Source of the DNA: an uncultured Flavobacteriales bacterium
GTDB taxonomy: Bacteria; Bacteroidota; Bacteroidia; Flavobacteriales_E; Vicingaceae
Reading direction: 5' to 3'
Assembly (NCBI GenBank): GCA_913048175.1
Contig: CAJWVX010000001.1
Coordinates: forward strand, 12,051 to 76,050
Length of the DNA stretch: 64,000 bases
Below, piece after piece: positions 1 through 64,000 of the stretch (positions are counted from its first letter, which is position 1; each line of letters starts with the position of its first letter). The notes beneath the pieces were generated by a model, which saw nothing but the letters and a program-made list of their open reading frames with translations, was not told the origin of the DNA and searched no databases. The position numbers were made by a program, and so were the translations under genes.

Positions 1-45
1 TTATCGATTTACATAAGGTCATTAATATGACAGAATAGAATTAAA

Positions 46-705
46 ATGTGTTCTATTTTTGAACAAAATTATTGTATGAAAAAAATAATCTTCTTATTTC
101 TAATTGTACCAACAATTTCTTTTGCTCAAAATTATTCTAAAGCCATGGAGAAAAAAGGAATCGATACCAACAAGTATATTCCTAAAGGTTTAAATATTGG
201 TGATAGTGCTCCTTTAATAGAAGGTATTTCAATTTATAGTACAAAAATTAACTCTAATGAGATAATTAAAGAAAAAGAGATAGTTGTGATATTTTATCGT
301 GGAGAGTGGTGCCCTGTATGTAATAGATATTTACAGAACCTGAATGATTCTTTACAATCTATTTTGGATAAAAATGCTGAAGTTTTAGTTATTGGACCTG
401 AAACTTTTCAGAATGCAGAAAAAATTACAGATAAAACAAAAGCTACATTTACGTTGATTCCTGATACAACATTAAAAATCTTAAAAGATTATGATGTTTT
501 GTTTAATGTTACAGATAAGTATCAAAAGAAAATAAAAACCTTTTTAAGAACTGATATTGCAGAGAGTAACAATCAAGAAGAGGCTCAACTACCCGTTCCA
601 GCAACCTATATTGTTGGTAAAAATGGATTAATAAAGTGGCGACACTTTAATTATGATTATACTGAAAGAGCTTCAGTAAAAGAGATTCTCGATTATCTTG
701 AATAA
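46..705 (+). CDS. Peroxiredoxin-like / AhpC-TSA family thioredoxin-fold protein, secreted
   Basis: 219-aa ORF with redox motif FYRGEWCPVCNRY. The signal peptide MKKIIFLFLIVPTISFAQ starts at the second Met, so the true start is probably 76. Confidence 0.8.
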   Translation: MCSIFEQNYCMKKIIFLFLIVPTISFAQNYSKAMEKKGIDTNKYIPKGLNIGDSAPLIEGISIYSTKINSNEIIKEKEIVVIFYRGEWCPVCNRYLQNLNDSLQSILDKNAEVLVIGPETFQNAEKITDKTKATFTLIPDTTLKILKDYDVLFNVTDKYQKKIKTFLRTDIAESNNQEEAQLPVPATYIVGKNGLIKWRHFNYDYTERASVKEILDYLE

Positions 706-706
706 C

Positions 707-2347
707 CTATATTTCGCTATCCATAACATCTGTAACAACATGGTATCTAGGGTCTTCAATAGAACTTTCAATAATTTGAGCTAATTCAGGTTCTGCTTTT
801 AACAATAAGACTTTACAATCTGGACTAAGGTGAGTTAATTTAATATCCTTACCTAAATCTAAATACTTATTGGTTATATTCTTAATAGCTTCTATACCTG
901 AGTGATCATTTACAGTAGATTCAATAAAGTCTATTTCAATTTTATCAGGATCGTTTTTAGCATTAAATTTTGTGTTAAAATTTTGTATAGAACCAAAGAA
1001 TAGAGGTCCCCATATTTCATAAACCAAAGTTCCATCAGTTTTTGTTCTTTTTCTCGCTCTAATCATAGTTGCGTTTTTCCAAGCAAAAACTAATGCAGAA
1101 ATAATTACACCAGCAATAACAGCAATTGCTAAATCAAAGAAGACAGTAACTGCAGAAACAATTATTAATACAGCTGCATCAGCTTTAGGTATTTTTGCAA
1201 GAATTCTAAAACTACTCCATGCAAAAGTTTCTATAACCATCATAAACATTACGCCAACTAAGGCAGCAATAGGTACTTGCTCTATGTATTTATCAGCAAA
1301 CAATATGAATGTTAAAAGCGTTAATGCCATCATAATACCCGAAAGTCTTCCCCTTCCACCAGCATTAATATTAATTACGGTTTGTCCAATCATACCACAA
1401 CCACCAGTACCACCAAATAAACCACTTAAAATGTTTCCTGCACCTTGTGCCACACATTCTTTGTTTCCGCTTCCTCTGCTTTCTGTCAATTCATCAACAA
1501 GGTTCATAGTCATTAAAGATTCAATAAGGCCAACAGCAGCGGCCAAAACAGCATAAGGAAGAATGAATTTTAGAGTGCTAAGATTGATGGGTAGATTTTG
1601 CCACAATTCAATATTTGGAGTAGGAAACTCACCTTTAAGACCAGTTCCACCACCTTCAACAATATAAGAACCTACAGTGCTAACATCAATACCTCCAAAA
1701 ATAACAATTGCGGTAGTAACTAAAATAGCAATTAATGCAGCTGGCACTTTCTTTGTGATTTTTGGTAATAACCAAATAATAGCCATTGTTAAACCTACTA
1801 AACCTAACATGGTGTAAAGTTCCGTTCCTTCCATAGGTATGTCTAAATATTTTTTTACTCCTTCCGCAGAGATCTCTAACTCTTTATGAAAGAACATTTT
1901 TACTTGAGCCATAAAAATAACAATGGATAAACCGTTAACAAACCCCATCATAACTGTGTGAGGGATTAATCGAACAAACTTACCTAGTTTAAATATACCT
2001 GCAGAAACCTGAATAATTCCCATAAGAATTACCGTAGCTAACAAATAGAAATAGCCCATATTTTCTATCGGAAGATCAAACAACATACCTCTTGTATGTC
2101 CTTCAGAAATCATGCTTACAAAGATAACAGCTACTGCACCTGCAGCTCCAGAAATCAGACCTGGACGGCCACCAAAAATAGCAGTAATTAAACCAATAAT
2201 AAAAGCACCTGATAAAGCAACTAAAGGATCTATTTGAGCAACAAAAGCAAAGGCAACAACCTCTGGTATCATAGCCATAGAGACCGTTATTCCCGATAAA
2301 ATATCGTTTTTAGGGTTTTGGGTAAAGTTTCGGATAAGCTTCTTCAT
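707..2347 (-). CDS. SulP family inorganic anion (sulfate) transporter with C-terminal STAS domain
   Basis: 546-aa polytopic membrane ORF with SulP-type Gly-rich TM segments (GGRPGLISGAAGA, GAGNILSGLFGGTGGCGMIGQT). A soluble C-terminal ~120 aa resembles STAS. Confidence 0.9.
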   Translation of the reverse strand: MKKLIRNFTQNPKNDILSGITVSMAMIPEVVAFAFVAQIDPLVALSGAFIIGLITAIFGGRPGLISGAAGAVAVIFVSMISEGHTRGMLFDLPIENMGYFYLLATVILMGIIQVSAGIFKLGKFVRLIPHTVMMGFVNGLSIVIFMAQVKMFFHKELEISAEGVKKYLDIPMEGTELYTMLGLVGLTMAIIWLLPKITKKVPAALIAILVTTAIVIFGGIDVSTVGSYIVEGGGTGLKGEFPTPNIELWQNLPINLSTLKFILPYAVLAAAVGLIESLMTMNLVDELTESRGSGNKECVAQGAGNILSGLFGGTGGCGMIGQTVININAGGRGRLSGIMMALTLLTFILFADKYIEQVPIAALVGVMFMMVIETFAWSSFRILAKIPKADAAVLIIVSAVTVFFDLAIAVIAGVIISALVFAWKNATMIRARKRTKTDGTLVYEIWGPLFFGSIQNFNTKFNAKNDPDKIEIDFIESTVNDHSGIEAIKNITNKYLDLGKDIKLTHLSPDCKVLLLKAEPELAQIIESSIEDPRYHVVTDVMDSEI

Positions 2348-2605
2348 AGTTGGGCTTCAAATTTTGAAAGCGGCAAAGATAATACTTTAGTTGGGTGAGG
2401 AGTGAAAAGAAGTTTTTTTGTTCTGAATGATAAATAAGGTCTGTTTCGTTTGACAGCTCTACTATGGTTAGTAAAGGAATTAATAAATAATAATTTTCCA
2501 AATAGGTACTTAGTCAAAACTTTTTTTTAAAAAAAAGTAAGATCAAAAGATTGGGCGGATATGGTTTTAAAGTTCTAAAATTTAGGCTAATCATCAAACT
2601 TCTTG

Positions 2606-3658
2606 TTAGTTATAGACATTGTTATAAATAGTTGATTCTAGTTTTTTTAATAATTCAGGATTAGATGGTCTTATTTCTTCAGGATTAATAACTCTGCCTT
2701 CTTTATCTAAAAATAGAAATCTAGGTAAAGCACCAATATCATAAAATTTTACAAAGTCTGAATTTGCACCAGAATAAAGTTGTATTCCTTCAATTGAATT
2801 TTTAGTAATATACTTCTCCCATTTATCAAATTCTCGATCAGAGCTAATAGAGATAATTTGAAGTTCTTCATTATTTGAAAAGTGTTCCTCCAGTTGTTTT
2901 AGAAAAACATATTCTACTTTACATGGCTCACACCAAGTAGCCCAAACATCAATGTAAAGGTATTTGCCTTGAAAATATTTTAAAGATATATTTTTTTTAT
3001 TTATATCTGTGAAAGAGAAGTTGTTCCCTATTTCATTTACTAAAGATGTTTTATACAAGTATTTTGTATTCTTCTGTTTAAGAATATCTGAGAATTCACT
3101 AAATTTCACTTTAACATAAGTACTTAAGCTATCAACTATGTTTAGTGAAATTCCTTTTTCATTAATTAAGTTACCTTTTTCATGTATGAGAATTTCAAGC
3201 TCCTTTTGTTCAATACCATTTCGAACTATTTGAGACAATTGGTTTTGATATTTTTTAGAGTAGGCCAAGAAATTATTAGACAACTCAAAGTTTCCAGTAT
3301 AATTTATAGATTCGAAAAGTTCATTCTCATCTATAGATAGAGATATTTGGCTGTTTGGAGAAATTAATAGCTCTCCCAATTCTCCCTGTTTACCATTTAA
3401 AAATGAATAAATTTGATAAAGTTTATTTTCTAGTATATTCATAGTATCAATAACATTATTTGACTCCTTAAATCTTATAATGGACTTGATTTCCCATGAC
3501 ATTTCTTTGTCATAAATAATTAAGCTGTCCAGTAATTGGTGATTAGTGACATTAACTTCGATTACAGAAAAGGGATTTTTTATTTTATCCTTGCACCCGG
3601 AAATTATAATGGATAGCAGAAATATAATTATTGATGTCTTGATCATGTTATTTAGCAT
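2606..3658 (-). CDS. TlpA-family thiol:disulfide oxidoreductase lipoprotein with a long N-terminal domain
   Basis: 350-aa ORF with lipobox IISGC near the N-terminus. The C-terminal thioredoxin fold carries WATWCEPC. Confidence 0.8.
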   Translation of the reverse strand: MLNNMIKTSIIIFLLSIIISGCKDKIKNPFSVIEVNVTNHQLLDSLIIYDKEMSWEIKSIIRFKESNNVIDTMNILENKLYQIYSFLNGKQGELGELLISPNSQISLSIDENELFESINYTGNFELSNNFLAYSKKYQNQLSQIVRNGIEQKELEILIHEKGNLINEKGISLNIVDSLSTYVKVKFSEFSDILKQKNTKYLYKTSLVNEIGNNFSFTDINKKNISLKYFQGKYLYIDVWATWCEPCKVEYVFLKQLEEHFSNNEELQIISISSDREFDKWEKYITKNSIEGIQLYSGANSDFVKFYDIGALPRFLFLDKEGRVINPEEIRPSNPELLKKLESTIYNNVYN

Positions 3659-3783
3659 TGTTTATAATGTGCTTGTTGGTTGCGTTTCGATACGAGTTAC
3701 ATTGTGCTAAACGAAGTTAACTTTTTTCAGCAGAAAGTCAATATCCTTAGAAGAAATATCCCATTTTTTCTTGTCAAAATGGT

Positions 3784-3791
3784 TACATTTG
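3784..3791 (+). promoter_or_regulatory. Bacteroidota-type -7 promoter element (TAnnTTTG) for the ABC-F gene
   Basis: TACATTTG lies 21 nt upstream of the ATG at 3813 and matches the published Bacteroidetes -7 consensus TAnnTTTG. Confidence 0.4.
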
Positions 3792-3809
3792 CAGCCTCAA
3801 AAAAAATGA

Positions 3810-6355
<2,546 letters not shown>

Positions 6356-6408
6356 TGGAGATTTAATAATGCAAAATAAACCTATTTTTAAGGAACAATT
6401 TTAGTTTT

Positions 6409-7416
6409 ATGAAATCAATATTAACAGCATTTATTCTAGTTCTTATATTAGGCTCTTGTACTCCTAAAAAAGTAACATTAACTCCATATATATTTCCATA
6501 CAAATCTTCAATGAGAGGTTTGTTTAGTGTTGATGAGAATGTAAGTTGGTCAAGTGGTACCAATGGTTACACATTTATATCTATTAGCAATGAATGGAAA
6601 GGTATTCAAGATACCTCCTGGGGTTCATTAGATTTTAGAGATGTTCATAGTTTTAGTGATAAAGAAGCTATTATCATGAGTTCTGGAGATAGTTGTAAAA
6701 TATATAAAACTATTGATGGTGCTGAATCTTGGAGTCTAGTTTACGAGAATAATTCTGAAGGAATTTTCTTTGATGGAATGGATTTTTGGGATGATAAAAA
6801 TGGACTAGCCTTTAGTGACCCAGTTGATAATCAACTATTTATTATTACAACTAATGATGGAGGGGATTCTTGGCAGAATTTAGTATCAGTTGACCTACCA
6901 CAAACTTTAAAAGGAGAAGCTGGTTTTGCGGCAAGTGGAACAGGAATAGTTTGTATTGGCGATAGTTCAGTTTATATAGGAACAGGAGGAGGAGAGACTT
7001 CAAGGGTTTTTACATCTCATAATAGAGGGAAGAGTTGGTTAGCGATAGAAACTCCAATGATGAAAGGTGAAGCTTCAGGGATTTATTCTATGACTTTTAT
7101 GGATGAATTAAATGGTGTTGCTGTTGGAGGAAATTATTTAGATTCAGCTAATACAAAAGGAAACTGTGTATTTACTTCGGATGGTGGTCTAACTTGGGAT
7201 TTACCAAAAACTCCACCAACTGGTTATAGATCAGGAGTAGCTCATAATGGAAATGGGTTATTAATAGCAACAGGAAGAAATGGAGTAGATGTTTCTTATG
7301 ACAAAGGGAATAACTGGAAACATGTTACAGATGACGCATATTACAGTGTAGTCTTAAATGGAAATTCAGGTTGGCTATCTGGCAGAAGTAAAATGGCTAA
7401 GATTATTATTGAATAA
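6409..7416 (+). CDS. BNR/Ycf48-like beta-propeller lipoprotein
   Basis: 335 aa with lipobox LGSC. Repeated Asp-box-like motifs are present (T.DGG.SW: TIDGAESW, TNDGGDSW, SHNRGKSW, TSDGGLTW, YDKGNNW). Confidence 0.65.
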   Translation: MKSILTAFILVLILGSCTPKKVTLTPYIFPYKSSMRGLFSVDENVSWSSGTNGYTFISISNEWKGIQDTSWGSLDFRDVHSFSDKEAIIMSSGDSCKIYKTIDGAESWSLVYENNSEGIFFDGMDFWDDKNGLAFSDPVDNQLFIITTNDGGDSWQNLVSVDLPQTLKGEAGFAASGTGIVCIGDSSVYIGTGGGETSRVFTSHNRGKSWLAIETPMMKGEASGIYSMTFMDELNGVAVGGNYLDSANTKGNCVFTSDGGLTWDLPKTPPTGYRSGVAHNGNGLLIATGRNGVDVSYDKGNNWKHVTDDAYYSVVLNGNSGWLSGRSKMAKIIIE

Positions 7417-7417
7417 A

Positions 7418-7930
7418 CTAAAACAAGTTGGTTTGTTCATTTTCTAAATCCAGTAAGAATTTTTTTTCCAAAAGGTCTCTGTAAAACTGGTTAAACTTCT
7501 ATCCGAACCAATAACTATAGGACAAGGAATTACAATTAAATTTATTAGCTCCGTTAGCTGTTGCAACTGCTCTTATTGCTTTTAAATCACCCATAGCTAT
7601 TTCTTGTTATTTGTAGGTTCTTGTGGATCCAAAAGGTATATTCTGAAGATCTTCCCAAACTTTCGTTTGAAAAGGAGTTAATATAATCTCTAAAGGCAAA
7701 TTAAACGATTTTCGTTTCTTATTAAAATATTCGTTTAACTGAACCTTTAATTATTTTAAATTTTTGTTCTCTATGTTTTGAGAAATAGAGTATTCTTTTT
7801 TACATTTATTTTAATGAGTTTCAATTCTTTTATTACTATCAAACTCAATCATAAAAATACCATTTTTTGATACCCCAACATTTAATACTCCTAATGGAAA
7901 ATTAATTTTATGAATAGTAATGTCTGACAT
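7418..7930 (-). pseudogene. ogt: Decayed methylated-DNA-protein-cysteine methyltransferase (Ogt/MGMT) gene
   Basis: Hand translation of the minus strand is colinear with Ogt: MSDITIHKINFPLGVLNVGVSKNGIFMIEF..., then LTPFQTKVWEDLQNIPFGSTRTYK*QEIAMGDLKAIRAVATANGAN, then a shifted frame NLIVIPCPIVIGSDRSLTSF, then KKFLLDLENEQ*. There are three in-frame TAA stops and at least two frameshifts, one at the A8 run 7462-7469. The active site PCHR has degenerated to PCPI. Confidence 0.75.
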
Positions 7931-8613
7931 TAAAATAGAGACGCTCCATTTGCATCAGTTGTAACACTTTCGCTCATGTAATCGAAAAAAGGTCGCATCT
8001 CTTTAAAGGTCTCACTAACTTTATTTGCAAAGTCAGAACTTAAAACCTCTTTATCTGTAAACTTCTTAGAAATAATAAATTGCTTATATCGCAACAAATC
8101 TAACGCAGGATGTTCTTTATCAAAACCTTTAGGACATGTTTTTAATTGTTCTCCATCTAACGTTGCAAAAGTATCTCTAAATGATTTACTATTGATTATC
8201 TTTCTTAAAGGTTCAGCATCAAAAGCAATATCTTCCCTTATTCTTAATAAATCATCTTTATCTGGACTCCAAAATCCACCACCAACCATAGAGTTTCCTT
8301 TTTCTATATGAAAATAATAACCACCTCTTAATTGTTTGGATGCTCTTTTAAACCCACCTGCCCAATGAGATTTGTAAGGAGATTTATCTTTTCCGAAACG
8401 GACATCTCTATAGATACGATAAAGACTTTTTTTGCCAGTAGGCGTTTCTATAGTATCGTGTTTGATTAGTTCAATTAAAACTTGATCAGCAAACTCAATA
8501 GTATTTTGGTGCTGTTCAATATAGATGTCTTTGTTGTCATTAAACCAATCTCGGTTATTGTTTTTTTTTAATTGAGTTAAGAAATCAAAATTATCTTTAG
8601 AAATTGTAGACAT
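7930..8613 (-). CDS. DUF2461 (TIGR02453-like) family protein
   Basis: 227 aa with N-terminal FLTQLKKNNNRDWFNDNKDIY, then YRIYRDVRFGKDKSPYK and GGGFWSP, characteristic of this family as I recall it. Confidence 0.7.
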   Translation of the reverse strand: MSTISKDNFDFLTQLKKNNNRDWFNDNKDIYIEQHQNTIEFADQVLIELIKHDTIETPTGKKSLYRIYRDVRFGKDKSPYKSHWAGGFKRASKQLRGGYYFHIEKGNSMVGGGFWSPDKDDLLRIREDIAFDAEPLRKIINSKSFRDTFATLDGEQLKTCPKGFDKEHPALDLLRYKQFIISKKFTDKEVLSSDFANKVSETFKEMRPFFDYMSESVTTDANGASLF

Positions 8614-8786
8614 AACTTACTAGTTAGATTAATAAGATGAAATTAACAAAATAATGTGAAGTTGATATTTTTTGCTAATGAACTATTAGAAGAAAATTTT
8701 ATAAAGTAAAGTGAAATTATTTTGTAATTTCATGTTAGCTACTAAAATTAAGATAATAATTTATACAAAATGATGTTATACTTAGG

Positions 8787-9896
8787 ATGATAGTTGAATT
8801 AGATATTGAATCACTCATTAATTTCTTATCTATTGCGATAGGGTTTTTTTTAGCCATCCATTTTTTAACATTAAGAGGAATTAATAAAAACTCAAATCTT
8901 TTTTTAGGATTGTTTTTACTTCAAGTTTCCATTTCAGTTTTTATTACTCAGGTTGAGTTCCTAATTGTTGAATCTAATAATATTAGATGGCTTTTTTTAC
9001 CGATAATTTCGCCATTTGCATATATGCCTATACTTTATTATCATTCATTGTCAATTACTAACTTGTTTAAAGCAAATGGGAAGAAAATGTTATGGATTTT
9101 TATACCAGCATTGATAGAATTGTGTTTAAAACTTGTGCTGTTTCTATTTTATCCTAACCTAACGTTAGGAGATGATTTTTTTAATAGCTATATATATATA
9201 ACCTTATATTTATCAACAATATATAGCCTATTTATTCTATACTTGTTATTAAAGATTATTAAGATCCATAACGCAAATATTTTAAATCTCTTTTCTACTA
9301 TAGAAGATAAACAGCTTAATTGGTTAAGGCTTTTGTCAATAGTAAATATTGGGTTTAATGTTATCTGGTTTTTAGATGATAGTTTAGTGCTTTTAGGAGT
9401 AGGAAATCCTGTATCGCATTTTATTGCTGAGTTTTCACTTTTTGGAACGCTCATTAATATTTGTTGGATGGGCTTTGCAAGCTTAAGACAGCCCTCTATA
9501 TTTAAACTAGATATTGACAAATATACATCAGACAAAAAAAGTAATTCAACCATAGAGGATGAATTATTGTTTAGCCAATTTAAATTACAAATAGAATCTG
9601 ATTTTATTTATCTAAAATCAGATTTAACCTTAAAAGAATTAGCAAATGAATTAAATACAAGAGATAAAGAACTCTCTAGAATTATTAATTTATGCTATAG
9701 CCAGAACTTTTTTCATTTTATTAATTCTTATCGAATTAACTACTTTAAAAAGCATGTAAATAATCCTGATAAAAAGAATCTAAGCATAGAAGGGTTAGCC
9801 TTTGAAGCTGGGTTCAAATCTAAATCAAGTTTTTATACTGCATTTAAAAAAATTGAAAAAATGACTCCAAAAGAGTTCGAATTGAGTATAAAATAG
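8787..9896 (+). CDS. AraC family transcriptional regulator with N-terminal multi-TM sensor domain
   Basis: 369 aa with about 6 hydrophobic helices in the first 230 aa. The C-terminal AraC HTH reads LTLKELANELNTRDKELSRIIN ... EAGFKSKSSFYTAFKKIEKMTPKEF. Confidence 0.85.
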   Translation: MIVELDIESLINFLSIAIGFFLAIHFLTLRGINKNSNLFLGLFLLQVSISVFITQVEFLIVESNNIRWLFLPIISPFAYMPILYYHSLSITNLFKANGKKMLWIFIPALIELCLKLVLFLFYPNLTLGDDFFNSYIYITLYLSTIYSLFILYLLLKIIKIHNANILNLFSTIEDKQLNWLRLLSIVNIGFNVIWFLDDSLVLLGVGNPVSHFIAEFSLFGTLINICWMGFASLRQPSIFKLDIDKYTSDKKSNSTIEDELLFSQFKLQIESDFIYLKSDLTLKELANELNTRDKELSRIINLCYSQNFFHFINSYRINYFKKHVNNPDKKNLSIEGLAFEAGFKSKSSFYTAFKKIEKMTPKEFELSIK

Positions 9897-9994
9897 TATG
9901 AATACTTCCATTCGAACGCTTTATAAACTGTTTTAAGCAATAGCTTTTATTCAAATACGTATTCTTGACTGTAATTAACTAAAAAGATAGAAAA

Positions 9995-11074
9995 ATGAAA
10001 AAAGTAGCAGTAAGTTTATTATTAATAGGGTATGCTTTTTTAGCTAATGCTCAAAATACGGTTTGTTTTACCGTTCAGTCTAATCCTAAAATTGGAGTAA
10101 CAGCCTTTTCAGGTTTTACTAAGTATGTTAGTGTCCTATCTTGTTTCGAAATTTACGCTGAACCAAGTATTCCTGATTCAATTGTATTACATGCTGCTGC
10201 TGTAGCGGCAGAATTATTGGATAACGATGAGGATGGAGTAGTGGATGATATTTTAATTAAAACTGAGTTAGCCTTGAGTGAAGCGATGATGCCTATTTTT
10301 TCTGCAGATGGATCAGCTGCTGAGAATACTTTTTTTAATAATTATATGGGTGGTGGTGTAGGTGCAGTATTGTATCTTTATGAAATGGATCCTTCTTCAA
10401 CTGGTTATTGGGGAGCAGATGCAACAGTAGAAGAAATTATACATACTATTAATGGTAAAGGACATGCTATTGTTTATCCAGCAGCTTTTTCACCGGGAGT
10501 AGGATCATCATTAATGTCAGTAGCAATGGATGTTGCAAGAGGAGGTCAGTTTTTAACAATCCCAACTCCATACCCTGGATCTGCTTGGTACCATTATGAT
10601 GATACAACATGTGACTATGAATGTATGGCTATTGAATATTTTTATTGGTCAGAAGTTACCAATATGGGAATATTAAATGATGTTGCTACTTGTAGTGGAA
10701 TAGCAAATGAATGGGAACCATGCTCTCCTACATTATTTCAATCTACGGATGTGTTGATGTATAACTTAATAACTGATCCACAGTATAAAATCCCTCAAAA
10801 TGCACCAGATGGAAATTATTGTCCAGTAGCATTAGGAATACAAGATGAAATAGAAAATTTTGATTTTGATTTGTTTCCGAACCCTGTTTCAGGGTTACTT
10901 ACTGTCCGTTTAAGTGAGGAAAGCGATGTTACTATTTTTGATACTAGAGGAAAGCTTATTCGTTCTTACAATAAGGAAGATGGTGATTTAAAAATTGATG
11001 TAAGTTCAATTTCTAGAGGAGTTTACATTGTAAGAGTTAAAAATAAAGTAAAGAAGTTAATTCTTAGTAAATAG
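9995..11074 (+). CDS. Secreted protein with T9SS C-terminal sorting domain
   Basis: 359 aa with signal peptide ...LANAQ. The C-terminal ~75 aa (FDLFPNPVSGLLTVRL ... GVYIVRVKNKVKKLI) matches the Por/T9SS CTD pattern. The N-terminal domain is unassigned. Confidence 0.75.
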   Translation: MKKVAVSLLLIGYAFLANAQNTVCFTVQSNPKIGVTAFSGFTKYVSVLSCFEIYAEPSIPDSIVLHAAAVAAELLDNDEDGVVDDILIKTELALSEAMMPIFSADGSAAENTFFNNYMGGGVGAVLYLYEMDPSSTGYWGADATVEEIIHTINGKGHAIVYPAAFSPGVGSSLMSVAMDVARGGQFLTIPTPYPGSAWYHYDDTTCDYECMAIEYFYWSEVTNMGILNDVATCSGIANEWEPCSPTLFQSTDVLMYNLITDPQYKIPQNAPDGNYCPVALGIQDEIENFDFDLFPNPVSGLLTVRLSEESDVTIFDTRGKLIRSYNKEDGDLKIDVSSISRGVYIVRVKNKVKKLILSK

Positions 11075-11086
11075 GAATGTAGATTT

Positions 11087-11125
11087 AAAAAAATAGCTCA
11101 ACACTTAGTGTTGAGCTATTTTTTT
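11087..11125. terminator. Bidirectional rho-independent terminator between convergent genes
   Basis: A perfect 12-bp stem (ATAGCTCAACAC 11093-11104 / GTGTTGAGCTAT 11108-11119) has a 3-nt loop, an A-run upstream and a T-run downstream. Confidence 0.8.
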
Positions 11126-11150
11126 AAGTCTTATTTTTTGGAATGAAATT

Positions 11151-11975
11151 TTAAGTATTTAACCACTTAATAAATCTCTTATAAATGCTTGTTTCTCTTA
11201 CTTCTTCAATAATAGGTTGAATTTTTTCAGTTTCAGTAACTGTTTCTGTAGCTTGTTCTACTTTATTTTCAACGACTTTCTTTTTCTTTTTAACTGTAGT
11301 TGAAGTAGTTGCGGAAACTTGTTGTTTATAATGATCTTTCTGACTTTTCTTTCTTTTCGCTTCTAACTTCTCTTCACGCTTCTTTTGAGCTAATAAAATA
11401 GTCGCTTTTTTCTTTTCTTCCTCTTTAGTTAAAAGATTGTGCTTTTCAGTTTTTAACATTGCTTGACGCTCAGCTTCAACTTCTCTTTTTTCTTTAGCTA
11501 ATCTTCTTTTCTCATCAGCTTCCTTCTTTTTAGCTTCGTTTGCTATTGCTTTTTTCTCGCTTTCTATTTTTTTATCTTCTCTCTTCTTTATATCAAGAGT
11601 TTCTTGATCATAAACAACACCATCCACTTCTATTTTAACTTCTTTTCTATTTGGAAGATCAATTTTTCCAATAATTTTTAACTCTTGTGGAGCAGCAGCT
11701 TTTACTGTTTCAATATGTTCAACAGGTTTAGGAGCTTCTTCAGCAATAACTTCTGTTTCTTCTAAATTAGGAGTTTCTTTCTTAGACTTTGACTCTTCTT
11801 TAATCTCTACCTCTTTAACTGCAGATTTAAATTGAGCTGAAATTAGTTCTATAAGGTCATCTTCTACTTTAGAGTTAGGGTGAGACTTAACTGTAATACC
11901 CTTCTCTTTCTCTAAAAAAGCAACAATTTTCTCGGGCTTAATTTCTAACTGTCTTGCTAACTGACCTAATCTCAT
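11151..11975 (-). CDS. Lys/Glu-rich protein with IF-2 N-terminal-like domain
   Basis: 274 aa. The N-terminus MRLGQLARQLEIKPEKIVAFLEKEKGI resembles the IF2_N helical domain. It is followed by KIIGKIDLP and a long K/E-rich low-complexity region, with no GTPase motifs. Confidence 0.55.
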   Translation of the reverse strand: MRLGQLARQLEIKPEKIVAFLEKEKGITVKSHPNSKVEDDLIELISAQFKSAVKEVEIKEESKSKKETPNLEETEVIAEEAPKPVEHIETVKAAAPQELKIIGKIDLPNRKEVKIEVDGVVYDQETLDIKKREDKKIESEKKAIANEAKKKEADEKRRLAKEKREVEAERQAMLKTEKHNLLTKEEEKKKATILLAQKKREEKLEAKRKKSQKDHYKQQVSATTSTTVKKKKKVVENKVEQATETVTETEKIQPIIEEVRETSIYKRFIKWLNT

Positions 11976-12056
11976 CTAATTCTATTTTTATGCAAATATA
12001 ATAGATAGAATATACTCTTCAAAATGTTATGCGCATGAGTTTTAACTAATTTTCAG

Positions 12057-12824
12057 TTACTTAATAACAATTGCAGAATCAATAAAGATATCTGTAACAG
12101 GCCAATCTTGAGAATCGGTATCTACATGAGTCAATTTTGGAACAACTTTATAACCAGATATAATTTGGCCAAAAACGGTATGCTCCCCATCAATATGAGC
12201 TGCTCCAGGGTTCTTACTGTAATAATTTCTTTGCTTTAATGTGTACTTGTAGTTATTCTCAAGCTCATAATGATCTAAAGAAATATCACTAAATTTTAAT
12301 CCTTCTACAAAATAAAACTCATCACAAGCAGATCTTTTAGTTGGATTTTTTTTATAATCACGAGCAGAAGCAACAGCGCCTTTTTTATGAAAGTGATGAT
12401 GACTCATTTCTGAAGGAATAGTGTAAGAACCTATAGTATCCTGTATGGATCGTTGTAATTCATCATAAGAACCACCGCATTGAGCCATAAATTTTTTAGC
12501 AACTCTAGAAAATAAAGAATGCTTAAAATATCCTGCTTTAACTAAAAGTAAAAAGTTGGCTCTATGTAGTGGAGTATCCTTAAATAATTGAATCCTAATT
12601 TTTCCTTTAGTAGAATAAATGTCTATAATGGTTTCTGGGTTTTCTTTTCCATAGATAGTTAATCGGTCAACAACATTATCATTCGTTATTTTTTCAAAGT
12701 AAACCTTCGGTTTTACAATAATCTTACTCTGCTTTATTTTTTTTTTTAAAGTAGGCTCAACTTTTTCTTCTGTGCAGGAAAAAAAAAAGTGAAGAATGAA
12801 AATGTAAAAAACTGTTTTTATCAT
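12057..12824 (-). CDS. Cyclophilin-type peptidyl-prolyl cis-trans isomerase, lipoprotein
   Basis: 255 aa with lipobox FFFSC and cyclophilin motifs FSRVAKKFMAQCGG and HTVFGQIISGYKVV. Confidence 0.9.
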   Translation of the reverse strand: MIKTVFYIFILHFFFSCTEEKVEPTLKKKIKQSKIIVKPKVYFEKITNDNVVDRLTIYGKENPETIIDIYSTKGKIRIQLFKDTPLHRANFLLLVKAGYFKHSLFSRVAKKFMAQCGGSYDELQRSIQDTIGSYTIPSEMSHHHFHKKGAVASARDYKKNPTKRSACDEFYFVEGLKFSDISLDHYELENNYKYTLKQRNYYSKNPGAAHIDGEHTVFGQIISGYKVVPKLTHVDTDSQDWPVTDIFIDSAIVIK

Positions 12825-12889
12825 CTTGTAAAATTAATAAAGCCAAGGATGTGAAGATTCTTAAAAAGTGATTATTATTAAATAATTAG

Positions 12890-13355
12890 ATTAACGGTAT
12901 TAGAGTAACTAAAATTAGTGAGAATATAACTTGTAAAGAAGGAACTCATAGTAATACAGCAACTCTTAGATGGATAAGGAATGAACCTGATGAAACTCAA
13001 TTAAAGGCTATGAAGAAAATAGCTAAAGAAGTTTTTATTCTTTATTAGTTGAATTTGAAGGAGCTATTAAAGTGGATTATTTTTTAGATATACAGCTTTA
13101 AACAAAATAATTGGAGGTCGAATAACATCATAGAATTGTGCTGCTGAAGCAATGGATATTGATGCAACTAATGAAGTTACTAATAAAAGACTATTTGATT
13201 ACATTAAGAAGAATTTAGATTATGATCAGCTGATTTGGGAATTTGGAATAGAGAAAAGTCCAGATTGGATTCATGTGTCTTATACATCTTCTAAAGAAAA
13301 TAGAAAACGAGTTTTAAAGTCAGTTAAAGATGAAAATCCTGTTTACCATATATAA
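12890..13355 (+). pseudogene. Decayed D-Ala-D-Ala carboxypeptidase-family (peptidase M15) cell-wall hydrolase
   Basis: Three successive frames give ISENITCKEGTHSNTATLRWIRNEPDETQLKAMKKIAKEVF, then VEFEGAIKV, then SGLFFRYTALNKIIGGRITS*NCAAEAMDIDA...FDYIKKNLDYDQLIWEFG...DWIHVSY..NRKRVL. This is colinear with phage-type M15 peptidases. The SQH zinc motif now reads S-stop-N, and the region has no start codon and several stops and frameshifts. Confidence 0.65.
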
Positions 13356-13615
13356 GAATTAGGAAAAGAACCTACAGAATCAGCAAAGGAAGATGTTGTT
13401 AGTGAAAAAAAAGAGTAAAAAGGGATTATTAAAGTAAAGATAATACTTAGTCTGTGGCAAAAATCTTCTACAGAGGCTAAATTTGTTGGCCAATTAAAGG
13501 ATAGTAAAAAAGAGAAGATAATAAGGGAAGAACCAGATTAAGATCATATTAACATTAATAAATATTCTGGTTGGTTTCATTTAAGTATGTAAAGATTAAC
13601 CAAAGTAAATAATAA

Positions 13616-13648
13616 CAAAAAAGCCTCAACATTTGTTGAGGCTTTTTT
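13616..13648. terminator. Rho-independent terminator downstream of the DUF3127 gene (bidirectional shape)
   Basis: Stem AGCCTCAACA (13622-13631) / TGTTGAGGCT (13634-13643) is flanked by an A-run and T6. It lies 20 nt past the stop of the minus-strand gene. Confidence 0.75.
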
Positions 13649-13667
13649 GTTATTAGGTTATATTCTT

Positions 13668-14027
13668 TTAAAATGGCAAATCATCATCTCCAGCAGGAGC
13701 ATCATCAATTGCTGGAGCTGGAGCTGCACCACCAGAAGGAGCGCCAGCACCAATAGTATTGATTTTCCAAGCATCAAGATTGTGGTAATACTTTCCGTTA
13801 AATTCTCTTGAAGAAACATTAAAAGCAACTTCTACTTCTTGTCCTTCTCCGTAGTTTCTTAACATATCTACTTTTTCATCTCCAAATAAGCTAAAACAAA
13901 CTTCTGGGTTATATTGAGCACCTGTATCTAAAACAAAACTTTGCTTTTTCCACTCTTTACCAGCTTTACTGGTACCTGTTTCAATACTTAATACTTTAGT
14001 AATTCTTCCTTTTACTGCTAAACTCAT
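13668..14027 (-). CDS. DUF3127 family protein (OB-fold-like, SSB-like acidic tail)
   Basis: 119 aa. The N-terminus MSLAVKGRITKVLSIETGTSKAGKEWKKQSFVLDT is typical of DUF3127. The C-terminus has a Gly/Ala/Pro linker ending in DDDLPF. Confidence 0.8.
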   Translation of the reverse strand: MSLAVKGRITKVLSIETGTSKAGKEWKKQSFVLDTGAQYNPEVCFSLFGDEKVDMLRNYGEGQEVEVAFNVSSREFNGKYYHNLDAWKINTIGAGAPSGGAAPAPAIDDAPAGDDDLPF

Positions 14028-14147
14028 AATTGTTTTTTTTTAATTGGGTAACAAATCTAATTATTAGAAAATTTTTAGTCGATTTTTGAATTCACAACTT
14101 ATTAACAAAATTGCAAAAGTGTTCAATATTCAATATCATTGTAAAGT

Positions 14148-15101
14148 ATGGAATGTAAAAACTGTAATCAATCAATAAAAATAAATGATAAATTCTGTTC
14201 AACTTGTGGACAAAAGAATATATCTAAGCTCAATGTAAAATTTGTATTTGGAGAAGTTTTTCAAACACTATTTAATATTGACTCTAAAGTTTTTAGATCT
14301 TTAAGATTTTTAATCTTTAAACCTGGTTATTTAACTAAAGAGTATTTAGAGGGCAAAAGAGTTAGTTATCTTCCTCCAATTAGAATATATTTAGCACTTA
14401 GTTTTTTATACTTCTTTTTGATATCTGTTGTTGATTTTGAAGACAAAACAAAAGTAGTTGAAGATTTAGACTTTAATCTTACGGGTAATAGTTTTTCTAT
14501 TAATAAAGATAAAAATGTTAATAATAAAATAGGTGGAGCAACTTTTAATCTTTCAGGTAAAGATGTTGTTGTTCCTTACAAAGAATTAAAAAGAATGCAC
14601 AATGCAGGAACTTTACAGGAAGATTTAGACTCCTTAACTGCTGAAATGCCAAAGATGGAAGGTTATTTTGCTCGTAAATCTGTAATGATTTCGATAGATG
14701 ATAAAGGTTTCTATGATTTGTTACGAGATCAGCTCTCAATCTTTTTGATTCTCTTTCTACCATTTTTTGCTTTATTGTATGGTCTTATTTTTAGAAAAAG
14801 TAAAAAAGGATTTATAGGCCATTTAATTTTCAATTTACATCTTAATTCTTTTTTGATATTTATGATGTTAACAGATTTATTTGTTGAATTTTTGATTGGA
14901 AGTTATATTACAATTAATATAATCTGGGGAATATTACTCATTCTATCCATAATATATTATCTGTTAAGATCATTAATGATATTTTATAACAGAAAATGGT
15001 GGGCAGTTTTATATAAATTTATATTGTTACTTTTAGGTTACGGAGTATTAGCTATATTGTTTTTAACTGTAATATTCATTTGGTCTATGGTTATGCTTTA
15101 G
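14148..15101 (+). CDS. DUF3667-like membrane protein with N-terminal zinc ribbon
   Basis: 317 aa starting MECKNCNQSIKINDKFCSTCGQK (CxxC...CxxC), with several C-terminal TM helices. Confidence 0.65.
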   Translation: MECKNCNQSIKINDKFCSTCGQKNISKLNVKFVFGEVFQTLFNIDSKVFRSLRFLIFKPGYLTKEYLEGKRVSYLPPIRIYLALSFLYFFLISVVDFEDKTKVVEDLDFNLTGNSFSINKDKNVNNKIGGATFNLSGKDVVVPYKELKRMHNAGTLQEDLDSLTAEMPKMEGYFARKSVMISIDDKGFYDLLRDQLSIFLILFLPFFALLYGLIFRKSKKGFIGHLIFNLHLNSFLIFMMLTDLFVEFLIGSYITINIIWGILLILSIIYYLLRSLMIFYNRKWWAVLYKFILLLLGYGVLAILFLTVIFIWSMVML

Positions 15102-16594
15102 ATCGCTATTCCAAAAACAAATTTTGCCATTAAATAAAATACTGAAGTAACAATAATAACACCCCAAAGGTTAAATAGAATTCCTGCTCTTATCATCTGT
15201 TTTATCTTAACATGACCCGATCCAAAAATAATTGCTTGAGTAGGAGAGGCTATAGGCATCATAAAGGCGCAACTTGCAGATAGTGTTGCTGGTATCATTA
15301 AGATTCTAGGATCTAAACCTAAAACAACACTTGCTTTTGCTAATATTGGTAGGATAAGATTTGTAGTTGCTGTATTTGATGTTATTTCAGTTAAAAAGGT
15401 TAAAACAACACAAACTATTAATACAATTAAAATAGGTGAATCTATTTCTAAACTGGCAAATAGGTTTCCGATTAAACTAGATAAACCGCTACTATTAAAA
15501 CCACCTGCAATTGCAAAACCACCACCAAAAAGTAGCAGAATTCCCCATGGTAATTCACGTGCTTTATTCCATGTTAATAGTTTTTCGGTTGGTCTATCAT
15601 TAGAAGGAATTAAGAATAGTAAAAGTGATGTTGCTACAGCAATAGATGCATCGCTCACCATTTCTAATCCAAAAGAAGTTCTCCATCCGTGTATTGTAAA
15701 TGATTCACTTAAAGTTATATCAGAACCAGTAACCCAAAGAATTGCTGCAGATAAGAATATCAATCCAGAAGCAATTTCATCTCTTCTTACTTTTCCTAAT
15801 TGGGATAAGAGATTTTTGATGATATCATTTCCATCAAAAATATTCCCTTTAGGCATTCTAAATATAACTTTAGTCATTAATAGCCAGCCTGTAAATAAAA
15901 AAGTAACAGCAACAGGTAGTCCCATCATCATCCATTGGGTAAAGCCAACTTTACGTAAGTTAGGGAATAGCTCATGGTATAATTCCATAAATACCATGTT
16001 GGGAGGAGTTCCAATTAATGTTGCCATACCTCCAATATCTGCAGAGTATGCAATGCCTAGCATTAGAGCAACAGCAAATTTTGATAAAAAGCTTTCGGAA
16101 TTTTTTACTTCTTTAATTTCTTGAATTATAGAAAGACCAATTGGCATCATAACCATTACTGATGCGGTATTAGAAATCCACATGCTTAAGCCCGCAGTTG
16201 CTACCATAAACCCTAAAACCAGATTAGCAGGTTTACTCCCAATTAAATTAACAATATGTAATGCAATTCGTTTATGAAGGTTTGAGTTCTGAATTCCTTG
16301 AGCTAACATAAGTCCTCCTAAGAATAAGAAAATGATTTCTTTACCAAAAAATAGAGCAGTAGATTTTGTATCTAATATTCCAAATAAAGGGAATAAGAAG
16401 ATTGGAAATAGTGAAGTTATGGCGATTGGAACGACTTCAAAAATCCAAAAAACAGCCATTATAATAACAATTGCAGCCATTATTGGAGCTTGAGTATATT
16501 GTTCTGATGGAACTAAAGAATAACCAATAATAGCCAATAAAACAGCTAATACCCCATATATCCATTTACTTTTTAAGAAGTTTAAGCTACTCAT
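15098..16594 (-). CDS. DASS/SLC13 family sodium-coupled anion symporter
   Basis: 498-aa polytopic ORF with SNTA hairpin motifs typical of SLC13/DASS carriers (WISNTASVMVMMP and EITSNTATTNLILP). Confidence 0.85.
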   Translation of the reverse strand: MSSLNFLKSKWIYGVLAVLLAIIGYSLVPSEQYTQAPIMAAIVIIMAVFWIFEVVPIAITSLFPIFLFPLFGILDTKSTALFFGKEIIFLFLGGLMLAQGIQNSNLHKRIALHIVNLIGSKPANLVLGFMVATAGLSMWISNTASVMVMMPIGLSIIQEIKEVKNSESFLSKFAVALMLGIAYSADIGGMATLIGTPPNMVFMELYHELFPNLRKVGFTQWMMMGLPVAVTFLFTGWLLMTKVIFRMPKGNIFDGNDIIKNLLSQLGKVRRDEIASGLIFLSAAILWVTGSDITLSESFTIHGWRTSFGLEMVSDASIAVATSLLLFLIPSNDRPTEKLLTWNKARELPWGILLLFGGGFAIAGGFNSSGLSSLIGNLFASLEIDSPILIVLIVCVVLTFLTEITSNTATTNLILPILAKASVVLGLDPRILMIPATLSASCAFMMPIASPTQAIIFGSGHVKIKQMIRAGILFNLWGVIIVTSVFYLMAKFVFGIAI

Positions 16595-17864
16595 TTATCT
16601 TCATTTTAATCAAGCCTTTATAATAAATTAGTAATGGTAAAATAGATATAAAAATGAACAATCCAATTATAAAGTATGACCATGTAATATTATCTTCTGT
16701 AGTAAAAAAAGTTAATGAGAATAGTGTAATAAAGGAGAAACGAATTAAAACATTTAGTGTTTGAAACACACTTCCTGTTCGCCCAATTAGATTATTAGGT
16801 ATATGATTAAATAGATAAGTAATTCTTAAAACTCTTGTTCCTGCATTGGTTAAGCCTAAAACAAAACATACAAATACAAGAACCGCAGAGCTTTCTGAGA
16901 ATGAAAGTAGTTCAAAGACTATAAAACTTAAAACCATCATAATTATAATTGCCTTTATGGTATTTGTTCTTTTAAATACCCATCTAATACCTATGCCTGA
17001 TAACATAGCACCCAAAGCATACATCATTTTTGCGCCTGCATAAACTGCAGAATTGGCTTCTAAATGATTACTAATATAAACTGGCACCAACTGATGTATA
17101 TGAATCAAAAACATTGCAAAAATTGCATAAGATCCTAATCCAAAATGGAATAATAAAGGGTGTTTTTTTAGGAATAAAGCTCCTTGTTTTAATCTAGAGT
17201 AAACAGAGCCAAGATGAACAGCTTCTTTTGCTACTGGTTTGTATTTGATGAAAAGGATAAGAATAAAAGCTATAGCATAAGTAAAAGCATCCATTAAAAA
17301 TATCTCATGAATTGACCAAGCTTCCAATTTGAAATTAACGATTCCATTTAAACCAATATCAGATAAAAATTGCTCATCAATTCCAGTAATTAGAATTGCT
17401 GCAAAAGCTCCAGATATAACACTGGTAGCTTGACCTTGAACTTCAATAAAGGAGTTCATTTTTCCGTAATTTTTCTTTTCACTAATCTCTTGGCCAAAAG
17501 CGTAAAGAGTTGGGTAATGAACATTGTATATAAAAAGTGTCGTACAAAAAACAACTCCGATTAAAACCATAGGAACCTCGCCTAGTAAAAAACCAGATAA
17601 AGCAATTGAACCAATAATTAAAGCACCAATAAGAGTGATTAAAAGGAAAATTTTTTTTCTGGGATATCGATCAATTAAAGTTCCAACATACAATCCCCAA
17701 AAAAGAGTTAGAAATGTTGCTATTCCGTAAATTGTTCCAAAGGTAGAACTTGCATCTAAAATATCAGAAAAGTACCATGGTATTGCCAGCATGCTTATGC
17801 CTTGGGCAAAACCTGAAACAGCATTTGCAGTTAGTAATAAATATAAGGCACTTTTGTTTTGCAT
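16587..17864 (-). CDS. MFS transporter
   Basis: 425 aa with about 12 TM segments and an MFS loop motif GTLIDRYPRKKIF. It overlaps the downstream DASS gene by 8 nt, which suggests one operon. Confidence 0.85.
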   Translation of the reverse strand: MQNKSALYLLLTANAVSGFAQGISMLAIPWYFSDILDASSTFGTIYGIATFLTLFWGLYVGTLIDRYPRKKIFLLITLIGALIIGSIALSGFLLGEVPMVLIGVVFCTTLFIYNVHYPTLYAFGQEISEKKNYGKMNSFIEVQGQATSVISGAFAAILITGIDEQFLSDIGLNGIVNFKLEAWSIHEIFLMDAFTYAIAFILILFIKYKPVAKEAVHLGSVYSRLKQGALFLKKHPLLFHFGLGSYAIFAMFLIHIHQLVPVYISNHLEANSAVYAGAKMMYALGAMLSGIGIRWVFKRTNTIKAIIIMMVLSFIVFELLSFSESSAVLVFVCFVLGLTNAGTRVLRITYLFNHIPNNLIGRTGSVFQTLNVLIRFSFITLFSLTFFTTEDNITWSYFIIGLFIFISILPLLIYYKGLIKMKINE

Positions 17865-18012
17865 TGATTATTTTTGAAACGGTAAAAGTAACAAAACTGA
17901 TGTCATTCCGGTTGGAGTGAAACATGTAAAGCGAAGGTTTTATCGAGAAATATTTTTAATTATCAATCTGTTAGTCAATAAACCCCTTTCTTTTGAAGGG
18001 ATGAAATAGAAA

Positions 18013-18489
18013 ATGAAACAATACTCCAGAAATATGACTTTTGATAGGGCAAGAGAAAAAGCAATGAGATATTGCTCTTTTCAAGAACGCTGTCAGTTAG
18101 ATTTGACTAATCGTTTTAGGGCATGGAATGTAGAAGAAAAAAACTGGGATAAAATTTTAGATTATTTAATTGATGAGAATTTTTTGAACGAAAAACGTTA
18201 CGTAGAAGCTTTTGTTAGAGGTAAATTTAAAATAAAGAAGTGGGGAATTAATAAAATTAAAATGGGTTTAATTACTAAGCGTGTTTTTAATGAATCTCAA
18301 TTTAATAAAGTTTTTGAAGCTGAAATAGAAGAGGAGGAATATTTAAAAACAATAACTGAACTTGTAAAAAAAAAGAATTATTTGATTAATGAACCAGATG
18401 ATTTTATGAAGAGAGACAAGCTCTATCGTTATATGCTTTCTAAAGGTTATGAATCAGATTTAGTTGTAAAAGAGTTGAATAAGTTATGA
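18013..18489 (+). CDS. recX: Regulatory protein RecX
   Basis: 158 aa. AREKAMRYCSFQERCQLDLTNRF followed by repeated helical modules (NEKRYVEAFVRGK...) fits the RecX family. recA is not adjacent. Confidence 0.75.
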   Translation: MKQYSRNMTFDRAREKAMRYCSFQERCQLDLTNRFRAWNVEEKNWDKILDYLIDENFLNEKRYVEAFVRGKFKIKKWGINKIKMGLITKRVFNESQFNKVFEAEIEEEEYLKTITELVKKKNYLINEPDDFMKRDKLYRYMLSKGYESDLVVKELNKL

Positions 18490-18506
18490 ATAGAAGATAA
18501 ATAATT

Positions 18507-19052
18507 CTACTTCACAAATTTTTTCTCTTTAATAACATCATAGCCAAAAAAACCCTCGGCAATTGTTAGTTTTAAAAATGGTTTTCCTAATATTTCATTA
18601 GTGTTAATATCATTTATTTCTGTAATTTTTTTCTCTCCAGAAAAAGTATTTCCTTCTAAAATTAAGCCTAAATATTGAGTGTTATTTTCGCCTTCAACAT
18701 AAAGCTGTTCTATTCTATATTTATGAGTTGTTGGATTAAAACTTATTAAAAAGTTTATGCAAAGAAATAAACCTGTTAAAAATGGACCCACACCGATAAT
18801 ATTAAAAATTATCATTTCATACTTTATAAAATTGAACCATTTTTGATAGATTTTTAAAGGAATTATAAATCCAATAACGGTAAAACCAATAATAAATTTA
18901 GAAAGAGAATAAAAGTCAATTAGTGTATAAGCAAAGAAAACAAGAGTAGAGCAAACCCCGATAAAAAGAGCTAAAACAGAAATAATTAAAAAGAGTAAAC
19001 TATTATCCTTTGTCTCTTTATAATTATCAATATTATTTTTAACTGGTTTCAA
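18507..19052 (-). CDS. Hypothetical membrane protein
   Basis: 181-aa ORF with 3-4 hydrophobic helices and a soluble C-terminal ~70 aa. I recognised no motif. Confidence 0.5.
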   Translation of the reverse strand: MKPVKNNIDNYKETKDNSLLFLIISVLALFIGVCSTLVFFAYTLIDFYSLSKFIIGFTVIGFIIPLKIYQKWFNFIKYEMIIFNIIGVGPFLTGLFLCINFLISFNPTTHKYRIEQLYVEGENNTQYLGLILEGNTFSGEKKITEINDINTNEILGKPFLKLTIAEGFFGYDVIKEKKFVK

Positions 19053-19058
19053 AAGCTA

Positions 19059-19700
19059 TTACTGATTTAAAAAAGGATTGTTAATTTTTTCAAAACCAAT
19101 AGTTGTACTTTGACCATGACCAGTATAAACTTTATAATCCAAAGGTAGAGTCATTAATTTAGTGTTGATACTTTCTATCAATGTTGCATGATCTCCTCCA
19201 GGTAAGTCTGTTCTGCCAATACTACCATAAAACAGAACGTCTCCATTAACCACAAATTTATCTTGATGACTAACAAATACAATATGTCCAGCGCTATGTC
19301 CAGGAGTAAATAATACACTTAATTCTGAGTTTCCAAATTTCACGATATCACCTTCATCTAGAAGTGTAGTTGGTTCAGGCGATTTATCAACATTAAAACC
19401 AAATGTATGACCATATTCAGGTGTAGCATGCAATGTTGGCAAATCTTTTTCATGCATTTCTAAACCAACATTATATTTTGTAGCTACAAAGTTATTACCT
19501 AATATATGATCAATATGGCAGTGTGTATTAAGTAATTTAATAGGGGTTAATCCGTTTTCAGATATATAGTTTGTTAAAACTTGTTGCTCTTCGTTACTAT
19601 AACAACCAGGATCAATTATTACACATTCTTTAGTATCATCAAATAAAATGTAAGTATTTTCTTGAAATCCGTTAAATGCAAAATAGTGTACGTTAATCAT
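19059..19700 (-). CDS. MBL-fold metallo-hydrolase (glyoxalase II-like)
   Basis: 213 aa with the metal motif THCHIDH, then TPGHSAGH and a later GDVLF...GRTD. Confidence 0.9.
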   Translation of the reverse strand: MINVHYFAFNGFQENTYILFDDTKECVIIDPGCYSNEEQQVLTNYISENGLTPIKLLNTHCHIDHILGNNFVATKYNVGLEMHEKDLPTLHATPEYGHTFGFNVDKSPEPTTLLDEGDIVKFGNSELSVLFTPGHSAGHIVFVSHQDKFVVNGDVLFYGSIGRTDLPGGDHATLIESINTKLMTLPLDYKVYTGHGQSTTIGFEKINNPFLNQ

Positions 19701-19822
19701 TGTTTTTTTTGTTGGTTTTATGGTTGTAAAAGTATTTACAATCCTTATAAAATCACTAATTTTACTGGTAAAATTTATTTCAAAAAATTAAAACAAAATT
19801 AAATTATATCGTTCTGATTTTA

Positions 19823-22800
19823 TTGGTGTTAGGAGCAATTCTTTTCACTAGCAATTCTAATGCTCAATTTTATAATGGAACTCATGTGGGGTTTGGAAAG
19901 AATAGGGTACAGTATGATTATTTTGAATGGAAATATTATCGTTACACGCAATACGAAACTTATTTTTATACAGGTGGTAAAGAGTTGGCATTGTACACTG
20001 CTAAGGTTGCACGAAAACACATTCAAGATCAAGAAGAGTTTTTTGAGTACGAATTAAAAGATAAGATTCAATTTATTATTTACAATAAACAATCTCATTT
20101 TAAACAAAGTAATGTTGGATTAAGTTTAGACAATGGAGAGATAGGTGGTATTACTAATATTATGGGATCCAAAGTCTATATATACTTCAATGGAAATCAT
20201 GAAGATTTTAATAGACAAATTAAAGAAGGTATTGCTCAGATATTAGTTAATCAACAAATTTATGGTTCTAATTGGAGGCAGGTTCTTCGGAATTCTAGTT
20301 TGCTTTCAGTACCTGAATGGTATCATAAAGGTTTAACATCTTTTGTCTCTGACAAGTGGAATCCATCTATAGAGAATAGTGTTAGAGATGGTGTTACTTC
20401 TGGGAAGTATAAAAAATTTAATCGTTTATCTGATAAGGATGCCATAATTGCAGGACATTCATTATGGGCATTTATTATTGATACTTATGGAGAAGCTGTA
20501 ATTCCTAACATTCTTTATATGACACGCATAACCCAAAGTGTTGATAGAGGCTTTTTATATGTTTTGGGTATTTCTGCAAAAAACCTAACTAAAGATTGGA
20601 GAAGCTATTATGAAAAAGAATATAGTCAATTGGTTAAAACTGATGAACAAGATTATTTAGAGAAGGAGCTTTTTAAAATTAAAAAACGTAGAGATTATTC
20701 TCAGTTTAAGATGAGTCCTGATGGAAATAATTTTGCTTATGTAACCAATAAATTAGGTCAATACAAGATTTACATTTATTATAAAGATGCAGATAAGAGA
20801 TATAAAATATATAAAAAAGAGTTTAAAATAGATAGGATAAATGATGAGTCTTATCCAATTTTAGAATGGAATCCTACAAGTGAAGTGTTGGCTTTTATTA
20901 CTGAAGAAAAAGGAGCTTTATTGATGCATTATTTTGATATTAATTCTGGGGGTATTCAGGTTAAAGCTCTTTTTAAATTAGAAAAGGTAACAGCAATGGA
21001 TTATTCTGATAGTGGTAAAGAAATGGTTTTATCTGGAATTTATAAAGGTCAGTCAGATTTATACTTATACTACATTGGACCAAACTCTCAAAAGCAAATT
21101 ACGAATGATATATATGATGATTTAGAACCTCGATTTATTGAAAATTCAACAAAAATTGCATTTACATCCAATAGAACTGTGGATTCATTAAGTTATAAAC
21201 CTTTAGATAATGAGTTGTTTAACAACCAAAAAGATGTTTGGATTATTGATCATTTATCCAAAAACAAAACATTGACTCAGGTTACAAAAACACCTAATTT
21301 TTCAGAGACGCAGCCTGTAGGTATTGATTCAATGTTATATTATTTAGGAGAAGAAGGTAGAATATTAGCTAGGTATAGTGCTGTAAAAGATAGTTTTATA
21401 ACTCATATTGATACATCTATTCATTATTATCATTTTTATGATGCTAAGCCTGCAGTAAGTTTTTATAATAGAGGGCTATTAGAACATAATATAAATAAAG
21501 AAGGAGATTATACTGAGATATTAAAGGATAACTTTAAATACCACCTTATGGTAAGAAACCTCAGTGAAAAACCAGATAAAAATATAACAATATCTACACC
21601 TAAAGATTCATCTATAATTAAGGACAGTGTCTTTGAAAATCAAGTTATAGTAAATGTTAATGTACCAATAAGACTAAAACCCTTTTCAATTGTAAAAGAT
21701 ACTTCTTATAAAGACTTAATAAATATCAATGATTATGTTTTTGAGGATGAAAAAGATGAAATTCAGAAAAATACAATAATTATTAATAGAGATACAAAAC
21801 AAGATAGTGTTTGGGAAGTCTTTAAAATTCCAAATCAAAGGAATTATAATATTTCATTCTTTAACGATAATTCAGCACTAAAAATGAGTAATTCTTTTGT
21901 TAATGGAGAGTATCAGCAGTTTACCGGTGGACCATATATTAGCCCAGGGTTAGGGGCATTAATAAAGTTTGCAACAATAGATTTATTTGAAGATCATAAA
22001 ATTTATGGTGGGGTCAGATTGTCATCATCTACAAGAGAATACTTTATGACTTACCAAAACTTACTAAGAAGAACAGATAAAGAATATACATTTTCTCGAA
22101 CAACTAGTAATGCTACAAATGGATTTTTTGAAGCAGGTCTTTCAACTAATTCATTAAAGTATTCTATTAAGTACCCTTTTAGTGAGGTATCAAGTATCAG
22201 AACTACAATTACCGGTAGAAATGACAATATTGTTATCAAATCTACAGATGATTTTTCACTAACGGCACCTAATCTAGCAGAGTATAGGGCAATTGGCAAA
22301 GTTGCATATGTTTTTGATAATTCAAGAAATAAAATGACTAATATATACTATGGAACTAAGTTTAAATTATTTGGTGAGTATTATCAAGAATTTGGTGATG
22401 GTTCTTTTGCTTCTACAAAAAATAAATTTAATAAGGATGGTGATGAAAGAGGTCGAGGAAATGGAACTAATGGAAATATGCAAGTAGTTGGTTTTGATTT
22501 TAGACATTCGCAGAAATTAAGTAGAGAGTTGGTTTGGGTAAATAGAATTGCGGCAAGTTCTTCTTTTGGATTTGAAAAATTGATTTATTACTTAGGTAGT
22601 ACTGATGATTGGATTCCAATAGGGCAAGAGCAGTTTATTAATGAGGATGATGTAAATCCCAAAGGTTTAAATTACCGATACCATGCGTTGGCAGCAAACA
22701 TGAGAGGCTTCCCTCAAAATGTTAGAAGAGGGACAAATTTTGCAGTACTTAATAGTGAAATTAGATTTCCTGTGTTTAAGTATTTTATTAAAAGGCCAAT

Positions 22801-23110
22801 TCGTTCTAAATTTATTAGAAACTTCCAAATTATTGTCTTTGGCGATGTTGGTTCTGCTTGGAACGGTTTTGATCCTTGGGGTAAAGAGAACACAATAGAT
22901 GAAACTGTTTATGCCGAAGGTCCATCTCAAAACCCATCTGTTGTTGTGACTGTTTCTCAAAAAATAGATCCAATAGTTGCCGGTTATGGATTGGGGTTAA
23001 GAACAACATTGTTGGGTTATTTTTTAAGATTAGATTGGGCCTGGGGAGTTGAGGATGGATACACGAAAGAAAAACCAATATTTTATTTATCATTAAGTTT
23101 AGATATATAA
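19823..23110 (+). CDS. Large outer-membrane protein with TolB-like beta-propeller repeats and a C-terminal Omp85/surface-antigen-like beta-barrel
   Basis: 1095 aa. TolB-like repeats are present (FKMSPDGNNFAYVTNKLGQYKIYIY; EPRFIENSTKIAFTSNR). The C-terminus GLGLRTTLLGYFLRLDWAWG ... FYLSLSLDI resembles a bacterial surface-antigen barrel. The track start is TTG, and the frame is open back to 19772 with no ATG. Confidence 0.7.
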   Translation: MVLGAILFTSNSNAQFYNGTHVGFGKNRVQYDYFEWKYYRYTQYETYFYTGGKELALYTAKVARKHIQDQEEFFEYELKDKIQFIIYNKQSHFKQSNVGLSLDNGEIGGITNIMGSKVYIYFNGNHEDFNRQIKEGIAQILVNQQIYGSNWRQVLRNSSLLSVPEWYHKGLTSFVSDKWNPSIENSVRDGVTSGKYKKFNRLSDKDAIIAGHSLWAFIIDTYGEAVIPNILYMTRITQSVDRGFLYVLGISAKNLTKDWRSYYEKEYSQLVKTDEQDYLEKELFKIKKRRDYSQFKMSPDGNNFAYVTNKLGQYKIYIYYKDADKRYKIYKKEFKIDRINDESYPILEWNPTSEVLAFITEEKGALLMHYFDINSGGIQVKALFKLEKVTAMDYSDSGKEMVLSGIYKGQSDLYLYYIGPNSQKQITNDIYDDLEPRFIENSTKIAFTSNRTVDSLSYKPLDNELFNNQKDVWIIDHLSKNKTLTQVTKTPNFSETQPVGIDSMLYYLGEEGRILARYSAVKDSFITHIDTSIHYYHFYDAKPAVSFYNRGLLEHNINKEGDYTEILKDNFKYHLMVRNLSEKPDKNITISTPKDSSIIKDSVFENQVIVNVNVPIRLKPFSIVKDTSYKDLININDYVFEDEKDEIQKNTIIINRDTKQDSVWEVFKIPNQRNYNISFFNDNSALKMSNSFVNGEYQQFTGGPYISPGLGALIKFATIDLFEDHKIYGGVRLSSSTREYFMTYQNLLRRTDKEYTFSRTTSNATNGFFEAGLSTNSLKYSIKYPFSEVSSIRTTITGRNDNIVIKSTDDFSLTAPNLAEYRAIGKVAYVFDNSRNKMTNIYYGTKFKLFGEYYQEFGDGSFASTKNKFNKDGDERGRGNGTNGNMQVVGFDFRHSQKLSRELVWVNRIAASSSFGFEKLIYYLGSTDDWIPIGQEQFINEDDVNPKGLNYRYHALAANMRGFPQNVRRGTNFAVLNSEIRFPVFKYFIKRPIRSKFIRNFQIIVFGDVGSAWNGFDPWGKENTIDETVYAEGPSQNPSVVVTVSQKIDPIVAGYGLGLRTTLLGYFLRLDWAWGVEDGYTKEKPIFYLSLSLDI

Positions 23111-23112
23111 TT

Positions 23113-23487
23113 ATGAGTATCACCACTTTAGTAATATTAGTTGCAATTGGTCTTTTTGCTGGAATTGCAGGAGGCATGATAGGTATAGGTGGAGGTTTAG
23201 TTATTGTACCTTGTCTGGTTTACTTTTTAGGACTATCACAATTTGAAGCGCAAGGAACAAGTGTTGCTACTTTACTTCTTCCCATAGGCGTTTTAGCTGC
23301 TTACAACTATAATCAAGCAGAGGTAATTAATTGGAAATATGCCCTAATTATAGCATTAACCTTTATTGTTGGAGGTTATATAGGTTCTAAATTAACACTC
23401 AGTTTTTTAAGTGAATCCACTGTAAAAAAAATGTTTGGTGTTATAATGCTTATTGGAGCGATTAAAATGATATTTTTCTCAAAATAA
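23113..23487 (+). CDS. TauE/SafE family (sulfite exporter-like) membrane protein, half-size
   Basis: 124 aa with 4 TM segments and a GGMIGIGGGLVIVP motif. The start lies 2 nt after the upstream stop. Confidence 0.75.
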   Translation: MSITTLVILVAIGLFAGIAGGMIGIGGGLVIVPCLVYFLGLSQFEAQGTSVATLLLPIGVLAAYNYNQAEVINWKYALIIALTFIVGGYIGSKLTLSFLSESTVKKMFGVIMLIGAIKMIFFSK

Positions 23488-23488
23488 T

Positions 23489-24688
23489 ATGGAAGAAATT
23501 ATACAATTAATAAAAGAAAAAGCAAGTTCATACAAACAAGAAGTTATTGAAATTCGCAGGTATTTACATCAAAATCCTGAATTATCATTCAAGGAATATA
23601 ACACATCTAAGTATGTATGTTCAAAATTAGAAGAATTTGGAATTGAATATGAATCTGGAATTGTAGAGACTGGAGTTATAGGTTTAATTAAAGGTATAAA
23701 TCCAGATAGTAGAGTAGTAGCACTTAGGGCTGATTTGGATGCATTACCAATTGTTGAAGAAAATGAGGTGCCTTATAAATCAATAAATGAAGGTGTAATG
23801 CATGCTTGTGGTCATGATGTTCATACTTCTTCATTATTAGGTGCTGCAAAAATTTTGAATGAAATTAAAAATCAATTTGAAGGAACAATTAAGTTAATTT
23901 TTCAGCCAGGAGAAGAAAGATTACCGGGTGGAGCTTCTTTAATGATTAAAGAAGGAGTTTTAGAAAATCCAGTACCAAACTCAATAGTCGGACAACACGT
24001 TTATCCTCAATTAGAATCTGGAAAGGTCGGTTTTAAGAGTGGAATGTACATGGCATCTACAGATGAATTATTTATGACTGTTAATGGGAAAGGAGGGCAT
24101 GCAGCTTTACCCCACTTAAATATTGATCCTGTATTAATAACAGCTCATATTTTAACTGCTTTGCAACAAGTTGTAAGTAGAATGTCTCATCCAACATCAC
24201 CAACTGTTTTATCTTTTGGCAAAATGATAGCTAATGGTGCAACAAATATAATTCCAGATAAAGTTGAACTAGAAGGAACCTTTAGAGCAATGAATGAGGA
24301 GTGGAGAGCTGAAGCGCATATTAAAATGAAAAAAATGGCCGAATCAATAGCCGAAAGTATGGGAGGTCAATGTGTTTTTAGAATTGATAAGGGCTATCCA
24401 TTTTTGATTAATGATGAAGTTGTAACCGGAAATGCAAAGCAATCTGCTATTGAGTTTTTAGGTGAAAAAAATGTAATAGATTTGGATTTAAGAATGACGG
24501 CTGAAGATTTCGCATATTTCTCGCAAGAAAAGCCCTCTTGCTTTTACCGTTTAGGTATTAAAAATGAGGCTAAAAATATTACTTCAGGTTTACATACTTC
24601 ACAATTTAATATTGATGAAGATGCTATTGAAACATCCATTGGTTTAATGGCTTGGATAGCAGTAAAGGAATTAAAAAATATAGAATAA
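23489..24688 (+). CDS. M20D family amidohydrolase (N-acyl-L-amino acid amidohydrolase-like)
   Basis: 399 aa with MHACGHDVHT, FQPGEE and GKGGHAA motifs typical of the M20/M40 peptidase family. Confidence 0.9.
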   Translation: MEEIIQLIKEKASSYKQEVIEIRRYLHQNPELSFKEYNTSKYVCSKLEEFGIEYESGIVETGVIGLIKGINPDSRVVALRADLDALPIVEENEVPYKSINEGVMHACGHDVHTSSLLGAAKILNEIKNQFEGTIKLIFQPGEERLPGGASLMIKEGVLENPVPNSIVGQHVYPQLESGKVGFKSGMYMASTDELFMTVNGKGGHAALPHLNIDPVLITAHILTALQQVVSRMSHPTSPTVLSFGKMIANGATNIIPDKVELEGTFRAMNEEWRAEAHIKMKKMAESIAESMGGQCVFRIDKGYPFLINDEVVTGNAKQSAIEFLGEKNVIDLDLRMTAEDFAYFSQEKPSCFYRLGIKNEAKNITSGLHTSQFNIDEDAIETSIGLMAWIAVKELKNIE

Positions 24689-24721
24689 AAAAATAGCATC
24701 TAACTATAAGTTAGATGCTAT
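24687..24721. terminator. Rho-independent terminator between convergent genes
   Basis: A perfect 12-bp stem (ATAGCATCTAAC 24693-24704 / GTTAGATGCTAT 24710-24721) is preceded by A7, which reads as a T-run for the minus-strand gene. Confidence 0.75.
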
Positions 24722-24733
24722 TAATATAGTAAT

Positions 24734-25696
24734 CTATTTTCCGCCTTCAGCTTCCTTTTCTAATTTATCTAATTCATCATCAGCATCACCTGATTTACCT
24801 TCTTCAGAAGAACCAGTAGATTTTCCGTCAATTATAACTTTTCCTTTTCGATCTTGATTGTCTTCATCATCAGCATCACTAACAAATTTTCTCATAACTC
24901 TATCTTCCATTGCAGCTTTTTTTGCAGCAGCCTTTTTTGCAGCTAAAGCTTCCTTGTTTAACACATCAGGATCATACTTTTTAAATACTTCAATTAATTT
25001 TTTTGCTTTATCTGCATTTACGGCATCACCAATAGATCCTCTAAATAATTCTTCTGCGAGTAACATACCATGAGCTAAAACTGCCGAAGTAGCTTTTGTA
25101 GGAAGAAAATTTTCATCAATAAGTTTCATTGCTGCAGCTAAAGATTTTTTTCCTTCTACAGAGTTTTTAGATTTCATCTCTGCAACTCCTTGCCATAATA
25201 ATAAAACAGGGTCACTAGGAATACCTCTGTAAGCTGCTTTGTACAAAGAAGCGGACTTTCTATATTTATCATTTAAATAAAGCATTTGAGCTAGCTTATT
25301 AGAGGTATCTGATAATTGCACATAATAATCTTTAAAATCATCAGACCATTGATTGTCATAATATTTTTTGGCTTTAGCATCTGTTTTAGTAAATTTGTAT
25401 AGGTACTTTTGAGCCATTTTTAAAGGTTTTGGGTATTTAGAGTCTTTTTCTCCAACATCAAACTTTCCTGGTCTACGAGACATTTCATAATAAGCCATTG
25501 AAGCATAAACATAAATTAAAGGATGTTTTTTGTAAGAATCGTTTTGCATTAACCCTTCAGCTTTATGGATTACATCTTCATATTTTTCCTCAATCAATAA
25601 AAAGTTTAAGTCATCAATTTTTTTACCCTCTTTTTGAGCGTATAAGCTTGATGAGGCGATTATTAACAATAGAAAGAGTAATTTGAATGGTTTCAT
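24734..25696 (-). CDS. Secreted helical-repeat (TPR-like) protein with acidic low-complexity tail
   Basis: 320-aa ORF with signal peptide ...SSLYAQ. It has an alpha-helical repeat character and an A/K-rich then D/E-rich C-terminus. No family was recognised. Confidence 0.5.
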   Translation of the reverse strand: MKPFKLLFLLLIIASSSLYAQKEGKKIDDLNFLLIEEKYEDVIHKAEGLMQNDSYKKHPLIYVYASMAYYEMSRRPGKFDVGEKDSKYPKPLKMAQKYLYKFTKTDAKAKKYYDNQWSDDFKDYYVQLSDTSNKLAQMLYLNDKYRKSASLYKAAYRGIPSDPVLLLWQGVAEMKSKNSVEGKKSLAAAMKLIDENFLPTKATSAVLAHGMLLAEELFRGSIGDAVNADKAKKLIEVFKKYDPDVLNKEALAAKKAAAKKAAMEDRVMRKFVSDADDEDNQDRKGKVIIDGKSTGSSEEGKSGDADDELDKLEKEAEGGK

Positions 25697-25774
25697 ATTT
25701 ACAAGGTTTAGATTTTAAAAGTAAAAAATTACTTTAATCTTTACAAAGATAATGCCTAATTAATCAAACTATTC

Positions 25775-25782
25775 TAATTTTG
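25775..25782 (+). promoter_or_regulatory. Bacteroidota-type -7 promoter element (TAnnTTTG)
   Basis: TAATTTTG lies 15 nt upstream of the ATG at 25798. Confidence 0.35.
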
Positions 25783-25797
25783 CTATAAATTATAGAT

Positions 25798-26328
25798 ATG
25801 GATAGTCGAATTAAAATAGAAAAAAAGGAAAATAGAATAGAGGTTTTAATAAAAGCTTTTTATGATGAAAAGAAACAAAAAATGTTGTTAGTTTGGATTT
25901 TTCTATTTTCTATTTGTGGATTATCTATAGTAACACAGTTCTTTGAAGATTATGAGCAAAGTTTAAAGATTGTGTTTGGGGTGTATGTAGCTTTTTGGTT
26001 GTTTTTTGAGTTTAAGGTTATTTATGCTTACCGTTGGAGGAAGTATGGTGAGGAAAAAATTATTATTGAAGATAACAAGTTAACATTAATCAAAAAAATA
26101 GGTAAAAGAGAAGTTACACAAGCATATAGTTTAAATGAAATTAAGAAAATCGATTTTTTTAAAGATCATGGAGTCAGCTTTATTAAATCGATGAATACAT
26201 CGTATTGGAATATTAATAAATATCACTTAGCATTACATCTTGAAAATGCAGTTATTCCCTTTGCTATAGATATAGGTAATAAAGATGCTAAGAAAATAAT
26301 AAATGAATTATTGAAGTTTCAAAAATGA
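25798..26328 (+). CDS. Hypothetical membrane protein
   Basis: 176-aa ORF with two TM helices near the N-terminus and a soluble C-terminal domain. No motif was recognised. Confidence 0.5.
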   Translation: MDSRIKIEKKENRIEVLIKAFYDEKKQKMLLVWIFLFSICGLSIVTQFFEDYEQSLKIVFGVYVAFWLFFEFKVIYAYRWRKYGEEKIIIEDNKLTLIKKIGKREVTQAYSLNEIKKIDFFKDHGVSFIKSMNTSYWNINKYHLALHLENAVIPFAIDIGNKDAKKIINELLKFQK

Positions 26329-26426
26329 AAAAATTTTGGAATAAATATTATCCATACTTTCTTGATTTTTGGCAGTATTTGGTTATTCTATTTGTATTTA
26401 TCTTAGGAGCTATTTTATTTCTTTAA
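26325..26426 (+). CDS. Possible 33-aa single-TM micro-protein (not in ORF track)
   Basis: Its ATG overlaps the upstream stop (ATGA at 26325-26328). It encodes MKKFWNKYYPYFLDFWQYLVILFVFILGAILFL. The only evidence is coupling geometry and hydrophobicity. Confidence 0.3.
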   Translation: MKKFWNKYYPYFLDFWQYLVILFVFILGAILFL

Positions 26427-28468
26427 TGTGAAGATTTCTCCAGATTCTTTAATTCAATTTTTATGTCATTTAAAATAGTTGGAATAGTCTTTATAACTAA
26501 AGATGATAATTCTTTTACTTCTTCTAAAGTTTTATCATTTGCACAAATTTCATCACATAACTGGCCTAATCCACTTAATCCTAGGAGGTAGAGATTGGGT
26601 TTCATACGATGAGCAAGTGATCTTATTACCTTTTCATCATTATTTTTATAGGCTGCAAATAAGCTATTTTCATCATCTGTTAATGTTTCGGTTAGTAGAT
26701 GAAGTGTGGATATGATTAGTTTTTGTTTATTATTAGTAAATTCTCTTAGAGTTTTAATATTAAAATTTTCCAAGAAATGAACTTCTATTTTTGTAGTTTC
26801 TTCTTTTTTTATCGTCATCCTTTCAATCATATCTAATAATTGATCTGACTGAAATGGTTTTGAGAGATAATTATCTGCACCAGCATCAATACACTTTTCA
26901 CGCTCTCCTTCTGTAGCATTAGCAGTTAGAGCGAGAATAGCTATATTTCTTTTATCAAAGTCGCAATGTTCTCTGATTTCCTGAATAGCGTGGTAACCAT
27001 CTTTTATTGGCATTTGTATATCCATTAAAATTAAGTCGTAATTATTTTCTAACCAGAAATCAACAGCTTGTTGACCATCTGAAACAATTTTAACATTAAT
27101 TTTTTTTTCTATTAACAGATCATTAATTAACAATTGATTAATTGAATTATCTTCAGCTAATAAAATATTTAATCCCGACAAACTAGAATAGTCATTTAAT
27201 TTTCGGGAGTGTTTTTCAATAACGTCATTTTCTTCATTTGGTGTTTGAAACTTTAATTTGACAGAAAATGTAGACCCTTTATTTTCGACACTATCAACTT
27301 CAATAGTGCCACCTTGTAATTCTACCAATTTCTTCACGATAGTTAATCCTAATCCTGTTCCTCCAAATTTTCGAGTAGTATTTTCTTTGGCTTGAGTAAA
27401 TACATCAAATATTTTTTGCTGACTCTCTCCTGTAATTCCAATTCCTGTATCAATAATTGAAATATCTAAATAGATACTTTTTTTAGAGTGCTCAATTTCA
27501 TTTACCCGAACAGTTACATTACCCTCTGGGGTAAACTTGATTGCATTATTAATTAAGTTATATAAAATCTGGTTTAATCTAATACTGTCTCCAATTAAAA
27601 ATTCTGGAATATTTTTATCTATAAAGAATTCTAATTCAATCTTTTTTTCTGCTACCTTTCCTTCAAAAACATCAACAACTGATGAAATTAAGTCTCTTAA
27701 TTTAAACTTTTTATTTTCAAAAGTCATTTTACCTGCTTCCATTTTAGAGATATCTAAAACATCATTTACAACAACTAAGAGTGTATTTGAAGAGATATCA
27801 ATAGCATTTAAATATTCTTTCTGTTTAGTTGTAAGCTCTGTATTTAATAAAAGCTTTGTCAATCCTATTATTCCATTCATAGGTGTTCTAACTTCATGAC
27901 TCATGTTTGCTAAAAAATGACTTTTAACATCTGCAACTTCTTCTGCAATTTCTTTTGCCTTTAAAAGTTCTTGTTCTATTAACTTTCTTTCAGTGATATC
28001 TAAGTGAGCACCTACAGTTCCTATAATGTTTTTTGCTTCGTCATATAGTGGTGCTCCGCTGATTAGAATCCATAGCCAATCTCCATTTTTCTTTTTCAAT
28101 TTAACTTCATATACCCCTGTTATTCCATTTCTTCTTTTTCTATTTTCTTCTTCCATGACTTTTCTTGATCCCTTATCAAGAAATATTTCTATGTATTCTT
28201 TTCCGATTATCTCATTTTCGGAATGGCCAGTCATTAAGGTGATCCTATTATTTGCACTAACAATTACATCATTATTATCAACTTCAACTAATCCAATTTC
28301 CATGTTACTAATTATACTTCGGTACTTTTCTTCACTATGTATTAGGTTTATTTCAGTGTTTTTACGAATAAGAATTTCTTCTTTTAGCTTATTATTAGTT
28401 GTTAGTAACTGCTCAAACAATTGAAAATTAGAATCTTTTCGAAACCTATCTTTTTTTGTGTCATCCAT
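26423..28468 (-). CDS. Hybrid sensor histidine kinase / response regulator (PAS-HisKA-HATPase-REC-HPt)
   Basis: 681 aa with a PAS region, H-box SHFLANMSHEVRTPMNG, N/G boxes (NLINNAIKFT, GTGLGLTIVK), a REC domain (ILLAEDN...LILMDIQMP) and a C-terminal HPt-like LAHRMKPNLYLLG. Confidence 0.9.
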   Translation of the reverse strand: MDDTKKDRFRKDSNFQLFEQLLTTNNKLKEEILIRKNTEINLIHSEEKYRSIISNMEIGLVEVDNNDVIVSANNRITLMTGHSENEIIGKEYIEIFLDKGSRKVMEEENRKRRNGITGVYEVKLKKKNGDWLWILISGAPLYDEAKNIIGTVGAHLDITERKLIEQELLKAKEIAEEVADVKSHFLANMSHEVRTPMNGIIGLTKLLLNTELTTKQKEYLNAIDISSNTLLVVVNDVLDISKMEAGKMTFENKKFKLRDLISSVVDVFEGKVAEKKIELEFFIDKNIPEFLIGDSIRLNQILYNLINNAIKFTPEGNVTVRVNEIEHSKKSIYLDISIIDTGIGITGESQQKIFDVFTQAKENTTRKFGGTGLGLTIVKKLVELQGGTIEVDSVENKGSTFSVKLKFQTPNEENDVIEKHSRKLNDYSSLSGLNILLAEDNSINQLLINDLLIEKKINVKIVSDGQQAVDFWLENNYDLILMDIQMPIKDGYHAIQEIREHCDFDKRNIAILALTANATEGEREKCIDAGADNYLSKPFQSDQLLDMIERMTIKKEETTKIEVHFLENFNIKTLREFTNNKQKLIISTLHLLTETLTDDENSLFAAYKNNDEKVIRSLAHRMKPNLYLLGLSGLGQLCDEICANDKTLEEVKELSSLVIKTIPTILNDIKIELKNLEKSSH

Positions 28469-28478
28469 TTCAATTATT

Positions 28479-28868
28479 TTATAGACGATTAATTATTTCA
28501 TTTTTTTTAGGAGAAGCTTCTAATAATAATTCTACCTTTTTTAATAATTCAGAGGAATTAAAAGGTTTACTGAAAAATGCTTGAGCATCAATTTTTTTAC
28601 AAAAATAAAGTCCATCTTCTTTATCTATTGACGAAACTACAATGATAGGAGATTCATGGTCTTTGTATAAATCAATTAAATGGGAACTATCATAAACATG
28701 AGGAATCATCATGTCTAAAATAATTATATCAGCTGTCTTAATATCTTTATGATCTTCTAAATCTTTCCCATCCATTATTGAATTTACTTTGTATCCAGCT
28801 TCTGTAAAGAGATTTCTTAATAGAAATTGCATAACTATATCGTCCTCTATTATTAATATTTCTTTCAT
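28479..28868 (-). CDS. Stand-alone response regulator receiver (CheY-like, no output domain)
   Basis: The REC domain starts MKEILIIEDD, with DIIILDMMIP and a terminal SKPF. The track ORF extends to 28913, but the REC fold begins at the Met at 28868. Confidence 0.8.
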   Translation of the reverse strand: MKEILIIEDDIVMQFLLRNLFTEAGYKVNSIMDGKDLEDHKDIKTADIIILDMMIPHVYDSSHLIDLYKDHESPIIVVSSIDKEDGLYFCKKIDAQAFFSKPFNSSELLKKVELLLEASPKKNEIINRL

Positions 28869-28930
28869 ATGGCTAAGTTTAAGTGTTAATTGTTTTCTGT
28901 TACGCAATAACATATTAAATAGATTAGTTT

Positions 28931-28962
28931 TTCAACCAAACACTATTTTTATTCAACCAAAC
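28931..28962. repeat. Perfect 11-bp direct repeat TTCAACCAAAC x2, 21-bp periodicity, upstream of the two-component operon
   Basis: Copies lie at 28931-28941 and 28952-28962, 18-94 bp upstream of the two possible receiver starts. The spacing equals two helical turns. Confidence 0.6.
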
Positions 28963-29168
28963 GATTTTGTTTTTCTATGAACTTATTATTAATCAAGACA
29001 AGAGGCATTATTTTAGTGATAAGTAATTGTATTATAATAAAAGTGATTCGGAATTATTTAGCCAGCACATAAATTAAACTGATTCTTAAAATCCATTAGA
29101 AGCAGTAGGTGAGATAGTGAAAATTAGTAAAATAAACTCTTGTCAAAATTTGGAATAATTAACTACAT

Positions 29169-30233
29169 TTAATCAGAAATTTTGAATATTGCAGTTTTCA
29201 CTCTTTTTGTATCTATTTCCTCTATTTTTTCATTTAAAATGAGATTTTTAGCTATATTTTTTTCAAATACTTCCTTTATATTTCTAATCACTCCTACAGG
29301 AATATTCTGTTTTAAAAAAGAAGGCATTAGTTCATCTTTCGTTTTTGATTCAAATAAAGGTTGTAATTCTTTAGCTAATTCAATTCGATTTGAAACTCTT
29401 AATTGGTTGTTATAAAATTTCTTTTTTAATCCTATTTTGTCAGCTTTAAGAATACTTAATAGCATTTTAAAGTGTTTATCAGTGCCAATAGCTAAAACTA
29501 ATAAAAACCCATCCTTTGTCTTAAAAGTTTCTCCATAAGGGGCAATATTAGGATGTAAAGATCCAATTCGTTCAGGAATAAAATTGTTCATTAACCAATT
29601 AGTTGCTTGATTTTTTAAAGATGCAAGAGCTGTGTCATATAATGATACTTCAACTAAAGATCCTTTTTTTGTCTTTTCTTTTTTTAATAAAGCTAACAAT
29701 AACCCTTCTTTAAGTTGGTGGGCAGCTAACACATCAATTAAAGCAACTGGCATTTTTATCGGGCCACTTTCTTTTGTTCCATTTATAGACATAAATCCGG
29801 TCTCTGCCTGTAAAATAAGATCATATGCTACTCTTTTACTACCTGAGCCATACCCATTTATTACACCGTATATTAATGTTGAATTTAATAGCTTAAGGGT
29901 TTTATAATCCATACCCAATTTAATATCATCTCCAGGTTTAAAATTTGTAATAAGAATATCTGCAGAAGCTATTAAATCGTATACTTTTTTTTGGTCAGTT
30001 AGATCAGTAAAGTCTAACATGAGATAAGTTTTATTATAATTTACAGAAGAAAAATAAGCTGAAATATTTGTGTTTTTGTCTTCGGAACTACTTTTCCATT
30101 TTCTAGTAACGTCACCATTTACTAATTTGTTTTCAATCTTTATTACTTCTGATCCTAGTTCCGCGAAAAACATGCCAACATCTGGACCAGCTAAGACACT
30201 AGCTAGCTCTATAATTTTTAAACCTTCTAGCAT
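29169..30233 (-). CDS. CaiB/BaiF family (class III) CoA-transferase
   Basis: 354 aa. The N-terminus LKIIELASVLAGPDVGMFFAELGSEVIKIE matches the family III CoA-transferase signature region. Confidence 0.85.
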   Translation of the reverse strand: MLEGLKIIELASVLAGPDVGMFFAELGSEVIKIENKLVNGDVTRKWKSSSEDKNTNISAYFSSVNYNKTYLMLDFTDLTDQKKVYDLIASADILITNFKPGDDIKLGMDYKTLKLLNSTLIYGVINGYGSGSKRVAYDLILQAETGFMSINGTKESGPIKMPVALIDVLAAHQLKEGLLLALLKKEKTKKGSLVEVSLYDTALASLKNQATNWLMNNFIPERIGSLHPNIAPYGETFKTKDGFLLVLAIGTDKHFKMLLSILKADKIGLKKKFYNNQLRVSNRIELAKELQPLFESKTKDELMPSFLKQNIPVGVIRNIKEVFEKNIAKNLILNEKIEEIDTKRVKTAIFKISD

Positions 30234-30814
30234 TACTTTTTAGTTAGATTGATAAATAATTCTCGTCCTTTTCTTGTTTCTATAGAGTTGTATGCTATTT
30301 CCATTATGTTGATGTTGAAATAAGGTTTAAAATAATTTAAATATTCTTTCTGATTTCCTCCAAAGGGTGGCTTGTTATTATTGAGTTCAGCTCCAAATAA
30401 TAGTCCAATTAGTTTACCTCTAAAGTTTAATATATTTGAAGTATGTTTAGCATACTTACTTCTTAACTCAGGATTAATTGCACAAAAAAAAGTTTGCTCA
30501 ATCATTAAATCATATTTTTCAGTATGTTTAAAAAAATCTTCACAAATAAGTTGATCTTCAGGGAATTCAGGTACTCTTTTTGAAAATAAATTTAAAGCTG
30601 TTGGTGATAAATCTATTAGAATTAAATTTTTAAAACCATTATTAAATAAGTATTCAGCTTCATGTGCATTTCCACAACCAGGTATAATTATTTTCAAATC
30701 CTTGTTGGTTAACTGGTCAATATATTTTTTTAAGGGAGTTGAAACTCCTCCTAAATCCCAACCAATATCACTATTCAGGTATCGACTATCCCAGAATTTT
30801 TTATCGAGTTTCAT
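30233..30814 (-). CDS. TPMT-family SAM-dependent methyltransferase
   Basis: 193 aa with WDSRYLNSDIGWDLGGVSTPLKKYI and the SAM-binding IIPGCGNAHE. There is a 1-nt overlap with the downstream CoA-transferase start. Confidence 0.75.
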   Translation of the reverse strand: MKLDKKFWDSRYLNSDIGWDLGGVSTPLKKYIDQLTNKDLKIIIPGCGNAHEAEYLFNNGFKNLILIDLSPTALNLFSKRVPEFPEDQLICEDFFKHTEKYDLMIEQTFFCAINPELRSKYAKHTSNILNFRGKLIGLLFGAELNNNKPPFGGNQKEYLNYFKPYFNINIMEIAYNSIETRKGRELFINLTKK

Positions 30815-30841
30815 TATTCAATTTCAACGAAAATTAAAGAT

Positions 30842-30875
30842 AAAAAAAACACCTTGATTGCTCAAGGTGTTTTTT
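30842..30875 (-). terminator. Rho-independent terminator of rpoD
   Basis: Stem AACACCTTGA (30848-30857) / TCAAGGTGTT (30862-30871) has A8 on one side and T-runs on both strands. It lies 18 nt past the rpoD stop. Confidence 0.8.
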
Positions 30876-30892
30876 AATTAATTTTTTAAAAA

Positions 30893-31756
30893 CTATAAGT
30901 AAGTCTGTAAACTGTTGGTTCTTGATAATCTTCTCAATCTTCTTAAACCACGCTCTTTTATTTGTCTTATTCTTTCTCTAGTTAAGCCAAAGTGATTTCC
31001 AATCTCTTCAAGAGTCATTTCTTTTCTTCCGCTTAATCCATAAAACAAACGGATAACTTCGGCTTCCATTCCTTTTAAGTAAGATAATGTTCTTTCAATA
31101 TCTGTAGATAAAGATTCGTGAATTAAAGTATCATTTGGTGCAGGAGTAGAGTCTGATTGAATAACACTAATTAAACTGTTATTATCATCATCATTTGCCA
31201 TTGGAGCATCTAATGAAGTTTGTTTCTTAGACATCTTTCTGGAATTCTGAACTTTCTCTAAATCCATTTCTAAAATTTCAGAAAGCTCTTCATCAGTCGG
31301 CTCTCTTTCCATTTGTTGCTCAAATTCACTTGATGCTCTATTAATCTTTTGAATTTCACCTAAACGATTATGTGGTAAACGAATCGTTCTAGAGTTATCA
31401 GCAGCAGCTTTAAGAATACTTTGTCTAATCCACCAAACAGCATAAGAAATAAACTTAAAACCTTTTGTATGATCGTATCTCTTAGCAGCTTCAATAAGTC
31501 CTAAGTTTCCTTCGTTAATTAAATCCTCTAATGTTAATCCTGTATTTTGATATTGCTTAGCAACACTAATAACGAATCTAAGGTTTGCTCTAACCAATTT
31601 GTTTAAAGCATATTCGTCACCATCTTTAATTTGTTGAGCTAATTCTACTTCTTCGTCAGCAGTAATCATTCCCTCTCGTGAAACTTCTTGCAAATACTTT
31701 TCAAGAGATTTACTCTCTCTTTTTGTAATTTGTTGTGTAATTTTTAATTGTCTCAT
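30893..31756 (-). CDS. rpoD: Primary RNA polymerase sigma factor (Bacteroidota-type sigma-70, SigA/RpoD)
   Basis: 287 aa covering region 2 (ANLRFVISVAKQY...DLINEGNLGLIEAAKRYD, FISYAVWWIRQ), region 3, and region 4 (LTLEEIGNHFGLTRERIRQIKERGLRRLR). The short length is typical of Bacteroidota sigma A. Confidence 0.9.
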   Translation of the reverse strand: MRQLKITQQITKRESKSLEKYLQEVSREGMITADEEVELAQQIKDGDEYALNKLVRANLRFVISVAKQYQNTGLTLEDLINEGNLGLIEAAKRYDHTKGFKFISYAVWWIRQSILKAAADNSRTIRLPHNRLGEIQKINRASSEFEQQMEREPTDEELSEILEMDLEKVQNSRKMSKKQTSLDAPMANDDDNNSLISVIQSDSTPAPNDTLIHESLSTDIERTLSYLKGMEAEVIRLFYGLSGRKEMTLEEIGNHFGLTRERIRQIKERGLRRLRRLSRTNSLQTYL

Positions 31757-31944
31757 AATCTCTTTCTCAATTTTTCCTTTAGGTCAGCAAAAACTGTGCT
31801 AGTTTTTATCTGACATCTTTACTATTTCTTTTCTTTATACTTAACGTAAATAAATAACAAATGTTTCTTAATTCATAAAATTTAACTTGATTTAACATTT
31901 CATTAAAGACAATATGTCATTCTATTGACAATTGCGCCTCATGT

Positions 31945-32397
31945 TTACTTTATTTTTTTAATAATCACTTTATTGTCTATATTCTCTACTATCCATTTTT
32001 TATCGAAAACCTTCCTTATATATCTGCCATAAAGTGCTAATCTAACATTTCTATTTTTGAGTTTTTCTTTTTCACTTTGTTCTCCCGTATATTCAAATAA
32101 ATTTACATTTGGATGTTCTTCCCTATACTTACGAACAATAACAACAATGGTTGCCATTACTTTGTAAACTTCTCCCTTATTAGTAACGCTGTATTCTTCA
32201 CCATCATATTCTTCGTTTGTAACACCAAAAACAATGGTTGCATTTAATATATTCTTTTGCTTTCTTCCAAAACGAACCTCATAGTTTACATCACTATCGG
32301 TGATAAAAGAGTATACGGTTCCGCTCTTAATAGCTGGCAATATAATTTGATATGGTTCTAAGTTTTCTAGCAATAGTTTCAAACCGCGAATATTCAA
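31945..32397 (-). CDS. Hypothetical protein
   Basis: 150-aa ORF with no recognisable motif. Its composition is coding-like and there is no competing ORF. Confidence 0.45.
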   Translation of the reverse strand: MNIRGLKLLLENLEPYQIILPAIKSGTVYSFITDSDVNYEVRFGRKQKNILNATIVFGVTNEEYDGEEYSVTNKGEVYKVMATIVVIVRKYREEHPNVNLFEYTGEQSEKEKLKNRNVRLALYGRYIRKVFDKKWIVENIDNKVIIKKIK

Positions 32398-32472
32398 AAA
32401 AAAAACTCAATAAAAAAAATAAAATTTGAACCATTTTAGTATTATTACATTTAAGGTTAAAATAAAGGATAT

Positions 32473-33213
32473 ATGGCAAAATTTGGAAAGTGGATTGGAG
32501 GAGGATTAGGCTGGGCAGTTGGTGGACCCATAGGAGCATTATTTGGTTTTGCATTAGGTACTGTATTTGATAAATCAGCAGGAGAAGAATCATTTAAAAC
32601 ATCAACATCAACAAGAGGCAGGTATCAATCAACGCCAAATGATTTTGGGGCAAGTTTATTGGTTTTAGTAGCTTCAGTAATGAAAGCTGATGGTAAAATT
32701 CTAAAATCAGAGCTAGAATATGTTAGAAGGTTTTTTAATAAACAATTTGGTTCAGAAAAGACAAAGCAGCATATGTTGGTTTTAAGAGAGCTGTTAAAAA
32801 AGGAAATTCCACTCCAAGATGTTTGTTTACAGATTAAAACATATACCAAGTACCCTGCACGTTTGCAATTAATGCATTTATTGTTTGGTGTTGCAGCTGT
32901 AGATGATCACATAGATGAGTCTGAGATTAGAATTATAGAGCAAATAGCATCTTATTTAGGAATTAGACAAGCTGATTACGCATCAATAAAGGCGATGTTT
33001 TTAAAAGAGGTTGACGGGGATTACAAAATATTAGAAATTGATAAAAATGCTACTGATGATGAATTAAAAAAGGCTTATCGAAAAATGGCTGTAAAATATC
33101 ATCCTGATAAAGTAAGTCATATGGGAGATGAATACAAAGATTCGGCTAAAGAGAAATTTCAAAAAATGAAAGATGCTTACGATAATATTAAAAAGCAAAG
33201 GGGAATGAAATAA
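32473..33213 (+). CDS. DjlA-like co-chaperone (TerB-like domain plus C-terminal J domain)
   Basis: 246 aa with a Gly-rich N-terminal helix, a central TerB/DjlA-like region ([16 protein letters not shown]) and a J domain [31 protein letters not shown]. Confidence 0.8.
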
Positions 33214-33214
33214 T

Positions 33215-33433
33215 TTAATCTTCTTTTATGAAGTTAGTTTGAACTACAACTTTAATTTTTAAAGAATCTACCATTTGAGGCGAAGTAGCAATTGAATATA
33301 ACTTGAAGATATTAAAATCGTATTTTGATTTTTGAGTCTTTTTTGCATCTTGTTTAAGTTCGTTTTCCGTAGCAAAAGCTTCCGTACTTAAAACGCTAAC
33401 TAATAAGAATAAGATGATAAGTTGTGATTTCAT
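33215..33433 (-). CDS. Small secreted hypothetical protein
   Basis: 72-aa ORF with a signal peptide (...TEAFA). No motif was recognised. Confidence 0.35.
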   Translation of the reverse strand: MKSQLIILFLLVSVLSTEAFATENELKQDAKKTQKSKYDFNIFKLYSIATSPQMVDSLKIKVVVQTNFIKED

Positions 33434-33557
33434 AAGCTAAAATGTTTTTCAAATATACAAATTCATTTTATTATAATAATATCTAATTTATAATTAACCA
33501 ATTGTAAATAACTGACAAAATTACAATGGTACAATTATCGATGACATTGTATTTAAA

Positions 33558-34250
33558 ATGGAAAAATCAGAAAGAAATAGAATAATAAACGCAATCATTC
33601 ATCCTTTACTATTCGTTATGGTAATAGTGTTGGTTCATTTAATTCAACTGGTATTTGAAATAAACTTTGTAAGCTATGGTGTTTATCCTAGAAGTTCAAA
33701 AGGACTTATTGGCATAATTGCTTCACCATTAATACATGGTAGCTTAAGCCATTTAATTAACAATTCAATTCCAATACTCATAATGGGATCATTACTTTTT
33801 TACTTTTATAAAGAAGTAGCTTTTAAAGTAAGTACTTGGATCTATTTGATGGTTGGTTTTTGGACTTGGGTTTATGCTAGGGAAGCATACCATATTGGAG
33901 CAAGTGGTTTGCTTTATGGTTTATTTTCTTTTTTATTAATGAGTGGTTTTATCAGAAAAAACAAGAATTTAATATCGCTATCATTTGCTGTAGTATTTCT
34001 TTATGGCAGTTTAGTTTGGGGGATATTTCCGATAGATGTCAAAATTTCTTTTGAAGGGCATTTATGGGGATTTGTTGCTGGTACAATATTAGCTATCTAT
34101 TATAGAAAACAAGGCACTCAAAAACCTCCTCCATATTGGCCAGAGGAAGAGGAGTTAGATGATGAATACCCATACTGGAAAGAGGGATTCAATATTAATC
34201 AAGATCAAAAAGTAAACTACATTTTTAAGCCAAAAAAGAAAAAAGAATAA
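33558..34250 (+). CDS. Rhomboid family intramembrane serine protease
   Basis: 230 aa with 6 TM segments, the catalytic GASGLLYG motif and a downstream HLWGFVAG histidine. Confidence 0.85.
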   Translation: MEKSERNRIINAIIHPLLFVMVIVLVHLIQLVFEINFVSYGVYPRSSKGLIGIIASPLIHGSLSHLINNSIPILIMGSLLFYFYKEVAFKVSTWIYLMVGFWTWVYAREAYHIGASGLLYGLFSFLLMSGFIRKNKNLISLSFAVVFLYGSLVWGIFPIDVKISFEGHLWGFVAGTILAIYYRKQGTQKPPPYWPEEEELDDEYPYWKEGFNINQDQKVNYIFKPKKKKE

Positions 34251-34883
34251 TTAAATACTTAAACATTCTTTTTTAGTCCATGATTTCATTAATAAAACCA
34301 TTTCTTTTTGTAATGTTTGTCCTTTATCTTTAGTGTACCAAATCTGAAATTCTTTTTTTAATTCTGCTATACTCATTTTAGGGTTGGCTTTATTTTCGTA
34401 TAACCAATCCTGTAAAAACTTTGGTCTTGGACCCCAAGTTCCTAATTCGTTAAAATTTTCATCTACACAAATTAATTTAGGGATTGACTTTGCTCCATTA
34501 GTAAGATATTGATCCATTAATTCTGGATTTTCATCTCTTAATAATATTCTTAAGTTGATATTAGGATTAGCTTCAGCAATTTTGGTGAAAACTGGAATGT
34601 TTTGTGCTGCATCTCCACACCAGCTTTCTGTTAAAACTATCCAAGTCAGTTTATCGCTTAAACAATCTACTGTTTCAGAAACATCGGGTGCAATTGGCGT
34701 AGTCTTTAAAATACGCTTCATTCTAGAGAAGTTTAATTTAGAATAATCAATCAATTCTTTACTTTGATTGTTACCGGTTGTTTTTCCTTCTTTAGCTAAA
34801 TGCTCTGACAGTTGGTAGTATTCTTCAAATGAAGTACTTTTACTGATATCGTTTTCTGTGATCATAGTTTTAATTTTGAACAA
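34251..34883 (-). CDS. Thioredoxin-fold family protein
   Basis: 210 aa. IVLTESWCGDAAQNIP sits at the usual CxxC position but has a single Cys (WCGD). The fold is thioredoxin-like. Confidence 0.65.
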   Translation of the reverse strand: MFKIKTMITENDISKSTSFEEYYQLSEHLAKEGKTTGNNQSKELIDYSKLNFSRMKRILKTTPIAPDVSETVDCLSDKLTWIVLTESWCGDAAQNIPVFTKIAEANPNINLRILLRDENPELMDQYLTNGAKSIPKLICVDENFNELGTWGPRPKFLQDWLYENKANPKMSIAELKKEFQIWYTKDKGQTLQKEMVLLMKSWTKKECLSI

Positions 34884-34936
34884 AAATACTACAGATATAG
34901 AGAGCTAGATATGATAATAATCAGAATTGTAAAATA

Positions 34937-35599
34937 ATGGACAAAATTTCTTTTAGAATAACAGAAGATGGATCGCATACACTTTATTTAGAAGATTTAG
35001 ATGAAACCTATCATTCTAAACATGGAGCAATTCAGGAAGCATTGCATGTTTTTATTGATGCAGGTTTAAAATTTTGTAATCAGACCAATCTTAATATTTT
35101 AGAAATAGGTTTTGGAACTGGTTTAAATACATTTTTAACGCTACAAGAATCAAATAATACAATAATTAATTATACTTCATTAGAAGCTTTTCCTTTGAGC
35201 AATGAAATTATATCTCAATTGAATTATAAGAAAGAATTAAGTTTAGATACGGAAGGAATTGAGCATTTTAATAAACTACATAAAGTAGAATGGGGGACTT
35301 ATCAAGAGATTACTCCAATATTTAATTTAAATAAAGAGAACGTTGAATTGATTAATTACAAGACAACTGAAAAATTTGATATTATTTATTTTGATGCATT
35401 CGGTCCAAATGTGCAACCCGAAATGTGGGGTAAAGCTATTTTTGAAAATATGTATGACATTTTAGCAGATAAAGGTATACTTGTTACTTATTGTGCAAAA
35501 GGAAGTGTAAAAAGAACTTTAAAAGAAGTTGGTTTTGAAGTTGAACCTTTACCTGGGCCTCCTGGTAAAAGAGAAATGACAAGAGCCAAGAAATTATGA
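34937..35599 (+). CDS. mnmD: tRNA (mnm5s2U34) methyltransferase, stand-alone MnmC C-terminal-type (MnmD-like)
   Basis: 220 aa with ILEIGFGTGLN (SAM motif I) and IIYFDAFGPNVQPEMW, characteristic of the MnmC methyltransferase domain (DUF752). Confidence 0.7.
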   Translation: MDKISFRITEDGSHTLYLEDLDETYHSKHGAIQEALHVFIDAGLKFCNQTNLNILEIGFGTGLNTFLTLQESNNTIINYTSLEAFPLSNEIISQLNYKKELSLDTEGIEHFNKLHKVEWGTYQEITPIFNLNKENVELINYKTTEKFDIIYFDAFGPNVQPEMWGKAIFENMYDILADKGILVTYCAKGSVKRTLKEVGFEVEPLPGPPGKREMTRAKKL

Positions 35600-35703
35600 A
35601 TTTTAAATGTTCAATGATGAATATAAATCATCTGTCATTCTGAACGATATTTTTCCGATTTTTTTTTCGTAGAAAAATGAATTGAAGAATCTATTTTAAA
35701 AAA

Positions 35704-36195
35704 ATGAATAACGAATTAAAACAGCATTTAGAATTAGCCCAGACCAATCTTAAAGAGAATAAGGCTTTGGTTAAAAAGCTAAAGAAATCTAAACCAAAAA
35801 GTTTGGATGATACTGTACATCAATTACATGATGAGGCTTTTGAAAAGATTGATTGTTTAGATTGTGCTAATTGTTGTAAGACTACTAGTCCTGCTATATA
35901 TGAGCGTGATATAGATCGTTTGGCAAAGCATCTTAAAATGAAGCCTCATAAATTGATTGAGCAATACATGGTAAAAGACTCTGATGATGATTATGTATTT
36001 AAAGGAGCACCTTGTCCGTTTTTAGATCATGAAAACTATTGTATGGTTTATGACAGTAGACCTTTAGCTTGTAGAGAATACCCTCACACCAACCGTAAAC
36101 GTTTTTACCAAGTATTGGATTTATCTTTAACGAATACAGAGATTTGCCCTGCTGTGGCTTCTATTTTTGAGGGGTTGAAGAGTAAGATTGGGTAA
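35704..36195 (+). CDS. YkgJ family cysteine-cluster protein
   Basis: 163 aa with CLDCANCCK plus CPFLDHENYCMVY...PLACREYP, the CxxCxxCC Fe-S/zinc cluster pattern. Confidence 0.75.
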   Translation: MNNELKQHLELAQTNLKENKALVKKLKKSKPKSLDDTVHQLHDEAFEKIDCLDCANCCKTTSPAIYERDIDRLAKHLKMKPHKLIEQYMVKDSDDDYVFKGAPCPFLDHENYCMVYDSRPLACREYPHTNRKRFYQVLDLSLTNTEICPAVASIFEGLKSKIG

Positions 36196-36260
36196 TTGTA
36201 ATAGAGTACCGTTTATTAAATGACAATTTATTTGCGAAAAATTTAAGCTATTTTAGAGTA

Positions 36261-36755
36261 ATGAAATTTTTAATATTGATAATATCTTTTTTGCTTTATT
36301 CGTTAGTTCTCCAATCTTCTACTCTAACTGATAACGCTAAGGGAATAACTCTTCAACTTTTAAAAAAGGATATTGAAGAACCTACTTTTTTTACTTCATT
36401 TTCTGAAGATGAAACTATTAGTTTTGATAAATTCAAAAAAGAATTCACTATTATTCAATTAAAAAAATCAATAGACAGAGGTGTAGGAATTCCTCTTGGA
36501 GTTGTAACTGTAGCTACTGGTACTGGACTAATTATAGTTGATGTTGTCGGGTTAAGTTTGATCGCAGGTCCTTTAAAACCAGATTCGGAAAAAGGAATAG
36601 TTAGAATTATTGCAGGAGGACTTGTTATCGGAGCTGTAGGTGTAGGTTTAATTTATTTAGGAAAACAAATAATAGAAAATGCAGAGCCTCGAAAAAAGAA
36701 AAAATCATCCAAACAAAAACAATTAGATAGTATCAAAAAGTTTGAAGGATATTAA
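36261..36755 (+). CDS. Hypothetical membrane-anchored protein
   Basis: 164-aa ORF with a signal peptide, two Gly-rich TM segments and a basic C-terminus. Confidence 0.45.
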   Translation: MKFLILIISFLLYSLVLQSSTLTDNAKGITLQLLKKDIEEPTFFTSFSEDETISFDKFKKEFTIIQLKKSIDRGVGIPLGVVTVATGTGLIIVDVVGLSLIAGPLKPDSEKGIVRIIAGGLVIGAVGVGLIYLGKQIIENAEPRKKKKSSKQKQLDSIKKFEGY

Positions 36756-36759
36756 GCTT

Positions 36760-37467
36760 TTATCCAATCAAAAAGATGCAAGGTCTTTTTTGTAAGTTAA
36801 TTTTGGTTGTTTTCCATTCTTCAACAGTTTTGGTATAAATCTGTTCCGTTTGTAAAGTAATATCAACTGCTATACAAAGTTTTGTAGTACTAAAACAGTT
36901 TTTAATAATATCCTCTATTACGTGTGAGTTTCTAAAGGGAGTTTCAATAAATAATTGTGTCTGTTGTTTGTTTTTAGCTGCTTTCTCTAACTCTTTAATC
37001 TTTCTTGTTCTATCCTTTTGGTCTTTTGGTAAATAGCCATTAAAACAAAAACTTTGACCGTTAAATCCACTTGCCATCAATGCTAATAAGATAGAAGATG
37101 GTCCAACTAAGGGAACTACTTTTATTTTTTGTTCTTGTGCTAAGGCAACAATGTCTGCTCCTGGATCTGCCACACCAGGGCAACCAGCTTCAGATAGAAC
37201 GCCAACATTTTGTCCTTCAAAAATTGGTTTTAAAAAGGTAGGTAATTCAGTATCTTGAGTTCGTTTATTTAACTCAAAAAATGTTAGTTCATTAATTGGT
37301 TTAAGAATACCCGCTTTTTTAAGGAATCTACGAGCCGTTTTAATATTCTCAACAACATAAACATCAATTTCATTAATGAGCTCGTTATTTAACTCAGGAA
37401 TAACTTTGTTTACTGCAGTGTCTCCCAATGTAATTGGAATCATATATAGAATACCTTTTTTAATCAT
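36760..37467 (-). CDS. Tetrapyrrole-methylase-fold SAM-dependent methyltransferase (RsmI-like)
   Basis: 235 aa with LYMIPITLGD at the N-terminus and SEAGCPGVADPG, typical of the RsmI/TP_methylase family. Confidence 0.75.
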   Translation of the reverse strand: MIKKGILYMIPITLGDTAVNKVIPELNNELINEIDVYVVENIKTARRFLKKAGILKPINELTFFELNKRTQDTELPTFLKPIFEGQNVGVLSEAGCPGVADPGADIVALAQEQKIKVVPLVGPSSILLALMASGFNGQSFCFNGYLPKDQKDRTRKIKELEKAAKNKQQTQLFIETPFRNSHVIEDIIKNCFSTTKLCIAVDITLQTEQIYTKTVEEWKTTKINLQKRPCIFLIG

Positions 37468-37925
37468 TTTCTTAAGTTTTTTATAAAATTATCGCAAGCA
37501 ATATCTAACATTTGATATACATCCTCAAAACCTTGTTCACCTCCATAATATGGATCTGGAACATTTAAATTCTCATTAGGATGATTTTCTTCTAAAAACA
37601 GAACTACCTTATTTATATCTTCTTCAGTTCTTGATAATCTTAATATGTTTTCTTTGTTAGATTCATCCATTGCAAAGATATAATCAAATTCATCAAAATC
37701 AGCTACAATAAATTGTCTTCCTCTTTGGTAAGAAATATCTAAACCATGTTCAATAGCTTTTTGTTGCATTCTTTTGTCAGGAGCTTCACCAATGTGATAG
37801 TTTGATGTTCCTGCAGAATCAACTAGAATATTTAATCCTTCAGTTTTCACTTTGTCAATTAGAATTCCTTCAGCCATAGCTGAACGACAAATATTTCCTA
37901 GGCAAACAAATAGGACCTTTTTCAT
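37464..37925 (-). CDS. Low-molecular-weight protein-tyrosine phosphatase
   Basis: 153 aa with P-loop VCLGNICRSAMAE and the downstream DPYYG motif. There is a 4-nt overlap with the next gene. Confidence 0.9.
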   Translation of the reverse strand: MKKVLFVCLGNICRSAMAEGILIDKVKTEGLNILVDSAGTSNYHIGEAPDKRMQQKAIEHGLDISYQRGRQFIVADFDEFDYIFAMDESNKENILRLSRTEEDINKVVLFLEENHPNENLNVPDPYYGGEQGFEDVYQMLDIACDNFIKNLRK

Positions 37926-38062
37926 AAAACATAAAATGATAAAACGTAAAGTAGAGTAGCTACAATTAATCCAATAATTGTATAAAACAACATGTTTTGG
38001 CCTCTTTTATTAATTGGCTTGTAATGTGATGGTGTTTCGTATTTTCTGTTTAAAAAGCTCAT
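37922..38062 (-). CDS. Possible 46-aa single-TM micro-protein (not in ORF track)
   Basis: Encodes MSFLNRKYETPSHYKPINKRGQNMLFYTIIGLIVATLLYVLSFYVL. Its TGA overlaps the ATG of the phosphatase gene (ATGA), and it lies just downstream of the dnaA terminator. Confidence 0.35.
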   Translation of the reverse strand: MSFLNRKYETPSHYKPINKRGQNMLFYTIIGLIVATLLYVLSFYVL

Positions 38063-38145
38063 CTAAAGTAAAGGTAATAAAATAATCACCCCGTTCTTCA
38101 AGGTAGTTTATTCAACTTGATATTTTGAAAGCCAAAATAGAGCTC

Positions 38146-38178
38146 CATAAAAAAACAGGAACAAATTAATGTTCCTGT
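38146..38178 (-). terminator. Rho-independent terminator of dnaA
   Basis: Stem AACAGGAACA (38153-38162) / TGTTCCTGTT (38169-38178) has a 6-nt loop. The A-run 38147-38154 reads as a T-run on the minus strand. Confidence 0.75.
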
Positions 38179-38227
38179 TTAGTTAGTGCAATATAATGAG
38201 AGTCATTAAATGTTGCTTCTGTATAGC

Positions 38228-39661
38228 TTATTGTAAGCTAATTTTTTTCTTTAAATCATCAATATAACCTCTAAATCTCTTGTCAGTATCCATTAAGTTG
38301 TTTACTGTTTTACAAGCATGTAATACCGTTGCATGATCTTTGCCACCACAATGCATTCCAATTGTTGCTAAACTAGATTTAGTCATTTGTTTAGAGAAGT
38401 ACATCGCAATTTGTCTTGCTTGTACAACTTCTCTTTTTCTTGTTTTAGATTTCAACGTATCAATAGCCATATCAAAATAGTCGCAAACAACCTTTTGTAT
38501 GTAATCAATAGAAACTTCTTTAGCAGTGTTTTTAACAAACTTGTCAACCATCTGACGAGCAAGATCTAGGTTAACTGCTTTTTTATTTAATGAAGATTGT
38601 GCTAAAATAGAAATTAAGGCACCCTCTAATTCTCTTACGTTAGTAGTAATACTGTAACCAATATACTCAACAACATCCTTAGGTAATTCTAAACCTTCTT
38701 GATACATTTTCTTTTCAAGAATAGCAATTCTTGTTTCTAATGCAGGAGCCTGTAAATCAGCTGCTAATCCCCATTTAAAACGAGAAAGTAAACGTTGTTC
38801 CATTCCAATTATTTCAACAGGAGCTTTATCAGCAGTTAAGATTATTTGTTTTCCAGATTGGTGTAAGTGATTAAAAATATGAAAGAAAACATCTTGTGTT
38901 TTTGGCTTACCACCAAAGAACTGAACATCATCAATAATTAACACATCTATCATTTGGTAGAAGTGAATAAAATCGTTTTGTTCGTTGTTTCTTACTGCAT
39001 CAATAAACTGGGTTGTAAATTTTTCTGAAGAAACATACAATACTGTTTTGTTAGGAAACCTGTTTTTAACATCAATTCCAATAGAATGTGCTAAATGTGT
39101 TTTTCCTAAACCAACTCCACCATAAATTAACAATGGATTAAAAGCTGTTCCTCCAGGGTTTTTTGCAACTGCAAAACCTGCAGAACGAGCTAATCTGTTA
39201 CAATCTCCTTCTACAAAATTTGAAAAAGAGTAGTTAGGATTTAATTGAGAATCTACATTTATTTTTTTAAGACCAGGGATTATAAACGGATTTCTTATAG
39301 ATTTATCTTTGTTTAAATCGATAGGCATAGAAACAGGCGAGTTCTTAATTGCTTGTCTATTTGTTCCAGGAATTTTAACAGTGTACGGTTTAGTTCCGTT
39401 TTGACTGTTTTCCATCACAATACTGTACTCTAATCTTCCTTCAGCACCTAATTCTTTTCTAATTGTCTTTTTAAGGATATCAACATAATGTTCTTCTAAC
39501 CATTCGTAAAAGAATTGACTAGGAACTTGAATAGTCAATACTTTACTTTTCAATTTAATGGGTTTTATAGGTTCAAACCAAGTCTTATAGCTTTGTAAGC
39601 TAACATTATCCTTGATTACCTGTAGGCAATTCTCCCAAACTGAATTAAAATCTTTTTGCAT
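38228..39661 (-). CDS. dnaA: Chromosomal replication initiator protein DnaA
   Basis: 477 aa with AAA+ Walker A GGVGLGKTHL, Walker B LIIDDVQF, sensor motifs, and domain IV (VQARQIAMYFSKQMT...SLATIGMHCGGKDHATVLHA). Confidence 0.97.
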   Translation of the reverse strand: MQKDFNSVWENCLQVIKDNVSLQSYKTWFEPIKPIKLKSKVLTIQVPSQFFYEWLEEHYVDILKKTIRKELGAEGRLEYSIVMENSQNGTKPYTVKIPGTNRQAIKNSPVSMPIDLNKDKSIRNPFIIPGLKKINVDSQLNPNYSFSNFVEGDCNRLARSAGFAVAKNPGGTAFNPLLIYGGVGLGKTHLAHSIGIDVKNRFPNKTVLYVSSEKFTTQFIDAVRNNEQNDFIHFYQMIDVLIIDDVQFFGGKPKTQDVFFHIFNHLHQSGKQIILTADKAPVEIIGMEQRLLSRFKWGLAADLQAPALETRIAILEKKMYQEGLELPKDVVEYIGYSITTNVRELEGALISILAQSSLNKKAVNLDLARQMVDKFVKNTAKEVSIDYIQKVVCDYFDMAIDTLKSKTRKREVVQARQIAMYFSKQMTKSSLATIGMHCGGKDHATVLHACKTVNNLMDTDKRFRGYIDDLKKKISLQ

Positions 39662-39874
39662 TTTTAAGTTCCTTCTTTTTAAGTTAAAAATAGTTGTTAA
39701 TTAGTAAAGCTTAGCGTATGATCTTAGTAGGTGATTGTTGAAAAGTAATTTGCCATTTTATCAAACTATAACTCTTTAAAAATCAATACTTTCTATTTAA
39801 AAGCAGTGCCGTTGTTTTACTCTAACAAATATTTGCATAAAAAAGTGAAAAAAAAAACTTTTAGGGTATTGTTT

Positions 39875-40810
39875 TTAAGGTATTTTTTTACCCGTTATGG
39901 TAATGTTCTGAGAACTAACGGTATAATTTTTAGAGTTATTAACAAAGTAATTTAATCGGCCGAGATTGACCCCAGCCCAGCCAACTTGATTTATTAGAGT
40001 AATCTCTCCATCTAAGTTCTTGATTTTCGTAGGTTTATCAAGAGATGTATGGGTGTGACCACCAATAATTAAGTCAATATTTTTTGTTAATGAAGCTAAT
40101 TTTAGGTCAGAAATTTTATCTGTTTTATATTTATATCCTAAATGTGAAAGACAAATAATTAACTCACATTGTTCTTTATTTTTTAAAATGTCAGCAGTTT
40201 TATTTGCTGCAATAACAGGATCAGAATATTTTGTTTTTTTATATAGTTTTTTATCAACTAATCCATCCAATTCAACTCCAACTCCAAAAACTCCAATTTT
40301 AACACCATTTTTATTGAAAACTTTATACGTTTTTATCTTTCCTTTTAAGATAGTCTCTAAAAAATCATAATTGGCATTTAGGAATGGAAAATTAGCATGA
40401 GGTAACATTTTATTTAATCCATCAATTCCATTGTCAAAATCATGATTACCTATTGTGCAAGCATCATATTTCATCAAACTCATTAGTTTAAAATCAATTT
40501 CACCTTCATATAAATTAAAGTATGGAGTTCCCTGAAAAACATCTCCAGCATCTAATAAAAGAACATTTTCTTCTTCATTTCTTATTTGCTGAATTAATGA
40601 TGCTCTTCGAGCAGCTCCACCTAAGCCTGGATATTTTGGGTCATTATCAGGAAAAGGATCAATATGACTGTGAACATCATTGGTGTGAAGAATAACAATT
40701 TTAATATGTTTCCTTTTTTTTGATGCAAAGGATGAAAATGGAATTAGATTAATACCAGCTAATCCAAAACCACTAAATAAAGCTTGCTTTATGAATTTTC
40801 TTCTACTCAA
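39875..40810 (-). CDS. Metallophosphoesterase half of a split 5'-nucleotidase/UDP-sugar hydrolase, Tat-signal
   Basis: 311 aa with a twin-arginine leader MSRRKFIKQALFSGFGLAG and calcineurin-like motifs HTNDVHS, DAGD, GNHDFD, GGHTH. Confidence 0.85.
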   Translation of the reverse strand: MSRRKFIKQALFSGFGLAGINLIPFSSFASKKRKHIKIVILHTNDVHSHIDPFPDNDPKYPGLGGAARRASLIQQIRNEEENVLLLDAGDVFQGTPYFNLYEGEIDFKLMSLMKYDACTIGNHDFDNGIDGLNKMLPHANFPFLNANYDFLETILKGKIKTYKVFNKNGVKIGVFGVGVELDGLVDKKLYKKTKYSDPVIAANKTADILKNKEQCELIICLSHLGYKYKTDKISDLKLASLTKNIDLIIGGHTHTSLDKPTKIKNLDGEITLINQVGWAGVNLGRLNYFVNNSKNYTVSSQNITITGKKIP

Positions 40811-41561
40811 AAGTTATCCTCCCATTTAAATTACTAACCAATTTGTTTCCTTTTTTATTTTCTGATATGCAATACTGAATAATAGCATCTCTTAATTTAA
40901 TACCAACTGATTCAGTATTCATAGGATCTAAAAAGAAATTCATTTTATCACCACCATTGGCTAAGTAATCTGAGGTGAGTATTTTATATTTTTTTTTTGA
41001 TTTATGAGGATTACCTAATTGAGTTTCGGTATCACCGAATTCATCTATTCCCATTTTGACTCCAGAAACTGGCTGGCCTCCAGTTCTTATTAAATAATTA
41101 ATTAGTGCATTTACGCTGTCGTTTGTAATAGTTAAAACAACCAATTCATTTTCAAAGGGCATTAATTCAAAGACTTTACCTCTGGTTATTTCTCCTTTAG
41201 GGAGAGAAGTTCTTAATCCGCCAAAGTTTAATAAGCAAAAATCAATACTATCATTATCAGATGGCCTATACAATTTATTAGCAACTTTTAGGCTTAAATC
41301 TGCAACTAAGTTTCCGAGCTTTGTTTCTGATCTTCCTCTTTCTTTCGGAAATTCTTCAGCAGAAACAACTAAAACATCATTCATTATAGCGTCTAATTTA
41401 TCTTTATAGGGCTTAATTAATGAATCAACTTGTTCTTGGTTTGCTATAGCTGAACTAATAGGTGTTGAACTGTTTTTAGTTTTAAAATAACTAGAAGGTT
41501 TACAACTTATTAAGTTGAAAACTATGCTGAAAACGAAAATGTATTTGATGCTGATTCTCAA
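40803..41561 (-). CDS. 5'-nucleotidase C-terminal (substrate-binding) domain lipoprotein
   Basis: 252 aa with lipobox NLISC. NFGGLRTSLPKGEIT..VFELMPFEN and TSDYLANGGD are typical of the 5_nucleotid_C domain. It overlaps the downstream gene by 8 nt. Confidence 0.8.
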   Translation of the reverse strand: MRISIKYIFVFSIVFNLISCKPSSYFKTKNSSTPISSAIANQEQVDSLIKPYKDKLDAIMNDVLVVSAEEFPKERGRSETKLGNLVADLSLKVANKLYRPSDNDSIDFCLLNFGGLRTSLPKGEITRGKVFELMPFENELVVLTITNDSVNALINYLIRTGGQPVSGVKMGIDEFGDTETQLGNPHKSKKKYKILTSDYLANGGDKMNFFLDPMNTESVGIKLRDAIIQYCISENKKGNKLVSNLNGRITFE

Positions 41562-41611
41562 AATAATAATGTTATTTTGCTGACTAAATTAAGACTAAAT
41601 AAGAAATAGAT

Positions 41612-42019
41612 ATGTACGTTTCCAAAACAAAAGTTAGAGTTAGATATTCTGAAACGGATATGATGGGTTATTGCTATTATGGCAATTACGCTACTTATTT
41701 TGAAGTTGCAAGAGTAGAAGCTATAAGGCAATTAGGATTTAGTTATAAGCAAATGGAAGATGATGGAATTGCTCTACCTGTTTTAGAGTTTTCTATTAAA
41801 TACTTTAAGCCTGCGTTTTATGATGATGAGCTAACTATTGAAACAACTGTTATTGAAATACCTAAAGTTAGAATTCATTTTACTTACAAAACTTTTAATG
41901 CAGAAGGTATTCAGTTAAATGAAGCTAAAACTTCATTGGTATTTATTGATAAGAATACTATGAAACCATGCCAAGCTCCCAAAGAGTTTATTGCTGAAAT
42001 TGAAAAACATTTTAATTAA
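41612..42019 (+). CDS. Acyl-CoA thioesterase, 4HBT/YbgC family (hot-dog fold)
   Basis: 135 aa with VRVRYSETDMMGYCYYGNYATYFEVARVEAIRQLG, the YbgC-type catalytic-Asp region. Confidence 0.85.
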   Translation: MYVSKTKVRVRYSETDMMGYCYYGNYATYFEVARVEAIRQLGFSYKQMEDDGIALPVLEFSIKYFKPAFYDDELTIETTVIEIPKVRIHFTYKTFNAEGIQLNEAKTSLVFIDKNTMKPCQAPKEFIAEIEKHFN

Positions 42020-42039
42020 TTTTTATGATTTAAATATGT

Positions 42040-42057
42040 TATCGTAATATTGCGATA
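42040..42057. promoter_or_regulatory. Imperfect 18-bp palindrome, candidate ArsR operator
   Basis: TATCGTAATATTGCGATA has 16 of 18 positions self-complementary, centred on AATATT. It ends 11 nt upstream of the arsR ATG. Confidence 0.4.
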
Positions 42058-42068
42058 TAATATTTGTC

Positions 42069-42398
42069 ATGGGAATTTCTAAATCAACTCAATTTACAGA
42101 AAAACAAAATCGTAAAGCAGAATTATACAAAGCTTTAGGTCACCCAGCTCGTATTGCAATAATCGAATTTTTAATTGAAAAAGATTCTTGTGTTTGTGGA
42201 GATATTGTAGAAAACCTACCATTATCACAATCAACCATTTCTCAGCATTTAAAGGAATTAAAAAGTGTAGGGATTATTAAAGGAGAAATAGAAGGATCTA
42301 AAACCTGTTATTGTATTGATAATAAAGTTTGGATAGAATTAGAAGAAATAAATATAAAATTAACTGAAAGCTATTCCAATAAAAATGGATGCTGTTAA
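42069..42398 (+). CDS. arsR: ArsR/SmtB family metalloregulator
   Basis: 109 aa with LGHPARIAIIEFL, the CVC motif DSCVCGDIVE, and HTH LSQSTISQHLKELK. It ends in ...NGCC. Confidence 0.85.
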   Translation: MGISKSTQFTEKQNRKAELYKALGHPARIAIIEFLIEKDSCVCGDIVENLPLSQSTISQHLKELKSVGIIKGEIEGSKTCYCIDNKVWIELEEINIKLTESYSNKNGCC

Positions 42399-42409
42399 AA
42401 TATTAAGCT

Positions 42410-42880
42410 ATGAAATTATCTGAATTTAAAAATGTTTTAAAAACGTTAGAGAAAGTAAGTTTTAGAATGCCCAATGGAGAATTTGTTGAGTCTCATACTC
42501 ATATTACAGAAGTTGGTATGGTAAATAAACAATTTATTGATTGTGGAGGAGTAGTTAGAAATGAAACAAAAGTTGGATTTCAATTATGGAAAGATGATAG
42601 TGATTTGGATCATAGATTGTTTCCTGATAAGCTTAATAATATTATTGATATTTCTGAAAAAAAGTTATCTATTTTAGATGAAGAAATTGAGGTTGAATAT
42701 CAAACAGAAACAATAGGGAAATATGGTGTTGAATTTAATGGATTTGAATTTGTTTTAACCAATAAATTAACAGCTTGCTTGGCTGAAGATAATTGTGGGA
42801 TACCAGTTGTTAAGCAAAAAGTAAGTATTTCTGAAATTGAAAATGGAGGAAGTTGTGCTCCAAATTCTGGCTGTTGTTAA
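42410..42880 (+). CDS. DUF6428-like protein of ars operons
   Basis: 156 aa. The N-terminus MKLSEFKNVLKTLEKVSFRMPNGEFVESHTHITEVG matches my recollection of DUF6428. It ends in ...CAPNSGCC. Confidence 0.65.
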   Translation: MKLSEFKNVLKTLEKVSFRMPNGEFVESHTHITEVGMVNKQFIDCGGVVRNETKVGFQLWKDDSDLDHRLFPDKLNNIIDISEKKLSILDEEIEVEYQTETIGKYGVEFNGFEFVLTNKLTACLAEDNCGIPVVKQKVSISEIENGGSCAPNSGCC

Positions 42881-43847
42881 TCGATTGACTTTTTTAAAAT
42901 ACATAATTATAATAATTCTTTTTTTTCCAGTGCTAATTTTTGGAAACACTGATTCTACTTCTTTTATAAAACATAAAAGTAAAATTGAGTTAAAGCCATA
43001 TTATGTAACACAAAAATTAAGTTTAAAACTACAAGGGAATAATAGTCTTGCGACTTATGAGCCAGGACTTACAGGGTCTGTTGGTCTCAGTGTTTCTTAC
43101 AAATTTTTAGGTGTTAGCTTTGGTAAAAGTGTTTTTAATGAGAAGGTGGGAGAGCTTAAAGAAAAATCAGAGTATTTTGACTTAAGGCTCAATTTTTCTG
43201 GAAGAAGAGTTGCTGTAGATATAGATTTTCAGTGGTTTATTGGTTTTTCTGTATCTGACTTATCTAACAATATATCTGACTCTTTAAAAGAATTTATTCA
43301 ACCTAATTTAGATTTGGTAAATTATGGAATTGACTTTTACTATGGATTAAATAAAAAAATGTCAATCCAGTCTATTTATAAGTATAATGAGCGTCAATTA
43401 AAAAGTTCAGGATCTATTATTGTTGGTTTAAAACAAAATTTCGCAGAATTAAGTTATAGTAGTACTATTTTTCCTGAAGAAATATTAACAGATTCTAGGA
43501 TAGTAGATATCGTAGATGCAGAAAATCAAGGAAGTTTTTTTACAATAATTCCAGTAGTTGGCTACCAATATAATTTCATTAAAGATAAAATTCATTTATC
43601 TCCTTTTGCATCAGTTGGTTATGGGGTTCAGTATCAAAGTTATATTTCTAAAAGCAAAGGAAATTTTAAAGGATTTAGAAAAGCAACTACTTTAAATTTA
43701 AATTTACCATTTGGTTATAACGGTGATAAAATATATTATGGAGTTGTAGGAAAATATAATCAAACAATTTCGGACATACAAGATAGAGGAAATATGAATT
43801 ATTCGTTATTTAACCTAAAGTTTTTTTTCGGATTTCGATTTAAATAA
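42837..43847 (+). CDS. Predicted outer-membrane beta-barrel protein (possibly DUF4421-like)
   Basis: The 336-aa track ORF more likely starts at the in-frame TTG at 42885, giving signal peptide (M)TFLKYIIIIILFFPVLIFG right after the upstream stop. Amphipathic strands alternate throughout, and the C-terminus is FFFGFRFK. Confidence 0.6.
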   Translation: MKMEEVVLQILAVVNRLTFLKYIIIIILFFPVLIFGNTDSTSFIKHKSKIELKPYYVTQKLSLKLQGNNSLATYEPGLTGSVGLSVSYKFLGVSFGKSVFNEKVGELKEKSEYFDLRLNFSGRRVAVDIDFQWFIGFSVSDLSNNISDSLKEFIQPNLDLVNYGIDFYYGLNKKMSIQSIYKYNERQLKSSGSIIVGLKQNFAELSYSSTIFPEEILTDSRIVDIVDAENQGSFFTIIPVVGYQYNFIKDKIHLSPFASVGYGVQYQSYISKSKGNFKGFRKATTLNLNLPFGYNGDKIYYGVVGKYNQTISDIQDRGNMNYSLFNLKFFFGFRFK

Positions 43848-43855
43848 ATAAGTAT

Positions 43856-44503
43856 ATGAGAAATTATATTTCGGAAGTTATAGGAACTTTCTTTTTAATA
43901 TTTGCAGGATGTGGTGCTATGGTAGTAAATACTTACAGCGGAGGAGCATTAGGTCACGTAGGAGTAGCTATGAGTTGGGGATTAATTGTAATGGTTCTTA
44001 TTTATACTATTGGTGATATTTCTGGAGCACATTTAAACCCTGCAGTTACTTTAGGTTTTTGGGTAGCTAAACGTTTTAAGGGAAAGGAAGTTTTACCTTA
44101 TATAATAGCGCAATCAATTGGAGCATTTTTAGCAAGTTTTACACTAAAATTAATGTTTCCTTTAGATGAAACTTTAGGTGCATCTTTACCTTCAAGTACT
44201 TGGGAACAATCCTTTGTTATGGAGTTAATTCTAACATTCTTATTAATGTATGTAATCCTAAATGTTTCTAGCGGAGCAAAAGAAAAAGGCATAATGGCAG
44301 GAACAGCAATTGGAGCAACAGTAGGTTTAGAAGCTATGTTTGCTGGGCCTGTTTGTGGAGCATCAATGAATCCAATTCGATCAATTGCTCCAGCATTAGT
44401 TTCTGGGCACACAGAATATTTATGGGCATATGTAGTTTCTACTTTATTAGGAGCAATTTTAGCGGTTTTTGTATTTAAATTAACAAGGAAGGAGTCAGCT
44501 TAA
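43856..44503 (+). CDS. MIP/aquaporin family channel (putative As(III) channel)
   Basis: 215 aa with 6 TM segments. The first motif is canonical (SGAHLNPAVTLG). The second is NPI instead of NPA (GASMNPIRSIAP, codons aat cca att). Confidence 0.85.
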   Translation: MRNYISEVIGTFFLIFAGCGAMVVNTYSGGALGHVGVAMSWGLIVMVLIYTIGDISGAHLNPAVTLGFWVAKRFKGKEVLPYIIAQSIGAFLASFTLKLMFPLDETLGASLPSSTWEQSFVMELILTFLLMYVILNVSSGAKEKGIMAGTAIGATVGLEAMFAGPVCGASMNPIRSIAPALVSGHTEYLWAYVVSTLLGAILAVFVFKLTRKESA

Positions 44504-44717
44504 TTAGGAATAAAAAATTAATAGATAAAGCCAGAATGGTTTGTAATGAGAAAATTGAAATAAGAAATGAATAAATTTTGGCTTATTTTCATGCTTTTTT
44601 TGTAAATAAAAATAACAATCCTGAATTATTAATGGTAATGACTGAATAGTGTGTTAAGACGAATAAATTAGACCGTTTTAAAAAAGTAATTAAAATTAAA
44701 AAGTTAATAGAAGAACT

Positions 44718-45110
44718 ATGAAAAAAGTATTATTTGTTTGTGTAGAAAATTCTTGTAGAAGTCAAATGGCTGAGGCTTTTGGTAAAATGCATGGAAAAGG
44801 AATTATTGATGTTTACAGTTCTGGATCAAAACCTTCAGGTATTATTAATCCTAAAGCTATTTCATCGATGAGCGATGTTGGTTATAATTTAAACCAACAT
44901 ATTTCTGTTGGTTTAGATGAAGTTCCTCAAGAGACTTATGAATATGCTATAACAATGGGCTGTGGAGATGAATGCCCCATGATTAATGCAGAAAATAGAG
45001 AGGATTGGGCATTACCAGATCCAAAACATATGGAGGCTGCAGAATTTAATAAGATTAGAGATATTATTGAAGCTGAAGTAAAAGACTTAATTTCAAAGAT
45101 AAAAGGGTAA
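44718..45110 (+). CDS. arsC: Arsenate reductase, LMW-PTP fold (thioredoxin-coupled type)
   Basis: 130 aa with P-loop CVENSCRSQMAE and a downstream Cys pair GCGDECP. Confidence 0.85.
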   Translation: MKKVLFVCVENSCRSQMAEAFGKMHGKGIIDVYSSGSKPSGIINPKAISSMSDVGYNLNQHISVGLDEVPQETYEYAITMGCGDECPMINAENREDWALPDPKHMEAAEFNKIRDIIEAEVKDLISKIKG

Positions 45111-45115
45111 TACCA

Positions 45116-46606
45116 TTATAAATCTTGTTTCTTGTATTCTCTCATTTGTTTGGTTGGTTCTATTGTTGAATAACCTTTCCATAGTTTATCATCAAATTGA
45201 TCAACATAAATAACCTTAATATATTTAGGTTGTTTTTTGTTTTGATAGGTCTTAGATGAAATCTCTTTTTCTGAAAGGACTAAATATTCTTTTGAGGAGG
45301 TTGAGTTTACAGATACATTCAGTCTAATTTTAATTTCGTTCAATTTTTTATCGAAGAAAAACCTTGTCTTCTTTTTTAATAAAGATACATTTCTGTCTAT
45401 ACTTGATTTCTCTCCATTTTTTTGAGAATAATATTTCAGTTTATACTTACCATTTTCCTTCTCATAACTTACTGAATTTGAAAACATATTTTTGGTGTAA
45501 CCAATACCTAACATATTTATGTTAGTTCCAGTTTTTCCTGGAGCATATTCGTAATCAGCTTTAACTAATGCATAAGTTTCCATAGATATATAAGCTCTTC
45601 CAATATATTTGCCATTTTTATCAGGCTCAAAATCTATTATATATACATTTTCACCATTAAATCTAGTTCCACCAATAAGAGAGTATTTATATTTATTTGT
45701 AGCATGTAAAAACTCCCAATCTTTCTTGTCAGTTATTAATTTATTTAGCCTTTTTTGAATTCCGTTTCTGTAATATTTTGAATGAAATTTTGGAGTTTTA
45801 TCCTTTCTTAGAGAGTCTGAAGTTTCTTCTTCAATATCAATTTTACTACCTATAATTCCACTTTTCACTTTCCAATATTCCTTTTCTCTGGTATTTTTAA
45901 ACATTTTTTCAAACATCGATTCTAATTGTTTGAAATCGGCAAGATCTTTTTCTTTTAAAGAAACCATTTTTATGGGCAATACTTTTAAGGTGTCCGAGCT
46001 TTTGTTAGAAAAATAGAGGTCACCCAGAAAATCTGAGTAAGAAACAGAATGATTAGGAATCTTACTTTCAATAAGTTTAGTGACTTTTTCATCCAATTTT
46101 GCAAATGAACTTTTTTTAAATTTTATTTTAAAATATTGGATATCTGAAACGTATTTACTCCTAATAAAAACCTGATTTTTCTTATTTATTTTTTGATAGT
46201 TCTTATCTTCATTTTGGAGTACTTTCTTTATAATTTGTTCCGGATTTTTTTCCTCTGCAAAAACGAAAGTTTCTGCTAGATTAAAAATTTCTTCTTCTAA
46301 ATAGATAGTCGGATTAGCTTTAAAATCAGAAATTGAAATGTTTTTAGTTTTGTATCCAATAAATAAAAAAGTAAGAGAATCCTCTTTATTAAGATTAGAA
46401 AAATCGATAGAAAAATTGCCAATTTCATTCGTTATTGTACCTCCACTTCTGTTAAGAATTGCTACGTTAGCATAGGGGAGAGGAGATTTCATTTTCTCAT
46501 CCAATAGTAACCCTTTTATGATTGAATTTTCCTGAGCATTTAGATTGAATGCAAATAAACCTAATATCAATAATGAATAAAATTTCACTCTTAAAACCAT
46601 AAACAA
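45116..46606 (-). CDS. Carboxypeptidase-regulatory-like domain protein, secreted
   Basis: 496 aa with a signal peptide. The N-terminal IKGLLLDEKMKSPLPYANVAILNRSGGTITNEIGNFSI fits the CarboxypepD_reg pattern. The rest is unassigned. Confidence 0.6.
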   Translation of the reverse strand: MFMVLRVKFYSLLILGLFAFNLNAQENSIIKGLLLDEKMKSPLPYANVAILNRSGGTITNEIGNFSIDFSNLNKEDSLTFLFIGYKTKNISISDFKANPTIYLEEEIFNLAETFVFAEEKNPEQIIKKVLQNEDKNYQKINKKNQVFIRSKYVSDIQYFKIKFKKSSFAKLDEKVTKLIESKIPNHSVSYSDFLGDLYFSNKSSDTLKVLPIKMVSLKEKDLADFKQLESMFEKMFKNTREKEYWKVKSGIIGSKIDIEEETSDSLRKDKTPKFHSKYYRNGIQKRLNKLITDKKDWEFLHATNKYKYSLIGGTRFNGENVYIIDFEPDKNGKYIGRAYISMETYALVKADYEYAPGKTGTNINMLGIGYTKNMFSNSVSYEKENGKYKLKYYSQKNGEKSSIDRNVSLLKKKTRFFFDKKLNEIKIRLNVSVNSTSSKEYLVLSEKEISSKTYQNKKQPKYIKVIYVDQFDDKLWKGYSTIEPTKQMREYKKQDL

Positions 46607-47097
46607 CCTTAACGAATTTTTTTGTTAAAAGTACATTGGATTTTTCAGAATAAAAAAGCCGAATTGATAAGAATTGTTAAATCACGTTAAATCTGGTTTA
46701 GAATATTTAATAATATTTTACTTTAGTGCTAAAGGTTTATCTTTTTATGTTCAACTTAATATTTAAATTCAATCTTTTTTTGCATAAATTGTCCTTGACA
46801 AAAGTAAAATTAGTTTTATTTCTTCAAGTTGAGGAAGAGGAACATGCTTCTCAATAATTATATATACATCATTAGATCTATTATTTTTAAGAGATAATTC
46901 ATTAGGAAGGTATTTAACAACATCTTCATCTAAGAGTTTTTCTTTCTTTGCTGCATAAAAATCTAGTTTATATTACTTTAACAAGTTTTCTTATAAACTC
47001 CATCGTTTATATTTTAGATCTCAAAGGTATTATTTGAAATTTAAAATATCACTTCTATCTTATTGGGGGCTATAACAGATTATTTATTCAATTGATG

Positions 47098-47105
47098 TAA
47101 CTTTG
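47098..47105 (+). promoter_or_regulatory. Bacteroidota-type -7 promoter element (TAnnTTTG)
   Basis: TAACTTTG lies 39 nt upstream of the ATG at 47145. Confidence 0.35.
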
Positions 47106-47144
47106 CTTCATATTCCATATTTTTAATAAAAAAACTAGAAATAA

Positions 47145-47621
47145 ATGAAATACAGAATCTTGTCGGATAATGAATTAAAGGAGTTGGAAGGTGAATTCAA
47201 ACATTTTTTAATTACTAATAATGTTTACACTGAAGAGTGGGAGGAGCTAAATAAGAAGAAGGATAAAAAAGTTTTAGAGCTAGTTGAAATGTTTAGTGAT
47301 ATCGTGATAGAAAAAGCTTTGAAAAACATTAAATACTTAGAACACATTACTCCTTTAGATATTAAGTCTTTTAAGTGTGAAGATGAACAAATGATTTTAA
47401 TTGGAATAGCATCAAAAAATAAAAATATTGATTTCACTAAAGATATTTTATCTGATTTTGCTGATGATTTGGATATTTTCAGAATGACTAAACCCTTCTA
47501 TAAAGATAGAGAGTTGGAAGTGTTTGAATTGTTAAACTCAGGATGTTCAATTATTAATGAGGAACGTTTTAATAAATTAGAAATGGCATATAATTATTCT
47601 TCTAAACCAATGAAAAACTAG
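47145..47621 (+). CDS. Conserved hypothetical protein (possibly DUF6495-like)
   Basis: 158-aa acidic helical ORF. Its stop overlaps the GTG start of dacB (TAGTG), which suggests co-transcription. Confidence 0.5.
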   Translation: MKYRILSDNELKELEGEFKHFLITNNVYTEEWEELNKKKDKKVLELVEMFSDIVIEKALKNIKYLEHITPLDIKSFKCEDEQMILIGIASKNKNIDFTKDILSDFADDLDIFRMTKPFYKDRELEVFELLNSGCSIINEERFNKLEMAYNYSSKPMKN

Positions 47622-49084
47622 TGCGATTAACTCTCTTCATAATTAGTATTTTATTTGGGGTAGTTTTAAATGCTCAAACGTCAAAAGAAGTTCGTTTGGC
47701 TATTCAAAAAATGGCAGCTGAAAAAGATCTAAAAAATGCTTCAATCAGTTTTTATGCCTATGATTTAGATTCAAATAGTGTTGTTGCTGGTTTAGGAGCA
47801 AATAAAAGTTTAGTTCCGGCTTCTACAATGAAATTAATTACAACAGCTACTGCATTGGAGTTGCTTGGCCCAGAAAAGCGATTCTCCACTTCCATAAAGT
47901 ATTCTGGTGAAATAGATTCTAATTGTGTTCTAAATGGAGATATTTATATTGTTGGAGGTGGAGATCCATGTTTAGGATCTGAAAGATTTTCTGAACATTA
48001 TGGAAATTTCATTAATAAATGGGCAATTGAGATTATTAAATTGGGCATTGATTCTATAAATGGAAGAGTAATAGGAGATGCTTCTGTTTTTAGCGAGCAG
48101 ATGATTCCATCAACATGGATCTGGTCAGATTTAGGCAATTACTATGGTGCTGGTCCTTGTGGTCTTTCTATTTATGAAAACAAATGCAAGCTTGAACTAA
48201 AATCTGGAAAAAGAGGGGATTCAACAGAAATTACATGCGTTTACCCTTACATTCCAAATCTTGATTTTAATAACCATGTAAAAGGAATGATTACGCATAA
48301 AGACCAATCTTATATTTTTGGTGGGCCTTATCAGGAGAATCGTTCAATTGAAGGAGGAATTCCTGTTAATTCAGAAAAATTTATGGTTAAAGGTTCAATT
48401 CCTGATCCTTCATATTTAGCAGCGTTTCAATTAGAAATGGAATTAAGAGGCTTAGGAATTATATTATCAAAACCATCAACAACAATTCGTAAGTTAAAAA
48501 TAGATAACAAAGGTAGTCAGAAAATTAAAAAACATACAGTTACAACAAAATACTCTCCTAAGCTCATTGATATTATTAAGTTAACCAATTTTTATAGTAT
48601 AAATTTATACGCAGAACATTTAACTAATCAAATAGGTAGGTTTAAATATAAAAGTGGGGATACAGGTTCTGGTAGCCAGGCTACAACACTTTTTTGGAAA
48701 GGAAATGATCTTGATGTAAATGGAATGTATGTTTATGACGGTAGCGGTTTGTCTAGGTTTAATTCAATTACAGCAAAACATCTTGTTGGTGTTTTGAAGC
48801 ATATGAATCAAAGCAAGAATAAGAAATTATTTATAAAGTCTTTACCCGTTGCTGGTAAATCTGGTACTATGAGGAATATAGGGAAAGGGACTGCTGCTTC
48901 AGGAAAAGTTAGAGCGAAAAGTGGAACAATGACCCGAATAAAAAGTTACGCAGGTTACATTACAACCAAGAACAAAAGCAATATAGCTTTTGCCTTAATT
49001 GTAAACAATTTTAATTGTACTTCTTTTGAAATGAAAAAGAAGATCGAGAAAATAATGATTAAAATCGCTGAAATTGAGCGATAG
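47621..49084 (+). CDS. dacB: D-alanyl-D-alanine carboxypeptidase/endopeptidase (PBP4, peptidase S13)
   Basis: 487 aa with a signal peptide, SxxK motif PASTMKLITTA, SGLSRFN, and the KTG-equivalent AKSGTM. The start codon is GTG. Confidence 0.85.
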   Translation: MRLTLFIISILFGVVLNAQTSKEVRLAIQKMAAEKDLKNASISFYAYDLDSNSVVAGLGANKSLVPASTMKLITTATALELLGPEKRFSTSIKYSGEIDSNCVLNGDIYIVGGGDPCLGSERFSEHYGNFINKWAIEIIKLGIDSINGRVIGDASVFSEQMIPSTWIWSDLGNYYGAGPCGLSIYENKCKLELKSGKRGDSTEITCVYPYIPNLDFNNHVKGMITHKDQSYIFGGPYQENRSIEGGIPVNSEKFMVKGSIPDPSYLAAFQLEMELRGLGIILSKPSTTIRKLKIDNKGSQKIKKHTVTTKYSPKLIDIIKLTNFYSINLYAEHLTNQIGRFKYKSGDTGSGSQATTLFWKGNDLDVNGMYVYDGSGLSRFNSITAKHLVGVLKHMNQSKNKKLFIKSLPVAGKSGTMRNIGKGTAASGKVRAKSGTMTRIKSYAGYITTKNKSNIAFALIVNNFNCTSFEMKKKIEKIMIKIAEIER

Positions 49085-49086
49085 CA

Positions 49087-49299
49087 TTACTTCGCTTTTT
49101 TAGGCTTAGAAACAGGTTTTCCATTTTTAAATTCTCCCAAAATCACAACATCTTTTACTTTGTCATATTCTTTGATCGCAATGTTCATTGCTTTTTCAGT
49201 CTCTCTCATAATCTTTATCCCAGACTTACTTCCTTTATTTCTAATTTCTAAATAATATCCATCTTTAAGCTTTGTTGGTTTTGTTGCTGGTCTTCCCAT
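49087..49299 (-). CDS. Small basic hypothetical protein
   Basis: 70-aa lysine-rich ORF (MGRPATKPTKLKDGYYLEIRNKGS...). No motif was recognised. Confidence 0.45.
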   Translation of the reverse strand: MGRPATKPTKLKDGYYLEIRNKGSKSGIKIMRETEKAMNIAIKEYDKVKDVVILGEFKNGKPVSKPKKAK

Positions 49300-49366
49300 C
49301 TATATCAAATATTTTATATTGCCGCTAATTTACACTTTATTGCAAGTTTAACAAGCCTAAAATCAA

Positions 49367-50431
49367 TTATTTTAACAATTCGTTAAAAGTTTTACATTTA
49401 TTAATAAAGTGTTTCTCAACAATACTTAAATTGATCATTCCATTTAAATTAGGATTAACAACCTCATTTCTTTTAATTTTGTTTTGAAAAATTGCTGAAT
49501 AGAATGCAAAATGCGATCGAATTATTGCTAAAGCATGATTAGGTTTTCCATCTAAAATAAACTTAATGCTAGCAATTGCATCTAAATTCAATCGAAAAAA
49601 TATTTTTACAAATCTTTGATTTTTTGGCAGATTTTTATAAAGTGTAAGTAAACTGTTTCTGAAATTTAAAAATGTCTTTCGAGGATTAATTTTATTTAAC
49701 GTTCCACCACCAACATGATAAACAGTAGAAGAGGGGCAAACCATAACTTTATGACCTTGATTTTTTAAGCGCCAACACAAATCAATTTCTTCCATGTGAG
49801 CGAAATAAAATTCATCTAATCCTCCAATTTGGTGATATTCTTTGGCTCTAATAAATAATGCAGCTCCAGATGCCCAAAATATTTCTATTGGATCATCATA
49901 TTGATTTACATCCTTTTCTAAATGATCAAAAAATCGACCTCTGCAAAAAGGGTAACCATATTTATCTATAAAACCACCGCTAGCACCAGCATATTCAAAT
50001 TTGTTTTTATTATTGTAATCTTTAATTTTCGGTTGGCAGGCCACTATGCTTTTATCGTTGTTAAGCATTTTTAACATTGGCATTAACCAATTTTCTGTAA
50101 CTTCTACATCTGAGTTTAAAAGAATATAATACTCAAAATCTACTTGTTGTAAGGCTTTATTATAACCACCAGCAAACCCTAAGTTCTGCTTAAATTTAAT
50201 AATATCTATAGAGGGGTAGGTTTTCTCTAAAAATAGAATAGAATCATCTGTAGAAGCATTGTCAGCAACTATTATTTTTGCTTTGTTAGAATTTTTTAAA
50301 ACTGATGGAAGAAATTTTTGTAAAAATGATTTTCCATTCCAATTAAGAATAACAACAGCTACGTTTTTGCTCAAAGCTAAATTATCTTGGGTTATTGTAG
50401 TAATCATTTGCTCTTCCTCCATAATGCCCAT
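49367..50431 (-). CDS. Family 2 glycosyltransferase
   Basis: 354 aa with VAVVILNWNG, ADNASTDDS, and GFAGGYN...LLNSDVEV (DXD-type). Every candidate Met start overlaps the upstream GWxTD gene end. Confidence 0.85.
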   Translation of the reverse strand: MGIMEEEQMITTITQDNLALSKNVAVVILNWNGKSFLQKFLPSVLKNSNKAKIIVADNASTDDSILFLEKTYPSIDIIKFKQNLGFAGGYNKALQQVDFEYYILLNSDVEVTENWLMPMLKMLNNDKSIVACQPKIKDYNNKNKFEYAGASGGFIDKYGYPFCRGRFFDHLEKDVNQYDDPIEIFWASGAALFIRAKEYHQIGGLDEFYFAHMEEIDLCWRLKNQGHKVMVCPSSTVYHVGGGTLNKINPRKTFLNFRNSLLTLYKNLPKNQRFVKIFFRLNLDAIASIKFILDGKPNHALAIIRSHFAFYSAIFQNKIKRNEVVNPNLNGMINLSIVEKHFINKCKTFNELLK

Positions 50432-51833
50432 CGTTATCTTCAGTATCCATATCTAAAGGCTGGTTAGTTCTTTTGTGTAATTGAACCTTCCATTGCGCAT
50501 TAAAAATATGTCCTGGCATATCTGAGTGTATTAAAGGGTATTCATTCGTTACTAAATCTCTACTATAAAATACAAATCTCTTATTACTAAACCCTTTAAT
50601 TTTGTGATAGTGCCATATTTCATAAGGATATGAACTTGGTTCACTTTTAATTTCAGTTCTAGTATTTGGCTTTCCATATTTTAAGAATACTCTACCTCTA
50701 TCTGAAGTGTAACCTTGTTTAATTCCTGTAGAGAATAGCTTATTTACTAGATTAACTTGTTTACTATATTCAATCCACTCTTTTTCTGGATCAGTATCAC
50801 TTCTATTAATCCAAAAATTATATAAATATTGTTTCATCAAATCTTCTTCTTCTCCTTTCAATTGATTTTCTGCGAAGTTTATTTCTACGGTTGTAGAAAT
50901 AGGTTCTATTGATTTAATATTTTCTACTAATTGTTTTTTATCCATATTATCCGCAAATGTGTTATAATAATCATCAAATATTAAAAGAGGCGTTGCAGAA
51001 GGATTACTTCGTTGAAAGAATATTTTCTTGTTTATTAAGAGTTCATTTTTTTTATCTCTTGCTTCAATAACTAAATTGTAGTTGCCTGAAGGTAATTTGT
51101 CTATAGAAAAGTATTTTAATAAAACATTTACTGGTTTGGCAGTTTCACGTATAAAACTGCTATAATTCCCAACCTTTTTTTCGTTTTCAGATGTTTCTAT
51201 ATAATAAGTTATTAAAAAAGGCTCATCCATTCCAATAACTTTATCAGCATTGTATATTTCTGAATAGAATGCCATTTTGTCAAAATCTTCAGGGTAGAAA
51301 TCTGATGTATATGGTATAATATCGTAACCATTTTTTGTAAGAACGCTCTTCTCTGTAGATTTTTTTAAAGATTGTATTAATTCAATATCAGATACTTTAA
51401 TTAAACTATCTGGATAATCAATATCTATAATCTGAGTAGATTTGAAGGGCCTTTCTTCAGAACCTAAATCTCTTATTGAAATTTCAAATTCATACTTCCC
51501 ATTTGGCAAAGAAATCCTTTGTTGATCCAAAAAGTTTACTTTTTCAGCTAAAGAATCTGAAATTTCTGGACTTGACAAGTTATACTTTTTAAATTTTTTA
51601 ATCTCTTCACCTTGCTTAAATATTAAAGTAACTTCTATCTTGCTTTGAAAAGTATTTGATATAGTTTTTTTATAAATAGCTGAGTTTCCAACAACAGATA
51701 AATAGGTTTCTATAAAAGGGCCATTATCAGGAGTATTAAATGTACAGTATGTAAAGTTGGCTTTTAAGCTTCCCGCAAATGCATTTAGGCAAAACAAAAC
51801 CAATATAATTATAGAAAGTAAGTGCTTTTTCAT
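50382..51833 (-). CDS. GWxTD domain-containing secreted protein
   Basis: 483 aa with a signal peptide. The C-terminal region KQGYTSDRGRVFLKYGKPN ... YPYEIWHY matches the GWxTD domain pattern. Confidence 0.75.
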   Translation of the reverse strand: MKKHLLSIIILVLFCLNAFAGSLKANFTYCTFNTPDNGPFIETYLSVVGNSAIYKKTISNTFQSKIEVTLIFKQGEEIKKFKKYNLSSPEISDSLAEKVNFLDQQRISLPNGKYEFEISIRDLGSEERPFKSTQIIDIDYPDSLIKVSDIELIQSLKKSTEKSVLTKNGYDIIPYTSDFYPEDFDKMAFYSEIYNADKVIGMDEPFLITYYIETSENEKKVGNYSSFIRETAKPVNVLLKYFSIDKLPSGNYNLVIEARDKKNELLINKKIFFQRSNPSATPLLIFDDYYNTFADNMDKKQLVENIKSIEPISTTVEINFAENQLKGEEEDLMKQYLYNFWINRSDTDPEKEWIEYSKQVNLVNKLFSTGIKQGYTSDRGRVFLKYGKPNTRTEIKSEPSSYPYEIWHYHKIKGFSNKRFVFYSRDLVTNEYPLIHSDMPGHIFNAQWKVQLHKRTNQPLDMDTEDNDGHYGGRANDYYNNPR

Positions 51834-51991
51834 CTTTAAAATATTATTTGTAAAGTTAGTATTTATCTTTTATAATGTGCTATATAATTGATAAACGGTT
51901 CTGTAACTCCTTATATTTCAATCTTATTTTTGTCTAAAAAAAATAAAAAATAAAAAAGCACTAAAATAATTTTATATCAAAAAGCAATTGC

Positions 51992-51999
51992 TACTTTTG
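51992..51999 (+). promoter_or_regulatory. Bacteroidota-type -7 promoter element for tRNA-Ser
   Basis: TACTTTTG ends 4 nt before the mature tRNA 5' end. Confidence 0.45.
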
Positions 52000-52003
52000 C
52001 AGC

Positions 52004-52091
52004 GGAGATGTGGCAGAGTGGTCGATTGCGGTAGTCTTGAAAACTACTGTACTGCAAGGTACCGGGGGTTCGAATCCCTCCATCTCCGCCA
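52004..52091 (+). tRNA. tRNA-Ser (anticodon UGA), class II with long variable arm, CCA encoded
   Basis: Folded by hand. The acceptor stem is GGAGATG/CATCTCC. The anticodon stem GTAGT/ACTAC carries loop CTTGAAA (anticodon TGA). The variable arm is GTAC-TGCAAG-GTAC, the T-arm GGGGG-TTCGAAT-CCCTC, followed by discriminator G and CCA. Confidence 0.93.
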
Positions 52092-52101
52092 AAACCGGAT
52101 G

Positions 52102-52129
52102 AGCCCCTTACAAAGTAAGGGGCTTTTTT
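52102..52129 (+). terminator. Rho-independent terminator after tRNA-Ser
   Basis: Stem AGCCCCTTA (52102-52110) / TAAGGGGCT (52116-52124) is followed by T5-6. Confidence 0.8.
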
Positions 52130-52256
52130 AATGGGTGAATTTTTAGGCGTCATACACAACTATTTTATCTCTTTAATGTTGTCTTTATTTCCTCATATTC
52201 TTTAACGTTTTAAAATAAAAATTGAAGACCTTGCATTTTTTTTAGAAACATTCTTT

Positions 52257-52264
52257 TAGGTTTG
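52257..52264 (+). promoter_or_regulatory. Bacteroidota-type -7 promoter element upstream of rapA
   Basis: TAGGTTTG lies 30 nt upstream of the ATG at 52295. Confidence 0.35.
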
Positions 52265-52294
52265 TTAATAATATAAAATACAATAATAAATAAT

Positions 52295-55129
52295 ATGGAA
52301 GATTTCTATCCAGATCAAAGATGGACAAGTGAGGGTGAACCAGAGTTGGGAGTTGGTATTGTTGTAGCAACGACTAAAAATCGTGTGGAAATACATTTTG
52401 GAGCTGCAGATGAAACTCGACAGTATGCTTTAGCCAATGCTCCATTACGAAGAGTTATTTTTAAGGCTGGTGATACAGTTGTAGATTCAAATAAACGGCC
52501 ATTAGTTATTGAGCGTGTACAAGATAATGGAGAATTATTCTTGTATGTAGGTAAAGATGAAGTTTTATCTGAGGCTGATTTGGGTGATGTATCAATAACG
52601 CATGGTGTTAGTGATCGTCTTTTTTTAGGTGATGTAGAAACACCAGAGGTATTTGCTTTAAGAAGAAATACATTAGAGTATGATCATATGCGAAGGATTT
52701 CGCCAGTTAATGGATTTGTAGGTGGCCGAATAGATCTTATTCCTCATCAGTTATATATAGCGCATGAGGTCAGCTCTCGATATTCTCCTCGTGTATTACT
52801 TTCCGATCAGGTTGGATTGGGTAAAACTATTGAAGCTTGTTTAATATTGCATAGATTGTTGTTGAGTGGTCAGGCAGCACGAATATTAATATTAGTTCCA
52901 GATTCTTTAGTTCATCAGTGGTTTGTTGAAATGTTAAGACGTTTTAATTTATGGTTCAACATTTTTGATGAAGATAGATGTGCTGCACTAGATGAAAGTG
53001 CACCTGATGGAAATCCATTTTTAGATGATCAGTTGATTATTTGTAGCACGTCATTTTTAGCAAACTCTCGAAAACGTGCAAGCCAAGCAATTTCTGCAGG
53101 TTGGGATATGTTAGTTGTGGATGAAGCACACCATTTAGAATGGTCTTTAGATAAGGTAAGTCCAGAGTATGCTATTGTTGAAATGTTGAGTAAAGTAGCA
53201 AAAGGCTTACTTTTATTAACAGCTACACCAGAGCAATTAGGTGTAGAAAGCCATTTTGCACGACTAAGATTACTAGACCCAGAAAGGTATGCAGATTATG
53301 ATACATTTATTAACGAATCGCAAGATCATTCAGCAATCGCAAATATTGTAGAAGATCTATCTTTAGGTAATCCTTTAAAAAAGAAAGACAAAACGGTGTT
53401 AGATTCTATATTTGGTGCAGCAAGAATCGCTAAGATAGAGGGGAATGAGACTCTAGCAAAAAACCAAATTATAGAAGATTTATTAGATCAACATGGTCCT
53501 GGCCGAGTGGTATTTAGAAATACACGTTCAGCATTAAGTGGTTTTCCAAAACGTAAAGCACATCTAATTCCTATAGCTGCAAAAACCAAACAAGAGGAGT
53601 GGATAAAACGCTTATCTAAAGAATATGCTATAGATAAAGATGTCCAAATTAATGAAACTATAAGTCAGCAATTTTGGTTTACTGAAGATCCTCGCGTATC
53701 ATGGTTAGTTGCTTTGTTAACAAAATTAAAACCATCAAAAGTATTATTGATCTGTAGAAATAAAGCCAAAGTATTGGCTTTAGAAAAAGCCTTGCAAAAG
53801 CTGAGTAGTGCAAAAGTAGCTGTATTTCATGAAGATCTTACTATTGTTCAGCGAGATAGAAACGCAGCGTGGTTTGCTGAATCGGATGGTGCACGAATTT
53901 TATTGTGTTCTGAAATAGGTAGTGAAGGACGAAATTTTCAATTTGCACATCATTTGGTATTATTCGATTTACCTGTGCATCCAGAATTATTAGAACAACG
54001 TATTGGTCGTTTAGACCGAATCGGTCAGACAGAAGATATTCAAATACATGTGCCTTACCTAAAAGGTAGTCCACAAGAAGTATTGGTTCGTTGGTTTCAT
54101 GAAGGCTTAAATGCTTTTGAAGAAAACATAGAAGGAGGGAACCAAATAGGACAATTGTTTAACAATCGTTTAATTGAAATAACATTGGCAGCCTCATCAA
54201 GTGATATAAGTATGAAACTCGATGCTTTAATTAGTGATACAGCTAAATATCAAAAAGACTTAAGGCTGACATTAGTAAATGGACGTGATAAATTGCTTGA
54301 AATGAATTCTTTCAGACCATTAGTGGCTGAACAGTTAGTAAAGCAAATTAAAGCTGCAGACCGAGATTTAGGGCTTGAAATTTATATGATCAAGGTGTTT
54401 GAATATTTTGGAATTGAGGTTGAAGATTTAGCTCCACGAACGTATTTATTGCATCCAGCACGAGAAAATAGAGAAGCTTTTCCTTCCATTCCAGATGATG
54501 GAATATCAGTAACCTTTGATAGGAAAAGGGCTTTAAGTAGAGAGGATGTTAGCTTTATTAGTTGGGATCATCCAATGGTAACTGGAGCTTTAGATATGGT
54601 ACTTAGTTTAGGTACTGGTGGAGCAAGTTTTGGTGTTTTAAGAGGAACGAAAAAAACAGGTATTTTATTAGAAGTGGCATTTGTATTGGAGACAGCAGAT
54701 AGAAAAGGAATTCATATAGATCGTTTTTTACCAAACAAACCATTACGTATTTTAGTTAACCATTCGGGTAATAATGTTACAAAAGACTATCCGGTAGAGA
54801 TGTTTAACAAGCAATTAATACCAGGAAGAATAGAAGATGTCATTGATAATGAAACATTCCTTGAAACGATACTACCAGATATGCTTAGTTCAGCTACTGA
54901 TATATCAGAGCAACTAAAAGGAGATGAAATAGCAGAAGGTTTAAAATGTATGAACCAAACATTAGATCATGAAATTGATCGTTTAGGTAAATTATTCAAG
55001 CAAAATAAATCTATTAGACCAGATGAAATTCGAACAGCATTAGATGAGAAAAATGTGTTAACAGAACTTATTAGTAATGCACAAATTAGAATGGATTCTA
55101 TTCAATTGATTAAGGAAGGAGTTCTATAA
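52295..55129 (+). CDS. rapA: RNA polymerase-associated SNF2-family ATPase RapA (HepA)
   Basis: 944 aa, colinear over its full length with E. coli RapA as I recall it. Shared features are N-terminal QRW.S..E.ELG.G.VV, LIPHQL.IAHEV, DQVGLGKTIEA, LVHQWFVEMLRRFNL, VVDEAHHL, LLLTATPEQLG.ESHFARLRLLDP, LLCSEIGSEGRNFQFA, LEQRIGRLDRIGQ..DIQIHVPY and ITFDR..ALSRED..FISWDHP. Confidence 0.9.
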   Translation: MEDFYPDQRWTSEGEPELGVGIVVATTKNRVEIHFGAADETRQYALANAPLRRVIFKAGDTVVDSNKRPLVIERVQDNGELFLYVGKDEVLSEADLGDVSITHGVSDRLFLGDVETPEVFALRRNTLEYDHMRRISPVNGFVGGRIDLIPHQLYIAHEVSSRYSPRVLLSDQVGLGKTIEACLILHRLLLSGQAARILILVPDSLVHQWFVEMLRRFNLWFNIFDEDRCAALDESAPDGNPFLDDQLIICSTSFLANSRKRASQAISAGWDMLVVDEAHHLEWSLDKVSPEYAIVEMLSKVAKGLLLLTATPEQLGVESHFARLRLLDPERYADYDTFINESQDHSAIANIVEDLSLGNPLKKKDKTVLDSIFGAARIAKIEGNETLAKNQIIEDLLDQHGPGRVVFRNTRSALSGFPKRKAHLIPIAAKTKQEEWIKRLSKEYAIDKDVQINETISQQFWFTEDPRVSWLVALLTKLKPSKVLLICRNKAKVLALEKALQKLSSAKVAVFHEDLTIVQRDRNAAWFAESDGARILLCSEIGSEGRNFQFAHHLVLFDLPVHPELLEQRIGRLDRIGQTEDIQIHVPYLKGSPQEVLVRWFHEGLNAFEENIEGGNQIGQLFNNRLIEITLAASSSDISMKLDALISDTAKYQKDLRLTLVNGRDKLLEMNSFRPLVAEQLVKQIKAADRDLGLEIYMIKVFEYFGIEVEDLAPRTYLLHPARENREAFPSIPDDGISVTFDRKRALSREDVSFISWDHPMVTGALDMVLSLGTGGASFGVLRGTKKTGILLEVAFVLETADRKGIHIDRFLPNKPLRILVNHSGNNVTKDYPVEMFNKQLIPGRIEDVIDNETFLETILPDMLSSATDISEQLKGDEIAEGLKCMNQTLDHEIDRLGKLFKQNKSIRPDEIRTALDEKNVLTELISNAQIRMDSIQLIKEGVL

Positions 55130-55207
55130 AAAAGACTAACTGTAGAAGTAATTGATACGTTTCTAGATTAAGAAAATGAGCACTTTTGCTATTTATTAAT
55201 TGTTGCT

Positions 55208-55215
55208 TATTTTTG
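55208..55215 (+). promoter_or_regulatory. Bacteroidota-type -7 promoter element (TAnnTTTG)
   Basis: TATTTTTG lies 25 nt upstream of the ATG at 55241. Confidence 0.35.
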
Positions 55216-55240
55216 CTATAGACACTATTAAATTTAAATA

Positions 55241-56191
55241 ATGAGCCACATACCTAGCATAAATTTAAAAGATTTTATTTCAGATTCATCCGAAAAAAAA
55301 CAACAGTTTATAGATGATATTGGCAAAGCCTATGAAGAGATAGGTTTTGTTGCTTTAAAAGGACATTTTTTAGATGAGGAACTTGTTGAGAAGCTTTATG
55401 AAGAAATAAAGTACTTTTTTGATCTGTCTACTGATAAAAAACAGAAATATGAAATACCTGGAATAGGGGGGCAAAGAGGTTATGTTTCTTTTGGTAAGGA
55501 AAGTGCTAAAGGTAGAGAGGAAGGAGATTTAAAAGAATTTTTTCATTTCGGACAGTATGTTGAAGCTAAAGATAAATTAACTTTTTTTTATCCAGATAAT
55601 GTAGATGTTGCTGAGTTACCAGAATTTAATAAGGTTGGTAAAGAAGCTTATAAAATGCTAGAAAAAACAGCTAAATATGTTCTTAGAGCTTTGGCTTTGC
55701 ATTTAAATTTAGAAGAAACATATTTTGATGAATATATTTTAAATGGAAATTCAATTTTAAGACCAATACATTATCCACCAATAACAAAAGAACCCAAAGC
55801 GGCAGAAAGAGCTGCTGCACATGGGGATATTAATTTAATTACTTTGTTAATGGGAGCTCAGGGTAGAGGCTTGCAAGTAATGAATAATGATGGTGATTGG
55901 GTAGATGCAATAGCTGAACCAGATGAATTGATGATTAATGTTGGAGATATGCTTTCTAGACATACCAACAACAAACTTAAATCTACAATACACAGAGTAA
56001 TTAACCCACCAAAAGAGTCATGGGGAACATCTCGTTATTCTATACCATTTTTTATGCATCCAATAGGAGATATGAAATTAGATGTGTTGGATAGTTGTAT
56101 TTCTGAAGAAGAACCTAAACAGTTTGATGATATTACTGCTGGAGATTTTTTACATGAAAGATTACTTGAGCTAGGTTTAGTAAAAGAGTAG
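55241..56191 (+). CDS. 2-oxoglutarate/Fe(II)-dependent oxygenase (isopenicillin N synthase-like family)
   Basis: 316 aa with an N-terminal DIOX_N-like region and the facial triad region AHGDINLITLL ... KSTIHRV. Confidence 0.8.
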   Translation: MSHIPSINLKDFISDSSEKKQQFIDDIGKAYEEIGFVALKGHFLDEELVEKLYEEIKYFFDLSTDKKQKYEIPGIGGQRGYVSFGKESAKGREEGDLKEFFHFGQYVEAKDKLTFFYPDNVDVAELPEFNKVGKEAYKMLEKTAKYVLRALALHLNLEETYFDEYILNGNSILRPIHYPPITKEPKAAERAAAHGDINLITLLMGAQGRGLQVMNNDGDWVDAIAEPDELMINVGDMLSRHTNNKLKSTIHRVINPPKESWGTSRYSIPFFMHPIGDMKLDVLDSCISEEEPKQFDDITAGDFLHERLLELGLVKE

Positions 56192-56509
56192 TTTACAAAA
56201 AAATGAATAGCTTACCATTATAGTCTTGGATATTTAATTTATGTATTCTACATTTTACTTATTATGAGCTAACCATTTATATAATAACATAAATTTAAGC
56301 TATGGAACTAAGCTCCATTTTAATCAATTTAAAACTGTCCCTTTTTTGTGTAAAAGCTTTTGAATATTGATAATTAGCAATCATAATTTACTATTTTACA
56401 GGTGTCATATGTTGGCTCTAATCCGTATTTTTCATCAAAATTTTAGTCATTTTATTAGCTTGTGTCATTAGGGTTTGGTCAATAATTTATAGTTGAAATT
56501 TGGTATTTT

Positions 56510-58252
56510 TTATTTTTTCACTAAACGAACCTTACTATTTTTTTTGCCTGATACAATTGTAACGATATAAACTCCGGGTGGTTCATTTAATGTAAATTTC
56601 AAATATTTTCTATTCCTGTATGTTTCCGTTAGTATTTGTTTGCCAACCAAATCACTAATAGTAATAGTTATTAAATTATATTTTTCTTCTAAGGCAATAG
56701 AAAAGTTTCCTCTTGTTGGATTAGGGTATATCAAGTTTTTATTGTCTGAGCCCTCATTTTTCACAATCGACACTGGCAAATTATAACAAGGAGAAATAGC
56801 GTTCATATGCATAACATTCCATGCAGTTTCGTAGCCAATTTTATGAGCCATCCAAGTTCTCCATCCAACAGAATCTAAAGGCATAAGATCGCCTTCCAAT
56901 GCACAATCGCTAGTAAGAATAGTGTACATATAAGTTGCTATAGCTTTGTTAACATCTCCACTTAAATGCCAATTGTCACTATAAATTTCTACTCCTGGTA
57001 TTTCTTCTAACATCTGAGCTATCAAAGTTCGTAAGGGAACATTTCGAGCGTAAGGTAATTCAAACTGATTAAGCATCTGACGGGCTGTTCCTAAATCTGT
57101 TTCAACATCACCTGTATTTCTTCGTTTATCTATGCCGTACAACATTGTAACTAACCCTGTACTTTTATCATCTTGTAACGGGTAGCCAAAAGAAAAGTCA
57201 AATATTAAAGAATCAATATTGTACAAGTGGGTAGACCCCATACTAGACCTACCGTAATTAAAGTGTGTAGGGGAACTATTACTATATTGAAGTGTTTTTT
57301 GATCCTCTGCAACTACCCATTGCAAACCATTAAGGATCCCATTCTCGGTGCTAGTTCCTTCGTGGTTATAAATAAGATTTTGGTCGCTAATCTCGCAACT
57401 CTTGAATGGAGAAATGAAGGTTCTATTTCCAATATAATGAACCTGACTAATTTGATTAATCAAGGTAGATTCTGTAATGTCTGCAATTGAATCATCATAG
57501 GAATACAAAGATGATGAAGCACTTTTGTTTAATAGAGAAGAGTAAATTGATGCTGCAACTAAGTATGACCCGTTTGGTGTTGGATGCAAGTTTGAAGTAT
57601 CTTTTTTACTAGTTGGCAAAGCATCCCAAGCAAGACCAGCAGGTATAGTTTGTAGTTGAACTTTTGCCCCGTCTGAAGTTCTATATGTAAATTCTTCGAA
57701 ATGATTTATAGATGTTCCATCATTAGACCATGTCATTAATAATAGTGGTATAGCGCCACCTTCTGTAACTTTTGCTGCAATTTTGTTTACACCTAAAGAA
57801 TAGTAACCAGGCATTTTAGATACGATAAAAGGGTCTGCACCAATTATAACATAGTCCCAATCTATACCATTGTTTCCAGTTAAATTGTTCATCCTTGCGT
57901 CATTTCCATCAGGCCAATAGTAGTATTGAGAAAGAGAATGGCAATAATAATTTCGGTTTGCTGTAATTGAGCCAGCAATTCCAGTAGTAACACTTTTGAT
58001 TTTATAAATATCTTCTGCTACAATATTTATATTGATAGATAAAGAAGTATCTGCCGATAAAATATTCTGTAATTCGTTGGTGATTTGGTTTGGTGAAAAC
58101 TCATCAAAATTATTCTCTATCGAATTACTTGTCCCAATTACTAAAACATTTAAAGTTCCGTCTCCATTAATATCTAAAATTTGTGCCTGCAATACTAATG
58201 ATCCCATTAAACAAAATAACGCGAGATAAGTCTTTTTTAATTTAATTACCAT
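56510..58252 (-). CDS. T9SS-secreted protein with SGNH/DUF4886-like N-terminal domain
   Basis: 580 aa with a signal peptide. VLVIGTSNS ... LHPTPNGSYLVAASIYSSLL resembles SGNH-like hydrolase folds. The C-terminal IYPNPTRGNFSI ... GVYIVTIVSGKKNSKVRLVKK is a T9SS CTD. Confidence 0.65.
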   Translation of the reverse strand: MVIKLKKTYLALFCLMGSLVLQAQILDINGDGTLNVLVIGTSNSIENNFDEFSPNQITNELQNILSADTSLSININIVAEDIYKIKSVTTGIAGSITANRNYYCHSLSQYYYWPDGNDARMNNLTGNNGIDWDYVIIGADPFIVSKMPGYYSLGVNKIAAKVTEGGAIPLLLMTWSNDGTSINHFEEFTYRTSDGAKVQLQTIPAGLAWDALPTSKKDTSNLHPTPNGSYLVAASIYSSLLNKSASSSLYSYDDSIADITESTLINQISQVHYIGNRTFISPFKSCEISDQNLIYNHEGTSTENGILNGLQWVVAEDQKTLQYSNSSPTHFNYGRSSMGSTHLYNIDSLIFDFSFGYPLQDDKSTGLVTMLYGIDKRRNTGDVETDLGTARQMLNQFELPYARNVPLRTLIAQMLEEIPGVEIYSDNWHLSGDVNKAIATYMYTILTSDCALEGDLMPLDSVGWRTWMAHKIGYETAWNVMHMNAISPCYNLPVSIVKNEGSDNKNLIYPNPTRGNFSIALEEKYNLITITISDLVGKQILTETYRNRKYLKFTLNEPPGVYIVTIVSGKKNSKVRLVKK

Positions 58253-58536
58253 ACTAAATCGTTTTTAAAATTGATAGTTCAATTTTATCATGTAAACGAA
58301 TATATTTAGAAATGGTTGCCAATGTAATTGTTAGATTAATTTAAATAAATCTATTATTTACTGATTATCAATAATTTATAGTAGGGTGTGTAATTTATTA
58401 AATATTTATTGTTTAATAATAATCATAAATCGTTAAACAAAATGTATTTTTATAGTGTAATATAAATAATATTATTTCTAACTATTTTAAGCTAGAAACT
58501 AATTATGATTCACATTACTTAGTTACTAATATTTCA

Positions 58537-58824
58537 ATGACAGATACAAAACAGTTTACAGAAAGAGAACTTGACAGAATCATAGAAATGGCTTGGGAGG
58601 ATCGAACACCATTTGAAGCTATTTTGTTTCAATTTGGATTACCCGAAAAGGAAGTTATTAAGGTGATGCGTGCAAATATTAAAGAATCTAGTTTTAAGCG
58701 ATGGCGCAAAAGGGTAAATAGTGGCGTAAGTAAGAAGCATTTAAATAAAAGAAGTGCAGAGATTACTCGTTTTAAGTGCTCTCGTCAACGGGCAATTTCA
58801 GGAAATAAAATAAGTAAACGATAA
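58537..58824 (+). CDS. TIGR03643/DUF2805-like small basic protein (photolyase-associated family)
   Basis: 95 aa. IIEMAWEDRTPFEAILFQFGLPEKEVIKVMR...FKRWRKRV matches my recollection of this family. It is the first gene of the photolyase operon. Confidence 0.65.
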   Translation: MTDTKQFTERELDRIIEMAWEDRTPFEAILFQFGLPEKEVIKVMRANIKESSFKRWRKRVNSGVSKKHLNKRSAEITRFKCSRQRAISGNKISKR

Positions 58825-59940
58825 ATGGAGTTATTTGAAAAAGTCTCCATGTTTCCTACTTCTTATGTTGAAGTTCTTCAACGCGTTCGCAAGATTGATC
58901 CTATCAAGTATGGCTCATCTCGAAATTATATAAATGGCTCTGTTTCTTATCTATCGCCTTATATTTCAAGAGGCATTATTTCTACAAAATTTATATTTTC
59001 TGAAATGATGAATAGGGGGTATGAACCTCCTCGAATTCAAAAGTTTATTCAAGAATTAGCTTGGAGAGATTACTGGCAACAGGTTTGGATTGCAAAAGGA
59101 GATGGTATTAATCAAGATTTAAAACACGATCAAAAGCCTGTTTCATCTATTGCTATTCCAACAGCAATTGTAAAAGCCAATACAGGTATTGAAGCGGTTG
59201 ATAAAGCTATTCAAGCATTTTATCAAACAGGTTATATGCACAATCATTTGAGAATGTATATTGCATCTATTACTTGTAACATGGGACAAAGTCATTGGAA
59301 ATCTCCTGCTCAATGGATGTATTATTATTTGTTAGATGCCGACTGGGCAAGCAATGCATTAAGTTGGCAGTGGGTAGCCGGAGCCAATGCCAACAAGAAA
59401 TATGTGGCCAATCAAGATAACATCAATAGGTATTGTTTTACAAATCAAAAACATACGTTCTTAGATGTACCTTATGAAGCGTTTGCTTTTATGCAAATTC
59501 CTGAAGTTTTAAAAAATACTATTCCATTCGCATTAAAAACCGCTTTGCCAACCCAAAAAGAAATAATAATAGATGAAGCCCTTCCAACCTATATCTATAA
59601 TTTTTATAACCTAGACCCCATTTGGGGAGAAGAGATTGTTGCAAATAGAATTCTATTATTAGAACCGACTCATTTTGAGCAATATCCTATAGCACAAAAA
59701 TCGATTGATTTTATGCTTCAATTTTCCGAAGAAAATATATCTAATATTCAGATTTACATAGGTGAATTTAGTGCTTTTAATAAAGTTTATAATTCTACAA
59801 CTATTCACTATAAAGAGCACCCCTTAAACAATCATTATAAAGGGATAGAAGAATCTAGAGATTGGATGTTTGAGGTGAAAGGTTATTATTCCTCTTTCTT
59901 TTCTTTTTGGAAAAAATGTAAAAAAGAGTTGGACTATTGA
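58825..59940 (+). CDS. Photolyase/cryptochrome-superfamily protein with N-terminal FAD domain (inverted topology, NewPHL-like)
   Basis: 371 aa. FAD-domain motifs [34 protein letters not shown] and [16 protein letters not shown] all fall within residues ~35-200. No N-terminal alpha/beta domain precedes them, and ~150 aa of extra C-terminal sequence follows. Confidence 0.7.
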
Positions 59941-61409
59941 AAGAGCAAACGATAAATATTGTTTGGTTGAAGCGCGATATTCGTTCACAGGACCATGAGC
60001 CTTTATTAAGGGCAGAGCGAGCTGGTATACCCTATCGAATTGTTTATTTATTTGAACCTTCTTTAATTGAATATCCAGATACAAGCTTGAGACATTTACA
60101 GTTTGTTTACCATTCTATTTTAGCCTTAAATAAGACTTTGGCTTCTTTTAACAGAAGTGTTACTATTTTTTATGGAGAAGCTATTGATGTATTTCAATAC
60201 CTTGCAGCAGACTTTGATGTTAAAACTATTTTTAGCTTTCGTGAAAGTGGAACTCAAATAACTTGGCAACGGGATAAACAAATAAAACGGTTTTGTAAAC
60301 AACATCATATAGAATGGCAAGAATCACAACGGGATGGAATTTTGAGAGGGATTAAAAATCGATACGATTGGAGTAAACAATGGCATCAATCAATGCACCG
60401 ATCAGTTCTTCAAAATAATTATTCTATCGCTCAAGAAGAACCAATTTTACATTCCTTTTTATTGCCTGAAAAATTAATTGTTCAACTTAATGCATACCCA
60501 GAACAATATCAACCGGCTGGTGAACAGAATGCTTGGCGCTATTTAAAATCATTTGCTAATAAAAGAGGTTTTAACTATCAGAGGCACATTTCAAAACCTA
60601 CTGAAAGTAGAACTGGTTGTAGTCGACTATCTCCTTATTTAGCTTGGGGAAACTTGAGTATTAAGCAAGTATTTCACTTTATAGGAACACATCCTAATGG
60701 AACAAAAAATAGTAGGGCTTTTTCTGCAATGTTGACTCGATTGCATTGGCATTGTCATTTTATTCAGAAGTTTGAAGTAGAATGCAGTTATGAAACCGAA
60801 TGTGTTAATAGTGGCTATGAACTTTTATCCCATGAAAAAAAAACTGATTTTTTAGAAGCTTGGAAAAACGGTACAACAGGTTACCCATTAATTGATGCTT
60901 GTATGCGAGCTGTTGCAGAAACAGGCTGGATTAACTTCCGAATGCGCGCTATGGTAGTTTCTTTTTTAGCATTAAATCTCGATCAAGATTGGAGAGACGG
61001 AACCTACCATTTAGCCAAACAGTTTTTAGATTATGAACCTGGTATTCATTATCCGCAGTTTCAAATGCAGGCAGGTACAACTGGTATTAATACAGTTCGT
61101 CTTTATAATCCTGTGAAAAATTCTCAGGAACATGATCCTGAAGGCGTTTTTATAAAAAAATGGATTCCAGAACTCAATAAGGTTCCAAAAGCTTTTATTC
61201 ATGAACCTTGGATAATGACGGCAATGGATCAACTATTTTGTGAAGTAACTATTGGTAAAGATTATCCCTTACCAATTGTAGATTTACAAGAAAGTGCACG
61301 ACTTGCAAGAGATAAAATTTGGAGTCACAAAAAGCATCCTGCAGTACAAAAAGAAAAAATGCGTCTGCTAAATACTCATGTAAATAGAACTCATAATGGT
61401 TTACACTAA
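59937..61409 (+). CDS. Cryptochrome/deoxyribodipyrimidine photolyase family protein, canonical domain order
   Basis: 490 aa. The N-terminal alpha/beta domain reads [16 protein letters not shown]. The FAD domain has [24 protein letters not shown]...[26 protein letters not shown] and [22 protein letters not shown]. The TTG start overlaps the upstream stop. Confidence 0.85.
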
Positions 61410-62028
61410 AAATGACATTGAACAACTTGACCGTATTACTCGATTAAAGCTTATTAATTCGGTTACTGGCATTAAGCCTGCAAATCTTATTGGTACAATC
61501 TCAGATAAAGGAGATGCTAATTTGGCAATATTCAGCTCGATTGTACACTTAGGTAGTAATCCTGCTCTTTTAGGTTTTATATCTAGACCTAAAACTGCAG
61601 AGGTAGGACACACATTCCGTAACATTCAAGAAAATGGTTTTTATACGATTAATCACATCCAACCAGAATTTGTTAAAAATGCTCATTATACTTCAGTCAA
61701 ATTTGCTGAAGATATTTCTGAGTTTGAACAATGCAAGCTTTCTGAAGAATATATCAATAATTTTAAAGCACCCTTTGTAAAAGAAAGCACATTTAAAATG
61801 GGTATGCGCTTTAAAGAGTCTGTAGACATTAAATTGAATGATACAATGATGGTTATTGGAGAAATAGAAAGTATTATATTTCCCGATAAAGCACTAATAA
61901 ATGGAGATATTGATTTAGAATATACAAATGGTGTTGGTATTTCTGGGTTAAATAGTTACTATTCTTTAAAAAAAATTGCCAATTATCCGTTTGCTAAAAT
62001 AAATGAGTTGCCAGATTTTACAACATGA
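61396..62028 (+). CDS. Flavin reductase-like (FMN-binding split-barrel) domain protein
   Basis: 210 aa. [44 protein letters not shown]...[17 protein letters not shown] fits the Flavin_Reduct pattern. It overlaps the upstream gene by 14 nt. Confidence 0.65.
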
Positions 62029-62159
62029 AAAAAGTAAATCTTCCCATAAAGAGCTGTTTGGTTTGCAAGTTGAACTTTACTTGGCGAAAAAAATGGGAGA
62101 AAAATTGGGCAGATGTAAAATATTGCAGTGAGCGTTGTAGAAGAAATAAAAAAAAATGA
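62025..62159 (+). CDS. DUF2256-like 44-aa Cys4 zinc-ribbon protein (not in ORF track)
   Basis: Encodes [44 protein letters not shown], with the CxxC...W.KKW...VKYCSERCR pattern. ATGA overlaps occur at both ends (62025-62028 and 62156-62159). Confidence 0.7.
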
Positions 62160-63649
62160 AACAAATCAATATCCTTTTTCCGAATCAATTGTTTGAAAAG
62201 TCTCCACTTTTTGAAAACAAGGCACCTTTTTATATTGTTGAGGAATATTTATTCTTTAAACAATATAAGTTTCATAAACAGAAAATAGCTTTTCATAGAG
62301 CAACTATGAAGTGTTATGCTGATTATCTTCGTAAACAGGAAAATATTGAAGTCCATTATGTTGAAGCAATAGAAACAATTTCTGATATCCGATTACTTAT
62401 TCCTGAGTTAAAACGGCAAGGAGTTGAAAAGATCAATTATATTGATCCGGTAGATAATTGGCTTCAAAAAAGATTAAATAAGGGCTGTTTAGAAAACAAT
62501 ATTTCAACCTCGGTTTTCGATTCTCCATTATTTTTAAATACCAAAGAAGATCTCGCGCCATTTTTTAGAGGTGATAAAAAGAAATATCATCAAACCACCT
62601 TTTATACTGATCAACGTAAAAAGCGGAATATATTAATGGAACAAGATGGAAAACCTACTGGTGGTAAATGGACTTTTGATACAGATAATCGAAAGAAATA
62701 TCCTGCTAAAAAACTACCTCCATCTATTCAATACCCAACTGTTAACCAATATTACGAAGAAGCTAAAGCTTATGTGTCAATGCACTTCTCTAATCACTTA
62801 GGAAGTCTTACAGAGTATTTATTGTACCCAACCAGTTTTGAAGCAACAAAAGATTGGCTCAATCAGTTTTTTGAACAACGCTTTATGGAGTTTGGTGTAT
62901 ACGAAGATGCCATTGTTGCAGAAAATTCAATACTTAATCATAGTGTTTTAACTCCTATGCTTAATGTGGGTTTAATAACACCTAAAACAATTATTGAGGA
63001 ATGTTTATTATATGCTGAAAAGAATAATGTACCCATTAATTCTACAGAAGGTTTTGTGCGTCAGATAATAGGGTGGAGAGAATTTATAAGAGGTATTTAT
63101 GAATGTAGAGGAAGTGAAGAACGGACGACCAATTTCTGGAAATTTAAAAAGAAGATACCCGCTTCTTTTTATGACGGAACTACTGGGATTCAACCCATTG
63201 ATCAAACGATTAAGAAAGTATTAAAAACCGGTTATTGTAATCACATAGAACGCCTAATGATATTGGGAAATTTTATGATGCTCTGCGAGTTTGATCCAGA
63301 TGAAGTTTATCAATGGTTTATGGAACTTTTTATTGATTCATATGATTGGGTTATGGTAACCAATATCTATGGAATGAGTCAGTTCGCAGATGGGGGATTG
63401 ATGGCTACTAAACCTTATATAAGTGGTAGCAACTATATTATGAAGATGAGTAACTATAAAAAAGGAGAGTGGCAAGCTGTTTGGGATGGTCTGTTTTGGA
63501 GGTTTATGCATACCCATCGGGATTTCTTTTTATCCAACCCTAGATTAGGAATGTTGGTGAGAATGTTTGATAAAATGCCTGAGGAGAAAAAGCAGGCGCA
63601 TCTAGAAAATGGAGCAAAATATTTATTATCCTTAAAAGATTTAAAATAG
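62156..63649 (+). CDS. Deoxyribodipyrimidine photolyase-related protein (DPRP; PhrB/CryB-like bacterial (6-4)-type clade) lacking the Fe-S cysteines
   Basis: 497 aa with ILFPNQLF at the N-terminus, [46 protein letters not shown], and [32 protein letters not shown]. The CxxC...C segment expected after this last motif is absent. Confidence 0.8.
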
Positions 63650-63654
63650 GTCCT

Positions 63655-64000
63655 TTAAATAAAATTCGTTTTAAATAAACTATAGATAAATAATAAACTC
63701 CATAGAAAAGTTCTAATCCAGTTCTTATTTACTAGGGAAATTAGCATCTTTTTATTAACTTCTTTATTAGATATATTAAGGTGAATTGGAGCAAACTGTA
63801 TGAAAGTTGATATCCATAACACAATAATTATTAAAAGACTAATAAAAGTATACGTGTTAGGTTGAGTTATTAATTGACAGATAGAAATGCCGAGTTGACC
63901 AAACATTAACGGAATCACAATGAAGCTAAAGCTAGACATATATTTTTTATGCCACTTTATTAAATTTTCTGTTCTGTAATAAAGAAAACTGGGATAGATA
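63655..64000 (-). CDS. Membrane protein, partial (N-terminus beyond window end)
   Basis: The reading frame stays open upstream of the track Met (63939) to the window edge (...IYPSFLYYRTENLIKWHKKYMSSFSF...). There are several TM helices. The family is not assigned. Confidence 0.5.
   Translation of the reverse strand, partial: IYPSFLYYRTENLIKWHKKYMSSFSFIVIPLMFGQLGISICQLITQPNTYTFISLLIIIVLWISTFIQFAPIHLNISNKEVNKKMLISLVNKNWIRTFLWSLLFIYSLFKTNFI

Follow-up and report, generated by a model that had tools for sequence, protein, structure and literature searches.

A conserved photolyase-family gene array with three accessory genes and a candidate upstream operator in a marine Flavobacteriales bacterium

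Why would a marine bacterium pack three photolyase-family (CPF) genes and three genes for accessory proteins end to end? We analyzed a 64-kb stretch of DNA (30% GC) from a marine Flavobacteriales bacterium, referred to below as the window. An earlier note on this DNA had proposed three photolyases for three types of lesion, assisted by a reductase and two small proteins. We favor, at a probability of roughly 0.65, one light-regulated photoprotection unit consisting of two photolyases, a NewCRY-like flavoprotein and three accessory partners.

A gap-free array of six genes

The features of the locus, each with its basis in brackets, are:

58410–58439, no strand: 30-bp inverted repeat TGTTTAAT-N14-GTTAAACA, candidate operator over the −33 region (motif recurrence)
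58444–58453, + strand: GTATTTTTAT, imperfect Bacteroidota-type −7 box, putative operon promoter (alignment)
58537–58824, + strand: gene 1, 95-aa basic DUF2805/TIGR03643 protein (profile matches)
58825–59940, + strand: gene 2, 371-aa predicted NewPHL/SPL photolyase, N-terminal FAD domain, putative C-terminal Z-domain (Pfam and residue conservation)
59937–61409, + strand: gene 3, 490-aa two-domain CPF protein, NewCRY-like, TTG start (Pfam and active-site alignment)
61396–62028, + strand: gene 4, 210-aa split-barrel flavin-reductase-like protein, 3fge family (Pfam and PDB matches)
62025–62159, + strand: gene 5, 44-aa DUF2256 Cys4 zinc ribbon (Pfam)
62156–63649, + strand: gene 6, 497-aa prokaryotic (6-4) photolyase-family protein, Fe-S-less subtype (Pfam and PDB)

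Read directly from the sequence, the six same-strand ORFs and their junctions are as the earlier note had described them. The TAA of gene 1 abuts the ATG of gene 2 (58822–58827), genes 2 and 3 overlap in TTGA (59937–59940), genes 3 and 4 overlap by 14 nt (61396–61409), and ATGA overlaps join gene 4 to gene 5 (62025–62028) and gene 5 to gene 6 (62156–62159). Gene 5, said to have been missed by the ORF track, is real; on identical public contigs a wrong-frame 42-aa ORF is called in its place (window positions 62003–62131). Tight packing is common in the window, since 10 of 32 same-strand neighbor pairs have a gap of zero or less, but five successive gap-free junctions are not.

The note also called the array an operon. 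The same six-gene order is shared by four loci (L007, L008, L044 and L097) among a MAG, Patiriisocius, a metagenome contig and the cultured Zobellia (L097). Both the TAA-ATG junction of genes 1 and 2 and the TTG start of gene 3 with its TTGA overlap are kept in five of the six operons compared, across genera. The common strand, the zero internal gaps and the order shared across genera, features of structure and conservation, are consistent with one transcription unit, and we infer that genes 1–6 are co-transcribed. The Bacteroidota −7 box consensus, TAnnTTTG, does not occur inside the operon (genes 1–6). The overlaps are conserved among Flavobacteriaceae. Strict co-translation, however, does not hold as a conserved property: Saprospiraceae versions have lost the overlaps, with gaps of ~180 and 84 nt, and the cluster is modular, with genes reordered or missing in some other lineages.

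Active sites of the three photolyase-family proteins

In profile searches all six products score above curated cut-offs, which bears out the family assignments made earlier and the statement that each family already has a name. In gene 2, the Pfam match to FAD_binding_7 (above gathering score) is confined to residues 74–193 of 371, no DNA_photolyase (alpha/beta antenna) domain was found in the Pfam search, and PDB alignments begin at chain residues ~240–255. E77, W80, N140, M144, W158, W181 and W183 are invariant among 11 orthologs; they are the equivalents of E274, W277, N341, M345, W359, W382 and W384, according to a list of CPD-site features taken from PMC8476157. The C-terminal region of ~170 aa contains invariant W267, G353, S357, F358 and W362 (G-Y/H/D-Y/F-x-S-F), to be set beside the NewPHL/SPL Z-domain criterion of ~150 aa, a conserved Trp and a GFF motif. 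By its sequence, gene 2 belongs to the NewPHL/SPL photolyases and has its predicted CPD-repair residues intact, and it would be expected to act on CPD lesions in single-stranded DNA. It shares the inverted topology and the CPD-site residues of this class (Emmerich 2020, PMC7736829; Xu 2021, PMC8476157), whose biochemistry comes only from alphaproteobacterial and actinobacterial members. Like the Bacteroidetes subgroup Ba it lacks the four-Cys motif, and it shares its putative operon with a DPRP-family gene, as SPL does with FeS-BCP in the operon predicted for Cyclobacterium marinum. Published descriptions of NewPHL/SPL include neither accessory genes nor a NewCRY partner, whereas the window operon has both.

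Gene 6 matches DPRP in Pfam (182.3 bits, E = 1.6e-53, above gathering score), and its alignment with 7ykn, the (6-4) photolyase of V. cholerae, runs from end to end (E = 4.9e-78); the match to 4dja has E = 1.2e-66. It was described in the earlier note as PhrB/CryB-like without Fe-S ligands, and all four are absent: Pro replaces ligand 1 and Val ligand 4, while the CxxC pair is lost in a 10-residue deletion. Another 20 loci of the clade likewise lack the four cysteines. Gene 6 is thus homologous over its full length to the FeS-BCP references PhrB, CryB and the V. cholerae (6-4) enzyme but without their [4Fe-4S] cysteines, and the FeS-BCP subtype was rejected on this ground. Photolyases of the (6-4) type without the cluster are an already described subtype, subgroup M (PMC9178010), in which the cysteines are likewise absent, for example in Prochlorococcus PromaPL. 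The equivalents of His366, Leu370, Tyr424 and Tyr430 are retained in the alignment to 7ykn (in NHIERLM and KPYISGSNY); (6-4) repair depends on these residues, His366 being catalytic (PMC4619345). At the positions of W342 and Y391, gene 6 has Tyr and Phe. Gene 6 is therefore predicted to be an Fe-S-less prokaryotic (6-4) photolyase, probably of subgroup M, a membership read from the missing cysteines and not from a phylogeny.

Gene 3 carries DNA_photolyase and FAD_binding_7 domains (Pfam, above gathering scores), and its active site is remodelled. Compared with 1dnp it has E274R, N341F, N378H, W382F and W384M. The remodelled site is conserved in 20 orthologs, the clade having Arg, Phe, His, Phe/Leu and Met at these E. 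coli positions, and two of the three members of the Trp triad, W382 and W306, are lost. Identity as a class I CPD photolyase was rejected, given the clade-wide replacement of substrate residues and a score of 166 bits against a cut-off of 506 for the NCBIfam equivalog PRK10674; Cry-DASH was rejected as well (TIGR02765, 146 bits against 317). These clade-wide replacements at E274, N341, N378, W382 and W384 make the predicted protein NewCRY-like by the published description of the class. NewCRY proteins are defined by canonical domain order without E274 and N341 (PMC7736829), and the VcCry2 class and gene 3 agree in this; that paper makes no mention of a conserved His at N378, as found in gene 3. 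The activity of VcCry2 is disputed, as PMC5241685 terms it an ssDNA photolyase. The conserved active site of gene 3 would exclude ordinary CPD repair and may fit a sensing role or other chemistry.

The accessory genes and their linkage to photolyase genes

Gene 4 matches Flavin_Reduct (PF01613; 57.2 bits against a gathering score of 27, E = 2.7e-15) and, in the PDB, 3fge (E = 1.1e-49) and flavoredoxin (E = 1.3e-07). Its identity across Bacteroidota families is 70–77%. The GDH motif, which marks HpaC-type NAD(P)H:flavin reductases, is absent from gene 4, where N-D/G-T precedes a conserved GEI. Most plausibly this split-barrel flavoprotein would provide or maintain reduced flavin for the CPF enzymes, or handle flavin or pterin cofactors; it possibly keeps photolyase FAD reduced. 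In every locus seen it adjoins another cluster member, and it remains with gene 1 alone in Aquimarina and with genes 1 and 3 in Formosa.

Gene 5 has a DUF2256 score of 71 bits (E = 9.1e-20, Pfam, above gathering score), and the alignment of this family across phyla has 21 invariant columns. Its AF2 model (pLDDT 82) has only weak best matches, YacG and an FCS finger. The top structural neighbor, YacG (E = 0.68, TM 0.54), is an FCS-type zinc-finger inhibitor of DNA gyrase; the likeness is structural, without homology at the sequence level, and a second zinc knuckle of (F/Y)CSxRC type is common to both. Most plausibly, gene 5 would be a small adaptor that binds DNA or enzymes. Gene 1 scores 114.5 bits against DUF2805 (E = 2.8e-33, Pfam, above gathering score) and 110.4 bits against TIGR03643 (cut-off 66.55), and is 83–94% identical across Flavobacteriia. 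A fold search with its helical AF2 model (pLDDT 71) returned no match, DNA-binding folds included. As a small, basic, highly conserved helical protein, it is the sole candidate for an operator-binding regulator encoded within such operons.

The earlier note expected the accessory genes to occur with photolyase-family genes beyond chance, and they do so by far. In a DUF2256-anchored survey, a CPF gene was present in 41 of 80 loci and within 300 nt in 29 of the 80. The adjacency counts were 20 for genes 5 and 6, 16 for genes 4 and 5, 12 for genes 3 and 4, 12 for gene 5 followed by a DASH-like gene, and 8 for genes 1 and 2. The DUF2256–CPF linkage extends to Glaciecola and to Undibacterium, where the order is MerR, DUF2256, photolyase, DPRP with DUF2805 nearby. 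About half of the 80 loci have no CPF gene near DUF2256, nor do Erythrobacter and Calothrix. The linkage is not described in the papers searched, and the literature search returned no paper on the roles of the accessory proteins, in line with the earlier note.

A candidate operator and the regulon reading

The inverted repeat upstream of gene 1 is the only match at ≤2 mismatches in the window. L007, L009 and L097 have the same candidate operator ahead of the cluster, and in ~0.78 Mb of related loci it has 17 sites, all 17 intergenic, against 0.1 in shuffles. A −7-like box starts 4 nt past the repeat; it is imperfect in that the last G of the consensus is replaced by A. When aligned, the window, L007, Zobellia and Formosa all have GTAT-TTTAT, and other sites have a TAnnTTTG or TAnnTTTA box at the same position, facing the downstream gene. 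Transcription would probably start just past the box at 58444–58453. Since the repeat abuts this box and covers the expected position of the −33 element, it is most likely bound by a repressor. Such a control site common to cluster loci is new with respect to the papers searched. The candidate operator also precedes folE, PTPS and amine-oxidase-like genes, and this recurrence suggests a shared regulon. Because the same repeat stands before other units of the neighborhood and before rearranged clusters, the cluster genes, the neighboring units and the rearranged versions in Flavobacteriia probably form one regulon.

The most likely signal is light, because Dokdonia sp. MED134, also a marine flavobacterium, has a related predicted operon that contains several CPF genes and is light-induced (bioRxiv 10.1101/2023.12.25.573297). 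That operon (MED134_10201/10206/10211) encodes a DASH cryptochrome, a DPRP and a photolyase/cryptochrome; the paper names these three CPF genes only, and neither the accessory genes nor an operator. Light induction of the window operon is thus borrowed from a cluster of the DASH type. One Dokdonia-like locus, L026, has the order TetR, ABC1, Flavin_Reduct, SDR-DUF2867, DUF2256, DASH-like, DPRP, NewCRY-like, orf161, DUF2805, folE: its three CPF genes follow the MED134 order, the three accessory families flank them, and the candidate operator is present. The window differs from this type in having NewPHL where the latter has DASH and an Fe-S-less DPRP where it has the four-Cys form, in gene order, and in lacking the TetR, ABC1 and SDR-DUF2867 genes; the TetR-like gene that heads Dokdonia-type clusters has no homolog in the window. 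NewPHL and DASH substitute for each other between the two cluster types, which agrees with their mutually exclusive distribution (PMC7736829).

Two other readings were weighed. Three photolyases might divide ssDNA CPD, dsDNA CPD and (6-4) lesions, with the reductase keeping FAD reduced, the small proteins targeting or regulating the enzymes, and coupling setting their stoichiometry. In its favor, genes 2 and 6 suit repair of ssDNA CPD and (6-4) lesions, respectively, and gene 4 shows tight linkage to CPF genes; the overlaps conserved among Flavobacteriaceae would be in keeping with coupling. An external reductant is conceivable, since NewPHL has just two Trp and photoreduces weakly (PMC7736829). 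The part assigned to gene 3 does not stand, however: with E274, N341, W384 and the triad residues W382 (the proximal Trp) and W306 replaced throughout its clade, and a score far under the Phr equivalog cut-off, it does not fit a dsDNA-CPD enzyme, and the division into three photolyases for three lesions fails with it. The missing GDH motif of gene 4, the overlaps lost in Saprospiraceae and the order shuffled elsewhere also argue against this reading, which we consider very unlikely.

Somewhat less improbable, though still unlikely, is that the accessory genes do not encode photolyase partners but are members in their own right of a general light or photo-oxidative stress regulon, packed beside CPF genes by happenstance, gene 4 buffering or reducing free photosensitiser flavins and DUF2256 and DUF2805 having general DNA-related roles. 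The sigmaE-ChrR and MerR/LitR regulons of Proteobacteria are comparable, being responsive to light or ROS and containing CPF genes and oxidoreductases, although the sigmaE promoter is TGATC-N18-CGTAT and in the window a putative Bacteroidota-type promoter is covered by an inverted repeat. In V. cholerae, CPF and stress genes likewise come together in the blue-light regulon (PMC5241685). The operator sites before folE, PTPS and amine-oxidase-like genes and a glutathione peroxidase close by are consistent with such a regulon, as are the solitary DUF2256 genes in about half of the loci (in Erythrobacter DUF2256 overlaps holC) and the occurrence of genes 4 and 1 without genes 5 and 6. Against it, and in favor of a single photoprotection unit, gene 4 is never without an adjoining cluster member, and DUF2256 very often directly precedes a CPF gene, with a 4-nt overlap in many cases; this arrangement was counted in 32 loci and occurs in three phyla or classes.

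A predicted six-gene operon

Six open reading frames, all on the plus strand, make up the predicted operon. The earlier note had proposed their positions, junctions and families, and each was borne out by the ORF map of the window, by the sequence itself and by profile searches, in which all six family calls lie above the curated cut-offs. Genes and junctions, the latter read directly from the sequence, are as follows (window coordinates).

Genes and junctions of the operon
58537–58824, + strand: gene 1, DUF2805 and TIGR03643
58825–59940, + strand: gene 2, FAD_binding_7 alone, near the N-terminus of the 371-aa protein
59937–61409, + strand: gene 3, DNA_photolyase and FAD_binding_7
61396–62028, + strand: gene 4, Flavin_Reduct
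62025–62159, + strand: gene 5, DUF2256
62156–63649, + strand: gene 6, DPRP
58822–58827, + strand: junction of genes 1 and 2, TAA and ATG abutting
59937–59940, + strand: junction of genes 2 and 3, TTGA overlap
61396–61409, + strand: junction of genes 3 and 4, 14-nt overlap
62025–62028, + strand: junction of genes 4 and 5, ATGA overlap
62156–62159, + strand: junction of genes 5 and 6, ATGA overlap

Genes in this genome tend to be tightly packed, as 10 of the 32 same-strand neighbor pairs in the window (GC 30%) already have a gap of zero or less; a run of five gap-free junctions is still unusual. The same junction sequences recur in different genera, and the rare TTG start of gene 3 within the TTGA overlap recurs with them. 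The identical six-gene order is found in a MAG, in Patiriisocius, on a metagenome contig (L044) and in cultured Zobellia. Subsets occur in Aquimarina (genes 1-4, with neither 2 nor 3), in Formosa (1-3-4), in Saprospiraceae (3-4-5-6, with gaps of ~180 and 84 nt) and on a contig binned as Chloracidobacterium (2-4-5-6). Coupling is therefore limited to some lineages, and the strict co-translation named in the earlier note is, given the Saprospiraceae gaps, no general feature of the cluster. The cluster on the Acidobacteriota-assigned contig (L011) is flavobacteria-like, at 53–61% identity, with gene 1 ~1.2 kb downstream; either horizontal transfer or a binning error would account for it.

The DUF2256 gene, which the earlier note found missing from the ORF track, is indeed overlooked: on five identical public contigs a wrong-frame 42-aa ORF is called at 62003–62131, and the real gene is 62025–62159. 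In the NCBI annotation of Zobellia the DUF2256 gene is correctly called. Scans for sigma-70-type promoters and terminators gave counts at or below shuffle expectation, and no Rfam family, hence no known riboswitch, was found in 58000–64000. The Bacteroidota −7 consensus is TAnnTTTG. No copy occurs on either strand in 58113–64000, where ~8 are predicted from the window density (89 in 64 kb). This absence across the operon is consistent with a lack of internal promoters; it may reflect selection against them, or chance. An intrinsic terminator is absent 3' of gene 6, because the convergent next gene ends only 5 nt away. That gene encodes a membrane protein of 139 aa, and the window takes in only its 3' part, as a 94-aa ORF (63655–64000, − strand); it has only a weak match to DUF6526, and 5 nt lie between its stop and that of gene 6.

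Photolyase and cryptochrome proteins

The earlier note had suggested that the three photolyase/cryptochrome (CPF) proteins could cover different lesions or substrates, with gene 3 as a photolyase/cryptochrome of canonical domain order. Compared with E. coli photolyase, gene 3 has Arg in place of E274, Phe in place of N341, His in place of N378, Phe in place of W382 and Met in place of W384. The same replacements, with Phe or Leu at W382, are present in 20 of 20 orthologs, down to 42% identity. In the profile search gene 3 falls well short of both the Phr equivalog and the DASH cut-offs. Because the replacements are kept in all 20 orthologs, they argue for a conserved role outside CPD repair and not for decay. 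The remodelled active site and the sub-cut-off scores thus rule against a canonical CPD photolyase: gene 3 is cryptochrome-like and no third repair enzyme. Its features fit NewCRY as characterised previously (PMC7736829), and since its whole clade strictly keeps this non-repair active site, gene 3 is a candidate for a bacterial cryptochrome. A strictly conserved His (residue 370 of gene 3) occupies the position of E. coli N378, the residue that faces flavin N5; in other CPF classes the position is filled by Asn, Asp or Cys.

The topology of gene 2 is inverted, as in NewPHL/SPL. All residues of its CPD and FAD sites, together with the two Trp retained by the class, are invariant in 11 orthologs. 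Like the Bacteroidetes subgroup of NewPHL/SPL in published work, it does not have the four cysteines. Gene 6 can be aligned from end to end with the prokaryotic (6-4) photolyases of V. cholerae, Agrobacterium and Rhodobacter and retains His366, Leu370, Tyr424 and Tyr430, the equivalents of residues essential in PhrB. All four Fe-S ligands are missing, two of them inside a 10-residue deletion. Among the fetched loci the Fe-S-less type forms a clean clade of 21 sequences, against 13 of the classical four-Cys type. The earlier description of gene 6 as PhrB/CryB-like without Fe-S ligands stands, and the subtype is already known: Fe-S-less members account for 7% of the prokaryotic (6-4) photolyase family (PMC4619345), and ‘subgroup M’, which includes PromaPL, has been described (PMC9178010).

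Accessory families and their linkage to CPF genes

The core of the finding is ordinary, because all three CPF classes are published and multi-CPF flavobacterial operons are known to be light-responsive: a multi-CPF operon of a marine flavobacterium for which light control is plausible is already known. Two things were absent from the searched literature, namely the cross-phylum association of three uncharacterised families with CPF genes and the candidate operator shared by the clusters. The search returned nothing relevant on DUF2256 with photolyase, on DUF2805/TIGR03643, or on flavin reductase with GTP cyclohydrolase in flavobacteria. The TIGR03643 family description presumably already mentions adjacency to photolyase genes.

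We scanned metagenomes with a DUF2256 alignment and obtained 80 loci. A CPF gene is present in 41 of these and lies within 300 nt in 29, and the share is similar among loci with long flanks (19/40 and 11/23). The expectation by chance, a rough estimate from typical gene counts and a handful of CPF genes per genome, is well under 1%, so the proposed linkage of the accessory genes to CPF genes holds. The commonest adjacencies are gene 5 to gene 6 (20 loci), gene 4 to gene 5 (16), gene 3 to gene 4 (12), gene 5 to a DASH-like gene (12) and gene 1 to gene 2 (8). Linkage of DUF2256 to CPF genes extends to Glaciecola and to Undibacterium, with the order MerR-DUF2256-photolyase-DPRP and DUF2805 nearby; it is not seen in the Erythrobacter or Calothrix loci. 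In Erythrobacter (L015 7001–7611) there is no photolyase near DUF2256, which overlaps the start of holC, encoding the DNA polymerase III chi subunit, by 4 nt. This context suggests a broader DNA-related role of DUF2256. Conserved neighborhood thus ties DUF2805, DUF2256 and the flavin-reductase-like group of PDB 3fge to photolyase genes across phyla, and makes them concrete candidates for photolyase cofactor upkeep or enzyme targeting in vivo.

A second cluster type is present in four loci (L017, L026, L031 and L091), in the order TetR-like, ABC1 kinase, Flavin_Reduct, SDR-DUF2867, DUF2256, DASH-like, four-Cys DPRP, NewCRY-like, orf161, DUF2805, folE. Its CPF order matches the operon of Dokdonia MED134, reported to be light-induced. 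NewPHL occurs in one cluster type and DASH in the second; this split is in line with published work in which the two ssDNA photolyases exclude each other. In the Dokdonia-type contig (L026 1978–5998; also L017 and L091), the operator precedes a TetR_C_23 regulator, followed by the atypical ABC1 kinase and an SDR fused to DUF2867; the SDR-DUF2867 gene recurs in L010, L020, L031 and L086. No homolog of the TetR-like regulator was found in the window. Small DUF6435 and DUF2452 genes head the operon, between operator and DUF2805, in Zobellia (L097 5547–6128) and Formosa (L098 6630–7210), and probably also in Aquimarina (L009 ~9080–9663); both are absent from the operon in the window.

Gene 4 shares ~50% identity with PDB 3fge, an uncharacterised structural-genomics entry labelled ‘putative flavin reductase’, and is only distantly related to flavoredoxins. 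HpaC-type reductases are marked by a GDH motif; the gene 4 family lacks it and has an invariant signature of its own. DUF2256 has 21 invariant columns and 64–77% identity from Bacteroidota to Proteobacteria, Cyanobacteria and the green alga Coccomyxa (alignment A1; proteins P0178 and P0221), conservation that is unusual for a 44-aa protein of uncharacterised function. Among 1.84 billion representatives the DUF2256 profile found 2440 matches, and the top 150 contained no informative fusions, because all are ≤124 aa. The predicted model (pLDDT 82) has YacG and an FCS zinc finger as weak best neighbors, both below significance. DUF2805 is 83–94% identical across Flavobacteriia, and its AF2 model is helical (pLDDT 71). 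Its profile had no match in the PDB and the model matched no solved fold, with no Foldseek match better than E = 0.9; a helix-turn-helix assignment is therefore unsupported. Weak Pfam matches (E > 0.09) were dismissed as noise.

A shared inverted repeat and the neighboring pterin genes

When the upstream regions of the clusters were aligned, they proved to share an inverted repeat, TGTTTAAY-N14-RTTAAACA, followed 4 nt on by GTATnTTTAT, which resembles the −7 consensus. The window copy at 58410–58439 is unique, looser matches occurring at chance level; with the −7-like box it spans 58410–58453. In ~0.78 Mb of non-redundant loci we found 17 sites with at most one mismatch, where 20 dinucleotide-preserving shuffles gave 0.1 on average. 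Thirteen of the 17 are independent of the sequences used to derive the pattern. All 17 lie between genes, and a TAnnTTT(G/A) box facing the next gene comes after nearly every one.

Positions of the repeat in related loci
L001: 14096, 15512
L007: 15001, 15563
L097 (Zobellia): 14178
L026 (Dokdonia-like contig): 1918, 10475
L017: 7056
L031: 4833
L043: 102
L086: 2356
L091: 1893, 10479

The repeat precedes the gene 1 operon, folE, the TetR-headed operon, orf161-DUF2805-folE, gene 4 and gene 6, as well as PTPS, in a divergent intergenic region shared with an amine-oxidase gene. It sits over the promoter −33 region, and so has the appearance expected of an operator. We consider it a candidate operator of a Flavobacteriia photoprotection regulon; the literature search found the motif described nowhere. 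The candidate operator connects the operon with the pterin genes folE and PTPS, and it offers a handle on light regulation in proteorhodopsin-type flavobacteria; cultured Zobellia carries it too.

Joined together, these elements could form a light regulon of marine Flavobacteriia acting through the 30-bp operator, in which gene 3 would be the photosensor, DUF2805 or another cluster-encoded factor its DNA-binding partner, and gene 4 the long-sought dark reductase that holds photolyase FAD in its reduced, active state in vivo. We regard this joint reading as improbable, with a chance of roughly one in ten.

Upstream of the operon are a RapA-like helicase, a 2OG-Fe(II) oxygenase and a divergent T9SS-tailed protein. 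Downstream, past the window end, follow the convergent small membrane protein, glutathione peroxidase and GTP cyclohydrolase I (folE), and further on a CDP-alcohol phosphatidyltransferase, a PTPS-family pterin synthase and an amine-oxidase-like flavoprotein. The proximity of folE and PTPS hints at a source of pterin or folate, which could serve an MTHF antenna, for instance. The downstream synteny was mapped at L001 12260–16846, just past the window end, and at Zobellia L097 11761–15532. Zobellia keeps most of it, though its gene calls there do not include folE, which L001 has. folE also adjoins the cluster in L007, L017, L026, L031, L086 and L091. A genome scan with the gene 4 protein as query returned five loci, the nearest genome being a Flavobacteriales MAG, and the exact gene 4 protein is found on eight marine metagenome contigs, Tara Oceans assemblies among them.
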